Below are positions 1-64,000 of a stretch of DNA of 64,000 nt, one piece after another. The translations under genes were made by a program, and so were the position numbers. The notes beneath the pieces are model-generated. The model was not told the origin of the DNA. It searched no databases and saw only the letters and a list, made by a program, of their open reading frames with translations. This DNA is from Octopus vulgaris. Its lineage: Eukaryota. Each line of letters starts with the position of its first letter. The stretch's first letter is position 1. The DNA lies in contig OX597820.1 of NCBI GenBank assembly GCA_951406725.2, forward strand, positions 51,212,001-51,276,000, given 5' to 3'.

Positions 1-63
<63 letters not shown>

Positions 64-1090
64 GTATGTATATACACAGACTAGATAACAGCGGATATTA
101 TTCTTCTTGCATAGTGGTTCTACTAGAAACAAGCTGTCAACCTCTGTCGTATTACATGCACAGAATGCTCATTCCTACAATGCATTTGGTATTGTACAGT
201 TTGATTCGGATAACCCATTGCTGGAAAAGAAAAAGAACAACTGGTAGAAAATTTTGTGGGATATATTTCTACTTTCAAGGTTCGGCTTCTTTTTTATTGG
301 AAAATCAGAAATGAAAATAATACTAATTTTTTTAACATCAAATGAAAAATATTTTCTGCGACTGGAAATGTCATTTCTTCATGCTCATCTGTAATTTTAC
401 TAACAGAGATCATATAGAATTAAACATGTATGTTTTTTCAGGAAAATAGAGAAACCTGTACCTTCCAAGGATTTTAGATATGCCTGAAGCAGCGAACGCG
501 CATTATGATAAACTGCAATTTATTTGGTAGTGACACATCTGCCTATTTCTCCTACATATCCAAAAATGAAAAGAAGAAAAAATATATCATATATAACTGG
601 AATGGATAGACCAGCGGCTGCCTGGGGATAAACATCAATATTTCTTTCATGATAGATGAGACATAAGATTCTAAATCAGTAACATAGATTTGCATAGTTT
701 CATACAAAAATGAGCAAATATAAAAAGAACACGGAAAAAATCATCGGCCCAAATTCCTCAGATTGTTCGTGCAAATTTATTACACATCGATATAGGAAAT
801 ATATGGAATATTTCTCAGGTATTTTAATTATTAAAGATTGAAATAATCTTAAACAAATATCACTATTCTCACTTGTATTATATCGATCATGATAAAATAT
901 TTTCGTTTAGGGCCATGTTGTTTCTAAGACTACAACAACATGCTTCCTCAATGCTAAAACAATGCAAATTTAGCCAATGATTTCGAAACAAATCAATGAA
1001 ACACTGTTTAGTTGTATGTATGTGCATGTATGTCTGTATGTAGCTATGCGTGTATGTATATATGTATATGTGTATGCATATATGTATGTA

Positions 1091-1143
<53 letters not shown>

Positions 1144-1160
1144 TTGTATGCATGTACGTG

Positions 1161-1205
<45 letters not shown>

Positions 1206-1493
1206 TTATATGTTTGTGTGTGTATTAATATTTCGAGTATTTCTGACACGTGTGTACAGACGTTCTTACAATTTAAAGTAAATAATTCAGATGTTACCTA
1301 TCTGTAAATGTATTTAATTTCATCAAACAAACTACGAGACTATACGAGGGCATACAAGAACATGCATGGGACACACACGCATAAACACACGCGCAAACGC
1401 ACACCCATACACATAAACATACAAGCACACATAAACTAACAAATCTCAAATACAATCTCAAATACAAGCACACATACATACATCATATACATA

Positions 1494-1563
<70 letters not shown>

Positions 1564-1956
1564 TATGTATATACACATGCACACAAACACACACACATGC
1601 ACACACATATATATTATATACCGTTTTCTCGTAAAACTACGTGTCTAACTATATGAAATTTTTACTTTCATTATTGTGGTACGTGCTTAGTTTGTATGTG
1701 TATGAATGATGTGAACTGCTAAACTTGCAAGACACCGATCTTTTCACATCTGGAAATGAAATTTCAGAATATATGTTTTATTTAATTTTTTTTTGTTTTA
1801 TACGGTATTTATATTTTGTTAAACAAGATGTCTAAGGGAACTGATTGACAGTATAAATATAAGCAGTATAAATGCATACATACATACAAACATACATATA
1901 TACATACATACAAGTACGTGTATGTCTATACATACATACATATATGTATATGTATG

Positions 1957-2008
<52 letters not shown>

Positions 2009-2331
2009 TATATATATATATATAATACACACATATACATATGTTCCTATATATAAGCAAATATACATTTACATATCTTACGTACATGTACCGACGTCTC
2101 AATGAATTCACACAGGATATGCTACGTTCCTATACAATCCATTTTCGAATATTTTTTATCCTTTTTCTGTAAACGTAAGTGTTTCTATTCTATCTTTCAC
2201 TCTTTCTCACCTTCCTCTGTCTATCTATCTGCCTGTCTGTCTGTCTCTCTTTATCTATGTATCCATCTTCCCATCTATCATTCTATGGATCTATATTTCT
2301 ATCTCTACATATATTAAGTAATTAATACACA

Positions 2332-2363
<32 letters not shown>

Positions 2364-3014
2364 TGTATATGTATATGCACACACATTTGAAATACGTAAA
2401 TACGGAATGACGTGGAGAAAAAGTAGACGTAACGTATCCTTTGGGAAACAAGATGCCAATGAAAATGTGTCAATGATTATTCCACATGGCAAATAGACCT
2501 CCATCTATAGTCAAAAGCAAGTTCACTGGAATCCTCGCATCAAATATTCTTGAGGCAGAATTGATATATCATCTATATCAATGATATAAATATCATAAAC
2601 ATCTTTGCCGATTGGACGGTTTGTTTTTCCGCAGTCCTTTTCCTGCTATTTAAAAGCTAATCTCAGTGTTATACAACAAATGATAAAGCATATCACAAGA
2701 AAGAGCGTTGAGCTTTACACTTGTTCTTCTAATGTCTTGTGAAATTACTTTTAGATAACCTCCAAATGACGGCCACCTTCAATACATAGTTCCAAAAACG
2801 CTGACACAGTAAATAATATCAAGATCCCAATGCCTCGAATATGGCAGACATAAATACTCTGAATGGGGACATACTTGACTTTTAACAAAAACAGCCTAAT
2901 ACGATTCATGTAAATTTCATTCTCTCTCTCGAGAGAGACGTTTATATATCCCTACACATACAAACATATATTTTAGACATATATAATATATATATATACC
3001 TATTGATTATATAT

Positions 3015-3048
<34 letters not shown>

Positions 3049-3053
<5 letters not shown>

Positions 3054-3311
3054 ACAGTACTAGGAGTTATTTTTGAAAAGGCTGGACTCTAATTTTTCCC
3101 TCTAGTTAACTCTCGACACTAATCGACACTAATGAAGGGATATCCCTAATATCAGCTCCTATTTCTCTCCTTGTTGCTCTCCTTGTATCTTTCTGTCGAA
3201 GAGCGTAGGCTCGAAACGTAAAAGACTTTTTCTATTACTGAGCGCTATACTAATACATTTGTTTGTTTGTACTCCACCTAGCTTCGTCTTTTGTTTATTT
3301 TCGTAAACTTG

Positions 3312-3373
<62 letters not shown>

Positions 3374-3880
3374 ATATATATTTATATATACGCGCACATT
3401 TTGAACACACACACGCGCACACATATATATTCTTATAATGTTCATGTATATATATGAGAAGTATTGCTATTCAGAAAACCAATGATGACATGTAAGGCTG
3501 TATATGTGCTACGGGAGGTCCGTAGTTAGACTCTCGCTTCTGTAATAATACGAGTGAGGAGTATAATGCGGGCCTCGTGTGAGCAAGTATATGTTAAATA
3601 AAATGAGACAATATACCGAGGGTGTGTGAAATTTGTAAGATATTTATAAAGAGAAAGTCTTACAGCTGTTTATGGGATATCTGGGATATCCATTTATTAG
3701 TGTCGATATAAGAGAGTTAACTAGAGGGAAAAAGTAGAGTCCAGCCTTTTCAAAAATAACTCCTACTACTGAACTTTAATATTTCCTTCAAGTTTACTCT
3801 CTCATGTTGTCTCTGATAAAGGGATATCCCTAATATCACAGAAACATTTCTAAGACTACCATTCTCTTTATAAATGTCCT
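3049..3880. mobile_element. Decayed non-autonomous PLE-like fragments with internal inversions and degenerate hammerhead motifs
   Basis: 3049-3150 is the reverse complement of ~3690-3778. 3643-3700 (-) and 3813-3874 (+) are inverted copies of a decayed CTGATAA-GGGATATCCC..-GAAA-CAGCTG-TA-AGAC hammerhead-like unit. The left end abuts (TA)n. Confidence 0.5.
3160..3314 (+). mobile_element. Short HHR-bearing element (family A), retrozyme/PLE pLTR-like
   Basis: TCTTT-CTGTCGA-A-GAGC gtag GCTC-GAAA-CG-TA-AAAGA at 3188-3225, with stems I and II pairing and one core change. Similar to 57165-57343. Ends in (TA)n. Confidence 0.55.
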
Positions 3881-3969
3881 CTAAATTCCACATATTCTTG
3901 GCTTTGTAGTCTCATTTTATTTAACAAACACACAGACACACACAGACACAGACACAGACACAGACACAG

Positions 3970-4024
<55 letters not shown>

Positions 4025-4136
4025 GATAGATAGATAGATAGATAGATTAGCAGATAGATAGATAGATAGACAGATACATGCATATACATATGCAATTGTA
4101 TATATATATATCTACCTGTGTATATATGTATATAAA

Positions 4137-4337
4137 GTTAATCCAAACAAGAAAGCACAAAAAAACACAACAACGCGAGGACGTGGAACAAATATAGTAT
4201 TATTGGATGCTCAGGAAAAGAAGGAAAGAAGGAGGGTTTAACGTTTCGAGTGGAGTTCTTAGTCGGAAACATAGGAGAAGGAAAGATCCAGAGAAGGGAA
4301 GACAGAGGAAAAAAATCGCCAACGGTACACATGAGGT

Positions 4338-4340
<3 letters not shown>
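4137..4340 (-). mobile_element. Short HHR-bearing element (family B)
   Basis: Minus strand reads TTTCCGACTAAGAACTCCACTCGAAACGTTAAA, a decayed minimal HHR. Similar to 49424-49700, 53480-53652 and 62160-62350. Confidence 0.55.
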
Positions 4341-4396
<56 letters not shown>

Positions 4397-4399
4397 ATA

Positions 4400-4433
<34 letters not shown>

Positions 4434-4633
4434 CTACAAAATTAGAGAATGGAGAAACATACTTAAATCAATAAAACATCAACTATCCGATGATACTCAA
4501 TCCATACTTTAATACACCATTACATAGGAGTAAAGGCAATATATAAAATGAAATGAGATATACAGTAATAGTAAAAGTAAAAAGATAAAGAGATATAAGT
4601 AAAAAATTACAAATACAATATGCAAATAAATCA

Positions 4634-4748
4634 AAACTGACAGCTGTTTCGGCAGTGAGGACAGTCATACCTCATTTAACCTATAAGCCATAAAGGCAGG
4701 TATAAATGAGGCATTAACAAAGATGCCCCACGGCCTCTTCAGAGAATT
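4634..4748 (-). ncRNA. Type I hammerhead ribozyme with extended stem II (pLTR copy)
   Basis: Reverse complement of the motif at 13716-13830. Confidence 0.72.
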
Positions 4749-5084
4749 AAATTAAATTTGTTATAATAGTGAAAAATATTATATAATCATATACATATAA
4801 ATATAAAAATATAAAAAAGTAAAATATAAAAACTTATACATCATAATGCTACACTTGTATAATATAATACACATTTGTACAAAAAGGAAGGTAACCAGAA
4901 CAAAATAAAACAAAATATATAACAGTGTATATATAATATTAATAAGTACCGATATCATACATATTTAGCTAATAGTTTTTTATAAAAAAAAGGGCTAACA
5001 CATATGGAGATGAAAAATAATAATAATTAAATCCGTGGTACAGTTCATAAAATTCTAAAGCTATAAAAGTTAATAAAAATTACT

Positions 5085-5118
<34 letters not shown>

Positions 5119-6858
5119 GTAATAATAATAGAAAATAATAAAAATAGATACAGTTAAGTTATCACCAAGTCCATCCTTCCAAGATCGAAATAACTATGAG
5201 TTAAGAAATGCTGACCACTAGGTAAAGAAAATTTAGATTAATTCGATTGGCTATTGGTTTGAAATTTAAATCACAAAAGAAAATTATACGGTTGGTTAGT
5301 CAGGGAACGCCAATATTCACACACGCATCTACAGATCAATCGCACATACACACATAGTTATATGTATATACATACACTTGTACATATACATAATCATAAG
5401 CAACAACTAACACTTAGATAAACAAATAGGGAAGCAACCATGCTAACACTAAGTCCTTCAAAATTATAACTGAGCCTCAATAACAAAAAAAGAACCATCC
5501 ATGCATTCTATAAAATATTTAATTAAGATATAGATGTATTTTTAAATATCAGTATGTTACTAATTCAGATAATTATTTCATGGGTAACTTAAAATTTATA
5601 ACACCGGTTTGTTGCAGAGTAAACATACGGTTGTTAGGTTTATCGTAAGTTTGTTATGATTTAAAGTACGCTAAATTATAAAATATAAAATATAAAATAT
5701 ATTAATTTAGATATTATAAATAAGTCACTTATTAACTTAATAAATATAGTGCCAAAATATACCAGTTTAGGCAATAAAAAATAGAGGGGGAAGTATTAAT
5801 GTAAACGCTTATGAGAACATCACAGAAATTTTAAAATTTTAAATAAATTTTATATTATAAAGACTTAAGATGAAAAGAGATAAAATAAATAAAAAGGAAT
5901 AAATACGAAGGAATAAATACGGTTATACACATAATTATAAGTACAAACTAGTATATATGTATTCATATATTATTAAAATTAAATAAAAATAAATGATAGA
6001 TATGTATGTATAAAACCACACCAGTATAAGTAAATAAGTAAAGAATAAATAGGTAACAAATTAAATGACTTGATATGTATGTAAACATCCACACTTAAAT
6101 AGGCAAATAAATAAATAAATAGAAGACTAGATGCAAATATTGATAATATTACAATAAAATGGGAAATAAATAAAAATAAATAAAGTGAATATATATATTT
6201 TATATTGTTGAAAGTAAATATGTATGGAAGGATAGTTTAAAGTACAGATCCAGAGGACTATAGATATAAACTAAATATATGAGGCTGGTAACAATTATAA
6301 AGCAAAATGCATGTAAATGAGAAAATGAAAAAAATGAAAAAGGTTTATCAGTGAATAGCATAAGATACAAATTAAGGTGAGTACAAAAAGACCAAATATA
6401 TAATAAAAACCTTCCAAATCAGCACATACAAAAAACCCATAATCTCAACCTGAACCCACCAAACTCACAAAAGGCTCTCATATATTACATATTATACAAT
6501 ATCATTACATTATCCAGAGCTAGGTATCTAACCAAGATATACATATATACCTTGCAATATACTATGCAATATTGGAAAACTTCAAAAATCACACATTACA
6601 AGGCAAATACCAAAATGAATATGTTATTTTATGTCATATTGCATTTCTCTTAAAAAAAAAAACAAACAAAAACCCACATACAAAAACCAAGAAACCAATA
6701 ATACTAGACACATCCAATTAGTTATTATACAAATGTAGCTATAAAAATTATAAAATTATGAAATTTATAAATTGTATACTTTAGAATTATAGAAGACCAC
6801 AGGTATATTTAGTTAAAGAAGGGAATTAAAAAATTGATAATAGTGGAAGTGCTAAGTT

Positions 6859-9697
6859 CTATTTGAATCTAGAAAAGGTGAACGGTAGCCTATGAATACA
6901 AAAGAAGTTTTTCTCATTAATGTTGTTAATAATTTGCCGACCCGCTTTAATAATGAAGAAAATTTCATTAATACATAGAGAGCATTTTTATTTTTTCCAT
7001 TATACACAGGTGCTGAAGTTAGTATTTTCCAGTTTAATCTAAAATCTAAGTTCTTACTTTTAAGTTCCCAAATATATGCACTTAGCCCTGTAGAGTACAT
7101 TCTATTTTTATTCCTAAAAGTATATCTATGATAATTCCATCTTTGTTTTATGCTATTCATAGTTGCCCCGATATACACTCTACTACTCAATTGTGTATCT
7201 ACAGTGCATTGGTAAACTACCTCCTTCCTGAGGCATTGATTACCAAATACACATTTATTTTTATTTCTGCAATTACAAAGATTAACAGAATGAGGAAATC
7301 TAAGATTGGACACCACCCCTATACTACTATTCACATTATAAGTGTTACAATTGTTATCATCATCCAAACCCAAAATCAACGAATGAGTTAATTCCACATT
7401 ATCGGCTATATTCCTATCACTAGTACTAGTATTGGTAGTAGTGGTATGATCTATTACATTTATATTATCTCTGACAGGTATGGTGCACTCATTATTAGTA
7501 AGGAGGTTGCTCCCATTTGTTCCAAGAAAATTTCTATTCCTATTATTAATGAAGAGGGTAAGTTTTCCTGGTCTAAATTCAATTTTCTATCCTTATAGAA
7601 GTGATCCAGTTTCTTGTTATTAAAAGAGGAGATGATGGTGGCTAGATTATGAGTAATGCTATATCCCACTCTAACAGTACCGTTGTTAATTAAAGGACTA
7701 AATTTATTCCTATCCTTACCAAAATGCCTAAAAATAATATTATGCAAAGCTCTCACTATGTTTGTTTTAATCTGCATTGCATACGGGATAATCAACCAAA
7801 GAGTATCCTTATCAGAATTAGGATTGCCTATAGAATTAATGTTATTTGTAAAAATCCTATTCGTAGACCAACTCATAGGATTACTATTCTTACCACTGTC
7901 ATTGTTATATCTATCTATATCAATATTACCATGGTTATTGCGCAAGTAAACTTTACCATTATCATGTCCACCATAAGTTTTAATTCGTATATTATTATTA
8001 ATATTACTACTACTACTCGTATGTTTAGATCTATTTGAGCTACCGTTCACCTTTCCAAGGTTAACGTCACTTCTACATTTATTATAGGTGTTATCATATA
8101 TTCTGTTTTTACTATTCTTATGTATATTGTTGATTATCCTAAATCTATTTGTGTTGTTCTTGATAGTTCTACCTCCATTAGGGGGTTCCCCTTAGGTATA
8201 AACCAAATCTTACTTTTATATCCTGCCTTAAGTAATGCTGCATTGTATCTATCACAGTGTTTGTTAAAAATTTCCTCGTTTGAGGATAAACTAGAAATTC
8301 TTTGACTAATGCTACGCACTAGTGCATTTTTAATTTGAGGGGGTGATTACTAGAACGGTTAATGTATATTAGGTTAGAATTAGGTTTAATATAGGGTTCA
8401 TGTAAACCATTAGTAATGTTACAATTAACATCTAAATAATTAGCAGAATAATTTTCACTTTCAATGATAATGGATAGGCCGAAGCTTTTAAAAAATTTGT
8501 TTATTCTTTTTTTCAGAAGATCTAATCTCCTATTTGATGTATTCCTAACACAAAATAAGGCGTCATCCCTGTATAATCCGCCTTTTAATTCAGGGAATTC
8601 CCTACTAAAGTTATCTAATAGATACATCCCAACTAGATCAGTCACCTCCGCTGAGTCCGGCGATCCCATTGTGATATCGAACAAGTTGGGTGTGTCCTTT
8701 CTAGCCCAAAGTTTATTATCAAACTCTATTAAAGTTTTCCTGGCTGTTAGTATAACCTTAATCTCCCCCATACTTAATTTAGTGTGTTTTCTAGCAAAAT
8801 TAAGGACTTATTTAATATAATAGGGTTAATTGAAGTGTAATAATTCTGTATATCGAATTGTATAAATTTATTTCTATTATAGCTAAAGTTGTTACTGTCA
8901 CAGACCTTAATGGCAGAAAACCAATCCAAAGCACCCTGAGTATTCTTCCAAAGGTTTAGTTTGATTTTATTGCGGATGGTGGGTAGATATTTATCTAGAA
9001 TGAGTTTACTTAGTCTGCCTAAGTCAGATTTAGTGGGGCAAATTAATCTGACCTGTGTGTTTCCAAGAAAATTCTCTTTATGATCCTTTAGTGTAATTCT
9101 CGGTCTGGATGGGGTGTAGGGTTCCGTTTTTTCTTCTAGGTAGTAGTCAAATATGATTTCTCTGATCTCCAGGTTCAGCTTTCTAAGTGTACTAGAAGGT
9201 ACTACTTTGTATTTCTTGGTTATTTCCTTGTGTAGAAGATCATGATATGCAGTAATGTCAATGTTGTAGATGTTGTTAGTTTTGTCAGAATGTGTTAGAA
9301 TGCCGCTCTTACCTTTGAGAGTTCTAATTAAGTCTTTCAATTCTCTTTGGTGCGGGTTATATCTTAAAGGATGATTTCTAAATTTTATGTTTTTTACAGT
9401 CTCCCATAGTTCTTGTTCAAAATTGTCTAGATGTATATTTGGTGGAGGAGACTTTCTAGATTTAAATGTAGTGCTTGTTAGTTTTAATATTTCTTCATAG
9501 GTGCTTCCAATTCCATTACGGATCGTTTCTCCAGTGTGTTGTTGGTTTATTTTATTATTATAGTTCTCATGGTGGAAAATCCTCCATCTGATCCTATGGA
9601 TGAATTCATTCATTCTATAAATTAGTTCTTTAGTGTAATGGTCTTTGGTAGGGATAGGTACATCCTTCATTGATGAATTGATCAGTATTTTCTCCAT
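6859..9697 (-). pseudogene. PLE RT-GIY-YIG polyprotein, broken by about five 1-nt frameshifts in homopolymer runs
   Basis: FDIQNYYTSI, MGSPDSAEVTDLVG, GLYRDD, CNCR and VVYQ..VYIGAT are present. Frame breaks lie at ~8797, ~8340, ~8185, ~7557 and ~6987. Confidence 0.88.
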
Positions 9698-10210
9698 TCT
9701 TCTAGCAGTAATGATCAAAGGAACAAATATACTACACTAGGGTGTATTCACATGCACTATTAATATTTAGATCAATAAATGGATGCTTATATTACACCAG
9801 TATGAGCAATTCAGGTTCCTCAAAAGATAAATTTAGGTTATAAAATGAGATAGGGGTTGAAAATTCAACCCACCATGGGATAATATATATCCAATATACT
9901 GCTAGATAGGTACCCAACAAAATTAATACATAGATGTTAGAAATTGTCAAGCAATCAGTTCATCTATTGTATTAAATGGGTAAAGGTAATAATATTACCG
10001 TAAATTAATACTACAAAATTAGAGAATGGAGAAACATACTTAAATCAATAAAACATCAACTATCCGATGATACTCAATCCATACTTTAATACACCATTAC
10101 ATAGGAGTAAAGGCAATATATAAAATGAAATGAGATATACAGTAATAGTAAAAGTAAAAAGATAAAGAGATATAAGTAAAAAATTACAAATACAATATGC
10201 AAATAAATCA

Positions 10211-10325
10211 AAACTGACAGCTGTTTCGGCAGTGAGGACAGTCATACCTCATTTAACCTATAAGCCATAAAGGCAGGTATAAATGAGGCATTAACAAAGA
10301 TGCCCCACGGCCTCTTCAGAGAATT
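10211..10325 (-). ncRNA. Type I hammerhead ribozyme with extended stem II (pLTR copy)
   Basis: Reverse complement of the motif at 13716-13830. Confidence 0.72.
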
Positions 10326-10662
10326 AAATTAAATTTGTTATAATAGTGAAAAATATTATATAATCATATACATATAAATATAAAAATATAAAAAAGTAAA
10401 ATATAAAAACTTATACATCATAATGCTACACTTGTATAATATAATACACATTTGTACAAAAAGGAAGGTAACCAGAACAAAATAAAACAAAATATATAAC
10501 AGTGTATATATAATATTAATAAGTACCGATATCATACATATTTAGCTAATAGTTTTTTATAAAAAAAAAGGGCTAACACATATGGAGATGAAAAATAATA
10601 ATAATTAAATCCGTGGTACAGTTCATAAAATTCTAAAGCTATAAAAGTTAATAAAAATTACT

Positions 10663-10696
<34 letters not shown>

Positions 10697-11776
10697 GTAA
10701 TAATAATAGAAAATAATAAAAATAGATACAGTTAAGTTATCACCAAGTCCATCCTTCCAAGATCGAAATAACTATGAGTTAAGAAATGCTGACCACTAGG
10801 TAAAGAAAATTTAGATTAATTCGATTGGCTATTGGTTTGAAATTTAAATCACAAAAGAAAATTATACGGTTGGTTAGTCAGGGAACGCCAATATTCACAC
10901 ACGCATCTACAGATCAATCGCACATACACACATAGTTATATGTATATACATACACTTGTACATATACATAATCATAAGCAACAACTAACACTTAGATAAA
11001 CAAATAGGGAAGCAACCATGCTAACACTAAGTCCTTCAAAATTATAACTGAGCAACAATAACAAAAAAAGAACCATCCATGCATTCTATAAAATATTTAA
11101 TTAAGATATAGATGTATTTTTAAATATCAGTATGTTACTAATTCAGATAATTATTTCATGGGTAACTTAAAATTTATAACACCGGTTTGTTGCAGAGTAA
11201 ACATACGGTTGTTAGGTTTATCGTAAGTTTGTTATGATTTAAAGTACGCTAAATTATAAAATATAAAATATAAAATATATTAATTTAGATATTATAAATA
11301 AGTCACTTATTAACTTAATAAATATAGTGCCAAAATATACCAGTTTAGGCAATAAAAAATAGAGGGGGAAGTATTAATGTAAACGCTTATGAGAACATCA
11401 CAGAAATTTTAAAATTTTAAATAAATTTTATATTATAAAGACTTAAGATGAAAAGAGATAAAATAAATAAAAAGGAATAAATACGAAGGAATAAATACGG
11501 TTATACACATAATTATAAGTACAAACTAGTATATATGTATTCATATATTATTAAAATTAAATAAAAATAAATGATAGATATGTATGTATAAAACCACACC
11601 AGTATAAGTAAATAAGTAAAGAATAAATAGGTAACAAATTAAATGACTTGATATGTATGTAAACATCCACACTTAAATAGGCAAATAAATAAATAAATAG
11701 AAGACTAGATGCAAATATTGATAATATTACAATAAAATGGGAAATAAATAAAAATAAATAAAGTGAATATATATAT

Positions 11777-13345
11777 TTTTGTATGTGGGTTTTTGTTTGT
11801 TTTTTTTTTTTTAAGAGAAATGCAATATGACATAAAATAACATATTCATTTTGGTATTTGCCTTGTAATGTGTGATTTTTGAAGTTTTCCAATATTGCAT
11901 AGTATATTGCAAGGTATATATGTATATCTTGGTTAGATACCTAGCTCTGGATAATGTAATGATATTGTATAATATGTAATATATGAGAGCCTTTTGAGAG
12001 TTTGGTGGGTTCAGGTTGAGATTATGGGTTTTTTGTATGTGCTGATTTGGAAGGTTTTTATTATATATTTGGTCTTTTTGTACTCACCTTAATTTGTATC
12101 TTATGCTATTCACTGATAAACCTTTTTCATTTTTTTCATTTTCTCATTTACATGCATTTTGCTTTATAATTGTTACCAGCCTCATATATTTAGTTTATAT
12201 CTATAGTCCTCTGGATCTGTACTTTAAACTATCCTTCCATACATATTTACTTTCAACAATATAAAATATATATATTCACTTTATTTATTTTTATTTATTT
12301 CCCATTTTATTGTAATATTATCAATATTTGCATCTAGTCTTCTATTTATTTATTTATTTGCCTATTTAAGTGTGGATGTTTACATACATATCAAGTCATT
12401 TAATTTGTTACCTATTTATTCTTTACTTATTTACTTATACTGGTGTGGTTTTATACATACATATCTATCATTTATTTTTATTTAATTTTAATAATATATG
12501 AATACATATATACTAGTTTGTACTTATAATTATGTGTATAACCGTATTTATTCCTTCGTATTTATTCCTTTTTATTTATTTTATCTCTTTTCATCTTAAG
12601 TCTTTATAATATAAAATTTATTTAAAATTTTAAAATTTCTGTGATGTTCTCATAAGCGTTTACATTAATACTTCCCCCTCTATTTTTTATTGCCTAAACT
12701 GGTATATTTTGGCACTATATTTATTAAGTTAATAAGTGACTTATTTATAATATCTAAATTAATATATTTTATATTTTATATTTTATAATTTAGCGTACTT
12801 TAAATCATAACAAACTTACGATAAACCTAACAACCGTATGTTTACTCTGCAACAAACCGGTGTTATAAATTTTAAGTTACCCATGAAATAATTATCTGAA
12901 TTAGTAACATACTGATATTTAAAAATACATCTATATCTTAATTAAATATTTTATAGAATGCATGGATGGTTCTTTTTTTGTTATTGAGGCTCAGTTATAA
13001 TTTTGAAGGACTTAGTGTTAGCATGGTTGCTTCCCTATTTGTTTATCTAAGTGTTAGTTGTTGCTTATGATTATGTATATGTACAAGTGTATGTATATAC
13101 ATATAACTATGTGTGTATGTGCGATTGATCTGTAGATGCGTGTGTGAATATTGGCGTTCCCTGACTAACCAACCGTATAATTTTCTTTTGTGATTTAAAT
13201 TTCAAACCAATAGCCAATCGAATTAATCTAAATTTTCTTTACCTAGTGGTCAGCATTTCTTAACTCATAGTTATTTCGATCTTGGAAGGATGGACTTGGT
13301 GATAACTTAACTGTATCTATTTTTATTATTTTCTATTATTATTAC

Positions 13346-13379
<34 letters not shown>

Positions 13380-14190
13380 AGTAATTTTTATTAACTTTTA
13401 TAGCTTTAGAATTTTATGAACTGTACCACGGATTTAATTATTATTATTTTTCATCTCCATATGTGTTAGCCCTTTTTTTTATAAAAAACTATTAGCTAAA
13501 TATGTATGATATCGGTACTTATTAATATTATATATACACTGTTATATATTTTGTTTTATTTTGTTCTGGTTACCTTCCTTTTTGTACAAATGTGTATTAT
13601 ATTATACAAGTGTAGCATTATGATGTATAAGTTTTTATATTTTACTTTTTTATATTTTTATATTTATATGTATATGATTATATAATATTTTTCACTATTA
13701 TAACAAATTTAATTTAATTCTCTGAAGAGGCCGTGGGGCATCTTTGTTAATGCCTCATTTATACCTGCCTTTATGGCTTATAGGTTAAATGAGGTATGAC
13801 TGTCCTCACTGCCGAAACAGCTGTCAGTTTTGATTTATTTGCATATTGTATTTGTAATTTTTTACTTATATCTCTTTATCTTTTTACTTTTACTATTACT
13901 GTATATCTCATTTCATTTTATATATTGCCTTTACTCCTATGTAATGGTGTATTAAAGTATGGATTGAGTATCATCGGATAGTTGATGTTTTATTGATTTA
14001 AGTATGTTTCTCCATTCTCTAATTTTGTAGTATTAATTTACGGTAATATTATTACCTTTACCCATTTAATACAATAGATGAACTGATTGCTTGACAATTT
14101 CTAACATCTATGTATTAATTTTGTTGGGTACCTATCTAGCAGTATATTGGATATATATTATCCCATGGTGGGTTGAATTTTCAACCCCTA
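11777..14190 (+). repeat. 5' pseudo-LTR (~2.4 kb)
   Basis: Near-identical direct repeat of 17359-19832, starting TTTTGTATGTGGGTTTTTG and ending TTCAACCCCTAT. Confidence 0.9.
13716..13830 (+). ncRNA. Type I hammerhead ribozyme with extended stem II (pLTR copy)
   Basis: CTGAAGA at 13722-13728. Stem II is closed by GGC/GCC and encloses GTGGGGCA/TGTCCTCAC and TGCCTCATTTA/TAAATGAGGTA helices. GAAA at 13814-13817, palindromic stem III ACAGCTGT, GTC cleavage triplet at 13823-13825. Stem I is weak. Confidence 0.75.
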
Positions 14191-14343
14191 TCTCATTTTA
14201 TAACCTAAATTTATCTTTTGAGGAACCTGAATTGCTCATACTGGTGTAATATAAGCATCCATTTATTGATTTAAATATTAATAGTGCATGTGAATACACC
14301 CTAGTGTAGTATATTTGTTCCTTTGATCATTACTGCTAGAAGA

Positions 14344-15909
14344 ATGGAGAAAATACTGATCAATTCATCAATGAAGGATGTACCTATCCCTACCAAAGAC
14401 CATTACACTAAAGAACTAATTTATAGAATGAATGAATTCATCCATAGGATCAGATGGAGGATTTTCCACCATGAGAACTATAATAATAAAATAAACCAAC
14501 AACACACTGGAGAAACGATCCGTAATGGAATTGGAAGCACCTATGAAGAAATATTAAAACTAACAAGCACTACATTTAAATCTAGAAAGTCTCCTCCACC
14601 AAATATACATCTAGACAATTTTGAACAAGAACTATGGGAGACTGTAAAAAACATAAAATTTAGAAATCATCCTTTAAGATATAACCCGCACCAAAGAGAA
14701 TTGAAAGACTTAATTAGAACTCTCAAAGGTAAGAGCGGCATTCTAACACATTCTGACAAAACTAACAACATCTACAACATTGACATTACTGCATATCATG
14801 ATCTTCTACACAAGGAAATAACCAAGAAATACAAAGTAGTACCTTCTAGTACACTTAGAAAGCTGAACCTGGAGATCAGAGAAATCATATTTGACTACTA
14901 CCTAGAAGAAAAAACGGAACCCTACACCCCATCCAGACCGAGAATTACACTAAAGGATCATAAAGAGAATTTTCTTGGAAACACACAGGTCAGATTAATT
15001 TGCCCCACTAAATCTGACTTAGGCAGACTAAGTAAACTCATTCTAGATAAATATCTACCCACCATCCGCAATAAAATCAAACTAAACCTTTGGAAGAATA
15101 CTCAGGGTGCTTTGGATTGGTTTTCTGCCATTAAGGTCTGTGACAGTAACAACTTTAGCTATAATAGAAATAAATTTATACAATTCGATATACAGAATTA
15201 TTACACTTCAATTAACCCTATTATATTAAATAAGTCCTTAATTTTTGCTAGAAAACACACTAAATTAAGTATGGGGGAGATTAAGGTTATACTAACAGCC
15301 AGGAAAACTTTAATAGAGTTTGATAATAAACTTTGGGCTAGAAAGGACACACCCAACTTGTTCGATATCACAATGGGATCGCCGGACTCAGCGGAGGTGA
15401 CTGATCTAGTTGGGATGTATCTATTAGATAACTTTAGTAGGGAATTCCCTGAATTAAAAGGCGGATTATACAGGGATGACGCCTTATTTTGTGTTAGGAA
15501 TACATCAAATAGGAGATTAGATCTTCTGAAAAAAAGAATAAACAAATTTTTTAAAAGCTTCGGCCTATCCATTATCATTGAAAGTGAAAATTATTCTGCT
15601 AATTATTTAGATGTTAATTGTAACATTACTAATGGTTTACATGAACCCTATATTAAACCTAATTCTAACCTAATATACATTAACCGTTCTAGTAATCACC
15701 CCCCTCAAATTAAAAATGCACTAGTGCGTAGCATTAGTCAAAGAATTTCTAGTTTATCCTCAAACGAGGAAATTTTTAACAAACACTGTGATAGATACAA
15801 TGCAGCATTACTTAAGGCAGGATATAAAAGTAAGATTTGGTTTATACCTAAGGGGAACCCCCTAATGGAGGTAGAACTATCAAGAACAACACAAATAGAT
15901 TTAGGATAA
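14344..15909 (+). CDS. PLE reverse transcriptase (N-terminal part of the polyprotein)
   Basis: 528-aa ORF in the track with the first ATG at 14344. Motifs SDKTNN, LKDHKENF..RLICP, FDIQNYYTSI, MGSPDSAEVTDLVG, GLYRDD, NYLDV and YI..SNHP. Confidence 0.9.
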   Translation: MEKILINSSMKDVPIPTKDHYTKELIYRMNEFIHRIRWRIFHHENYNNKINQQHTGETIRNGIGSTYEEILKLTSTTFKSRKSPPPNIHLDNFEQELWETVKNIKFRNHPLRYNPHQRELKDLIRTLKGKSGILTHSDKTNNIYNIDITAYHDLLHKEITKKYKVVPSSTLRKLNLEIREIIFDYYLEEKTEPYTPSRPRITLKDHKENFLGNTQVRLICPTKSDLGRLSKLILDKYLPTIRNKIKLNLWKNTQGALDWFSAIKVCDSNNFSYNRNKFIQFDIQNYYTSINPIILNKSLIFARKHTKLSMGEIKVILTARKTLIEFDNKLWARKDTPNLFDITMGSPDSAEVTDLVGMYLLDNFSREFPELKGGLYRDDALFCVRNTSNRRLDLLKKRINKFFKSFGLSIIIESENYSANYLDVNCNITNGLHEPYIKPNSNLIYINRSSNHPPQIKNALVRSISQRISSLSSNEEIFNKHCDRYNAALLKAGYKSKIWFIPKGNPLMEVELSRTTQIDLG

Positions 15910-17185
15910 TCAACAATATACATAAGAATAGTAAAAACAGAATATATGATAACACCTATAATAAATGTAGAAGTGACGTTAACCTTGGAAAGGTGAACGG
16001 TAGCTCAAATAGATCTAAACATACGAGTAGTAGTAGTAATATTAATAATAATATACGAATTAAAACTTATGGTAGACATGATAATGGTAAAGTTTACTTG
16101 CGCAATAACCATGGTAATATTGATATAGATAGATATAACAATGACAGTGGTAAGAATAGTAATCCTATGAGTTGGTCTACGAATAGGATTTTTACAAATA
16201 ACATTAATTCTATAGGCAATCCTAATTCTGATAAGGATACTCTTTGGTTGATTATCCCGTATGCAATGCAGATTAAAACAAACATAGTGAGAGCTTTGCA
16301 TAATATTATTTTTAGGCATTTTGGTAAGGATAGGAATAAATTTAGTCCTTTAATTAACAACGGTACTGTTAGAGTGGGATATAGCATTACTCATAATCTA
16401 GCCACCATCATCTCCTCTTTTAATAACAAGAAACTGGATCACTTCTATAAGGATAGAAAATTGAATTTAGACCAGGAAAACTTGCCCCTCTTCATTAATA
16501 ATAGGAATAGAAATTTTCTTGGAACAAATGGGAGCAACCTCCTTACTAATAATGAGTGCACCATACCTGTCAGAGATAATATAAATGTAATAGATCATAC
16601 CACTACTACCAATACTAGTACTAGTGATAGGAATATAGCCGATAATGTGGAATTAACTCATTCGTTGATTTTGGGTTTGGATGATGATAACAATTGTAAC
16701 ACTTATAATGTGAATAGTAGTATAGGGGTGGTGTCCAATCTTAGATTTCCTCATTCTGTTAATCTTTGTAATTGCAGAAATAAAAATAAATGTGTATTTG
16801 GTAATCAATGCCTCAGGAAGGAGGTAGTTTACCAATGCACTGTAGATACACAATTGAGTAGTAGAGTGTATATCGGGGCAACTATGAATAGCATAAAACA
16901 AAGATGGAATTATCATAGATATACTTTTAGGAATAAAAATAGAATGTACTCTACAGGGCTAAGTGCATATATTTGGGAACTTAAAAGTAAGAACTTAGAT
17001 TTTAGATTAAACTGGAAAATACTAACTTCAGCACCTGTGTATAATGGAAAAAATAAAAATGCTCTCTATGTATTAATGAAATTTTCTTCATTATTAAAGC
17101 GGGTCGGCAAATTATTAACAACATTAATGAGAAAAACTTCTTTTGTATTCATAGGCTACCGTTCACCTTTTCTAGATTCAAATAG
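15852..17185 (+). CDS. PLE linker + GIY-YIG endonuclease (C-terminal part; track ORF 15993-17192)
   Basis: The frame is open from 15852. It holds the linker WLIIPY..IKTNI..HF..VGYS..N, then CNCR..C...CL, VVYQ..VYIGAT..KQRW..H and LSAYIW. After a 1-nt shift at ~17058 it continues CSLCINE..CIH to TAG at 17183-17185. Confidence 0.87.
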
Positions 17186-17358
17186 AACTTAGCACTTCCA
17201 CTATTATCAATTTTTTAATTCCCTTCTTTAACTAAATATACCTGTGGTCTTCTATAATTCTAAAGTATACAATTTATAAATTTCATAATTTTATAATTTT
17301 TATAGCTACATTTGTATAATAACTAATTGGATGTGTCTAGTATTATTGGTTTCTTGGT

Positions 17359-18916
17359 TTTTGTATGTGGGTTTTTGTTTGTTTTTTTTTTAAGAGAAAT
17401 GCAATATGACATAAAATAACATATTCATTTTGGTATTTGCCTTGTAATGTGTGATTTTTGAAGTTTTCCAATATTGCATAGTATATTGCAAAGTATATAT
17501 GTATATCTTGGTTAGATACCTAGCTCTGGATAATGTAATGATATTGTATAATATGTAATATATGAGAGCCTTTTGTGAGTTTGGTGGGTTTAGGTTGAGA
17601 TTATGGGTTTTTTGTATGTGCTGATTTGGAAGGTTTTTATTATATATTTGGTCTTTTTGTACTCACCTTAATTTGTATCTTATGCTATTCACTGATAAAC
17701 CTTTTTCATTTTTTTCATTTTCTCATTTACATGCATTTTGCTTTATAATTGTTACCAGCCTCATATATTTAGTTTATATCTATAGTCCTCTGGATCTGTA
17801 CTTTAAACTATCCTTCCATACATATTTACTTTCAACAATATAAAATATATATATTCACTTTATTTATTTTTATTTATTTCCCATTTTATTGTAATATTAT
17901 CAATATTTGCATCTAGTCTTCTATTTATTTATTTATTTGCCTATTTAAGTGTGGATGTTTACATACATATCAAGTCATTTAATTTGTTACCTATTTATTC
18001 TTTACTTATTTACTTATACTGGTGTAGTTTTATACATACATATCTATCATTTATTTTTATTTAATTTTAATAATATATGAATACATATATACTAGTTTGT
18101 ACTTATAATTATGTGTATAACCGTATTTATTCCTTCGTATTTATTCCTTTTTATTTATTTTATCTCTTTTCATATTAAGTCTTTATAATATAAAATTTAT
18201 TTAAAATTTCTGTGATGTTCTCATAAGCGTTTACATTAATACTTCCCCCTCTATTTTTTATTGCCTAAACTGGTATATTTTGGCACTATATTTATTAAGT
18301 TAATAAGTGACTTATTTATAATATCTAAATTAATATATTTTATATTTTATATTTTATAATTTAGCGTACTTTAAATCATAACAAACTTACGATAAACCTA
18401 ACAACCGTATGTTTACTCTGCAACAAACCGGTGTTATAAATTTTAAGTTACCCATGAAATAATTATCTGAATTAGTAACATACTGATATTTAAAAATACA
18501 TTTATATCTTAATTAAATATTTTATAGAATGCATGGATGGTTCTTTTTTTGTTATTGAGGCTCAGTTATAATTTTGAAGGACTTAGTGTTAGCATGGTTG
18601 CTTCCCTATTTGTTTATCTAAGTGTTAGTTGTTGCTTATGATTATGTATATGTACAAGTGTATGTATATACATATAACTATGTGTGTATGTGCGATTGAT
18701 CTGTAGATGCGTGTGTGAATATTGGCGTTCCCTGACTAACCAACCGTATAATTTTCTTTTGTGATTTAAATTTCAAACCAATAGCCAATCGAATTAATCT
18801 AAATTTTCTTTACCTAGTGGTCAGCATTTCTTAACTCATAGTTATTTCGATCTTGGAAGGATGGACTTGGTGATAACTTAACTGTATCTATTTTTATTAT
18901 TTTTTATTATTATTAC

Positions 18917-18953
<37 letters not shown>

Positions 18954-19832
18954 AGTAATTTTTATTAACTTTTATAGCTTTAGAATTTTATGAACTGTAC
19001 CACGGATTTAATTATTATTATTTTTCATCTCCATATGTGTTAGCCCTTTTTTTTTATAAAAAAACTATTAGCTAAATATGTATGATATCGGTACTTATTA
19101 ATATTATATATACACTGTTATATATTTTGTTTTATTTTGTTCTGGTTACCTTCCTTTTTGTACAAATGTGTATTATATTATACAAGTGTAGCATTATGAT
19201 GTATAAGTTTTTATATTTTACTTTTTTATATTTTTATATTTATATGTATATGATTATATAATATTTTTCACTATTATAACAAATTTAATTTAATTCTCTG
19301 AAGAGGCCGTGGGGCATCTTTGTTAATGCCTCATTTATACCTGCCTTTATGGCTTATAGGTTAAATGAGGTATGACTGTCCTCACTGCCGAAACAGCTGT
19401 CAGTTTTGATTTATTTGCATATTGTATTTGTAATTTTTTACTTATATCTCTTTATCTTTTTACTTTTACTATTACTGTATATCTCATTTCATTTTATATA
19501 TTGCCTTTACTCCTATGTAATGGTGTATTAAAGTATGGATTGAGTATCATCGGATAGTTGATGTTTTATTGATTTAAGTATGTTTCTCCATTCTCTAATT
19601 TTGTAGTATTAATTTACGGTAATATTATTACCTATTAATACAATAGATGAACTGATTGCTTGACAATTTCTAACATCTATGTATTAATTTTGTTGGGTAC
19701 CTATACCCATTTAATACAATAGATGAACTGATTGCTTGACAATTTCTAACATCTATGTATTAATTTTGTTGGGTACCTATCTAGCAGTATATTGGATATA
19801 TATTATCCCATGGTGGGTTGAATTTTCAACCC
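17359..19832 (+). repeat. 3' pseudo-LTR / long AT-rich 3' UTR
   Basis: Direct repeat of 11777-14190. It has an extra ~70 bp tandem duplication near its end. Confidence 0.9.
19292..19406 (+). ncRNA. Type I hammerhead ribozyme with extended stem II (pLTR copy)
   Basis: CTGAAGA at 19298, GAAA at 19390 and GTC at 19399-19401. Same sequence as the 13716 copy. Confidence 0.75.
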
Positions 19833-19984
19833 CTATATATATTATATATATATATACATATAAATATATATATATATATGTATTAAATATATTATATTTT
19901 CTGAATCTTCAGATTTTAATATGCTAGACCACTGGTTTTAAATTGATATTACTCACTTTTTTCACCCTTATTATTTTAAATTTA

Positions 19985-20047
<63 letters not shown>

Positions 20048-20803
20048 TTACACACACACACATACCCACACACACATATAAATGTGTACTTTCAGGTACT
20101 TTCTGTTTACAACATTCATACAAATTATTTAAAAACAGCGTATCATTTTGTTTAGAATTACTTTAACTCTAACCAAATCTAGAACAATTCTTAAGAGTCA
20201 AATATTATTTAGCATAATTAATTATTTTCTAAGTTTGTTTTACATATTTCATGTATATTTTGTATATTTGAAACACACTGAGATAGGTTTCTACACGTTT
20301 ATAATAAGATTTGATATTCGAGGAAAAATAAGTTTGGAGCGTTTAGGAATTTGTATGAATTCATTATTTTATAAATTTTAGAATTGATTATAATTTTACA
20401 GACATATATTTATTATAAATATTTCTGTTTTTTTTTAAATAGCATACATATTTTTGTTTTGTTTGTGGTTAGTAGCGTTCTTATATATCTCATGTCTGTA
20501 CTCAAGTGAATTATTTCACCTAGTTTTATGTATGTATGCGAGGTGATATATTTTGGGGTTGGTGATTGAACGAATATAATCCAAGATGGAAGCGTATGAG
20601 TGCTTCTTTTAACGCATTTACGTTTGTATGCGTCTAAGCACCGGTATCATGCCTATTAATATATCTGTTTGTCTATCTATCTAGCTAACTATTTGTCTGT
20701 CTGTATGCCAAATCTGTCTATTTATATATATCTATCTACCTATCAGGTACATATATATATATATATATATATTTATGTATGTATATTTATCTATCTACCT
20801 ATC

Positions 20804-20862
<59 letters not shown>

Positions 20863-20866
<4 letters not shown>

Positions 20867-21420
20867 CATGGCGGATGTAATATAGACACCCCATGAAACA
20901 ACGTTTTATGAATATTTGAACTTGAAAAGGTTCATGCATTTTATTACTTGGTATTTTTATGTTTCAGTTTCTATATGTGATTGTTCAATCTTGCCATGCA
21001 CAAAACAGGCCGCGGAACTGTCCGAATTTCAAATAGGCCGTATTGTGATTCAATCTGAAATCAGTGTAAAATCACAGAAAACCTTGGGCTCTCATTTTCT
21101 AAGTATAATAAATTGATAGTGCAATTCACCAGTGACATGAAGGAGTCAGCGTTCCCTGGTTTAGGTTGACTAGAGCACTCTGACATGACCTTTCACTCTG
21201 TTAAAAGAAGTGTAGAGAATAAACCGCATTGCAAGGACTCTGACATACCAAACGAAGTTGATGTCAGTCCAAGAACAGGTGCCAGGTATCTCCCATACCT
21301 TAGACCAATCAGAATCAAGTAGTGGAAAGTTTGTGGTAGCGAGATGGTAGAAGGGCCACTAGCATTTTGGGAGACTGCTATATTCTCTGATGAACCCAGA
21401 TTTGCTGTATTTTTCTGTAT
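20863..21420 (+). mobile_element. Tc1-like DNA transposon remnant (5' TIR + degraded transposase)
   Basis: TA|CAG..AATATAGACACCCC TIR-like start. ELSEFQIGRIV is HTH-like. WETAIFSDEPRF at 21368 resembles the Tc1 W..VIFSDESRF motif. Confidence 0.7.
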
Positions 21421-21600
21421 TTGCTGTATAATGTATACTCACATTATAATAATTAATAACTTGAATGTATAATTTTAGAATTCAATAAAATTGTTGAACG
21501 ATTATAAGAATGTCTATTTACATCTATGATTTCTGTACATACATACATATATATATATATATATGCGTGTGTATGTATATATATATATACATACATGTAT

Positions 21601-21674
<74 letters not shown>

Positions 21675-21676
<2 letters not shown>

Positions 21677-21879
21677 TTATTATATAGAAGGATCATCTAC
21701 AGGACTAGAACTGTTTCATTCAAGAGAAATCTTCAGGAAGCTCTGAGCTTCCTGAAGATTTCTCTTGAATGAAACAGTTCTAGTCCTGTAGAAGCTCCTT
21801 CTATATAATAAATTAATTTTACTCTGCTATGTATTGAGTACCTTATTTACTGTGGTTAACCCCGAATCAACCCGGGACC

Positions 21880-21880
<1 letters not shown>
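21675..21880. mobile_element. Short foldback element with two head-to-head hammerheads, inside (TA)n
   Basis: Inverted arms 21675-21742 and 21746-21812 with a 3-nt loop and about 2 mismatches. A ~70 bp tail follows, then (TA)n. Confidence 0.75.
21746..21796 (+). ncRNA. Type I hammerhead ribozyme
   Basis: AGCTTC-CTGAAGA-TTTCtcttGAAT-GAAA-CAGttctagtcCTG-TA-GAAGCT. Stem I is a perfect 6 bp, stem III is CAG/CTG and the triplet is GTA. Stem II lacks the usual G-C closing pair. Confidence 0.72.
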
Positions 21881-21956
<76 letters not shown>

Positions 21957-22142
21957 ATAACATCGTTAATTCAAAAATAAAATAACGATTTTATCAAGTG
22001 GTCAGCATGGAAAGAATATCCATCAAAGGTAATAATTATTAGAAGATACCACCATGTTGAAAATAGCCGCCATGATCTGACTCAAAAACCACTTTAATTG
22101 TCCATATATCAACGCGGAGAGAAAAAAAGAGACAAGATGAAA

Positions 22143-22347
22143 CTAGTAACAATTACTAGAAGTTAGAAGTCATTTTGCCCTTGACACTACATGGACCCTA
22201 ATTAAGGCATGTGTAAAATTTGAATGAAATCGGTTGTGTAGTTCTCAAGTTTTAGGGAAACACACAGACAGATATATATATATATATTTTATATATATAT
22301 ATAATATATTTATTTATGTGTGTGTGCAGACAGACACACATTCTCAG

Positions 22348-22350
<3 letters not shown>
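22143..22350 (-). mobile_element. Short fragment of the Helitron family's 5'-terminal region
   Basis: CTACATGGACCCTA..ATGTGTAAAATTTGAATGAAAT.GGTTG.GTAGTTCTCAAGTTTTAGGGAA..TCTCAGTT is shared with 23980-24083 and 62785-62880. Confidence 0.55.
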
Positions 22351-22395
<45 letters not shown>

Positions 22396-22457
22396 TATAT
22401 GTGTGTGTATATGTGTGTGTATGTATGTGTGCGTTTATATATATATATATATATATA

Positions 22458-22516
22458 CTAGCATTATGACCCGTCGTTGTCGCGTCATAGTGGTACCGCA
22501 TGTATATATGTGTGTG

Positions 22517-22549
<33 letters not shown>

Positions 22550-22565
22550 ACATATTACATGTACA

Positions 22566-22621
<56 letters not shown>

Positions 22622-24083
22622 TACTCATAAAATACAAAATAAAAGTTATATCTTGATATCGCTAGTAATAACAATACTCAAAATATATAAGTGACTGGAA
22701 TTGTAGGCCCGTCTCTTGCAATTTCGATCAATTGTATCTTGTCCTCCCCTCTTGTATAGAAGTTTGGCAACTTCTGGAGGAACATTTAAAATTTTTTTCG
22801 GGACGTCCTACGTCCCAGATATAAAGGTAAAAATAAAATATTTCCACTTTGCAAGGTTCGAGTCGAGTACTCCCTTGCACGCTCCGTTGTCTCGAACCTT
22901 GCTTCTATTGTTGCGAATTTACGGCCTCTGTTTAGGTATCATTCATAGTCGCACCAAGACACTTTTCAATGGTACTTTCCTCCAGGTGTTCAAATATTTT
23001 TTTTCTCTACATTTTATACTTTATAGACAATAATCTTTTCTTTAATTTAATTTTTTATTTCGTTTGGTGGTGTTATCCTAGATTCATTGTCTTTGTCGGT
23101 GATCAATCCGAAATAGGTTTGTATTTCTTCCATTTTAATTTCAATGAGTTCGCGCCCGCCGACGGCTGAAGTGAAATTCATTTTTGGACTGTCTTCTATC
23201 GAAGGTATTTTAACAAAAATGCTTCTGTATAAACGGTGAAAATATTGTCATTTTCCCCAAACAGGGACACAATTCAATTTTTAAACAATAACCAAAGCTC
23301 CTTCTCCCTTAGGGGGGGGTTACGGTATACAATTATTTGACAAATGCAACACAACAACGTTTCACTTACGAGGAACCAACAGACGTGAGAACAATACTTA
23401 AACAATAATAATACTACCAACAAACCTTACAGTGAATCAAAAAGCAGTGCGCAGTTGAAGCTATAGTCCTTTATGTATAAGAAATAAACCAACAGCAGTA
23501 CTCAATAAAAGCGGCTGTTCGAGAAAACAGACATTACATACAGCCAAACGTCATATGGATACTTAATGCTAGCTAATTAGCAGATAATCTAATGTAAAGA
23601 CATGGTAAAGGGTGTGTGCGCAGCTCCATCTGGACTATTCCATTTCTGTACACTAATTTTATTTTTAATTTATTCCCATTCATGTGAAACCACTTATTCA
23701 AGTTCGAGTCATTGATGCAATTTTATACCAATTGCTATTTTTACTTTTAATCGTTATGTTGCGATTTAATTTAGTTTGATTTTGATTATTACTTACTACA
23801 TATAATTCAATTGCTATTATTATCTCTAATTTTTATTGTTAAAGTGAAAGTACCTGACATAAAATAGAGAAATGTTTTTGTTTCACTTTTAACACGTAAT
23901 ACTGAAATAGGGGAGAAAATATGATATTGCTATGGGCTCGCCCTAGGCAAGTAGTTGAACATTTCGTTTGCCCATGGAACTACATGGACCCTACGTAAGA
24001 CATGTGTAAAATTTGAATGAAATTGGTTGCGTAGTTCTCAAGTTTTAGGGAATCACACAGACAGACAGACACACATTCTCAGT
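22458..24083 (-). mobile_element. Non-autonomous Helitron (rolling-circle transposon)
   Basis: The minus-strand 3' end has the hairpin TATGACGCG..CGGGTCATA followed by ATGCTAG|T. Both termini are shared with 62507-62894. The internal remnant LNVPPEVAKLL..RRAYNSS may be RepHel-derived. Confidence 0.7.
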
Positions 24084-24151
<68 letters not shown>

Positions 24152-24161
24152 TATACGGGTA

Positions 24162-24800
24162 CAGGACGATATCGACTGTAAACATGACTTACGAAAATAA
24201 GAGATGTAAATAGCAAAACAACTAGGGAGGGAAATTGAAGACAAGACAAGACAAAGAACGATACTTCATCAGTTGTCGGCTCTCTATATACTCCTCATTT
24301 CGAACGTTCAACAATATGAGTCTACGAAGACAGTTGCTCTCCTTCCTTGCTCACATGTGAACATCGTCCATCTTTCTTTTCCTCACGCGACCATCTTTAA
24401 TTTCCTACATGATGTTCTAAGCACTGGACTGTTCGATCGCTTCTTTTCTCTTTTCTCTTTTCAAAGACAATACTTCTTCCAGCGTTCATTAATTTTCCAC
24501 TCGTTCTGTTCTAATAGCCCTCCATGTTTGTTTTTGCTCGGTTTCCTTGTATGTCCCCAGTCTCCTGAATTTCTTTAATCCTCCCAAAAGTTTATTTTGG
24601 AAATTATGAGAGCACCTCTCTTTCAAGATTCATATTGTCATTGAATGCACGAAATGAAGAATAGAAAGATAGCCGACAATTGGTGAAGAGTCTTTCATGT
24701 TGTGTTACTTGTCTTGTTTTCAATTTATTTTCTCTCGGAGACTGCATATGTAACTCGTTCGTTTTCGTACTTCATGTTGCTTACAGTTGATGACGTCCTG
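24162..24800. mobile_element. Foldback/MITE-like element with ~165 bp imperfect terminal inverted repeats
   Basis: CAGGACG..ACTGTAAACATGA..CGAAAA and CTTCATCAGTTGTCGGCT..CATTTCG..CAATATGAGTCT are mirrored by AGATTCATATTG..CGAAATG..AGCCGACAATTGGTGAAG and TTTTCG..TCATG..TTACAGT..CGTCCTG. Confidence 0.65.
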
Positions 24801-25114
24801 AAAGGAAAAGAAACATATATACATACATACACATTTTTATACTAAAAGCGGGATAGAGGAGGGACAGGGTGGAAGTGAGACAGGCACAGAGAGAGAAAGA
24901 GGTGACTGACAGGAAAGTGGAGTTCATTTTGTGCTTTTAAATGTTTATCAGTATTTTCATAGTAGACTGATACATGAATCGCAAGAAAGGTAGATACATC
25001 TATCGAAAGAAAAGTTGATACACATATTCATAAACACACTCTTAAATCAAAGACAAATGACTACAGCAAAAATTGGTTGTCGCTTTCACTTTCTATTACC
25101 AGACACGGATAAAA

Positions 25115-25270
25115 TTAACTCGCAAGTGGTCGAGTACTCCACACACAAGCATATCTTTAACATAGTTCTCAGGTAGATTCAACCTCACACAGAATATGAA
25201 AAATGCTGGTCCCTTTGAATTACAGTTACAACTCATTTTGGTCAGCTAAGTGGACTGAAGCAAGATAAAC
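25115..25270 (-). mobile_element. SINE fragment
   Basis: Diverged copy of 25650-25800 (GTGGT.GAGTACTCCAC...CACAGAAT...GTGGACTG). Confidence 0.55.
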
Positions 25271-25574
25271 ATTCAAGTTGTAGGAAGAAATCGGAAAATC
25301 CTTACGTAGAAGCAGGGTTTTTTCGTCGTTAGAGTTACTATGAGTACTAATCCGGTCCTAACAGCGGCATTTGTGTGTCTCACAGATCTAGAGGCCAAGC
25401 CCCCACATAAGCATAGATACGCAGGATGTTGTTACGAAACTGATCTGAGCCGAGGGCGAAGTCACTACACGGCAGAATAGCAATTATTTCGTCTTAGCTT
25501 TCACAGTTTATACTGAACACGTCATTTTTGCCTTACGATATGGAACGTTTCCTTTTCTTTCACTTTCTTTTTTA

Positions 25575-25901
25575 AAACGGTACTCCGTCGATTACGACGA
25601 AGATTTTCTTGTTTATCTGATCAATAAAACAGTCTGATCTTCAAAGTAAAGCGCACGTGGTTGAGTACTCCACAGATATGCATAACATAACATACTTCAC
25701 AGGGAAATTCAGCCTCTCACAGAATGCGAAAAGTCTGGCCGCTTTGACTTACGGCTACAATTCATTTTTGCCAGTTGAGTGGACTGCAGGAATGTGAAGT
25801 AGAGTACATTGCTCAAGGGCACAGCGCGCCACCGGGAATTGTACTTATGACTTTACAATCGTTGGCCGAATACCCATAACCACTGAGCCACGCACCTTCA
25901 C
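25575..25901 (-). mobile_element. tRNA-derived SINE
   Basis: The minus-strand head GTGAAGGTGCGTGGCTCAGTGGTTATGGGTATTCGGC...GTACAATTCCCGG has A-box-like and B-box-like motifs. Confidence 0.7.
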
Positions 25902-26758
25902 TCTCTTAACCGTAGAGAAAAGGAGTGAAGCGATAGAGATAGAGAAAGGAAAGCCTCAGTTATTTAAAATGACAATTACTCTGAAATAGATCGATCTTTT
26001 CTAGCTTCTTGATTTTTAACGATGAAAAAGAGGGGAAGACATTTAGTAATAAAGAGAGGAAAAGCCTTTTCAGGCGTCTACGTTTTCATTCTGAGAGTTC
26101 TAGAAGGATAGAATGGTAGTTCTCTCTACTTTCCCGCACCCGCGGTACTTATTCGCCGTTTATCAGGCGGGAAGACCATGTATTTCTAACTTTGGGACTA
26201 CAATCTACAAACAAGCCCACCCTCCCTTCTTTTTTTCATAGAAAATCTAATGCAAATTTCGAATAGGTTATAGCTGTTCAACGAGTTTTAGAAAAATGTG
26301 TAATACACCCTACAACATGGTTGCGGGAGAAATATTGCCAAAAGGTGGCTGAAAGAATAAGCACCAGGCTGCCAGTGAATAATTGCCGGGCTCGATTTCT
26401 TCGATTAAAGTGCGGTGCTCCCAGAGTCAAAAGAAAGAAACAATAAAAGAATAGCAGAAGAATGTTGCGCACAACGAAACAAGAAGTTTCTTTGAATAGG
26501 TACGATGCATTTAAGGCTAAATAGTAATTATGTTTACGTTTGCGTAACAGATATTTAGGTTGGATTATATAGTTATCGGTCTTGCATTACTTTCTATATT
26601 CTGGTAGTGTCACAAAATAGAAATATTTCTCATGGCACCAGCACGCAATTTAAAGTTACTGACAATGTTTTCTTGTTTTCTGTCAAGTTTCCACTGGTCC
26701 AGCTACAAAATATTATTGTGATACATTACTGTACTGTTATTATTATACTATGACCCTT

Positions 26759-26812
<54 letters not shown>

Positions 26813-27725
26813 TGACTAAAATTCACTGTACTTACGCTACTGCTATACTTGCAAACTTCATTGTATCGAATATAGGTATCGTCTTTATTGAACATATTTC
26901 ACCATATTTTACGTTTCGCTAATTTGGATTTCATGTAAGGAATTCAATAAAGTACTCTTATCCTGTTTTTAGAATATATTTACCATGGAAGACTTCAAGA
27001 AATTGAATTAATACTAGATTTAATTACTTTAGTGCTTGTCCGGGAGAAAATTTAAGGCTGCGTTTTGTGCTTGTATTTAATTTGTATTTAATTTTCGATC
27101 GTAGAACAGTGAAGTCTAGACTTCATTCTCTTATAAACTGCTAAGCTTAATAGTATTTGTCACAAGACAGACCATCGTATCAATATATTTGACTTCCTAG
27201 AAGAGAAAATCGAGTTAATTTCTAAATCACAATCTATTGCCTTTATAAAAGGAGATAAATATGGCCAAAAATGTCTGAAAAATAAAATAGAGGGAAGGTA
27301 CATGATTAGGATTCCATGTGCAAGATTAAACAAGAATGTGGTTGCACGGGAAAAACAACAAATTGCTAAATGTAATGTGTCAAGTGAGACGGAAATTAAG
27401 ATATTTATTAACACACCACAGTATTTATTCAGTGGAAGACTACATCAACTTGTTTATTTCAACGCATATATTTCGCATTAAGCCCACAATACCAAAACAT
27501 GTAAATTAAAAAGAAATCAATACGTTAACATTTGGTATTTCATCTTAAGAGATGAAGTATTCATGTTGCTAATTATATGGAGAATTCAACGCAAGTGACT
27601 ACACAGTAGCTCGTGTATTGGCTGAGCATAGAACGTGGGTGAGAGATGTTTTGTGGATGCGTTGCCCTTGAATTTGAAGTAGATATATTTTTCTTTCATC
27701 CTTTATCGTTTATCTTCCAGATGCA

Positions 27726-28240
27726 TCATTTATTAGACTGCGGCCATACTGGGTCACAACATTGAATTTTTTTTAGCCGAATGAAACGACTGCAGTACTC
27801 AGTTTTATATCCTGGAGCATGTTCTATCGGACAGTTTTGCCGAAACGCTAGATCGCTGGGATGGAAACGCACCGGAGGTAGGTGACAATCAGTAGTGGTG
27901 GACAAATACAGACACAAGAACACACACACATATAAACACACGCAAACACACATTTGAGGATGCGGGGCCTGATGGTTAGTGTGTTGCACTCATGATCGCA
28001 AGAGCATGGTTTCAATTCCTAGACATCTTGGAACATTGTGTTCTTGATCAAGAAATTTCATCTGCAATCACTTCGACACTTGCCGCGTGGTACACAGTCC
28101 ACCTGTTCGGACAACGTCTATTTGATGGAGAGAGTCAGCTACTGGGCGGTACGAAAATTTGATCACCTTAATCAAATCACGTGTGCAGGTTTTTCGGCAA
28201 CACCTGAATACTCATACGTCTTCTTCAACGGGAGAGTCCA
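27726..28240. mobile_element. Adjacent SINE pieces (27726-27920 fragment; 27956-28240 plus-strand tRNA-headed SINE)
   Basis: GGCCTGATGGTTAGTGTGTTGCACTCATGATCGCAAG..GGTTTCAATTCCT is a tRNA-like head. The 27726 piece resembles 52200-52380. Confidence 0.55.
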
Positions 28241-28241
28241 T

Positions 28242-28284
<43 letters not shown>

Positions 28285-28302
28285 TATATATATACATATA
28301 TA

Positions 28303-28467
28303 TGAAGGGCTTCTTACAGAATCTGTTTTCCAGATCCACTCAAAAATGTTTGGTCGCTCCGTGGCTATAATAAAAAAAAAAAACACTTGCCGAAGCTTCA
28401 CTGCAGTGGGACTGAACTGGGAGCCATGTGGTTGGCAAGCAAAACTGCTATCACACATCCATTCTAA
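28303..28467 (-). mobile_element. SINE 5' part
   Basis: Similar to 52492-52610 and 44120-44280 (CAGTGGGACTGA..CCATGTGGTTG). Confidence 0.55.
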
Positions 28468-29085
28468 CGTGATTGCTCAGTTTTAAATTTCAATGAATAG
28501 ATGTGTAAACACTTTGTCATTTACAAGAAAATATCATTATCTCTTAAACGGATTGTAAATACATATTATATGTATGATAGTTGGGAGTATTTTACAGTGT
28601 TCTTAGTGGCATCAGTGTGTGGTATTGGATTTACTAACATGCTCCAAGCTGTTTGAATAAACTGATGGATATAGTGTATTTTGTTTCATTTTTAATGATT
28701 GGAAGTTCATTGTAGTCGCAACTATCATCACTACAATGGTACGTTGTTGGAAAATATAATTAGAATCTGCTGCACATTTCCACCGAAAACTAACGTACAT
28801 TTGTCGGATTTGCTGCAGGAGAAAGCCAAGTGTAAGTAGACTAACATGTATATTATTTCCAGTGCCGTGATTAAATCATCTCAGACAAGAATACCTACTG
28901 CTTTAAATCATGCAACGCTGACAGGGCACGAAGTAAATCCTATTTTCCAACAAAAGTTTAGCGTCTGATCACCTCCCTTTTTAACACTTTCTCTCCTCTC
29001 GCTATAAATATATATATATATACACATATATATCTACACATGCACACACACACACAAATATATATATATGTGTGTGTGTGTGTGT

Positions 29086-29134
<49 letters not shown>

Positions 29135-29185
29135 AAGAAAGAAAGAGGGAGGAAGGGAGAGAGAAAGAAAGAAAGGTAGTTAGAT

Positions 29186-29228
<43 letters not shown>

Positions 29229-29283
29229 CATCCATACATACAAACAACTAAATGAGTACATGGTTCTATATATGTTCTTCTCT

Positions 29284-29296
29284 AACTACTACAACA

Positions 29297-29376
<80 letters not shown>

Positions 29377-29400
29377 CACTACAAATAATAATAATAATAG
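29284..29400. repeat. (TAC)n/(TAA)n microsatellite
   Basis: Directly visible. Confidence 0.95.
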
Positions 29401-30096
29401 CAACAGCAACAAAATCAGCACCAATAATAGTATAACCAAATATACTCTGCCTAAAACTTGAGGCGTTTTGGCATTACTAAATATGATTATTCCCTGATTA
29501 CTAAGAACGCTAGACTCTCTGTAATCCCCGAACTCGTAATGAGATCAAGGAAATGTGTAATGGCTTTCTCCATTTAATTTGATGACAACGTCTGATAAAG
29601 TAATTCTACTTTTGTTCTTTTTCTTCCGCTTTCAGCAGCAAATTTTGAAAAGATATTACTTTCAACTTGAGTATGTAGCATTATGTTTTCTTCGTGTAAT
29701 CCCAATTGTACATTTTTACCTTTATGTTTACCTTATATAAATCACTACTATACGTACCTAGCAATACAATTAACCTGGCTTACGTCTGTCCATTAATGGT
29801 AGAATTATTTCACAAAATGTTATATATGCCCATAATACATTCGTAGTTAATGCCTCTCTGAACAATTTGATAATGATATATCAATATAAGGAATAAAAGA
29901 AGAATAGAGATCTTAGCACCAGCTTGTTTCAAAGATTCTAATTGAACCAACGTGACTCTAGAACAATGTGGAATGTATTGTATGTAGGAAAATCACATAC
30001 TCCGACTACAGTATTCAATATTACGACATGCAATACGTTTCATTCAATAACAAACACTTGGAATAAATATTAATTAATACCTGTGACGTGAAAAAA

Positions 30097-30312
30097 GACG
30101 GTGAACTGGCGGAATTGTTAGCACTCCGGCAAAAAGCTTCGCGGTTTTTGTTCGTCCTTACGTTTTGATTTCAAATTCGGACGATGTCAATTTTGCCTTT
30201 GATCTCTTTTGGAGTAGAGAAAATAACTACCAGTTTAACACTGCGGTCGACCTTAATCGAGTTCCTTTCTCCCCTGAAATTTCTGGTCTTGTATCAAAAT
30301 TTCAAACCAGTA
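30097..30312 (+). mobile_element. SINE
   Basis: GACGGTGAACTGGCGGAATTGTTAGCAC...TTCAAATTC. The body is shared with 55653-55745. Confidence 0.6.
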
Positions 30313-30780
30313 TTTCCCACATGAAGTAAAAACTTAGAATAAACTACTGTAGCATTCGTGTGTGTGCGTGGTGTCCCTGTGTGTATATTTAAGGACGCTG
30401 TTGAACCGTGGAATTAAATCATTCAGTGGAATATAAAAGGAAATAACAGAAATGGCTCTTCTTTGAGCGTGTTTATCAGATGCTGCAACGTCTGATCGTG
30501 CAAACCTCAGGTAGATAGGTCTAAAATGATCTAAATATACCCGCAGCTGAATCCATACAGGTAATGAACGGAGTCTCTCACCACTGGCTTCTTTGCGTGA
30601 GTATTTACATTACATTTAATACTGCAATTGCCTCCCTTGGTGTACATGCATAGACCATTGACAAAATGAATCTTCTCAATCCTCGTGAGAAGAGTACAAT
30701 TATGCTAAAGCTTATATCACAAACATTACACTGCCGAGCTCGTAACAACCAACCGTAGTTGCTGTCGTTATTATTGTTAA

Positions 30781-30913
<133 letters not shown>

Positions 30914-31212
30914 TTGCTACAATTACTCGCCAAGATACACCTTGCGTCCAAGGGCGAGTGAAGGATATCAGATGTTACGTTATAACTCAAAACCTGGGGA
31001 GGCGGAAAGTGGCAGGGGTAGTAGCGAATTATCTTCATGTAATGCAACATATACATTTAAATTCATAGGTTTTCTAAGGATGTGTACAGTAGTAGTCAGC
31101 ACAATCTTTTGGATTTCCCTGAGACATCATTCTCCTGGGATAATATCTACATGTTTCTGACATCCCTTTCTTAACATAACTCGGGCACCTATTATTATTA
31201 TTACTATTATTA

Positions 31213-32362
31213 TTCAGTAGTTTTATTTTTATAGCGTGCTTTCACTTCACTACCGAGCGCAGCTCTGTGTGCCTTGGGTATGTGCTGTGATTTGTTGTGA
31301 TGCTCTGATGGTTATTGTATGGAAAGTGTTCTGCGTAGGATGTGGGCAGTGCCTAGTAGTGCAATTTTCTGTATGTTATATGTGTTTGTAAGTCCTGGTG
31401 TTTTTGTTATGTATTTGTCTGAATATTTTTTTATCATGCCTAATGCACCTACTATGATAGGAATTGTTTCTGTTTTCAGATTCCACATTCTAGTTACCTC
31501 TATTTCCAGGTCTTTGTATTTTGAGAGTTTCTCCATTTCTTTTAGAGACACGTTGTCATCTGCCGGTATTGATACATCAATTAAAAAGCATTTTTTTCTT
31601 CATGATCTCTGACAACTATATCTGGTCTGTTGGCCTTAATTTCTCTATCTGTGTGTATCGGCATATCCCAGAGTATGGTTGCTTTCTCGTTTTCTGTGAC
31701 CTTTTCTGGTGTGTGCCTATACCATCTTTTTTCTGTTGTTATTCCATAATGTTGGCATAGCTTCCAATGTATGTAGGTTCCAACTCTGTCATGTCTGTGA
31801 ATATATTCCTTCTTAGCCAGGACTGGGCAGCTAGAGATAATATGATTTATTGTTTCTTGTCCATCTCCACATATTCTGCAGTTACTTGTAATATTTCTTT
31901 TCATTACATGTTTTTGGTAATTTCTGGTGGGGAGGCTTTGGTCTTGTGCTGCAATTAAACATCCCTGTTTCTGCTTTGAGTCCTGAGCTTCTCAACCATT
32001 GCTGGGATTTTTCTTTGTCTATTTCTTTTGCGTTTAGTTTAGTGCAGTATTTACCATGAAGGGGCTTTTCTTGCCATCGTTTTATCATGGTTCGTTGCTG
32101 TTCTGTTTTTAGTTTGGATTTCATTTGTTTTATAGCTTTTGTTGTTTCTTCATCTTCTTCTTCTTCTTCTTTATGTTTATTAGGTGGTATGATTTCTTGT
32201 TTGTATTTGTCAGCTTCCTTAAATACTGAGAACAGTTTTTTGTTTTGCTCGTGTTTTGCCGCTATCTGGATCAGTTTTCCTTCCTTCTGAAGTAGATATT
32301 TTTGCAGTCCTATGGTGGTTATTTTATAGTAGTTTTCCAGCTGTATAAGGCCTCTACCACCT
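31213..32362 (-). mobile_element. 5'-truncated R4/Dong-like non-LTR retrotransposon (RLE type), family 1
   Basis: W..KPLHG, LKAET, zinc knuckle CRICG..ETINHIISSC, RHD, and RLE motif RPDIVV..LIDVSIP..EKLSKY. Both ends lie in (TAA)n. Confidence 0.88.
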
Positions 32363-32369
32363 CTACTAC

Positions 32370-32434
<65 letters not shown>

Positions 32435-32442
32435 TTATTATT

Positions 32443-32752
32443 CAGTAGTTTTATTTTTATTTTTATAGCGTGCTTTCACTTCACTACCGAGCACAGCTCT
32501 GTGTGCCTTGGGTATGTGCTGTGATTTGTTGTGATGCTCTGATGGTTATTGTATGGAAAGTGTTCTGCGTAGGATGTGTGCAGTGCCCAGTAGTGCAATT
32601 TTCTGTATGTTATATGTGTTTGTAAGTCCTGGTGTTTTTGTTATGTATTTGTCTGAATATTTTTTTATCATGCCTAATGCACCTACTATGATAGGAATTG
32701 TTTCTGTTTTCAGATTCCACATTCTAGTTACCTCTATTTCCAGGTCTTTGTA
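32443..32752 (-). mobile_element. R4/Dong-like 3' fragment, family 1
   Basis: Near-identical to 31215-31522 and flanked by (TAA)n. Confidence 0.88.
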
Positions 32753-32774
32753 TTTTTATTATTATTATTATTAT

Positions 32775-33101
32775 TCTATGTTTGACGTTTGCTTTACATT
32801 TGCACAAGCTGGCTCCAAGTCTCACCCAAAGACCTCAAGAGACAACAAGTTGGAAGATCATGTTGGTGTTATGCCTAGGGTGCCATATATTTGGTTTTGT
32901 ACTTATTGTTCTACTAGTGAATGCCTAAAGAATCATACGAAAATTATGTTTGTTTTAAAACTTGAGACTACAAAGAAAGTATTTTGCGTAGGATATGAGC
33001 AGTTCCCATGAGCACTATCTTTTGAATTTCTGCAATTTTGGGGTTTCCTGGTATCTCAGTTAGGTAGCAATCAGCCCCTTTTGCTATCATTCCCAGGGCC
33101 C
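32775..33101 (-). mobile_element. R4/Dong-like 3' fragment, family 2
   Basis: Homologous to 33316-33632 and flanked by (TAA)n. Confidence 0.8.
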
Positions 33102-33315
<214 letters not shown>

Positions 33316-33316
<1 letters not shown>

Positions 33317-34045
33317 TTTTGACTTTTGCTTTATATTTGTACAAGTTTGCTCCAAGTCTCACCCAGAGACCTCAAGTGACAACAGGTTGAAATTTTGTGT
33401 CGTTGTTATGCCTAGTGTGCCATATATTTGGTTTTGTATTTAGTGTTGTACTAGTGAATGTCTAAAATAAAACAAAATTATGTTTGTTTTAAAACTTGAG
33501 ATTACATAGAAAGTATTTTGCGTAGGATATAAGCAGTTGCCATGAGCACTATGTTTTGAATTTCTGCAATTTTGGGGTTTCCTGGTATCTGAGTTTGGTA
33601 GCAATCAACCCCTTTTGCTATCATTCCCAGGGCACCTATGACAACATGTATTGTTTTAGTCTTCACGTTCCACATTTTGCTGATTTCTATTTCAAGATCT
33701 TTATATTTGCTCAGTTTTTGGTAGGTCTTGACAGATACGTGTATATCGATTGGGACAGTCATATCAATGAGGAGGCATGTTCTTTGTTTGAAGTCTTTCA
33801 ATATGATGTCTGGCCTATTTGTATCTTACTGTCAGTTTGGATGGAGAGGTTCCAGAGGAATGAGATGTGGACATTTTGAAGCACTGGAGGTGGTTTGTGT
33901 TCCCACCAGTTTTTTTCATGGGGCAAATCCAGATTTTTGCAGATTACCCAGTGGATATATTGTGCAGCTCTATCATGCCTGTTGAGATACACTGTAGGCG
34001 CTAGAAGACTGCACTTGGAGACAACATGATCAATGGTTTCATTTT
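33316..34045 (-). mobile_element. R4/Dong-like 3' fragment, family 2
   Basis: ETIDHVVS, YLNRHD..YIHW, and LLIDMTVP..KLSKYKDLEIE..VVIGALG. Confidence 0.85.
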
Positions 34046-34092
34046 ATTGTTGTTATTATTATTATTATTGTTGTTGTTGTTGTTGTTGTTGT

Positions 34093-36300
34093 TTCCCTTC
34101 TCTCAGAAAATTCAGTCTTTTTGTGCTGGTAGTTTCTGCGGGAGCGAACAGCAGCCTGCTGTCAGAGGACTCACAGGGTCTCTTTCTGCAACACTATAAG
34201 CTTTGATACTTGGCTTATAATTATATTGGGATTTCGATCTCAAAATCCTAGATGTCCCCAGCAACGCACTATTTTGAGCTAACTTTGTTCTCATGTCAAA
34301 TCCGATTTCGCTGACATATTTAACTAACTTGGTTATTAGTGCTCCGATTGCCCCTACAATTACTCTAACGAAAAGCACTCCCGTCATAGTCCACATTCTT
34401 GCAATTTTGTCTTTTAGTAGCAAGTAATTTTCAATCTTTTCTAGTTCTTTGTCACTTATACGTGCATCTCCAGGTGTTGCAATATCTAAAATCATGGTTC
34501 CCTTTTTTCCCAATCTGCCAAACTTCGTTTATGGAGTTACATCGGATAGTAAAATCCCACAGTATCTTATGTTCCTTGTTCTCGGTGACTGGTTCATGCT
34601 CGTACCATTTCCGTACTCTGTTCGGGACGTACTTTATATATAGCGTCCAGTGCACTAACTTAGCCCCGTTATCGTGCCTCATTTTGTTCTGCATTTGGCC
34701 CGGCTTGCTACACCCACAATATGTGAGGTTGTTTTGTTTCTTTTGTCACACATCCTACAAAGGTGTAATTCGCTACTCGTATGTATTTGGAACTTGATGT
34801 ATATAATTCTCAGAGATTGTTCCTAGGTACTGCATATCATTCCCTCAGTGCATCCTTTCAGATCACTTTTTCTTAGGCATCTCCGAGAGTTGACCTTGTC
34901 TTTTCCTTCGATTTCTCTGAGGTTTTGCCCATGCAGTGTTTTCATTTCCATGTTGTTTAGTCTTTCTTCTTCAAACTTTTTCTTAAAGGTTTCTGAGTGC
35001 ATCACAATTTCGGTGAATATTGTATTGTGAATTCTAACAATCGCAAGAGATCTTGCATCCTATGAGACCTCTTTCTCCCCTGTTTCTAGGTACATACAGT
35101 ATTTTGCTATCACTTTTGGGGTGTAGTTCCTAGTTAATCGTCATCACATTTCTAGTTTTCTTGTCCATTTTCTCAAGCCCGTTCTTTGTCCACCTAACAA
35201 CACCAGCGTGGTATCGCATTAAGGTACAGCTCATGTGTTCATTGCTCTGAACTTGTTTTTCCATTGAGTCTACCTTCCAAAATTAACTTGGTTCGTCTGA
35301 GATATTTTCGCCTAAAGCTTTCCTTCATTTCACTTTCCTTGATTTTGTCGTATTCCAAAATACACTATTTATATCTAGTTGTCAGAATATCCTTCATTTT
35401 CTCGCTGTTGGGTAGCTCTACACCATCAGTCGGTTCTACTTTGTCACTTTGTATTATAAGTATACCACAACTTTTAGTCCCAAATTTCATTCCTGACTGA
35501 AAATCTAAACTGCTGAAACTATGTCATTTATTTCACATTCGGTCTTTCCAAATATCTCTAAGTCATTCAGATATGACAGATGTTTTAATTTTCCTCCACT
35601 TTCCAAGGTGTGCCCTGATGTCACTTTCTGTAGTATCAGTGTGAGGGGTTACCATACAAATCACAAACAGCAACGGTGATAGTATGTCTCCTTGAAATGT
35701 GCCTCTCTCGATGTTAACCTTCACCAATAATTTTCCACATGAAGTTAACATTGAATCCAGTTTTTCATTGATCTAATAAAATTTGATATGTTACCAGACA
35801 CCTATAGTTGCTCAAGACTGCTGAAATCCAGAAATGGGAGACTATGTCACGCTTTCTCATAATCAATCCACGCTATGCGCAGATGAGAAAGTATTTTCTT
35901 GCATCGTTCAGTATCATTCTGCCTATCAGAAGTTAGTCTTTTGTCCCTCGGCTTTTCTTTATGCACCCTTTCTGTTCCACTGGCAATTTGTTATTCATTT
36001 CCAAGAAGTTATATATATAATTCGATATTATTATTCTCGTCCTCCTCCACATCAGGGGCCGATAGGTGATAGGCCGGTAATTATTCACTGCATTGCCTTT
36101 GCTGGGATCCTTTTGGCAAAGAATTATTTTACCTGTGGTCAGCCTCATTGGGATCTGTACGCCGTTGTTGATCATTCTTTTCATTTTAATGTCTATTTTC
36201 TGTGTACTGCTGGCAAAGTTTACAAGCCAATATCCTTGTACACCATACGGTTTTGGGAAGTTCCAGTTTGGGATATTGTTGTCTGTTCGGTTACTGTTGC
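34093..36300 (-). mobile_element. Degraded R4/Dong-like LINE, family 3 (RT + RLE remnants)
   Basis: NYRPIT..EQKGC....GTKD, RGTFQGDILSPLLF, LHGQ..LKGCTEGMI, RHD, and LDIATP..KELEK..Y. Many stops and frameshifts. Confidence 0.85.
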
Positions 36301-36316
36301 AGGGAATTAATAATAA

Positions 36317-36957
36317 TGTTACACCGCTCCCTCGTGACGAATGGAATAACCTAATTACTATAACTAAAGAGAAGTACGTGAAGTACCAGAGTACATAGTG
36401 GGAAGTCAAATATAGTTGTGTTTTTACTGGTTTTACTAAGTATATTGTATACCAATGTGGGCGCTATAACAATCCATCATAATAAGAATTATAACTGCGG
36501 TGACAAGGATTTAAACATCTCACAAGAAATTAATAAACTCGACCAGGATTTTAACAATTCACGAGGAGTTAACAAACTCACAAAAGATTTTTCACGTGCC
36601 AATCTTACAAAAACATCGTAAAATTATGAAATATATGTTGGCCGATTTGCTCGAGTCGCAAAAACAGCAACAATAACAACAACTGACTGAACAACAAAAA
36701 CGGTAGCTACAACTGTAAGAACAAGAGCAAGAACAACACCAACAACTGAAAGAACAACGACGGCAACAACAAATACTATTACAGCAACAAATACCGCAAT
36801 TAATAAAGTCGTCAGGAAATTCAGAAAAAAGTGTTCTCACCAGACTATATCGCCATCTCCTTAACAGCGTTCAAATACGAAACTGACAGAGGAGTTGCCT
36901 TCGAAGCATACGATAGAAGATATGAGCAAATCTTGAAGCAAGAAAGTAAAAATTGTG
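36317..36957 (+). mobile_element. Gypsy-like LTR retrotransposon 5' remnant (LTR, PBS-like site, gag N-terminus)
   Basis: Starts with TGTTA. A TG(C)GGTGAC PBS-like site lies at ~36496. A Gln-rich segment is followed by FKYETDRGVAFEAYDRRYE, resembling the gag motif F.Y....G.TF..W..RYE. Confidence 0.5.
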
Positions 36958-38390
36958 ACGGCCAAGGAATCTGAACTCAGATCGTAATATTTTTGTTTAT
37001 ACTTTAAAAATCTATAGAGAGAGCCAATACCCCTGATGTTTGCGGGCCCTTCTAGACAGATGACCCTAAATATATAACGGGAAGCAATTATCTATTAAAT
37101 ATATAATATAAAGTTAGGCAAATCGCACATATTTTGGCCCCTTAAGATATACTGCTCAAAAAGTAACCAATACTGTATATCAAAGGCATATAACAACAAA
37201 TGCTTACTAGACTATTTTCACCGAATTATTTCGCTTTCCAGTATACGTAAAAATCTAGCATGAATGTGAGATAATTTGAGCAACGGGTGGTTGCACTTAT
37301 TTTTCAGACCATTTTAGCTATTTCTCATACAATATTGCCGCTACCCAGGGGAACTGTTTTCAGCGAAGATAATTACTTTGTGAAACTAATAACATTTCGT
37401 CAGCAGTAATAGGTATAAAATAGTTTAAGGGAGAAGGGTTTTATTTCGTAGAAAACTAAGTAGAAGTGAATGACAGCTAAACGAATATAGCATATTTTTC
37501 CTTAACAACTCCTGTGTTAAATGGCCATATATGTATTGTCACTGTCACCAAACTCTCATGTAAGCACACACGCTGACACACACATACACACACACACACA
37601 GGCACACACACACACGTACATAGGTAGTAGACAAATAGCATGTATAAAAAAGCAATGCATGAATTTACTGATATAAATTTCGTGATGAAAGTAATAATGT
37701 AAGTATACAGTTTCCATAAAAATAACTCCACACACATAGAATATAAAATAGAATAAGTTAAAAATGATTCCTGTCGTAGCATTAAGTCGACACAGGTTGA
37801 AGGACCAACACAAACAACGAAGCATCTCCAGCAGAGGATTGATGGTTATTTTATTGACACGGAAGGAGAAAATGAATAGTTGACAACACTTGAACGCAAA
37901 TCGTAAATATATGGTTTTAAGCAGAACTAGCATACTTATTATTACGCGCCTACGCCCATTCTGCTTTTTGCAAGTCGTAAGTTTAACAGATGATTGGATA
38001 TATAATTGATATCATGTTATGGAAGCTGAAGGAAACCTCAAAGGAATTTGAACTCAGATCTTAAACGGACGTAAAAATTCCTTTATACTGTATGGATCTA
38101 GAGGTCGGGATAATACCCATGATGCTTGCAGGCTCTCCTAGACAGCTAAAACAGATAAGCTTGATGACATGACTCTCCTCTTAATCATCTGTAAATTAAC
38201 TCTTGCGCGAAATATATGAGCAGGTAAGGAAACCTTGAATGCCGATGATCTGTGAAGGAAGGAACAAGTGTAATTATTTATGTAGGTGCAATGCCAGAAC
38301 ACACGGATATGACGACGGTAGATTAGTTGAGCAGGAGCGTCTGAGTTTAGTTGCCATTAGCACGGAATGATCAAATGAGTAGATACAATT

Positions 38391-39110
38391 ATGAGAGATA
38401 GTACACTCGGGGATATGAGGCTTGTGTTCCTGAGCGCTCGCTTATGCCATGCACACTACATTATTCCCTATTTTAATAATGAAATCACGCCGAAGGAAAT
38501 AAAATTTAAAATCCTACAAACACTTGCTGAAATCAAACACTCGCTGATTGTATCTAGGTTAACTGACAATGTTCAGAAAATACCCATCCATCAAAGAACG
38601 ACCATATATATTTATGCAGACTTCCCTTGCCCGAGAAATACAGAGTCAGATGCAGTACAGATAAAAAATATGGTTGGAATACTACAGCTTAAAGACATTA
38701 TGTCAAAATTTCTGTCTGAATTCACATTTAATGTCAGAAGATTCCTTTGAAATTGCTTCAAGTTCATTTTTGATCTTTTGTAATAACTGATCAGGTTTGC
38801 AAAAATATCTTTATTCATAGCTATGTATGTAGTATCGTTGACGTCGATATACCTCCTGAAATACTGTAAGAGGATCGGATTTCTGTGGATAAGGGACCTG
38901 GTGAGATACTTGGGATCGTCGGACACAATGTAGATGATGAGAAGAAATAAGAGTGTGTGGTGGGAAATGCTTGAGTGGATGTAAACCGTGTTCAACCTGC
39001 TCTGCGAAGCAAAGACAATAGTAAAAGCGGAAAACGCAGAGGGGGAAGACATCACCACATTATACAATTTGTTGACGCGAGCTTATGCTAATCTGTCGAT
39101 TGGCCTTTAG
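38391..39110 (+). pseudogene. Possible degraded Gypsy gag/pol remnant
   Basis: NNEITPKEIKFKIL..RLTDNVQKIP..RNTESDAVQIKNM...LKD..SKFLSEF resembles a Gypsy gag N-terminal region by eye only. Stops follow downstream. Confidence 0.35.
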
Positions 39111-42100
39111 CTAATTGTAGTCTGGAACTAACATTTGTGTAGTAGCACCACTGTCCCAAATTGTGTGTGAATAATACGAAGAATATTAATAATAATATCA
39201 GATTTGTTATTAGTACCGGCATTCCATTACATGCCTAGACGGATGATTATGTGGTTTCCAATGTGTTATTTGTACATGTTAGACCGCCGTCGCTTTTGTC
39301 GTTTGTGGACTATTGTTTTGACAGAAGGTAATCTCATTGATATTAGTTTCGTTGTATATATATGTATAGAAGAGACATTTTGAGTAGATTTTGATCCCGT
39401 CATTGTAAACCGGTTTATTGAAGAAAAGCAGGAGTCACGTTCATTTTGATTTCTCTGAATGCAGAAAGGCTACATAGGATATAGTCTTCCTATCTAAAGA
39501 ATGTGTAGGAAATAGTCTAGATTCCAATTTTCTCCATCCGTCGAGTGCGCTCTATTTTCGTGGCGAGTTGTTGTTTTCTTCTCCTCGCTTCATCCCCTTT
39601 CGCATTATTTATCTCCAGCATGGGTGATCATCTGTGGCCTCTTTCCATCTCAGAACGTCCACATAAAGCGACTTTCGCAGATATCCTTGAGATGAAGATG
39701 AGGTCCACTTCATGCTCTTCTGCCAATGGCCAAAGCGCCAGCAGAGAGCTCCTTCAAATGCAGTCACTCTATGCATAATTGCCAATCCCATGTGGGCCTC
39801 TACAGCCACAACAGACACTGCACAACCATTTCTACGGGAGAAGATCCGTGACCTCTCCATATCGACTGATGATGGCTGCTATATAATCCTCATCACAATC
39901 CGAAATAGTTTTTCGATTTCGGAACAAATGTCATCAGAAACACGTATCAAGTTGATTATTACCATCCCTAGGAGCATAGTTTGCACCCGAAAATTCTTCT
40001 AAACTCCTCTCATCTGATATTGACATAATGTCTGAAAGTTCCGTACTCTCTACAACTTATCAACGTGAATAAAGTAGATGAGACGGTAGCAAACTTTGGG
40101 ATTGTTCCTAATTGAGGCCTTGATCAAACATCATTCCATGCTAACTTGCTCTGATGATTTGCTATATGTTCCTCTTTAATCCACTGAGACATAATTCCAA
40201 TTTTGTTTGAATGAATGTGTCAACTATCGTGTGTCTAAGATTATGCACCCACCGTTTAATATTCATTTAAAGATTGTATAATAGAACCTACATGGCTAGC
40301 TAAGTTATGGAGGTGATATATTGTTACTTACATCAGTTTGGTATCTACGTAGTCTTTGTTCCAGGTAAATTCTGAGGAAAGCAATGGTCTCATATTGTTA
40401 TTAGTATTGCTTTTGTTATGTTTTTGTTCTTGCTTCTTTTTGATGAGTGTGTTAAATGGAACGAACACCAAGAGGCTACATCGCTTGTTGCTGCTGCTGT
40501 TACATATTCTGTGTTGGTAAATGTGATGAGGTTTTGGTACCAGCATTTGGGTACCAACTTTGGAAGATATAATAAAGATGCTGCATACTTTGGGAAGTAC
40601 ACTGATGCAGCTGCTGTGTCTGCAGCTGTGTGATGCTTCTGTGAATAAGAGGAATATTTTTGCCGGGCTCTCATCTCAGCACCTTTGTATGTTATTTATA
40701 GCTCAGCCATTTATAGCTCATCCTAATCCTTGTCTCCTAATCTCCCGCAGCATTTGGAAAATTGTTAAACGAAATATATATTTATAGCAAATTATCTAGC
40801 CACTTTTAAAGGCTGCATGAATTAACTAGTGACGTCTCTGACAAATTATACTAGCGACAGCAAACTATTAGTCGGGAAAATGAGAAATAATAATCGGAAC
40901 ATTTATTGAGCCGCAAAAGACGTAGTATTCAGACAGAAATCAATAAGAATAATAAATAATAAATAGAACCGGGGAATATTACAACAAGCTTCAATACTTG
41001 ACTGCTTCATAAAATATCCATTAATATCGACGAAATAACAAGGCAGAAAATCGAAAGTAAATTGTGAGAGTACTGTAGAGTATCCGTAACTATTGAAACG
41101 CTATTGTTTGCTTGCTAGATGTAATATATTGCCAAAGCCCACAGTAATTGACGATTAGCAGACGTAGTCTGTGAAAGATCAGCAAGTGACAGATTCAGTA
41201 TCCCTTAAAATACACAGTAGAAATAGCAGGCCTATCGATTGTCAAAATGATGAAAATGTTATACGTGCTATAAAGAATTAGTTGAATAAAAGTAGAAAAC
41301 ATGAAAAAGCAAAATTTTGCATCGTTGATAAGAAGAAACGAAAACGATGGAAACGATAATAAGTTAAATTAAATGACTCTGGTCTTATTGCCAGGCCTCC
41401 CAAGTAAAGGTAGAGATAATCCTGAGAGAAATATGCTTAAAGTTAAATATATATATTTTACAGATGTATTCCAGGCAAAAGATTTTGTACTCATCATACT
41501 AAAACTGTGAATCGAATAAATAAAAAAGTTTTAAAAATAGCAATAAGAAAGCAATTTAAGTAGTGCAACGTACATAAGAAATAACCCTAGTTCGTGTTAA
41601 AAATGTAAATATGTATTAAATCAGAAAAATCCATGAGTAGCCATTTCGCATAACAGTGACCAACTAAAGGTATAAAATAAATACAGAAATTAAAATTATT
41701 AATGATTCATTGGAGTGCAAGTAGAATAGCAAGAACCCGAAGAATAACGTATCTATTCATTCTTAATACGTTCTGGTAGATTCGAATTCTAACTGGAATA
41801 AGGGATGAGTTGTTCTTGAATGATGAAAAGCAACAGCAATCAGACATTTATTTTTGTATTAAGAATGGGTACGTTTTTGTGTAAATATTAATGCTTTCTG
41901 ATTCAGACAGTAAACAAAAATATGTGAGGAGAGGTGATTAATTTATTCTATCGGCTCCAGTACTTAACTGTATTTTATATTGCTAACCCCCAACAAATGA
42001 AAAACAATATTGGACCTAGGAGGAATGGAAATGATATCGGCAGAATTATCGTGAAACATTTCTCCCTTAGTTCCAAAGAATCTGCAAATTCAGCGCTATA

Positions 42101-42651
42101 AATTTATGTAACCAATACACAAATTTAGATATCTGTACACGTGATTTTCAGGAATGTTTAGGAAGAGAAAATATTTATAAAGTTAGATTTAAGTGTGGCA
42201 AAATATGAATCCCAGACTTTTAACAGAATTAAAAATGGAAAGTATTCTTAAGCAGCATCGTACCACTACAAAAACAAGAAAACGAAACTATAGCATTTGT
42301 TTATGCACTGCTGATTCTATTTTAAATTTAATAGTTGAGTTACTTAAAAAACTTAAATTTATCAGATGCGAATATTAATATTTTCGAGATGGTCAGCATG
42401 AATACATTAAATATTCGCAATATTCTGAAAATAAAATGGTCCATCCTTCGACACGCTAACGCATGGGTCTAGTGTACTCTGTTTTTTATATGTCATGCAC
42501 AATCTAAAATCACAAACAAGAAATGCACTTATGTATATATTTTTCTCTGTCTCTCTACTTCAATCGCTTCTTACTCTGTTGTCTTTCTTTTTCTTTCTGT
42601 ATATACATACGTGCGTACAAATATGCATACACACACACACAGACATACACA

Positions 42652-42722
<71 letters not shown>

Positions 42723-43489
42723 TTAAGGACTATATATATATATGAAGAGAGTGGGTGACAGACAGACAAATAGACAGAGTTGAATGCATGTATAACTAGA
42801 AAGATATATAGACAATAAATTATCTATAGGTGTATGTGTGTATTTCGCTAAAGAAAAAAATCTAATATTCGAAATAATAAAAAATATCGCCCCCACGAAA
42901 GTATATGATAAACATGAAAGTCGGGTCAAATACTTAAAAGCTACATAAATACAAAGTAGCAAACTTTAATGTACCTCAAAGGAAAATCACCTGGATAATA
43001 GGCAAAAGCATTCGCTATAGAAAGAAAGAACTATTGAACATACCAACAAGTGATAACGTACTATTTGTTAAAACATTTTTCAGACACAGATGAAATGCTC
43101 AGAAATATAGTTGAGGAAATTCTGAGAGAGCAAGTAGCAACATACGATGGAATACCTTATGAATATTCAAGTAGAATATATTGAAGTAGTATAAGATGGA
43201 ATTAAGCAGCATATGTTAAAATAGTATTGAAAAAAAGCAGAAAAAGATTATTAAAATAAGTTAATTAAAGGTTGATTAAACTAAAGATCTTCGAAAAGTG
43301 AAGTAAGGTACTTGTGTGAATGGGTATATCGCAGCTTGGCTGCATCAAGGTTTTGAATTAATTTTCCTACTGCCTGTAGTAGAAAGCTATCAACAACATT
43401 GAACATGTACACTTAGAAATAAGCAGCAAACGATTGTGGTAATAAATATTTAAAAAATGACATATAAGATTAATAATAACCATATTACG

Positions 43490-43835
43490 ATATAGGGTGC
43501 TGAGGCTAAATTTGACAATTTTAATAAAACGGAAAGAAAACACGATATCTCTTCCAAAAATAATGGTATTTTAAAACCTCAAAAACAGTCAACATGATTC
43601 TGGCTTGGGAATAACAATTTACTTATACTGACGCCCTCAACTGCCACCATGTCTTGAAGAAAGGTCTGGCAGCAGGCGCATGCGCTTGCAGACCCTAATT
43701 TATCTTGGCCACCAGCTTGGCCTATGTATTGAAATCACAGCTGTCAGTGTCATTCTGAAGCGCGTTTCACATGGCAAACCATAGGATTAAACCCGAGGCA
43801 TAGGGAGACCAGAAAATGCAGTGGGCATTTCGGAC
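43490..43835 (-). mobile_element. Tc1/mariner-superfamily (maT-like) 3' remnant
   Basis: Minus strand FWSPYAS/FNPM resembles WPP.SPDLNP, and ACACCQTFLQDMVAVEG resembles AC..FR.RLEA.V.AEG. TATAGGGTG is TIR-like. Confidence 0.5.
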
Positions 43836-44117
43836 TTTTTCTGCACCTATTGCACGAAGGATTGAACACAGAATGTCAGAATATCAGAAGGAATGCAGCC
43901 AAGAACGTTGTCCGACGTGCTAACGATTCTGCTACAAATTTTAATGGAAACAGCAGGATGATAAACGGAGAAACATATATAATAGCGCCATCATTTATCT
44001 ATCATTTCGCTCAATCACTGGTCAACAACCGAGCGAAAAGATCATGCCGAGGAAAGGAAAGCATGGAAATATATATTGGAGAAAGAAGTAAACGGAGAAA
44101 TGAAGTAAATTAGATGT

Positions 44118-44290
44118 AGTCACGGGTGTAAATGAGAGGTAAGAAACTTACTTTCCAGACACAAGGTCCAGGTTTCAGTGTCACAGAGTAGCTCCTTGGG
44201 CAAGTGTTTTCTACAATAGCATTGAGCCGATCTACACATCGTGAGTGGATTTGGTAGACGGAAACTGAAAAAAGCCATTGTGGGGGGGGG
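44118..44290 (+). mobile_element. SINE 5' part
   Basis: GGTAAGAA.CTT.CTT...GGTTTCAGT..CAC..CTTGGGCAAGTGT.TTCTAC. Inverse of 28303-28467 and 52492-52610. Confidence 0.55.
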
Positions 44291-44391
44291 TTGCCACTAC
44301 ACATTCTTTATGTTAGATCCTTACGTTATACTAATACATCTATTTATTTTCTACACCACCTATCTTCGTATTTTGCTTTTGTGAATACTCC

Positions 44392-44725
<334 letters not shown>

Positions 44726-44729
44726 ATAT

Positions 44730-45700
44730 TGTTACGGGACCCCCGAAGTTGTTACAGAATCCCACCTGCCGTCGCTCGAACTCGAACCCGGGATCCCAAC
44801 ATGTCGAGCGACGACGATTGACCAGGCTCGATCGATCGGCGAAAGTTCGCCACGGAACTCAGAGAGGAGAGAAACAACGACAACAATAACAGCAGCAGGA
44901 AGAGACACAGAGGCAATCGGCTTACATTTAACCTACTAGTTTATAACACTTTATTACATCATCAAATACATCAAGATACATATCAGGTACATCAAAGAGG
45001 AAATACATGCAAGAAACAACACATCAAAGCATTCGGGTACAATACCAGTTCAGATTGATGCAATATACAGTCCGGAGACAACAGTTCTGTTTCAAATTAC
45101 ATTAACGTTACAGTACAGAGGATAATTAACACATATACGTTCAATGTTCATTAAATTCTTTTCAGACTACAACAGAGTCTCTCTCTTTCTTTAACAGTTC
45201 TGTAACACAATGTTCATTGAAAGACTACAACAGAGTCTTTCGCCTCTCTTCAACACATCGATTCTTTCTCCTTTTTCCCTTCTTTCTCTTTTTAGTTCAA
45301 CACATCAATTCAAAGCATAAATAAACACATACCGTACAGTTCCTACTATAATAGCTGTGCCTTCCCTCCGCCGTAATCTCTCTCAGTTCCTTAATCTTCT
45401 CTGCCTGTCTTCCTCTGTCACAGCAGAACAACCATTACTAAACTCGCTGTATCATCCCAACTGTTGCCTGTCTCTCACAAACTCCCAACTGCCGACTGCT
45501 TGCCTTGAATCCCAAATGCTGACTGCCTCTCACAAACTGAACTGCTCACTTAAGTGGGTAGCCCTCAAATGAACCTTAATTCACCTGAAAGAGTCGGGGG
45601 GGGTTCCCCAGAGCTAATTAATCAACCCGCATCTGGCAGAACAATGGATTCATTCCCAAAAGTAGGTCGCCAGCTCTGTCCTTAAGTTGAACTCACAACA
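44730..45700 (-). mobile_element. Solo LTR (~971 bp), probably Gypsy
   Basis: TGTT...AACA termini and a 4-bp ATAT duplication on both sides. A minus-strand AATAAA lies at ~44950. No coding sequence. Confidence 0.75.
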
Positions 45701-45850
<150 letters not shown>

Positions 45851-46374
45851 TATTATGTGTGTGCGTGTGTGTGTGTCCGACGTTGTGCTTGTCTCTCACC
45901 GTCGCTTAACAATCGATGGTGGTGATTTTACTTTCCGCAGTTCGGTGGATCGGCAAAAGAGACCGATACATTAAATACAAATACTTGAAGAAAGTAATAA
46001 CTGGGGATTTAGTTGACTAAAATTTTGTCATGGTTGTGCTTCAGCATGGCCACACTGTAATGAATGAAACGAGTAACAGTTAAAAGATTAAAAATGTATA
46101 TTTTGCATGCATCAAATAAATACTAAAACAATAATAATCACCCCCAAACAACTAATATTGTACATTACTCAAGCTGTCCCAATAATAAATTATCACAATT
46201 ATACGTTCAAGTAAAAGTTACGAGAATTAGTAAAGAAACTAAATTTTATTTTTAGTAATCACATTAGAAACCGACGGACAAAACGAACATGTTTTCTTTA
46301 ATTAAATAGGGAATTATGCCAACTGTATTAAAATATATAAACAAAGCCAAAGCAGAAAATAAATCGTGTGAATA

Positions 46375-46442
<68 letters not shown>

Positions 46443-46447
46443 TAATA

Positions 46448-47053
46448 ATGGCTAAGAAGGAATATATTCACAGACATGACAGAGTTGGAACCTACATACA
46501 TTGGAAGCTATGCCAACATTATGGAATAACAACAGAAACAAGATGGTATAGGCACACACCAGAAAAGGTCACAGAAAACGAGAAAGCAACCATACTCTGG
46601 GATATGCCGATACACACAGATAGAGAAATTAAGGCCTACAGACCAGATATAGTTGTCAGAGATCATGAAGAAAAAAAATGCTTTCTAATTGATGTATCAA
46701 TACCGGCTGATGACAACGTGTCTCTAAAAGAAATGGAGAAACTCTCAAAATACAAAGACCTGGAAATAGAGGTAAACAGAATGTGGAATCTAAAAACAGA
46801 AACAATTCCTATCATAGTAGATGCATTAGGCATGATAAAAAAATATTCAGACAAATACATAACAAAAACACTAGGACTTACAAACACATAACATACAGAA
46901 AATTGCACTACTAGGCACTGCACACATCCTACGCAGAACACTTTCCATACAATAACCATCAGAGCATCACAACAAATCACAGCACATACCTAAGGCACAC
47001 AGAGCTGCGCTCGGTAGTGAAGTGAAATCACGCTATAAAAATAAAACTACTGA
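46448..47053 (+). mobile_element. R4/Dong-like 3' fragment, family 1
   Basis: ORF 46439-46891 (RHD, RPDIVV..LIDVSIP). Near-identical inverse of 31215-31820. (TAA)n on both sides. Confidence 0.9.
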
Positions 47054-47094
47054 ATAATAATAATAATAATAACAATAATAATAATAATCTACGT

Positions 47095-47470
47095 TTCCAA
47101 ATAAGAAAATAACTAAGGAATAAAATGTAGAGCAACATACTCACAAGAATAATATGTTAACAACATGTTTTATTTTATACAAAAACACTAAAAATTAAAA
47201 TGGAAAAGTAAACTTAACGACAAGTCTTTGCGAAGATATTCTCACCAGGACAAAAGAGGAATGTATATATAAAACAAAATACTCTGACTTTGAAGCGGAA
47301 GTATCAAAGGTGAGATCAAAGAATATTTTATTATAGAACTTGACAAGAATATTGCCGAGAAAAAAAAATATCACATAATATATCATGCTGCAAAATACAG
47401 AAAGACACCTCAGAGTTTCTAAAGGTCGTGAAGAAGTAATCAATCATACTGGCAACCTAGTTTCAGTGAA
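47095..47470 (+). mobile_element. Ancient degraded Dong-like fragment
   Basis: SGSIKGEIKEYFIIELDKNIA resembles the family-1 SSGLKAET.. segment, and RVSKGREEVINH resembles RICGDGQETINH. Confidence 0.4.
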
Positions 47471-47554
47471 GACAGGTATATTTCCAAGTATGCAGGCATA
47501 TATGTATGAAGGTATCTACATTGGTATGTATGTATGAATGTGTATATGTATATA

Positions 47555-47865
47555 TCACCGTGATCACTGTGACCGACCAGGCTATCAGATGTTGCTACAC
47601 ATCGCTGGTCACAATGCGTTTTAGCATTGTTTTAGCCTTCAAATGACGCCACCCCGCTGGCTAAGCGGGCAGGCCAACAGAAGAGAGAGTGAGAGAAAGT
47701 TGTAGCGAAAGAGTACAGCAGAGATCGCTACCCCCCCTGCCGGAGCCTCGTGGAGCTTTAGGTGTTTTCGCTCAATAAACAATCACAACGCCCTGTTTGG
47801 GAATCGAAACCGTGATTCTATGACCGCGAATCCGCTGCCCTAACCACTGGGCAATTGCGCCTCCA

Positions 47866-47866
<1 letters not shown>
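47555..47866 (-). mobile_element. tRNA-derived SINE
   Basis: Minus-strand head GTGGAGGCGCAATTGCCCAGTGGTTAGGGCAGCGGATTCGCGGTC...GGTTTCGATTCCC. Confidence 0.75.
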
Positions 47867-47911
<45 letters not shown>

Positions 47912-47995
47912 CATATTTGCACACATATAATGTATATGCGTGTGTATGCATGTATGCACGTACTTACCTCTCTCTCTATATATATATCGATCTAT

Positions 47996-48034
<39 letters not shown>

Positions 48035-49347
48035 CTCTAAATATATATATAGAGCAGTACATAAATTTGCATGACAAAATATGACATTTAAATTTGTCAT
48101 TTTTAACATTCACTTCTTAGAATGTGAGTAAAAATATACATGTAAAGTTTATGCATGTCGTTGACATCATAGATGGTAGAATACCTGTACATTCATACCC
48201 AAACGCCCGCACAGAGGGTACAAATTTTGTGCTGAATTGCATAAACTTTTTCCGAACTCCAATGGTCAGGTGCAAATTTGACTGCTCGTAAATGCGCTTC
48301 TTCGTATTCCAACTAATTTGAATGCTCTCGACGGGCATTTTAATTTCAATGATGAATATTCTAAATCCTTTGCTCGAAGTGTGAAATTGAATGATCTGAA
48401 AATGAATATGAATGACTAACTTCATGGCGCTAATTTTCTTCGCGTCTTTAAATGACCCGATTATATAATTGAATGACAACGTACGAAAATGACTGCAAAA
48501 ATATATACTATTCTAAATTGAAACCCACGATTATATGGTTTATTAATTCTTTCTATGATAATATCATATTTATCCTCTACTATTTATTACACAGTTCATG
48601 ACAGCTTTGATGGACCAAGAACAGACGACTTAAATGATTTGAATATCTATATCTAAAAGATATCTACAAGGTCAAGATTCAAACACATAATATTCTTTAT
48701 AGGCTGAGTGTGTTTAATATTAGGTACATATATATATATATATATATATTTAACATTTGACATATTTCAGTAATTGACTGAGATCATGCTGGCGGTATGC
48801 ATTGAGCTGTTAATTGTTCCAATCGACCACAGTACATACAGTAAATACTTTATGTCAAGTACTTCTCCTATAGGCCTCTTTTGCGCAATGAAATTTTATC
48901 GGTGACATTAACGAAGCAAAATGTACTGCAAAGGAGTGAAAGGTGAACACAATCACAAAAATAAAAATGCTTGTGCATAAACACGCGTGAGCATATACGC
49001 ACACATTCACAGACACAGCCACACACAAAACCACCCAAACATACAAGCACACACACAAAAGTTAATATGTAATGCATGTTGTACGGTATATTTCGGCACA
49101 AATAATTCGTTAGGCAATAAAAGGGCCCAAATGGAAGAAATATAGCATGGGGTCACTGCTTAGGATATTGGACCTTTTCGGATTTACTATTAAGGTTATA
49201 GAACAAATAACATGAAACTTAGCACACAGGGGTAAAAATTGTAGAAAGGTTACACCCACTTTGTTGTCTGTTACTTGAAAAGAAAGTATTTCTTTTCACA
49301 CAGAAGATAGTCAATCGCCATTTCTCTTTGGATAGAGAGTACTTTGA

Positions 49348-49417
<70 letters not shown>

Positions 49418-49423
49418 TTTTTT

Positions 49424-49700
49424 GTTAATCCAAACATGAACAAAAAGAACACACTACAACGCGAGGACATGGAATGAGTATTGTTTTATTGGACGCTCAG
49501 GAAAGGAAAGAAAGAAGGATGTTTTCAAGTTTCGAGCGGTGCCCTTCGTCGGAAATATAGAAAAAAAGATAATGTCCAAAGAAAGGAAGACGGAGAACGA
49601 AAATCGCCAACGATACACACGCAGCCACATATTGAAATGACCCGAAAGGGTCTGGGTGAAGAAAACTCCATTCAATACAGGAGAGCGCAAGAGAGGGAGG
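49424..49700 (-). mobile_element. Short HHR-bearing element (family B)
   Basis: Minus strand TTTCCGACGAAGGGCACCGCTCGAAACTTGAAA. Homologous to 4137-4340 and flanked by (TA)n. Confidence 0.55.
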
Positions 49701-49808
49701 TATATGTGTGTATGTAAGGATATGTGTGTATGCGTGAGGGTGTGTGTGTGTGGATATATATATATACATATATATGTATATATATAAATATATATATATA
49801 TTAAAATA

Positions 49809-49868
<60 letters not shown>

Positions 49869-50029
49869 AATATATATATATATATATATAGTAACAATGA
49901 AGGGTGAAATTAATTAATTTGGAACAAATTACCTGTTTGTGTTTGCTTTTCAAATGCTGTGCCTTTACTGTGATCTCCCTTTTAGTAGAAGAAATAGCAG
50001 CAATTCGTTGCTAAACCCTTAATTGCTTA

Positions 50030-50080
<51 letters not shown>

Positions 50081-50535
50081 CATGTATATGTATGTATGTA
50101 TAAGTTAAACAGGAATATATAAACATGGAGATGGCGAAGGAATCAAACCACAAATAATAGTTGAATGTTAAAAAAATCTTGTTAAAACAAACCTAAAACA
50201 TTATCAGCATTTTTATTCTTTATTTAAATCATTTTTTGTCGCGTCTTTATGCATATATATATGTATGTATGTATGTTTGTATGTATGTATGTATGTATGT
50301 ATGTATGTATGTATTATGTATGTATATACATTTGCCTGAAGTAAATTGGTAAGTTATTAATATTATTATCTTTTTTTTTTTCAGGAGTTCGATTACAACA
50401 GTCTATTTTAGGCGAATAGCAACAGCGAAAACATTACAGCAGCAGAAACTAAAACAAGAATCATAATTAAGATGATGAGAAAGAAAAATGACGCTGATAA
50501 TTATAATCCAGCTGATATTACAACAATGTCTACAT

Positions 50536-50588
<53 letters not shown>

Positions 50589-50910
50589 ATTGAGACGAAC
50601 CTATGAGATTTCATTACTTGAATTCACTGATCTACGATTGTTAAGTAGATAGTTTGATTAAATTGAAAAAAAAATACAGTGACAGCTGGCAGACATCATA
50701 TACGAGACAGAAAGCTAGTAAATAATTTTCGTTTGATATCATTCACTCACTCAAAGAATGTCTGCAGTTTCCAGTTACACAGTTACCATGCTATGAAAAT
50801 AACTAATCAAATATAATGGAAATAACGATATTTTTTACAGGAAAATAAACGTCAACTCTGATTATATATATATATTTATTTATGTGTATGTATGTATGTA
50901 CGTATGTATG

Positions 50911-50980
<70 letters not shown>

Positions 50981-51600
50981 TATATATATAATGTGTATGC
51001 ATGTCGTCGACATCATGGATAGTAAGAAACATACACACTCATACCCAGACAGACAGTAAAAAGTGAAACCTAGACGTGATTGCTACAGGTGATATATATT
51101 GATGAAATAGGAGTTCTATGATAATGTCTACACAAAAAAATAAAATGAAATGAAGTCGCTAATAATATGATACTTTTGTTATTATTTCGTACGAATGTTT
51201 CTGTAAATATTTGCTGCTTAAAAACTAACGCGAGTTCACTATCAAAGACATGCGCATATACATACATATATAAATGTACGTGCCCATGTGTGTAATTAAA
51301 AGTGTGTCAATGTGAAAATACGCATATGTTTATGCGTAAACAGCTAACAAGGAGGGAAGTTATGCATGATTTTGATAGAAAGGAAATTATAGTAATTTAT
51401 TTTGCTAAGTTTCAATTTTCGAATATCTCCCGCTCTATTTAATAACTGATATATATGAAAGCATAAATGAAAACTGTGACACACTCCTAAATTCACACAT
51501 CCATATACAACTGCGCTCCGAAGAGTGTTTCTGAACCTAATGTTCTACACGCCATTATTTAAGTACTTACCTGCACTGTCTACTGCTAAATTTGCATATG

Positions 51601-51648
<48 letters not shown>

Positions 51649-51719
51649 TAATCCAAAGTACAAAAAAACGCAACAACACGGGTGGGTGTGTGTGTGTGTG
51701 TACATATATCTAGATATCG

Positions 51720-51772
<53 letters not shown>

Positions 51773-51807
<35 letters not shown>

Positions 51808-51808
51808 C

Positions 51809-51867
<59 letters not shown>

Positions 51868-51868
51868 C
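51773..51868. repeat. (GATA)n microsatellite
   Basis: Directly visible. Confidence 0.95.
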
Positions 51869-52199
51869 AAATATTCATACATACATACGTGTAGACATAT
51901 ATTTGAATATACATGCATATACGTATGTATATTAAATTACGAATTAAAAGTAGCGCTGGTAATGTGAATATCATGGCCTCCATGTATACATTGTTTAAAA
52001 CATATACGTAGACATTAAATTTAAATATGTTATATTAATTTATTGTCTGAATTCCTTATTTTAATATTATATACCTCCAAGCAGTTTTTATACAAAGTTT
52101 GTATGGGTATATACGTTATAGTGTATATTTATCTTAATGCGAAAACATGTCTCTCTCTCTTTGTCTCTCTCTCTCTTTTTTTATATATATATCATTTTT

Positions 52200-52380
52200 T
52201 CTCTTTTCTTACTATTACTTGTTTCAGTGATTTGACTGCGGCCAGGCAGGAGCACCGCCTTTAGTCGAACAAATCGACCACAGAACTTATTCGTCGTCAG
52301 CCTTTTGCCGAACCGCTAATTTACGAGGATGTAAACCCAACAGCGTCGGTTGTCAAGCGTTGTTGGGGGGACAGACACAC

Positions 52381-52472
<92 letters not shown>

Positions 52473-52610
52473 TAAATATATATATATATACGACGGGCTT
52501 CTTTCAAATTCCGTCTAAGAAATCCACTCACAAGGCTTTGGTCGGCCCGCGGCTATAGTAGAAGACACTTGCTCAATGTGCCAGGCAGTGGGACTGAGCC
52601 ATGTGGTTGT
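52200..52610 (-). mobile_element. SINE with internal (CA)n(TA)n
   Basis: Its two parts match 27726-27920 and 28303-28467. Confidence 0.6.
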
Positions 52611-53339
52611 CGTTTCATGTGTGCGTTTGCAAGCTGAATGAAGTATCTAGCGTTCATGAGACACTTTTTAGGAACGCCAGCTTCCTAATCATCTTACTCT
52701 CTATCAGCATCTACTGTTCTCTTTCTCTTTCTAATTTTTTGGTTTCTTTCTCTTTTATTTCCTTTTCTTCTTTTACTTCTTTCCCCCACCACTTCTATTC
52801 TCTGATTTTCTTTTCGTTTTCTTACTCTCACCTGTATCAACTAAATTGTATAAGCATACACTAGGATGTATTATGTGCGTGCGTGTGTGTGCATACATGT
52901 ATATGCATTTGTATATATTTAATTTTTGACTATATTTGTCTGTATATGTATGTAGGCATGTACCAACGCCTGTATGTTTAGTGTATATTTGTATATACAT
53001 ATTGTTTGGTATGTGTATGTATTGCTAAATATATATGCATTTTAGTGTAAAAGTTTTTTAAACTGATATCTATTTTAAGTTATTTAAATTTAATTTTATA
53101 ATTTATTTACCACTAATTATTTACCATGAGTATTCAGGTATTTTCCCTTCTACATAAGCTATGTTTGATTTAAGGTTTTCCTCAATTTTTATAATAGACC
53201 GTAATTGTAGTTTAATGCAGCCGGTTATTGAACAGGCTGTTAGATGAAAATTTCAATGGAACAAAATCATTTCCAAACGTGTGTCTATCAAAATAATTGT
53301 ATATTTATGCATATAACCTAATTTTGTATATTTGAAACA

Positions 53340-53648
53340 AAAGTATTCGACGAACGGGAACGTAAAACTCCGAGTAACAATTCTTGTGATATTTTTTGCT
53401 GCTTTTTGCTCCGGTATTCGAGTACAATTTTTTCTACCTTGTTTCGCATTTATGTGCTTACTCTGGTAATCGTTGGCGATGTTCTTCCTCCGTCTTCCTT
53501 TCTATTGTACCTTTCTCTGTTTCTGAAGCGGAGCGTTGCTCGAAACGTTAAACCATCATTTTTTCCTTCCCTGAGCGTCTGCTAATACATTAAATGTACC
53601 ACGTCCTCACGATGTTTTTTTTTTAGTTTGTTCTTCTTGTTTTGTATT

Positions 53649-53652
<4 letters not shown>
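53340..53652 (+). mobile_element. Short HHR-bearing element (family B) with a short inverted 5' piece
   Basis: TTT-CTGAAGCG-GAGC gtt GCTC-GAAA-CG-TT-AAA at 53520-53552. Ends in (TA)n. Confidence 0.55.
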
Positions 53653-53727
<75 letters not shown>

Positions 53728-54141
53728 CAGACAGAGATGGTGATAGAGATACATACATATATATCTGAAAAGACCTGTAGACGTACCACACGAGTAAGTA
53801 GATATTAAAGAAAAGCAAGAATGAAAATGCTACTTTCTTAAAATTGGGTGCGTTTTAATTTACGTTTGTTTTTTTTTTTTAATCTTTTCAAAATAAGTAT
53901 AAAATATGTGTAAAGTGAAGAGAGCTATTAAAAAAATTAAGTTTAAATTAAATTAAGAATAACATTCATAAGTTACTGTCCTTTCTTCTTGCATGAACAC
54001 GCGGTCCTTTCGTTCTGGAGGCATGGCAAGTTCAACTGATTGCGAAAGCAAATAACTACTATCTGTTTGTGTAAATTAAATAGTGTGATCAAGACTTGTT
54101 TTGTAGGAATGGCTGTAGCCGTCGAATAACTAGCAGTAGTA

Positions 54142-54186
<45 letters not shown>

Positions 54187-54310
54187 GTAGTAGTAGTAGT
54201 AGTAGTAGTAGTTGTTGTAGTAGTTGTGGTGAGTTGTTTCCACTGGGTTTTTTGATAGAAATCGGGTTCTTCGAACACTTGTATATATTCCTTATGAATA
54301 ATTTGCAAAT

Positions 54311-54349
<39 letters not shown>

Positions 54350-54404
54350 TATAGAGAGAGAGAGAGAGAGAAAGAGAAAGAGAGAGAGAGTCTCAGTGTT
54401 GCTA

Positions 54405-55650
54405 GTTTAGACAATTTAGAATCGGCCAGTATATTCTTATGAAGTGCATTTCCTTGCTAATGAGTTCATTTTGGATAGCATTGTGTTTGAATTTGCATAG
54501 TGTCATTGTGAATTTGGGAAATTTGTTGGAAGCACATTTATCGATGTGCTGGCTGAGAGGTATTTTCCTCTTTTCTGGAATCCTAATTTGAGATAAGTGC
54601 ACCGCCATCCTCTGACGTCGGCTGTTTTTTTTTGTGTGTGTCCAATATATGCCGTTTACATCCCGAGCATGTAATTAAGTAAATCAAGTTCGATGCACAT
54701 GTCAAATTGGTTTTTATGGTGAAATTATGGCCTTGTTCTAATCGGTGTTCCGATCCATCTATTATGTTGATACAAATTCCACAGTTGGGACGCCCGTATT
54801 TTTTTTTACTGTTGGGTTAGTGGTTATCGTTGAGTGTAATTTGGCCTGGGTTAATTCTTTTTCATCGATTTTGGTTACTTCTTACTTTTGGTGAATATAT
54901 GTGTTCCGAAAATTTGGATCATCTTTGGGTCTCTCTTCAGTAGAGCTCTTCTGTTAGTATAGTGTTGGAGGCCTCATTGGTATGTGGGTTGTGGGTTGAG
55001 ATACATAGCAGGGTTTCCGATTTTTCTTCCTTCTTTGCTCTTGGTTGTCTAAGTTCTTGTGTATTTAATTTAAGTACTCGTTGGATCGTATTCCCGATTA
55101 AGGGTTATAGGTAACCCCTATTTATGAGTGTCGTTTTCAGTTCCTGGAATCGTGTGTAACAGGTGTTTGCGTCTGATACAATTATTCTTTTCACTAAGCA
55201 AAATGGGATATTAATCCTGGCGTGTCTTGAGTAGCAAGAATCAAATGGCAGGTACAGATTCGAGTCAGTGGGTTTATAATAGATTCCTGTCTCTATTTTG
55301 CTCTCGACTTTCTTTATAAGGATATCTAAAAACTGTAGTTGTTCCTGGTTGCACTCTATCGTAAATTGGAGGGTTTTATTTACTCCGTTTAGAAGTGTTT
55401 GGAATTCGTTGTGTTTTTCTACAATTTTCCAGTTGTTTAGTATGTAGGTGGAAAAGGAGTTTCCATATTTCTCGAGTGTTCTCTGGTATAGTTTAATCTC
55501 GAGTTAGCCCATTACCAGATTTGCAAAAGAAGGTGCAGACCGTGTTCCCATTGCTGTCCTTCGAGAAATAAGGAAACTCCTTTACCACCTACATACAAAA
55601 CAACTGTAAAAGTTATCTCGATGACTGCTTCATCCTCTGGAATGAAAGTT
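54405..55650 (-). mobile_element. Older, degraded Penelope-like element of a different family, with an inverted 5' piece
   Basis: Minus strand has TAMGTRSAPSFANLVMG, LQFLDIL, YYKPTDSNLYLPFDS..NIPF, and GIY-YIG remnants (YIG..RQRMAVHLSQIR..LSQHI). Plus-strand 55561-55650 encodes SYLDDCFILW. Confidence 0.8.
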
Positions 55651-55767
55651 CTGTTCTGAGTTCAAATTCCGCCGAGGTCGACTTTACCTTCATCCTTTCA
55701 GAGCCGATAAATTAAAGACTGTTGCCCATGTAATCGAGTTTATCCCTCGCCAGTCTATCGTAGAAAT

Positions 55768-55833
55768 AATGATGATGATGATTATGATTATTATTATGAT
55801 TATTATTATGATTAGTAGTAGTAGTAGTAGTAT

Positions 55834-55892
<59 letters not shown>

Positions 55893-55945
55893 ATAATAAT
55901 AATAGTAGTAGTAGCAGCAGCAGCAACAACAGAACTACTACTAGT
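55768..55945. repeat. Compound trinucleotide microsatellite
   Basis: (GAT)(TAT)(TAG)(CAG) runs are visible. Confidence 0.9.
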
Positions 55946-57094
55946 AATATTCTTATCATCATCTTGGTTTGGCGTTGTTGCTCGTTATGTTCTCGTTTCT
56001 AATTAAGTGAATTGTTCCTGGTACGAGTTTCACACTTATGTATGATAATATTTTATCATGTGTAATTGATTTTGAATAGTGAAGTACCGAAAGACACAAA
56101 TACGGCTTCTTTGGTTCCACTGGAAACAATTTAAACATTTTTCAATGAGTTGTTTATTCCTCTTACGATGATGGTTTACAATTTTAGTACAGGAAACGTG
56201 TTAAAACACTCAAAATATTTTTGAATTATAAATCAATAATTAACTGTTAGTGACTCGTACGTTATATGGGATTTGATGTGCCAGTAGCCTCCTTAATATA
56301 TATGTTTACGTGTACTTCGTAGAAGAATACCATTTGTAATGGGTCTCAATAATTTAGCAAGAATATTGCAGTACGAACTTCTGAGCGACAATACAAGAGA
56401 AATAGGTTCAGGAGATAGGCTGGTACTAAAACAATTTATCGATATCTCGTTATAGATTCCAGTAATTATTAAGTGGTTCACATTTGTTTATTACACTTTG
56501 TCTGGCTGAACAAGGAATTGTATGAATTGATTCTATTAGATTAGACAATTGGAGAGAAAATATTAATCAGAATCGAAACAATGATGATATAGAAGAATAG
56601 ATATTGGGCCAGTAATTATTCGTTTTCCATAGACATAAAAATTTACTATGTAGGGGAAATTAAACGGAAAAATAGCGACTATATGATTCTGTCGTTAATT
56701 TCATTTCCGTTCTAAAGTTGTCCTAAACTATTATTCAAACCAACAACTAACATGACGTTCATAAATGCAAATCCATTCAGCGACTCAACAATGACAATAA
56801 AATAACGTATTATCATTTTTTAAAGGTCAAATAAGTTTTGGGGTGTTTGTTTTGCAAAACCGACAGTGCAAAATACGTCTATTAATATCTGCCAAGTTCT
56901 GCTTGTTGCAATGTGGAGAAGAAGGTTCAATATAAAGTTAGGCTTTATGTCTGGTAGCAAACAATCATGAATGTATTATACAACTTTCAATGGAATTGAG
57001 CCCCTTTCTTTTCTGTTCATGTTGCAACATTTCCTCAAGTATTTACCACGTCCCCTTCATCTATATGTGTGCGTATGTGCATGTAAGTGTGTGC

Positions 57095-57162
<68 letters not shown>

Positions 57163-57164
57163 AG

Positions 57165-57342
57165 ATCGGTAGCCACTACATACATTTGTTCTCTCCTTGT
57201 TTCTTTCCGTGTTCCTTTCCGTGGTAGAGCGCAGGCTCGAAATGTAAAAAAACGCTTTCAATTCCCGAACGTTATAATAATACATATGTTTGTTTTCTAC
57301 ACCAACATCTGTCTTCCTCTTGTTTTTCTCGTGAATTTTCAC

Positions 57343-57343
<1 letters not shown>
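57165..57343 (+). mobile_element. Short HHR-bearing element (family A)
   Basis: TTTCCGTGGTAGAGCGCAGGCTCGAAATGTAAAA is a decayed HHR. Homologous to 3160-3314 and lies between (TA)n tracts. Confidence 0.5.
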
Positions 57344-57373
<30 letters not shown>

Positions 57374-59187
57374 AATTACATATCCACTGATGTGCTCTAA
57401 TATAATGAGATTCGATTTCAACCTTACTGAAAGACAGTAGCATGTTTTTTTTTTATTACACTGAATGTACCAGTGTATACATGAAGCTTATGCATAGTAG
57501 CAAAAGTCTACTAAACACTAATGAAGCAAAAATAATTACTTCGTGAAAACACAATGCTTCCAGGACTTTGAAATAATAAAAAAAATCAAATTTCCATTCG
57601 TACTATAACCAGATATTTTTTAATACATACAAATATTTTACAACTCAAAATGTTTCGTTTCACATCGAAGTTTCTGTCCTCTGCGGGTTGTATTCAACCC
57701 CGGAACATAGTCAGAATGTCTCGGCTGTGGTTTCTGGCTGTCTTCAGTTTTCAAAAGAACTTTCACAAGACCCAGAATTTCGTCGATTGTCTAACGACTT
57801 CCAACTGTTTGTAATATGGTTTGTTTCCAAGATTATTATGGTTTACACCTACTGCGTAATTGGCATGTATTGAATTTTATTTCATTTGGAATTGAACAGA
57901 ATGCCGACAGTTGTATTCTGTCATTTGCGTGTTAAGTGTAATTATTTTATCACTACATGATTATCCTAAGCAATCCATTCCTTTCAAAACAGGATATTAT
58001 ATCCTTTCACACATAACACTGCATGTGCTTCAAGTAGTTTCTCTTCACATATATTATGAAACTATTTTGAATGGAGTGTAATTCTCAGGTAGTTTATGGT
58101 ATGGTTCAGAACCAATAATATTCACTGCTAAAGATATATGATATATGAAAATATAGTTTTGTGGAAAGCATCTTACCTTGTTTGCTGACGTCAGCTATCT
58201 CATTTACCGAAGTAGATCAAAACTGATATCAGTTCATGTATAACCTATCATTTCTATATACAGATATATATTATTGTTCTACATATTTGTATCTATCTTT
58301 AAGTGTAAGAATTTGTACATGCATATATGCATTTATGCACTCCTGTATCTATATAAGTAGGTATGTCTATGTGTATAGGGAAATACATGTGAGTAAGTAA
58401 ATTTCAATATATATAGTATTCTGATAATTGAGCTTATGCACGACTGTATCTAAATAAGAATTTATGTTCATGTGTATACGGAAATACGTGTGTGTAAGTG
58501 AATTTGAATGTATATCGCACTCTCATAATTGAGCTTATCATAATATATCTATATATGTAGACAGAACAATAACTCTTTCCCTCAATGTCGCAAACTATGA
58601 AGTATCTCCATCATACTAAGATTTTAGCACTACTACACGGCACACATAATTTTCACACTTTCTGTTTCTCTATTTATCTTTGTCTCTGTTTGTTTGTCTG
58701 TCTCTGTTTCTGCCTGTCTGTCTTTCTCTGCCTAACCATGTGTCTCTCTAAGACACGTAAGAGTGAGTGTGTGAGAAACAGAAATAGAAAGTATAAGGGA
58801 AATGAACAGAGACATTTGTAATCAAACTAGAGAACCTTGTCTAATTTGCCTCTAGAATCACGGGTCCAGTACAATATCTCTTCTGTCTTTTCTTCTGCAG
58901 TTTTTAAGAAATCCATCACCTATTTTCTTCTGATCAGTCTTACAATGTTTATATTCGTTTTTGTGACACTTATAAAGAATAGATTGCGAGAAAGGGTTGA
59001 TATGACCTCAGTGTCGAAACTGGTAAGAGTTCAGTTATTACAGATGCGGATAGATATTGCCGTAATATTTTGTTATTTGTATTCATTTAACATTCAATAA
59101 GTGTATACGTGCTTCACATAAGAATTATTCCACGTTATCTCGAAAGTTTATAAAAGTCGGGATATCATAAAAATTATACGTACATAC

Positions 59188-59221
<34 letters not shown>

Positions 59222-59288
59222 GTTGTGAGTGTGTATGTATATATGCATATATATACATACATATATATATACATATATATATATACAT

Positions 59289-59356
<68 letters not shown>

Positions 59357-59582
59357 ATATATATTAATAATAAATATTAGGGAATAAATCCAAACTTACA
59401 GGGAAAAATCAGATTTAAGATTGAATCCAATTTTATAGTAAAATATTATATTATATTAAATTAGAGACAAAACCACTATTAGGAAAATCATACAATGAAA
59501 AACTTAAGCCAATACATAAGATTATTTAATTTATATTATTTAAATATATAACAAAATTATTAAAAAAATATAATTAATATAA

Positions 59583-59646
59583 CACTACAATCGTTTCATG
59601 GCTGTTAACTTCTTTAAATTTTCGAGTTACAGTCATTCATCAGGTG
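59583..59646 (-). ncRNA. Type I hammerhead ribozyme (inverted copy)
   Basis: Reverse complement of 59704-59767, with stem III CGATTG. Confidence 0.65.
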
Positions 59647-59703
59647 GTTTAAATATTTATCTTGGCGAGGTTTAAACAATGATAAATATCTAAATATTTA
59701 AAC

Positions 59704-59767
59704 CACCTGATGAATGACTGTAACTCGAAAATTTAAAGAAATTAACAGCCATGAAACGATCGTAGTG
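59704..59767 (+). ncRNA. Type I hammerhead ribozyme with long stem II
   Basis: CAC-CTGATGA-ATGACTGTAA..TTAACAGCCAT-GAAA-CGATCG-TA-GTG, with palindromic stem III ACGATCGT. Confidence 0.72.
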
Positions 59768-59899
59768 TTATATTAATTATATATTTAAAATAATTTTGTT
59801 ATATATTTAAATAATATAAATTAAATAATCTTATGTATTGGCTTAAGTTTTTCATTGTATGATTTGCCTAATAGTGGTTTTGTCTCTAATTTAATATAA

Positions 59900-59951
<52 letters not shown>

Positions 59952-60254
59952 TATATGTTCCGAATTTGCGTAAATGTGTATAGAAATATATGTCACTTCA
60001 ATAAAGTTACTTTGTCTGGTTATCTCATTTTTATTATTGTAATAAAAAAGAATATTCCTTAGAATGTTGAAGTGTGATAAACGTTAAAGAAGATATTTTG
60101 CAATGTTCATAAAGTTCATTTAGCGCATTTAAACTTTCGTTGTAATCATCAGATTTCAAAATGTATTTAACTTACAGCTGAGCTCTCAACAACTGTAGTA
60201 GAATCACTGACATTTTCCGCTTTATACTTTTTAGAAGGCTACACATGTGAAGGG

Positions 60255-61525
60255 AGAGAACCACGGAAATGAAATCTTCTGGACATCCAAACTGCACAAG
60301 GACGGCCCATATTGCAGGATGGGGGACTTATCAAAAGATCCCAGAAGATGAACATTGGAGGCTGTTGTTGTTCCTGACACTTTCCGATAGCGTCTCGAGG
60401 GGGGCCGAAAGCCGCACTTGGACCCAGGGAGGACGTCTTCCGCGAGGATGAGGAAGTGGTTGAGTAGGATTCGGACGAAGATCTTATATGAAATGGTCAG
60501 GAGTGAGATGCCCCAATAGTTGTTGCAATCTTCTCGGTCACCCTTCTCGTCGATGGTGATGATAGTTGCATCACGGAAGTAGCTCCGGGAAGTTTTGTTT
60601 TTTCCTGTCTTGATATAAGGAGCATCAGATGATTTTTCTGCTCAGGATATCTGTGCGTGAAAAACTCAAAAGTATGTTGTCTGGCCCTGGAGCTTTCAAT
60701 TGTCTCATGCGGACAAGTGCCTTGTTGAACTCATGGCATGAGGGCGACAGGGTCATCCAATGGCGGATGGGGAGCTGTTGGGTGTTTTGGAGGAGATCGT
60801 CAGGAGTGAGTGAAATGGGACTTTCAGCGATCGAGGATTCCGTTGGTGTCAGTTACCGTACAGCCAGCTGCATTCTTCAGGCTGCCCACTGAGGACATTG
60901 TGCGGCCGAAGATCCCCTTGGGTGCAGCTGAAAAGCTGCGCAAGTTACGTTGGACTGTATAGTTTTGCATCTCCTCTGCTTTCTTCTTCCACCAGATGTT
61001 CTGAGTTTCTCGAATGCCTTGCTGGCATTCTGCTTATGATTGCTGGTGTTTTCGTTTGTTCTCCGCAGTGACATGGTTCTCGAGTGCTAGGCGTATCCGG
61101 AGTTTGGCTTCGAGAGGACAGTTGATGATTTCAGCATTCTCGTTAAACCGTCTTGGTTCATCTTTCGGGCAAAGCCGATTGTCTCCTCTTCGGCAGCGGT
61201 CGTGACTTCAGGAAGGCTTGTTCAGTGATCTTCAGTAGAGGTTGGCTCTGGGATTTCCATCAGGTGTCTCTCAATGGATTATCTGAAGTCTTGGGATGTC
61301 TCTGAGATCCGGAGTTTGGCGCAGTCGAAGCGCCGGCAAGGGATGCTTGTTGAGATCCGCTTTCGGTGGTGGAACTTGATGTCAAGGCGAGAATTAAGAA
61401 GGCGGTGATCCGTCCAGAAGTCATCTGCAACAGGCACGGAGCGGCTGATGCGTATATCTCACCTGTCCAGTGTTTAGTCCGTGGATGTTTCCTGGTCGTG
61501 GTTAGTTGCGTAGGAGCTGGCCATT
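60255..61525 (-). mobile_element. Degraded RTE-clade LINE fragment (APE end + RT start)
   Basis: Minus strand WTDHRLL, GDREDCNNYWGISLLTISYKIFVRILLNH, VLPGSKCGFRP and KCQEQQQP...FWDL. Confidence 0.8.
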
Positions 61526-62159
61526 GTGTGTGTGTGGTGTGAAGAAAAATCTGTAAAAAGAACCGAAAATTGATTCAATTTCAACGCAAAAAAATAACCA
61601 GCAACAACAAAATTGAAAAAAAAACTTTAGTGACAATCTCCTACCCGGGTTCCGAAACCGCAACTCCAAATCACCATACAAACCAACTTCCTTTTGTTAC
61701 TATTTTCATTTCTCCCTTGTTTTTTTTCTTTTTTTCAGTATGACTTTTTTCAGTATGACCACTCAAATTAATGAACGTTGTTCATTCAAAGAAATTGTTT
61801 TAATATTATTGACTGCTGTGAACATTCAAATTTACAACTGTCCTTCTAATTCCTAATTCTAAATTTATCTGTTTTGAACATCTTAATTTATCAATTTTTA
61901 TTTGGCGACATTGAAATATTTTAGTTTATCAACATTGAAACATTTTAATTTGTCAATTTTGAAACTTTTAAAGATGATTTCCTAATTCATAACTTTTGGT
62001 ATATATATAGATAAATGTTTTTTAAACAATAACGAAATTTTTTTTTTTAATTTAGGTGCATTTTCAACAACACATTTGCCTATATATATATGTGTGTGTA
62101 TGTGTGTGTATGTGTGTATGCGTACGTATATATATATATGTATACATATATAAATGTCA

Positions 62160-62350
62160 CCGCGTGTGTAACGTTAGCAATTTTCTTTCTCCATCTTCCC
62201 TTCTTTAGACTGTTTCTATATTTCTGATGAAGTTCACCGCTCGAAACGTGAAAGTATCTTTCCTTTCTTTCCTTTCCTGGGCGTCAAATAACACTGTACT
62301 TATTCCATGTCTTCGTGTTGTTGTTTTCTCTTGCTTGCCCATGTTTGGAA
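62160..62350 (+). mobile_element. Short HHR-bearing element (family B)
   Basis: TTT-CTGATGA-AGTTCACCGCTC-GAAA-CGTG-AAA at 62221-62253. Homologous to 49424-49620. Confidence 0.55.
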
Positions 62351-62506
62351 TGTATATATATATATATTTGTAATCACCCCACTTGTATGGTTAACACCAT
62401 ATAGATTTCCGGTGCATCCTAGTTAAAGACCATATTCATGTGAATTCATTAGAATTCACTTGAATCTCAATTACTTAAACCGTATATATATATATATATA
62501 TATATA

Positions 62507-62894
62507 CTAGCATTAAATACCCGTAGTTGCCGGATCATAGTGCTAGTGCATGTATATATGTGTATATATATGTGTACATATTACATGTAGATCTATATAT
62601 ATATACATCTGCACATAAAATAAAAAGTCATATCTTGATATGGCTAGTGATAACAATACTCAAAATATATAACAGACTGGAATTGTTAGCCCGTCTCTTG
62701 TAATTTCAATCAATTGTATCTTGTCCTCCCTCTTGTATAGAAGTGTGGCTACAATCCGACGGCTGCAGGGAAATTCGTTTTTGGATCCTAAGTAAGGTAT
62801 GTGTAAAATTTGAATGAAATTGGTTGTGTAGTTCTCAAGTTTTAGGGAAACACACAGACAGACACACAGTCTCAGTTTTATATATATATAAAGA
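62507..62894 (-). mobile_element. Short non-autonomous Helitron (internal-deletion derivative of 22458-24083)
   Basis: Minus strand A|TC...hairpin..CTAG|T. 62507-62765 matches 22458-22770 plus ~23160-23190, and 62785-62880 matches 23985-24083. Confidence 0.75.
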
Positions 62895-62904
62895 TATATA
62901 TATG

Positions 62905-63226
62905 CTGAGACCCCCTTCGTTCATGACTAACCATGGGATTGCACCTGACAAGTTACTTTCCTAGACACAATTCCGAGCGATTTTGCTTATGGAAGACCAG
63001 CAGTCACCTATGGATACCGGCCTTCCCTCTTCCCGCCACCAGTGTTACACAAGGGAAAAAGAAGGCCGATACATCTTGGCATCTGAACGTCGGAATTCAT
63101 TTTTACAGCTTAGTGTACTGGAACAACGGGAAATAAAGTCTCTTGCTGGAGAATACAACACGCAGCTTGGTCGAGGATTCGAACACACAACCTCACGATC
63201 GTAATCTCGACGCTCTAACCACTGAG
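62905..63226 (-). mobile_element. tRNA-derived SINE
   Basis: Minus-strand head CTCAGTGGTTAGAGCGTCGAGATTACGATCGTGAGGTTGTGTGTTCGAATCCTCG with a clear B box. Confidence 0.75.
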
Positions 63227-63272
63227 AATTCTATTTTTGAATCACTTTAGAATCTTCTTTTTTTTTCCAGTT

Positions 63273-64000
63273 AATGGAATGTTAAGTTACGAAAACTAGC
63301 ATTTTCAACACCTTTTTTTTACCTTTTAATCAAGGTTTTAAAACTGCAAAATCTGCTTGCGACATTTATATTGAGAGGGTTCCATAGCTGGAAGAAGCCC
63401 TCGTGATTGTTATGCAAAGTTCAAAAATGGAAATTTTGATCTCAAAGACGCACGTCGTCCAGTTAAGTTCGAACGGAGCGATTAAACCAACTTTTACACG
63501 AAATTTCCCGTCAGATGACAAGGCAACTGGCAGAGAAAATGGAATTCTTCAACACTGCAATAGAGAAGCTTCTTGACTCGATGGGAAAGGTTCAGAAGTA
63601 TGGGACATGAGTCCCGCAAGCTTAAGTGACAACGAAGATCAACGAGCATCAATCTCCTCTGGTTTACTGGCTCTTCACTGCTCAACGTATGGACAGAAGT
63701 AACGATTTCTGAACCCAATCGTTACTGGCGACGAAAAATGGTTCCTCTACAAGAATATGAAGCATCATAAGGAATGGCTTAGCGCCGGTAAACAAGTGAC
63801 ACCGCACGTGAAACAAGATCTTCATGCGCGTAAAACGTGGGATTGGGAAGGGATTATCCATTACGAATTGCTTGAACGGAACGAAACGGTCAGAGCGGAA
63901 CTTTATATTCAACAAATGGAACGACTCAACACGGCTATTCAAAAGAAAAGAGCTAATCGCCAGCATGGGGTTCTTCTGCTGCACGAAACCGTCCACCCTC
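63273..64000 (+). pseudogene. Mariner transposase pseudogene (runs off the window end)
   Basis: KFKNGNFDLKD, a decayed WVPHKL-like motif, TGDEKWFLYKN, WDWEGIIHYELL..ETVRAELY.QQM.RL and GVLLLHE. Several stops and frameshifts. Confidence 0.88.

Follow-up and report, generated by a model that had tools for sequence, protein, structure and literature searches.

A predicted hammerhead ribozyme with a long, structurally maintained stem II in a Hydra-clade Penelope-like element of Octopus vulgaris

The locus: a two-armed insertion with four hammerheads

The window, a 64,000-nt stretch of Octopus vulgaris DNA, contains an insertion of a young Hydra-clade Penelope-like element (PLE) that is present in hundreds of copies (Table 1). 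The insertion consists of two arms in inverted orientation, each exceeding one unit in length, and the left arm is 99.6% identical to positions 12263-19609 over 7.3 kb. Four identical copies of a hammerhead ribozyme had been predicted here, and their identity was 100% over 150 nt in a self-comparison of the window; because a single insertion in (TA)n with two arms makes up the locus, two of them sit on the minus strand, and the four are not independent of one another. An assembly artefact was rejected as the source of the inversion, as there are 11 mismatches and 9 gaps between the arms and many divergent minus/plus pairs occur genome-wide. A genome scan for the motif gave 722 first-look candidates, of which 40 were scored and all were identical. 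The right arm's 3' hairpin region also contains a 77-nt tandem duplication (19629-19780).

Table 1. Features of the insertion, in window coordinates
Feature	Position	Strand	Details
Left arm, inverted copy	4431..11779	-	inner 3' end in (TA)n, equivalent to 14033
Identical hammerhead, left arm's downstream copy	4634..4748	-	C3 4742, C17 4639
Identical hammerhead, left (inverted) arm's upstream copy	10211..10325	-	C3 10319, C17 10216
Right arm, about 1.4 units	11776..19836	+	outer 3' end in (TA)n
Type I hammerhead, right arm's upstream copy	13716..13830	+	core and fold; C3 13722, C17 13825
Weak stem I of 13716..13830	13720-13721 paired with 13826-13827	+	
Core CUGAAGA of 13716..13830	13722-13728		
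Stem II rod, 85 nt	13729..13813	+	MFE fold
Stem II rod helices	13729-31/13811-13; 13733-40/13801-09; 13751-61/13786-96; 13763-66/13782-85		
Stem II rod apical helix	13767-69/13775-77	+	not conserved between families
GAA of 13716..13830	13814-13816		
Stem III of 13716..13830	13817-13824	+	palindromic
Predicted cut of 13716..13830	after C17 at 13825	+	
Hairpin cluster	14040..14203	+	between two element 3' ends (14033, ~14203); fold z = -3.8
RT part of PLE ORF	14305..15909	+	first Met 14344; RWR, DKT and YRDD motifs
Linker and GIY-YIG endonuclease part	15852..17192	+	other frame; CNC-x5-C linker
Identical hammerhead, right arm's downstream copy	19292..19406	+	C3 19298, C17 19401

The two plus-strand hammerheads lie 5576 nt apart, which is the unit length and matches the predicted unit-length RNA of about 5.6 kb, although the ORF that was to be contained whole in this RNA is frameshifted in the window copy. 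Loss of 1 nt from a C-run near 15860 breaks it, and a second frameshift near the end of the endonuclease deletes the CxxC/CxH end that is present in the intact copy L073; the minus-arm ORF is in four pieces. In L073 the frame runs without interruption for 960 codons and includes the CxxC and CxH motifs, and a 534-codon frame is common to at least 10 copies. The frameshift between RT and endonuclease (15858-15862) recurs in at least 10 near-identical copies (L031-L040), and in other subfamilies the ORF breaks near codon 470. These shared frameshifts and breaks suggest that amplification of defective subfamilies took place in trans.

The carrier displays the features of the Hydra clade, namely RWR (for RWK) and DKT in place of DKG, an endonuclease of the GIY-YIG type at the C-terminus with a CxCx5C linker and CxxC and CxH around E and N (in copy L073), and a pLTR tandem inserted in (TA)n with an inverted partner. 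Published Hydra elements are alike in their RWK, DKT and CxCx5C motifs and in an inverted, 5'-truncated partner (Craig et al. 2021, PMC8557442). They are generally shorter than 3 kb (PMC8557442), whereas the 5.6-kb unit here has an ORF of about 950 aa; a size below 3 kb and a canonical short-stem hammerhead are a tendency of the clade and not a strict criterion, and the 5576-nt unit and its 85-nt stem II depart from it. Membership of Naiad was rejected on the C-terminal position of the endonuclease, and a non-LTR retrozyme, which is a short non-coding tandem unit, was rejected as the unit encodes RT-EN. Pfam returned no domain in the carrier ORF, and the best named database relatives are labelled as Octopus sinensis (100% across 37% of the query), Argonauta and O. 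bimaculoides.

Within the hammerhead, the core nucleotides C3-U4-G5-A6-N7-G8-A9, G12-A13-A14, A15.1-U16.1 and H17 are all present, as is G10.1-C11.1, and three helices surround the core, with stem I open and stem III forming only as an intermolecular palindrome. The core check and the predicted fold bear out the intact core, palindromic stem III and weak stem I of the original prediction and support its assignment as a type I hammerhead of a PLE pLTR; all five stem II helices that it named recur in the MFE fold (z = -4.4; 0 of 200 shuffles as stable). The three basal pairs of stem II each had a probability of at least 0.97 in the ensemble prediction. Stem III, ACAGCUGU, is a perfect palindrome with a predicted duplex energy of -11.1 kcal/mol and a pairing probability of about 0.001 in the monomer, while stem I comprises two Watson-Crick pairs (P ~0.6) followed by U.U mismatches, and the probability predicted for the active fold of the monomer is about 1e-4 to 5e-4. 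At 4-9 bp from the core, several families carry a bulge as well as a mismatch, and canonical loops for a loop 1-loop 2 contact are absent. Across families the core is conserved, with U4C in the B families; this variant (CCGA) occupies whole families (L066, L069, L078, L368-L372).

The A9-to-G12 interval of 85 nt has a GC content of 46%, against 20-27% in the flanks. The GC richness ascribed to stem II is family-specific, with values from 27 to 46% across nine families. Over positions 1-30000, none of the 144 Rfam matches with E up to 5 belonged to a hammerhead family, which is likely due to the length of the insert, and 85 nt also exceeds the 7-17 nt spacer of the core search by Craig et al. 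(PMC8557442), in line with the expectation that standard descriptors would miss the motif.

Length and pairing of stem II across families

A long stem II (51-112 nt) is a mark of one Hydra-clade RT lineage. ORF-linked families (36-83% identity) had stems II of 51, 55-56, 59-61, 85-86, 100 and 112 nt, the 112-nt copy (L061) having a damaged core. The RT trees comprised genome, database and metagenome relatives only, without a published Hydra reference or outgroup, and in a midpoint-rooted tree of 70 rows, with redundant rows and loci lacking a hammerhead left out, the long-stem families of the genome formed one clade with Argonauta proteins (SH-aLRT 93). Host and lineage are only partly separated, since the clade includes these Argonauta proteins and a family with a 12-nt stem II from this genome branches outside it.

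Among 77 metagenomic loci encoding related RTs, a descriptor scan detected a hammerhead in 52, with stems II of 10-29 nt, and none in the remaining 25, some of which are short contigs. The stem II here is three to eight times as long as in such relatives of other hosts. A laxer scan of the same 77 loci, which detects the window motif, gave no credible long stem II; its single long candidate lay inside an ORF, at a locus that also has an ordinary hammerhead. Metagenome contigs scanned with a pattern allowing a gap of 45-75 nt gave 0 matches. In the genome, a pattern search gave 81 matches with inserts over 100 nt, and a pattern with a 6-72 nt gap gave 302 (mostly of about 50-60 nt among the 100 matches listed), both with 0 matches for the reversed pattern; as the first pairs of stem II, or stems I and III, were prescribed by the patterns themselves, the matches are not usable as evidence for those positions.

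A clade with AU-rich stems II of 50-60 nt had no ORF link at 13 of 13 extended loci (L141-L153), which may represent non-autonomous repeats or copies that were truncated. Near long-stem elements (L061:44-183, L079:289-428, L146), a repeat was observed that has their stem I/III context and a stem II of 21-25 nt; it may be a non-autonomous relative. A young RT family with 727 codons (G000:C12:36373381-36375465, L398, and about 24 near-identical places), in which the scanner found no hammerhead, branches near the metagenomic short-stem group.

The rod is structurally maintained: it shows compensatory changes and stays conserved within a saturated UTR. In a structure-blind MAFFT alignment of 22 sequences, selected from subfamilies A to C, 84.6% of the cells paired under a structure derived from one member of family A. 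Both sides had changed in 38 cells, as against 17.4 ± 3.1 in shuffled and at most 15 in slid controls; relatedness inflates these cell counts, and the covarying pairs (8) and pair types were no higher than in shuffles. The double changes fell mostly in the middle helix (5 pairs, 20-35 nt from the core) and where GGCA/UGUC alternates with GAUA/UAUC. Families A and A2 were 81-83% identical in the insert, with a single indel, compared with 51-63% in the flanks, which is the shuffle level. The D/E families have kept an 11-bp basal helix, with a UGCCUA/UAGGCA helix that is invariant or nearly so; RNAalifold on all 35 sequences yielded no common rod, because these families are out of register with A-C. 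Inserts of nine family representatives folded with z from -2.5 to -6.5, and many individual old copies of 50-60 nt folded no better than shuffles. Judged from the differences listed, contigs under the organism labels B, C and D covered the motif nearly unchanged and thus added no covariation. Together, the alignment, identity and fold tests indicate that pairing is conserved, and that length, tip and GC content are not. The compensatory changes and the conserved island agree with the proposal that the stem II insert is conserved and covaries across related families; the motif and its structurally maintained long stem II are real. A splice site or poly(A) signal was rejected as a general role of stem II, as AAUAAA was found in 4 of 16 families or loci (L375, L390, L391 and L089) and is absent from family A.

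It is possible, if rather unlikely, that the ribozyme is real and its extra length tolerated baggage, where a closed basal helix has grown through hairpin-preserving duplications and only the base matters. Lengths from 51 to 112 nt and the lack of shared insert sequence between distant families are consistent with such growth, as are an apical helix that is just 54.5% paired, an internally deleted version at three loci (C3:74914960, C5:143259846 and C6:14360872) and microsatellite insertions in single copies (L090, L091). The concentration of double changes in the middle helix, well away from the core, nevertheless argues against it, as does the conservation of the whole insert between A and A2; moreover, no short-stem ORF-linked family was seen in the long-stem clade.

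Ends of element copies and the RNA template

The 3' ends of the two arms are equivalent to 14033 and ~14203, about 210 and 380 nt past C17, and contig depth drops correspondingly after 14043 and 14213. Each arm, furthermore, reads through two intact cut sites. Because of these 3' ends and this read-through, the linear RNA 13826-19401, which the original prediction expected to be released by cleavage at 13825 and 19401, is excluded as the template, while an uncut multimer or a re-ligated circle can serve. This agrees with the Poseidon element PAc of Anolis, where reverse transcription is initiated internally on RNA that has not been processed and the hammerhead requires protein for cleavage (PMC11167929), and with the circular RNA proposed by Cervera and de la Pena 2014 (PMC4209133). 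By analogy with PAc (PMC11167929), the hairpins at 14040..14203 are a candidate region for RT initiation.

The 5' junctions of truncated copies were compared with the predicted cut site. In family A, 75 of 96 copies were mapped by script; the other 21 were omitted because they were considered intact, to carry an internal deletion, or ambiguous at the edge of the interval. Sixty of the 75 junctions lay at +1 to +14 and 7 at -14 to -1, with none at -3 to -1; AT microhomology and fold-back junctions inflate the counts at +8 to +14, and one row at +13 is an internal deletion. Six of the 75 fell exactly at +1, a peak with P = 0.011 at the control rate, 0.10 at the rate of the control hot spot and 0.5 at the local rate. 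The family B set comprised 69 junctions at 67 loci from 84 rows, including about 7 non-truncations, with 40 junctions at +1 to +14 versus 20 at -14 to -1, 6 at +1 (two from one locus) and none at +2. Another 6 lay at -1/-2, where TA microhomology makes positions -2 to +1 inseparable. None of the mapped 5' ends of ORF-bearing copies was at +1, and for contigs guessed to derive from RNA, which are unable to show ends, neither joints nor end pile-ups were listed at the cut site. The step in junction density at the cut site is hence clear in family A and weaker in B, and the exact-site peak by itself is weak. Judged from these genomic sequences, the 5' ends of truncated copies are suggestive of a footprint of partial in vivo cleavage at the predicted site.

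A further explanation, which appears very unlikely, is that cutting in vivo has ceased, the fold serving solely as a processing signal or a roadblock for the RT, and that the junction step arises from sequence composition. The very low predicted activity of the monomer and the read-through of intact cut sites are compatible with this, and AT-rich junction hot spots do occur elsewhere at about 2.4 per nt by hand count: a downstream control of 34 nt held 44-49 junctions, about 24 of them in one 11-nt AT stretch (hand count, 70 rows). An AT-rich stretch of 39 nt upstream of the motif, on the other hand, held only about 15 (hand count, first 100 of 209 rows). A roadblock should moreover make ends accumulate at -12 to -15, the base of stem II, and family A has none there; the core is invariant or nearly so in families whose flanks are saturated.

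Role of the rod and relation to known hammerheads

The explanation considered probable is a type I pLTR hammerhead of a Hydra-clade PLE whose stem II has grown into a rod in one RT lineage, and which likely cuts partially, as a dimer or helped by protein. Selection on the rod would act mainly on its stable fold, which would hold the G10.1-C11.1 base of stem II in place within a long, very AU-rich UTR while leaving its tip free to vary, and stem III would be formed by palindrome pairing between two copies. Uncut multimers or re-ligated circles would be the RNA on which reverse transcription begins, in the hairpins 200-380 nt 3' of the cut, and a start on such a multimer or circle could yield two-armed insertions of more than one unit. 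On a cut template, the RT would instead run off the 5' end, giving copies that begin at or just after N1.1. A folding scaffold seems the most likely role of the rod, with baggage and protein docking as its rivals. The earlier suggestion that the rod compensates for a weak stem I is doubtful as a general reason, since long stems II also occur beside stems I of 4-5 bp. Dimer dependence (PMC4209133) and protein-assisted cleavage (PMC11167929) have been reported for other PLE hammerheads, and cleavage of the Anolis PAc hammerhead was dispensable for insertion in vitro (PMC11167929).

Docking, in line with the RT-binding role raised in the original prediction, would make the rod a binding site for RT-EN or a host dsRNA-binding protein, triggering cleavage or recruiting the template. 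Rod length does track the RT lineage, and the requirement of the PAc hammerhead for its protein (PMC11167929) offers a parallel. Distant families, however, share no rod sequence, and the 3' ends of copies map to the different hairpin cluster downstream; such a role appears unlikely.

One run guessed to be RNA (X4) carried A-to-G differences at 13787, 13796 and 13817 (A15.1) in two low-depth contigs (summed depth 4.4), which over 13749-13857 also contained single A-to-G changes elsewhere and one T-to-G. Three other runs that were compared lacked the changes at these three positions, and two short patterns containing them had no match in the assembly. ADAR editing is extensive in cephalopods. 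The cluster fits ADAR editing, but it comes from one run, of another individual, at error-prone depth, and the inverted arms are themselves able to form dsRNA. A more elaborate and decidedly improbable proposal is that the long stem II of one octopod lineage of PLEs acts as a control arm. This arm would dock the RT of the element itself, thereby controlling cutting and circularisation, and would expose the ribozyme, including the catalytic A15.1, to host ADAR editing as an off-switch, with the cut leaving its footprint in the 5' ends.

Dimer-cleaving variants of minimal PLE hammerheads have reportedly been described by Lunse et al. The element resembles the published hammerheads of the Hydra clade in type I topology, location in the 3' UTR/pLTR and (TA)n target, and Hydra-1_aMil, Penelope-1_NV and the SK families have the same ACAG/CUGU stem III (Craig et al. 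2021, PMC8557442). It differs in stem II, which in the 26 Hydra rows from that source has 3-7 bp with loops of 3-10 nt and spans at most ~26 nt, as opposed to 85 nt here and 51-112 nt in the lineage; Hydra-1_oBim has ~23 nt in comparison with the 85 nt of the octopus element (PMC8557442). The minimal PLE hammerheads of Cervera and de la Pena 2014 (PMC4209133) share the weak stem I, palindromic stem III, G10.1-C11.1 and predicted dimer dependence, but their "larger than usual" helix II is 6-8 bp, whereas a rod of ~30 bp with internal loops is found here. A partial precedent for a long stem II is PLE-X1_sMoe of Selaginella, with 9 bp and a 35-nt loop (~53 nt), flagged as non-canonical (PMC8557442); these plant elements are unrelated and EN-minus, and their stem II is shorter and listed as a loop, not as a covarying rod (PMC8557442). 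The Anolis PAc element is alike in its tandem organisation and in genomic 3' ends downstream of the hammerhead at two positions, and unlike in a short stem II that overlaps the start codon (PMC11167929). For PAc, no RNA ends were found at the cut site, and the accessible text of PMC11167929 gives no account of a genomic 5'-end footprint. The literature search found no account of a PLE hammerhead lineage with a long stem II, and a closer precedent could sit in papers or supplements beyond that search. PLE hammerheads in general are known, and what appears to be new is the lineage with stems II of 51-112 nt.

PLE hammerheads cleave weakly in vitro, and their cleavage is dispensable in the sole reconstituted system. 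A young family of hundreds of copies offers a countable, genome-wide read-out, with 5' ends just past the cut and 3' ends beyond it, which points to uncut or circular templates. The existence of a lineage with such long stems II implies that model- and descriptor-based surveys undercount animal hammerheads, and the lineage provides a natural length series for probing the role of stem II.

Further repeats were observed in the window. At 21690-21810, two short fragments, each bearing a hammerhead whose stem II is 12 nt and whose stem III is long, form an inverted pair in (TA)n; the palindrome accounts for a below-threshold mir-3199 match in Rfam, and the motif also occurs upstream of the RT in another Hydra-type family (L399, L400). 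A second two-armed inverted insertion in (TA)n spans 59434-59900, with a hammerhead-like motif with a 39-nt stem II in each arm (C3 at 59707 on the plus and 59643 on the minus strand). Other dispersed and inverted repeats, 340-630 nt in length and containing ORFs of 150-200 codons, are located at 31190-33639 and 46449-47088.
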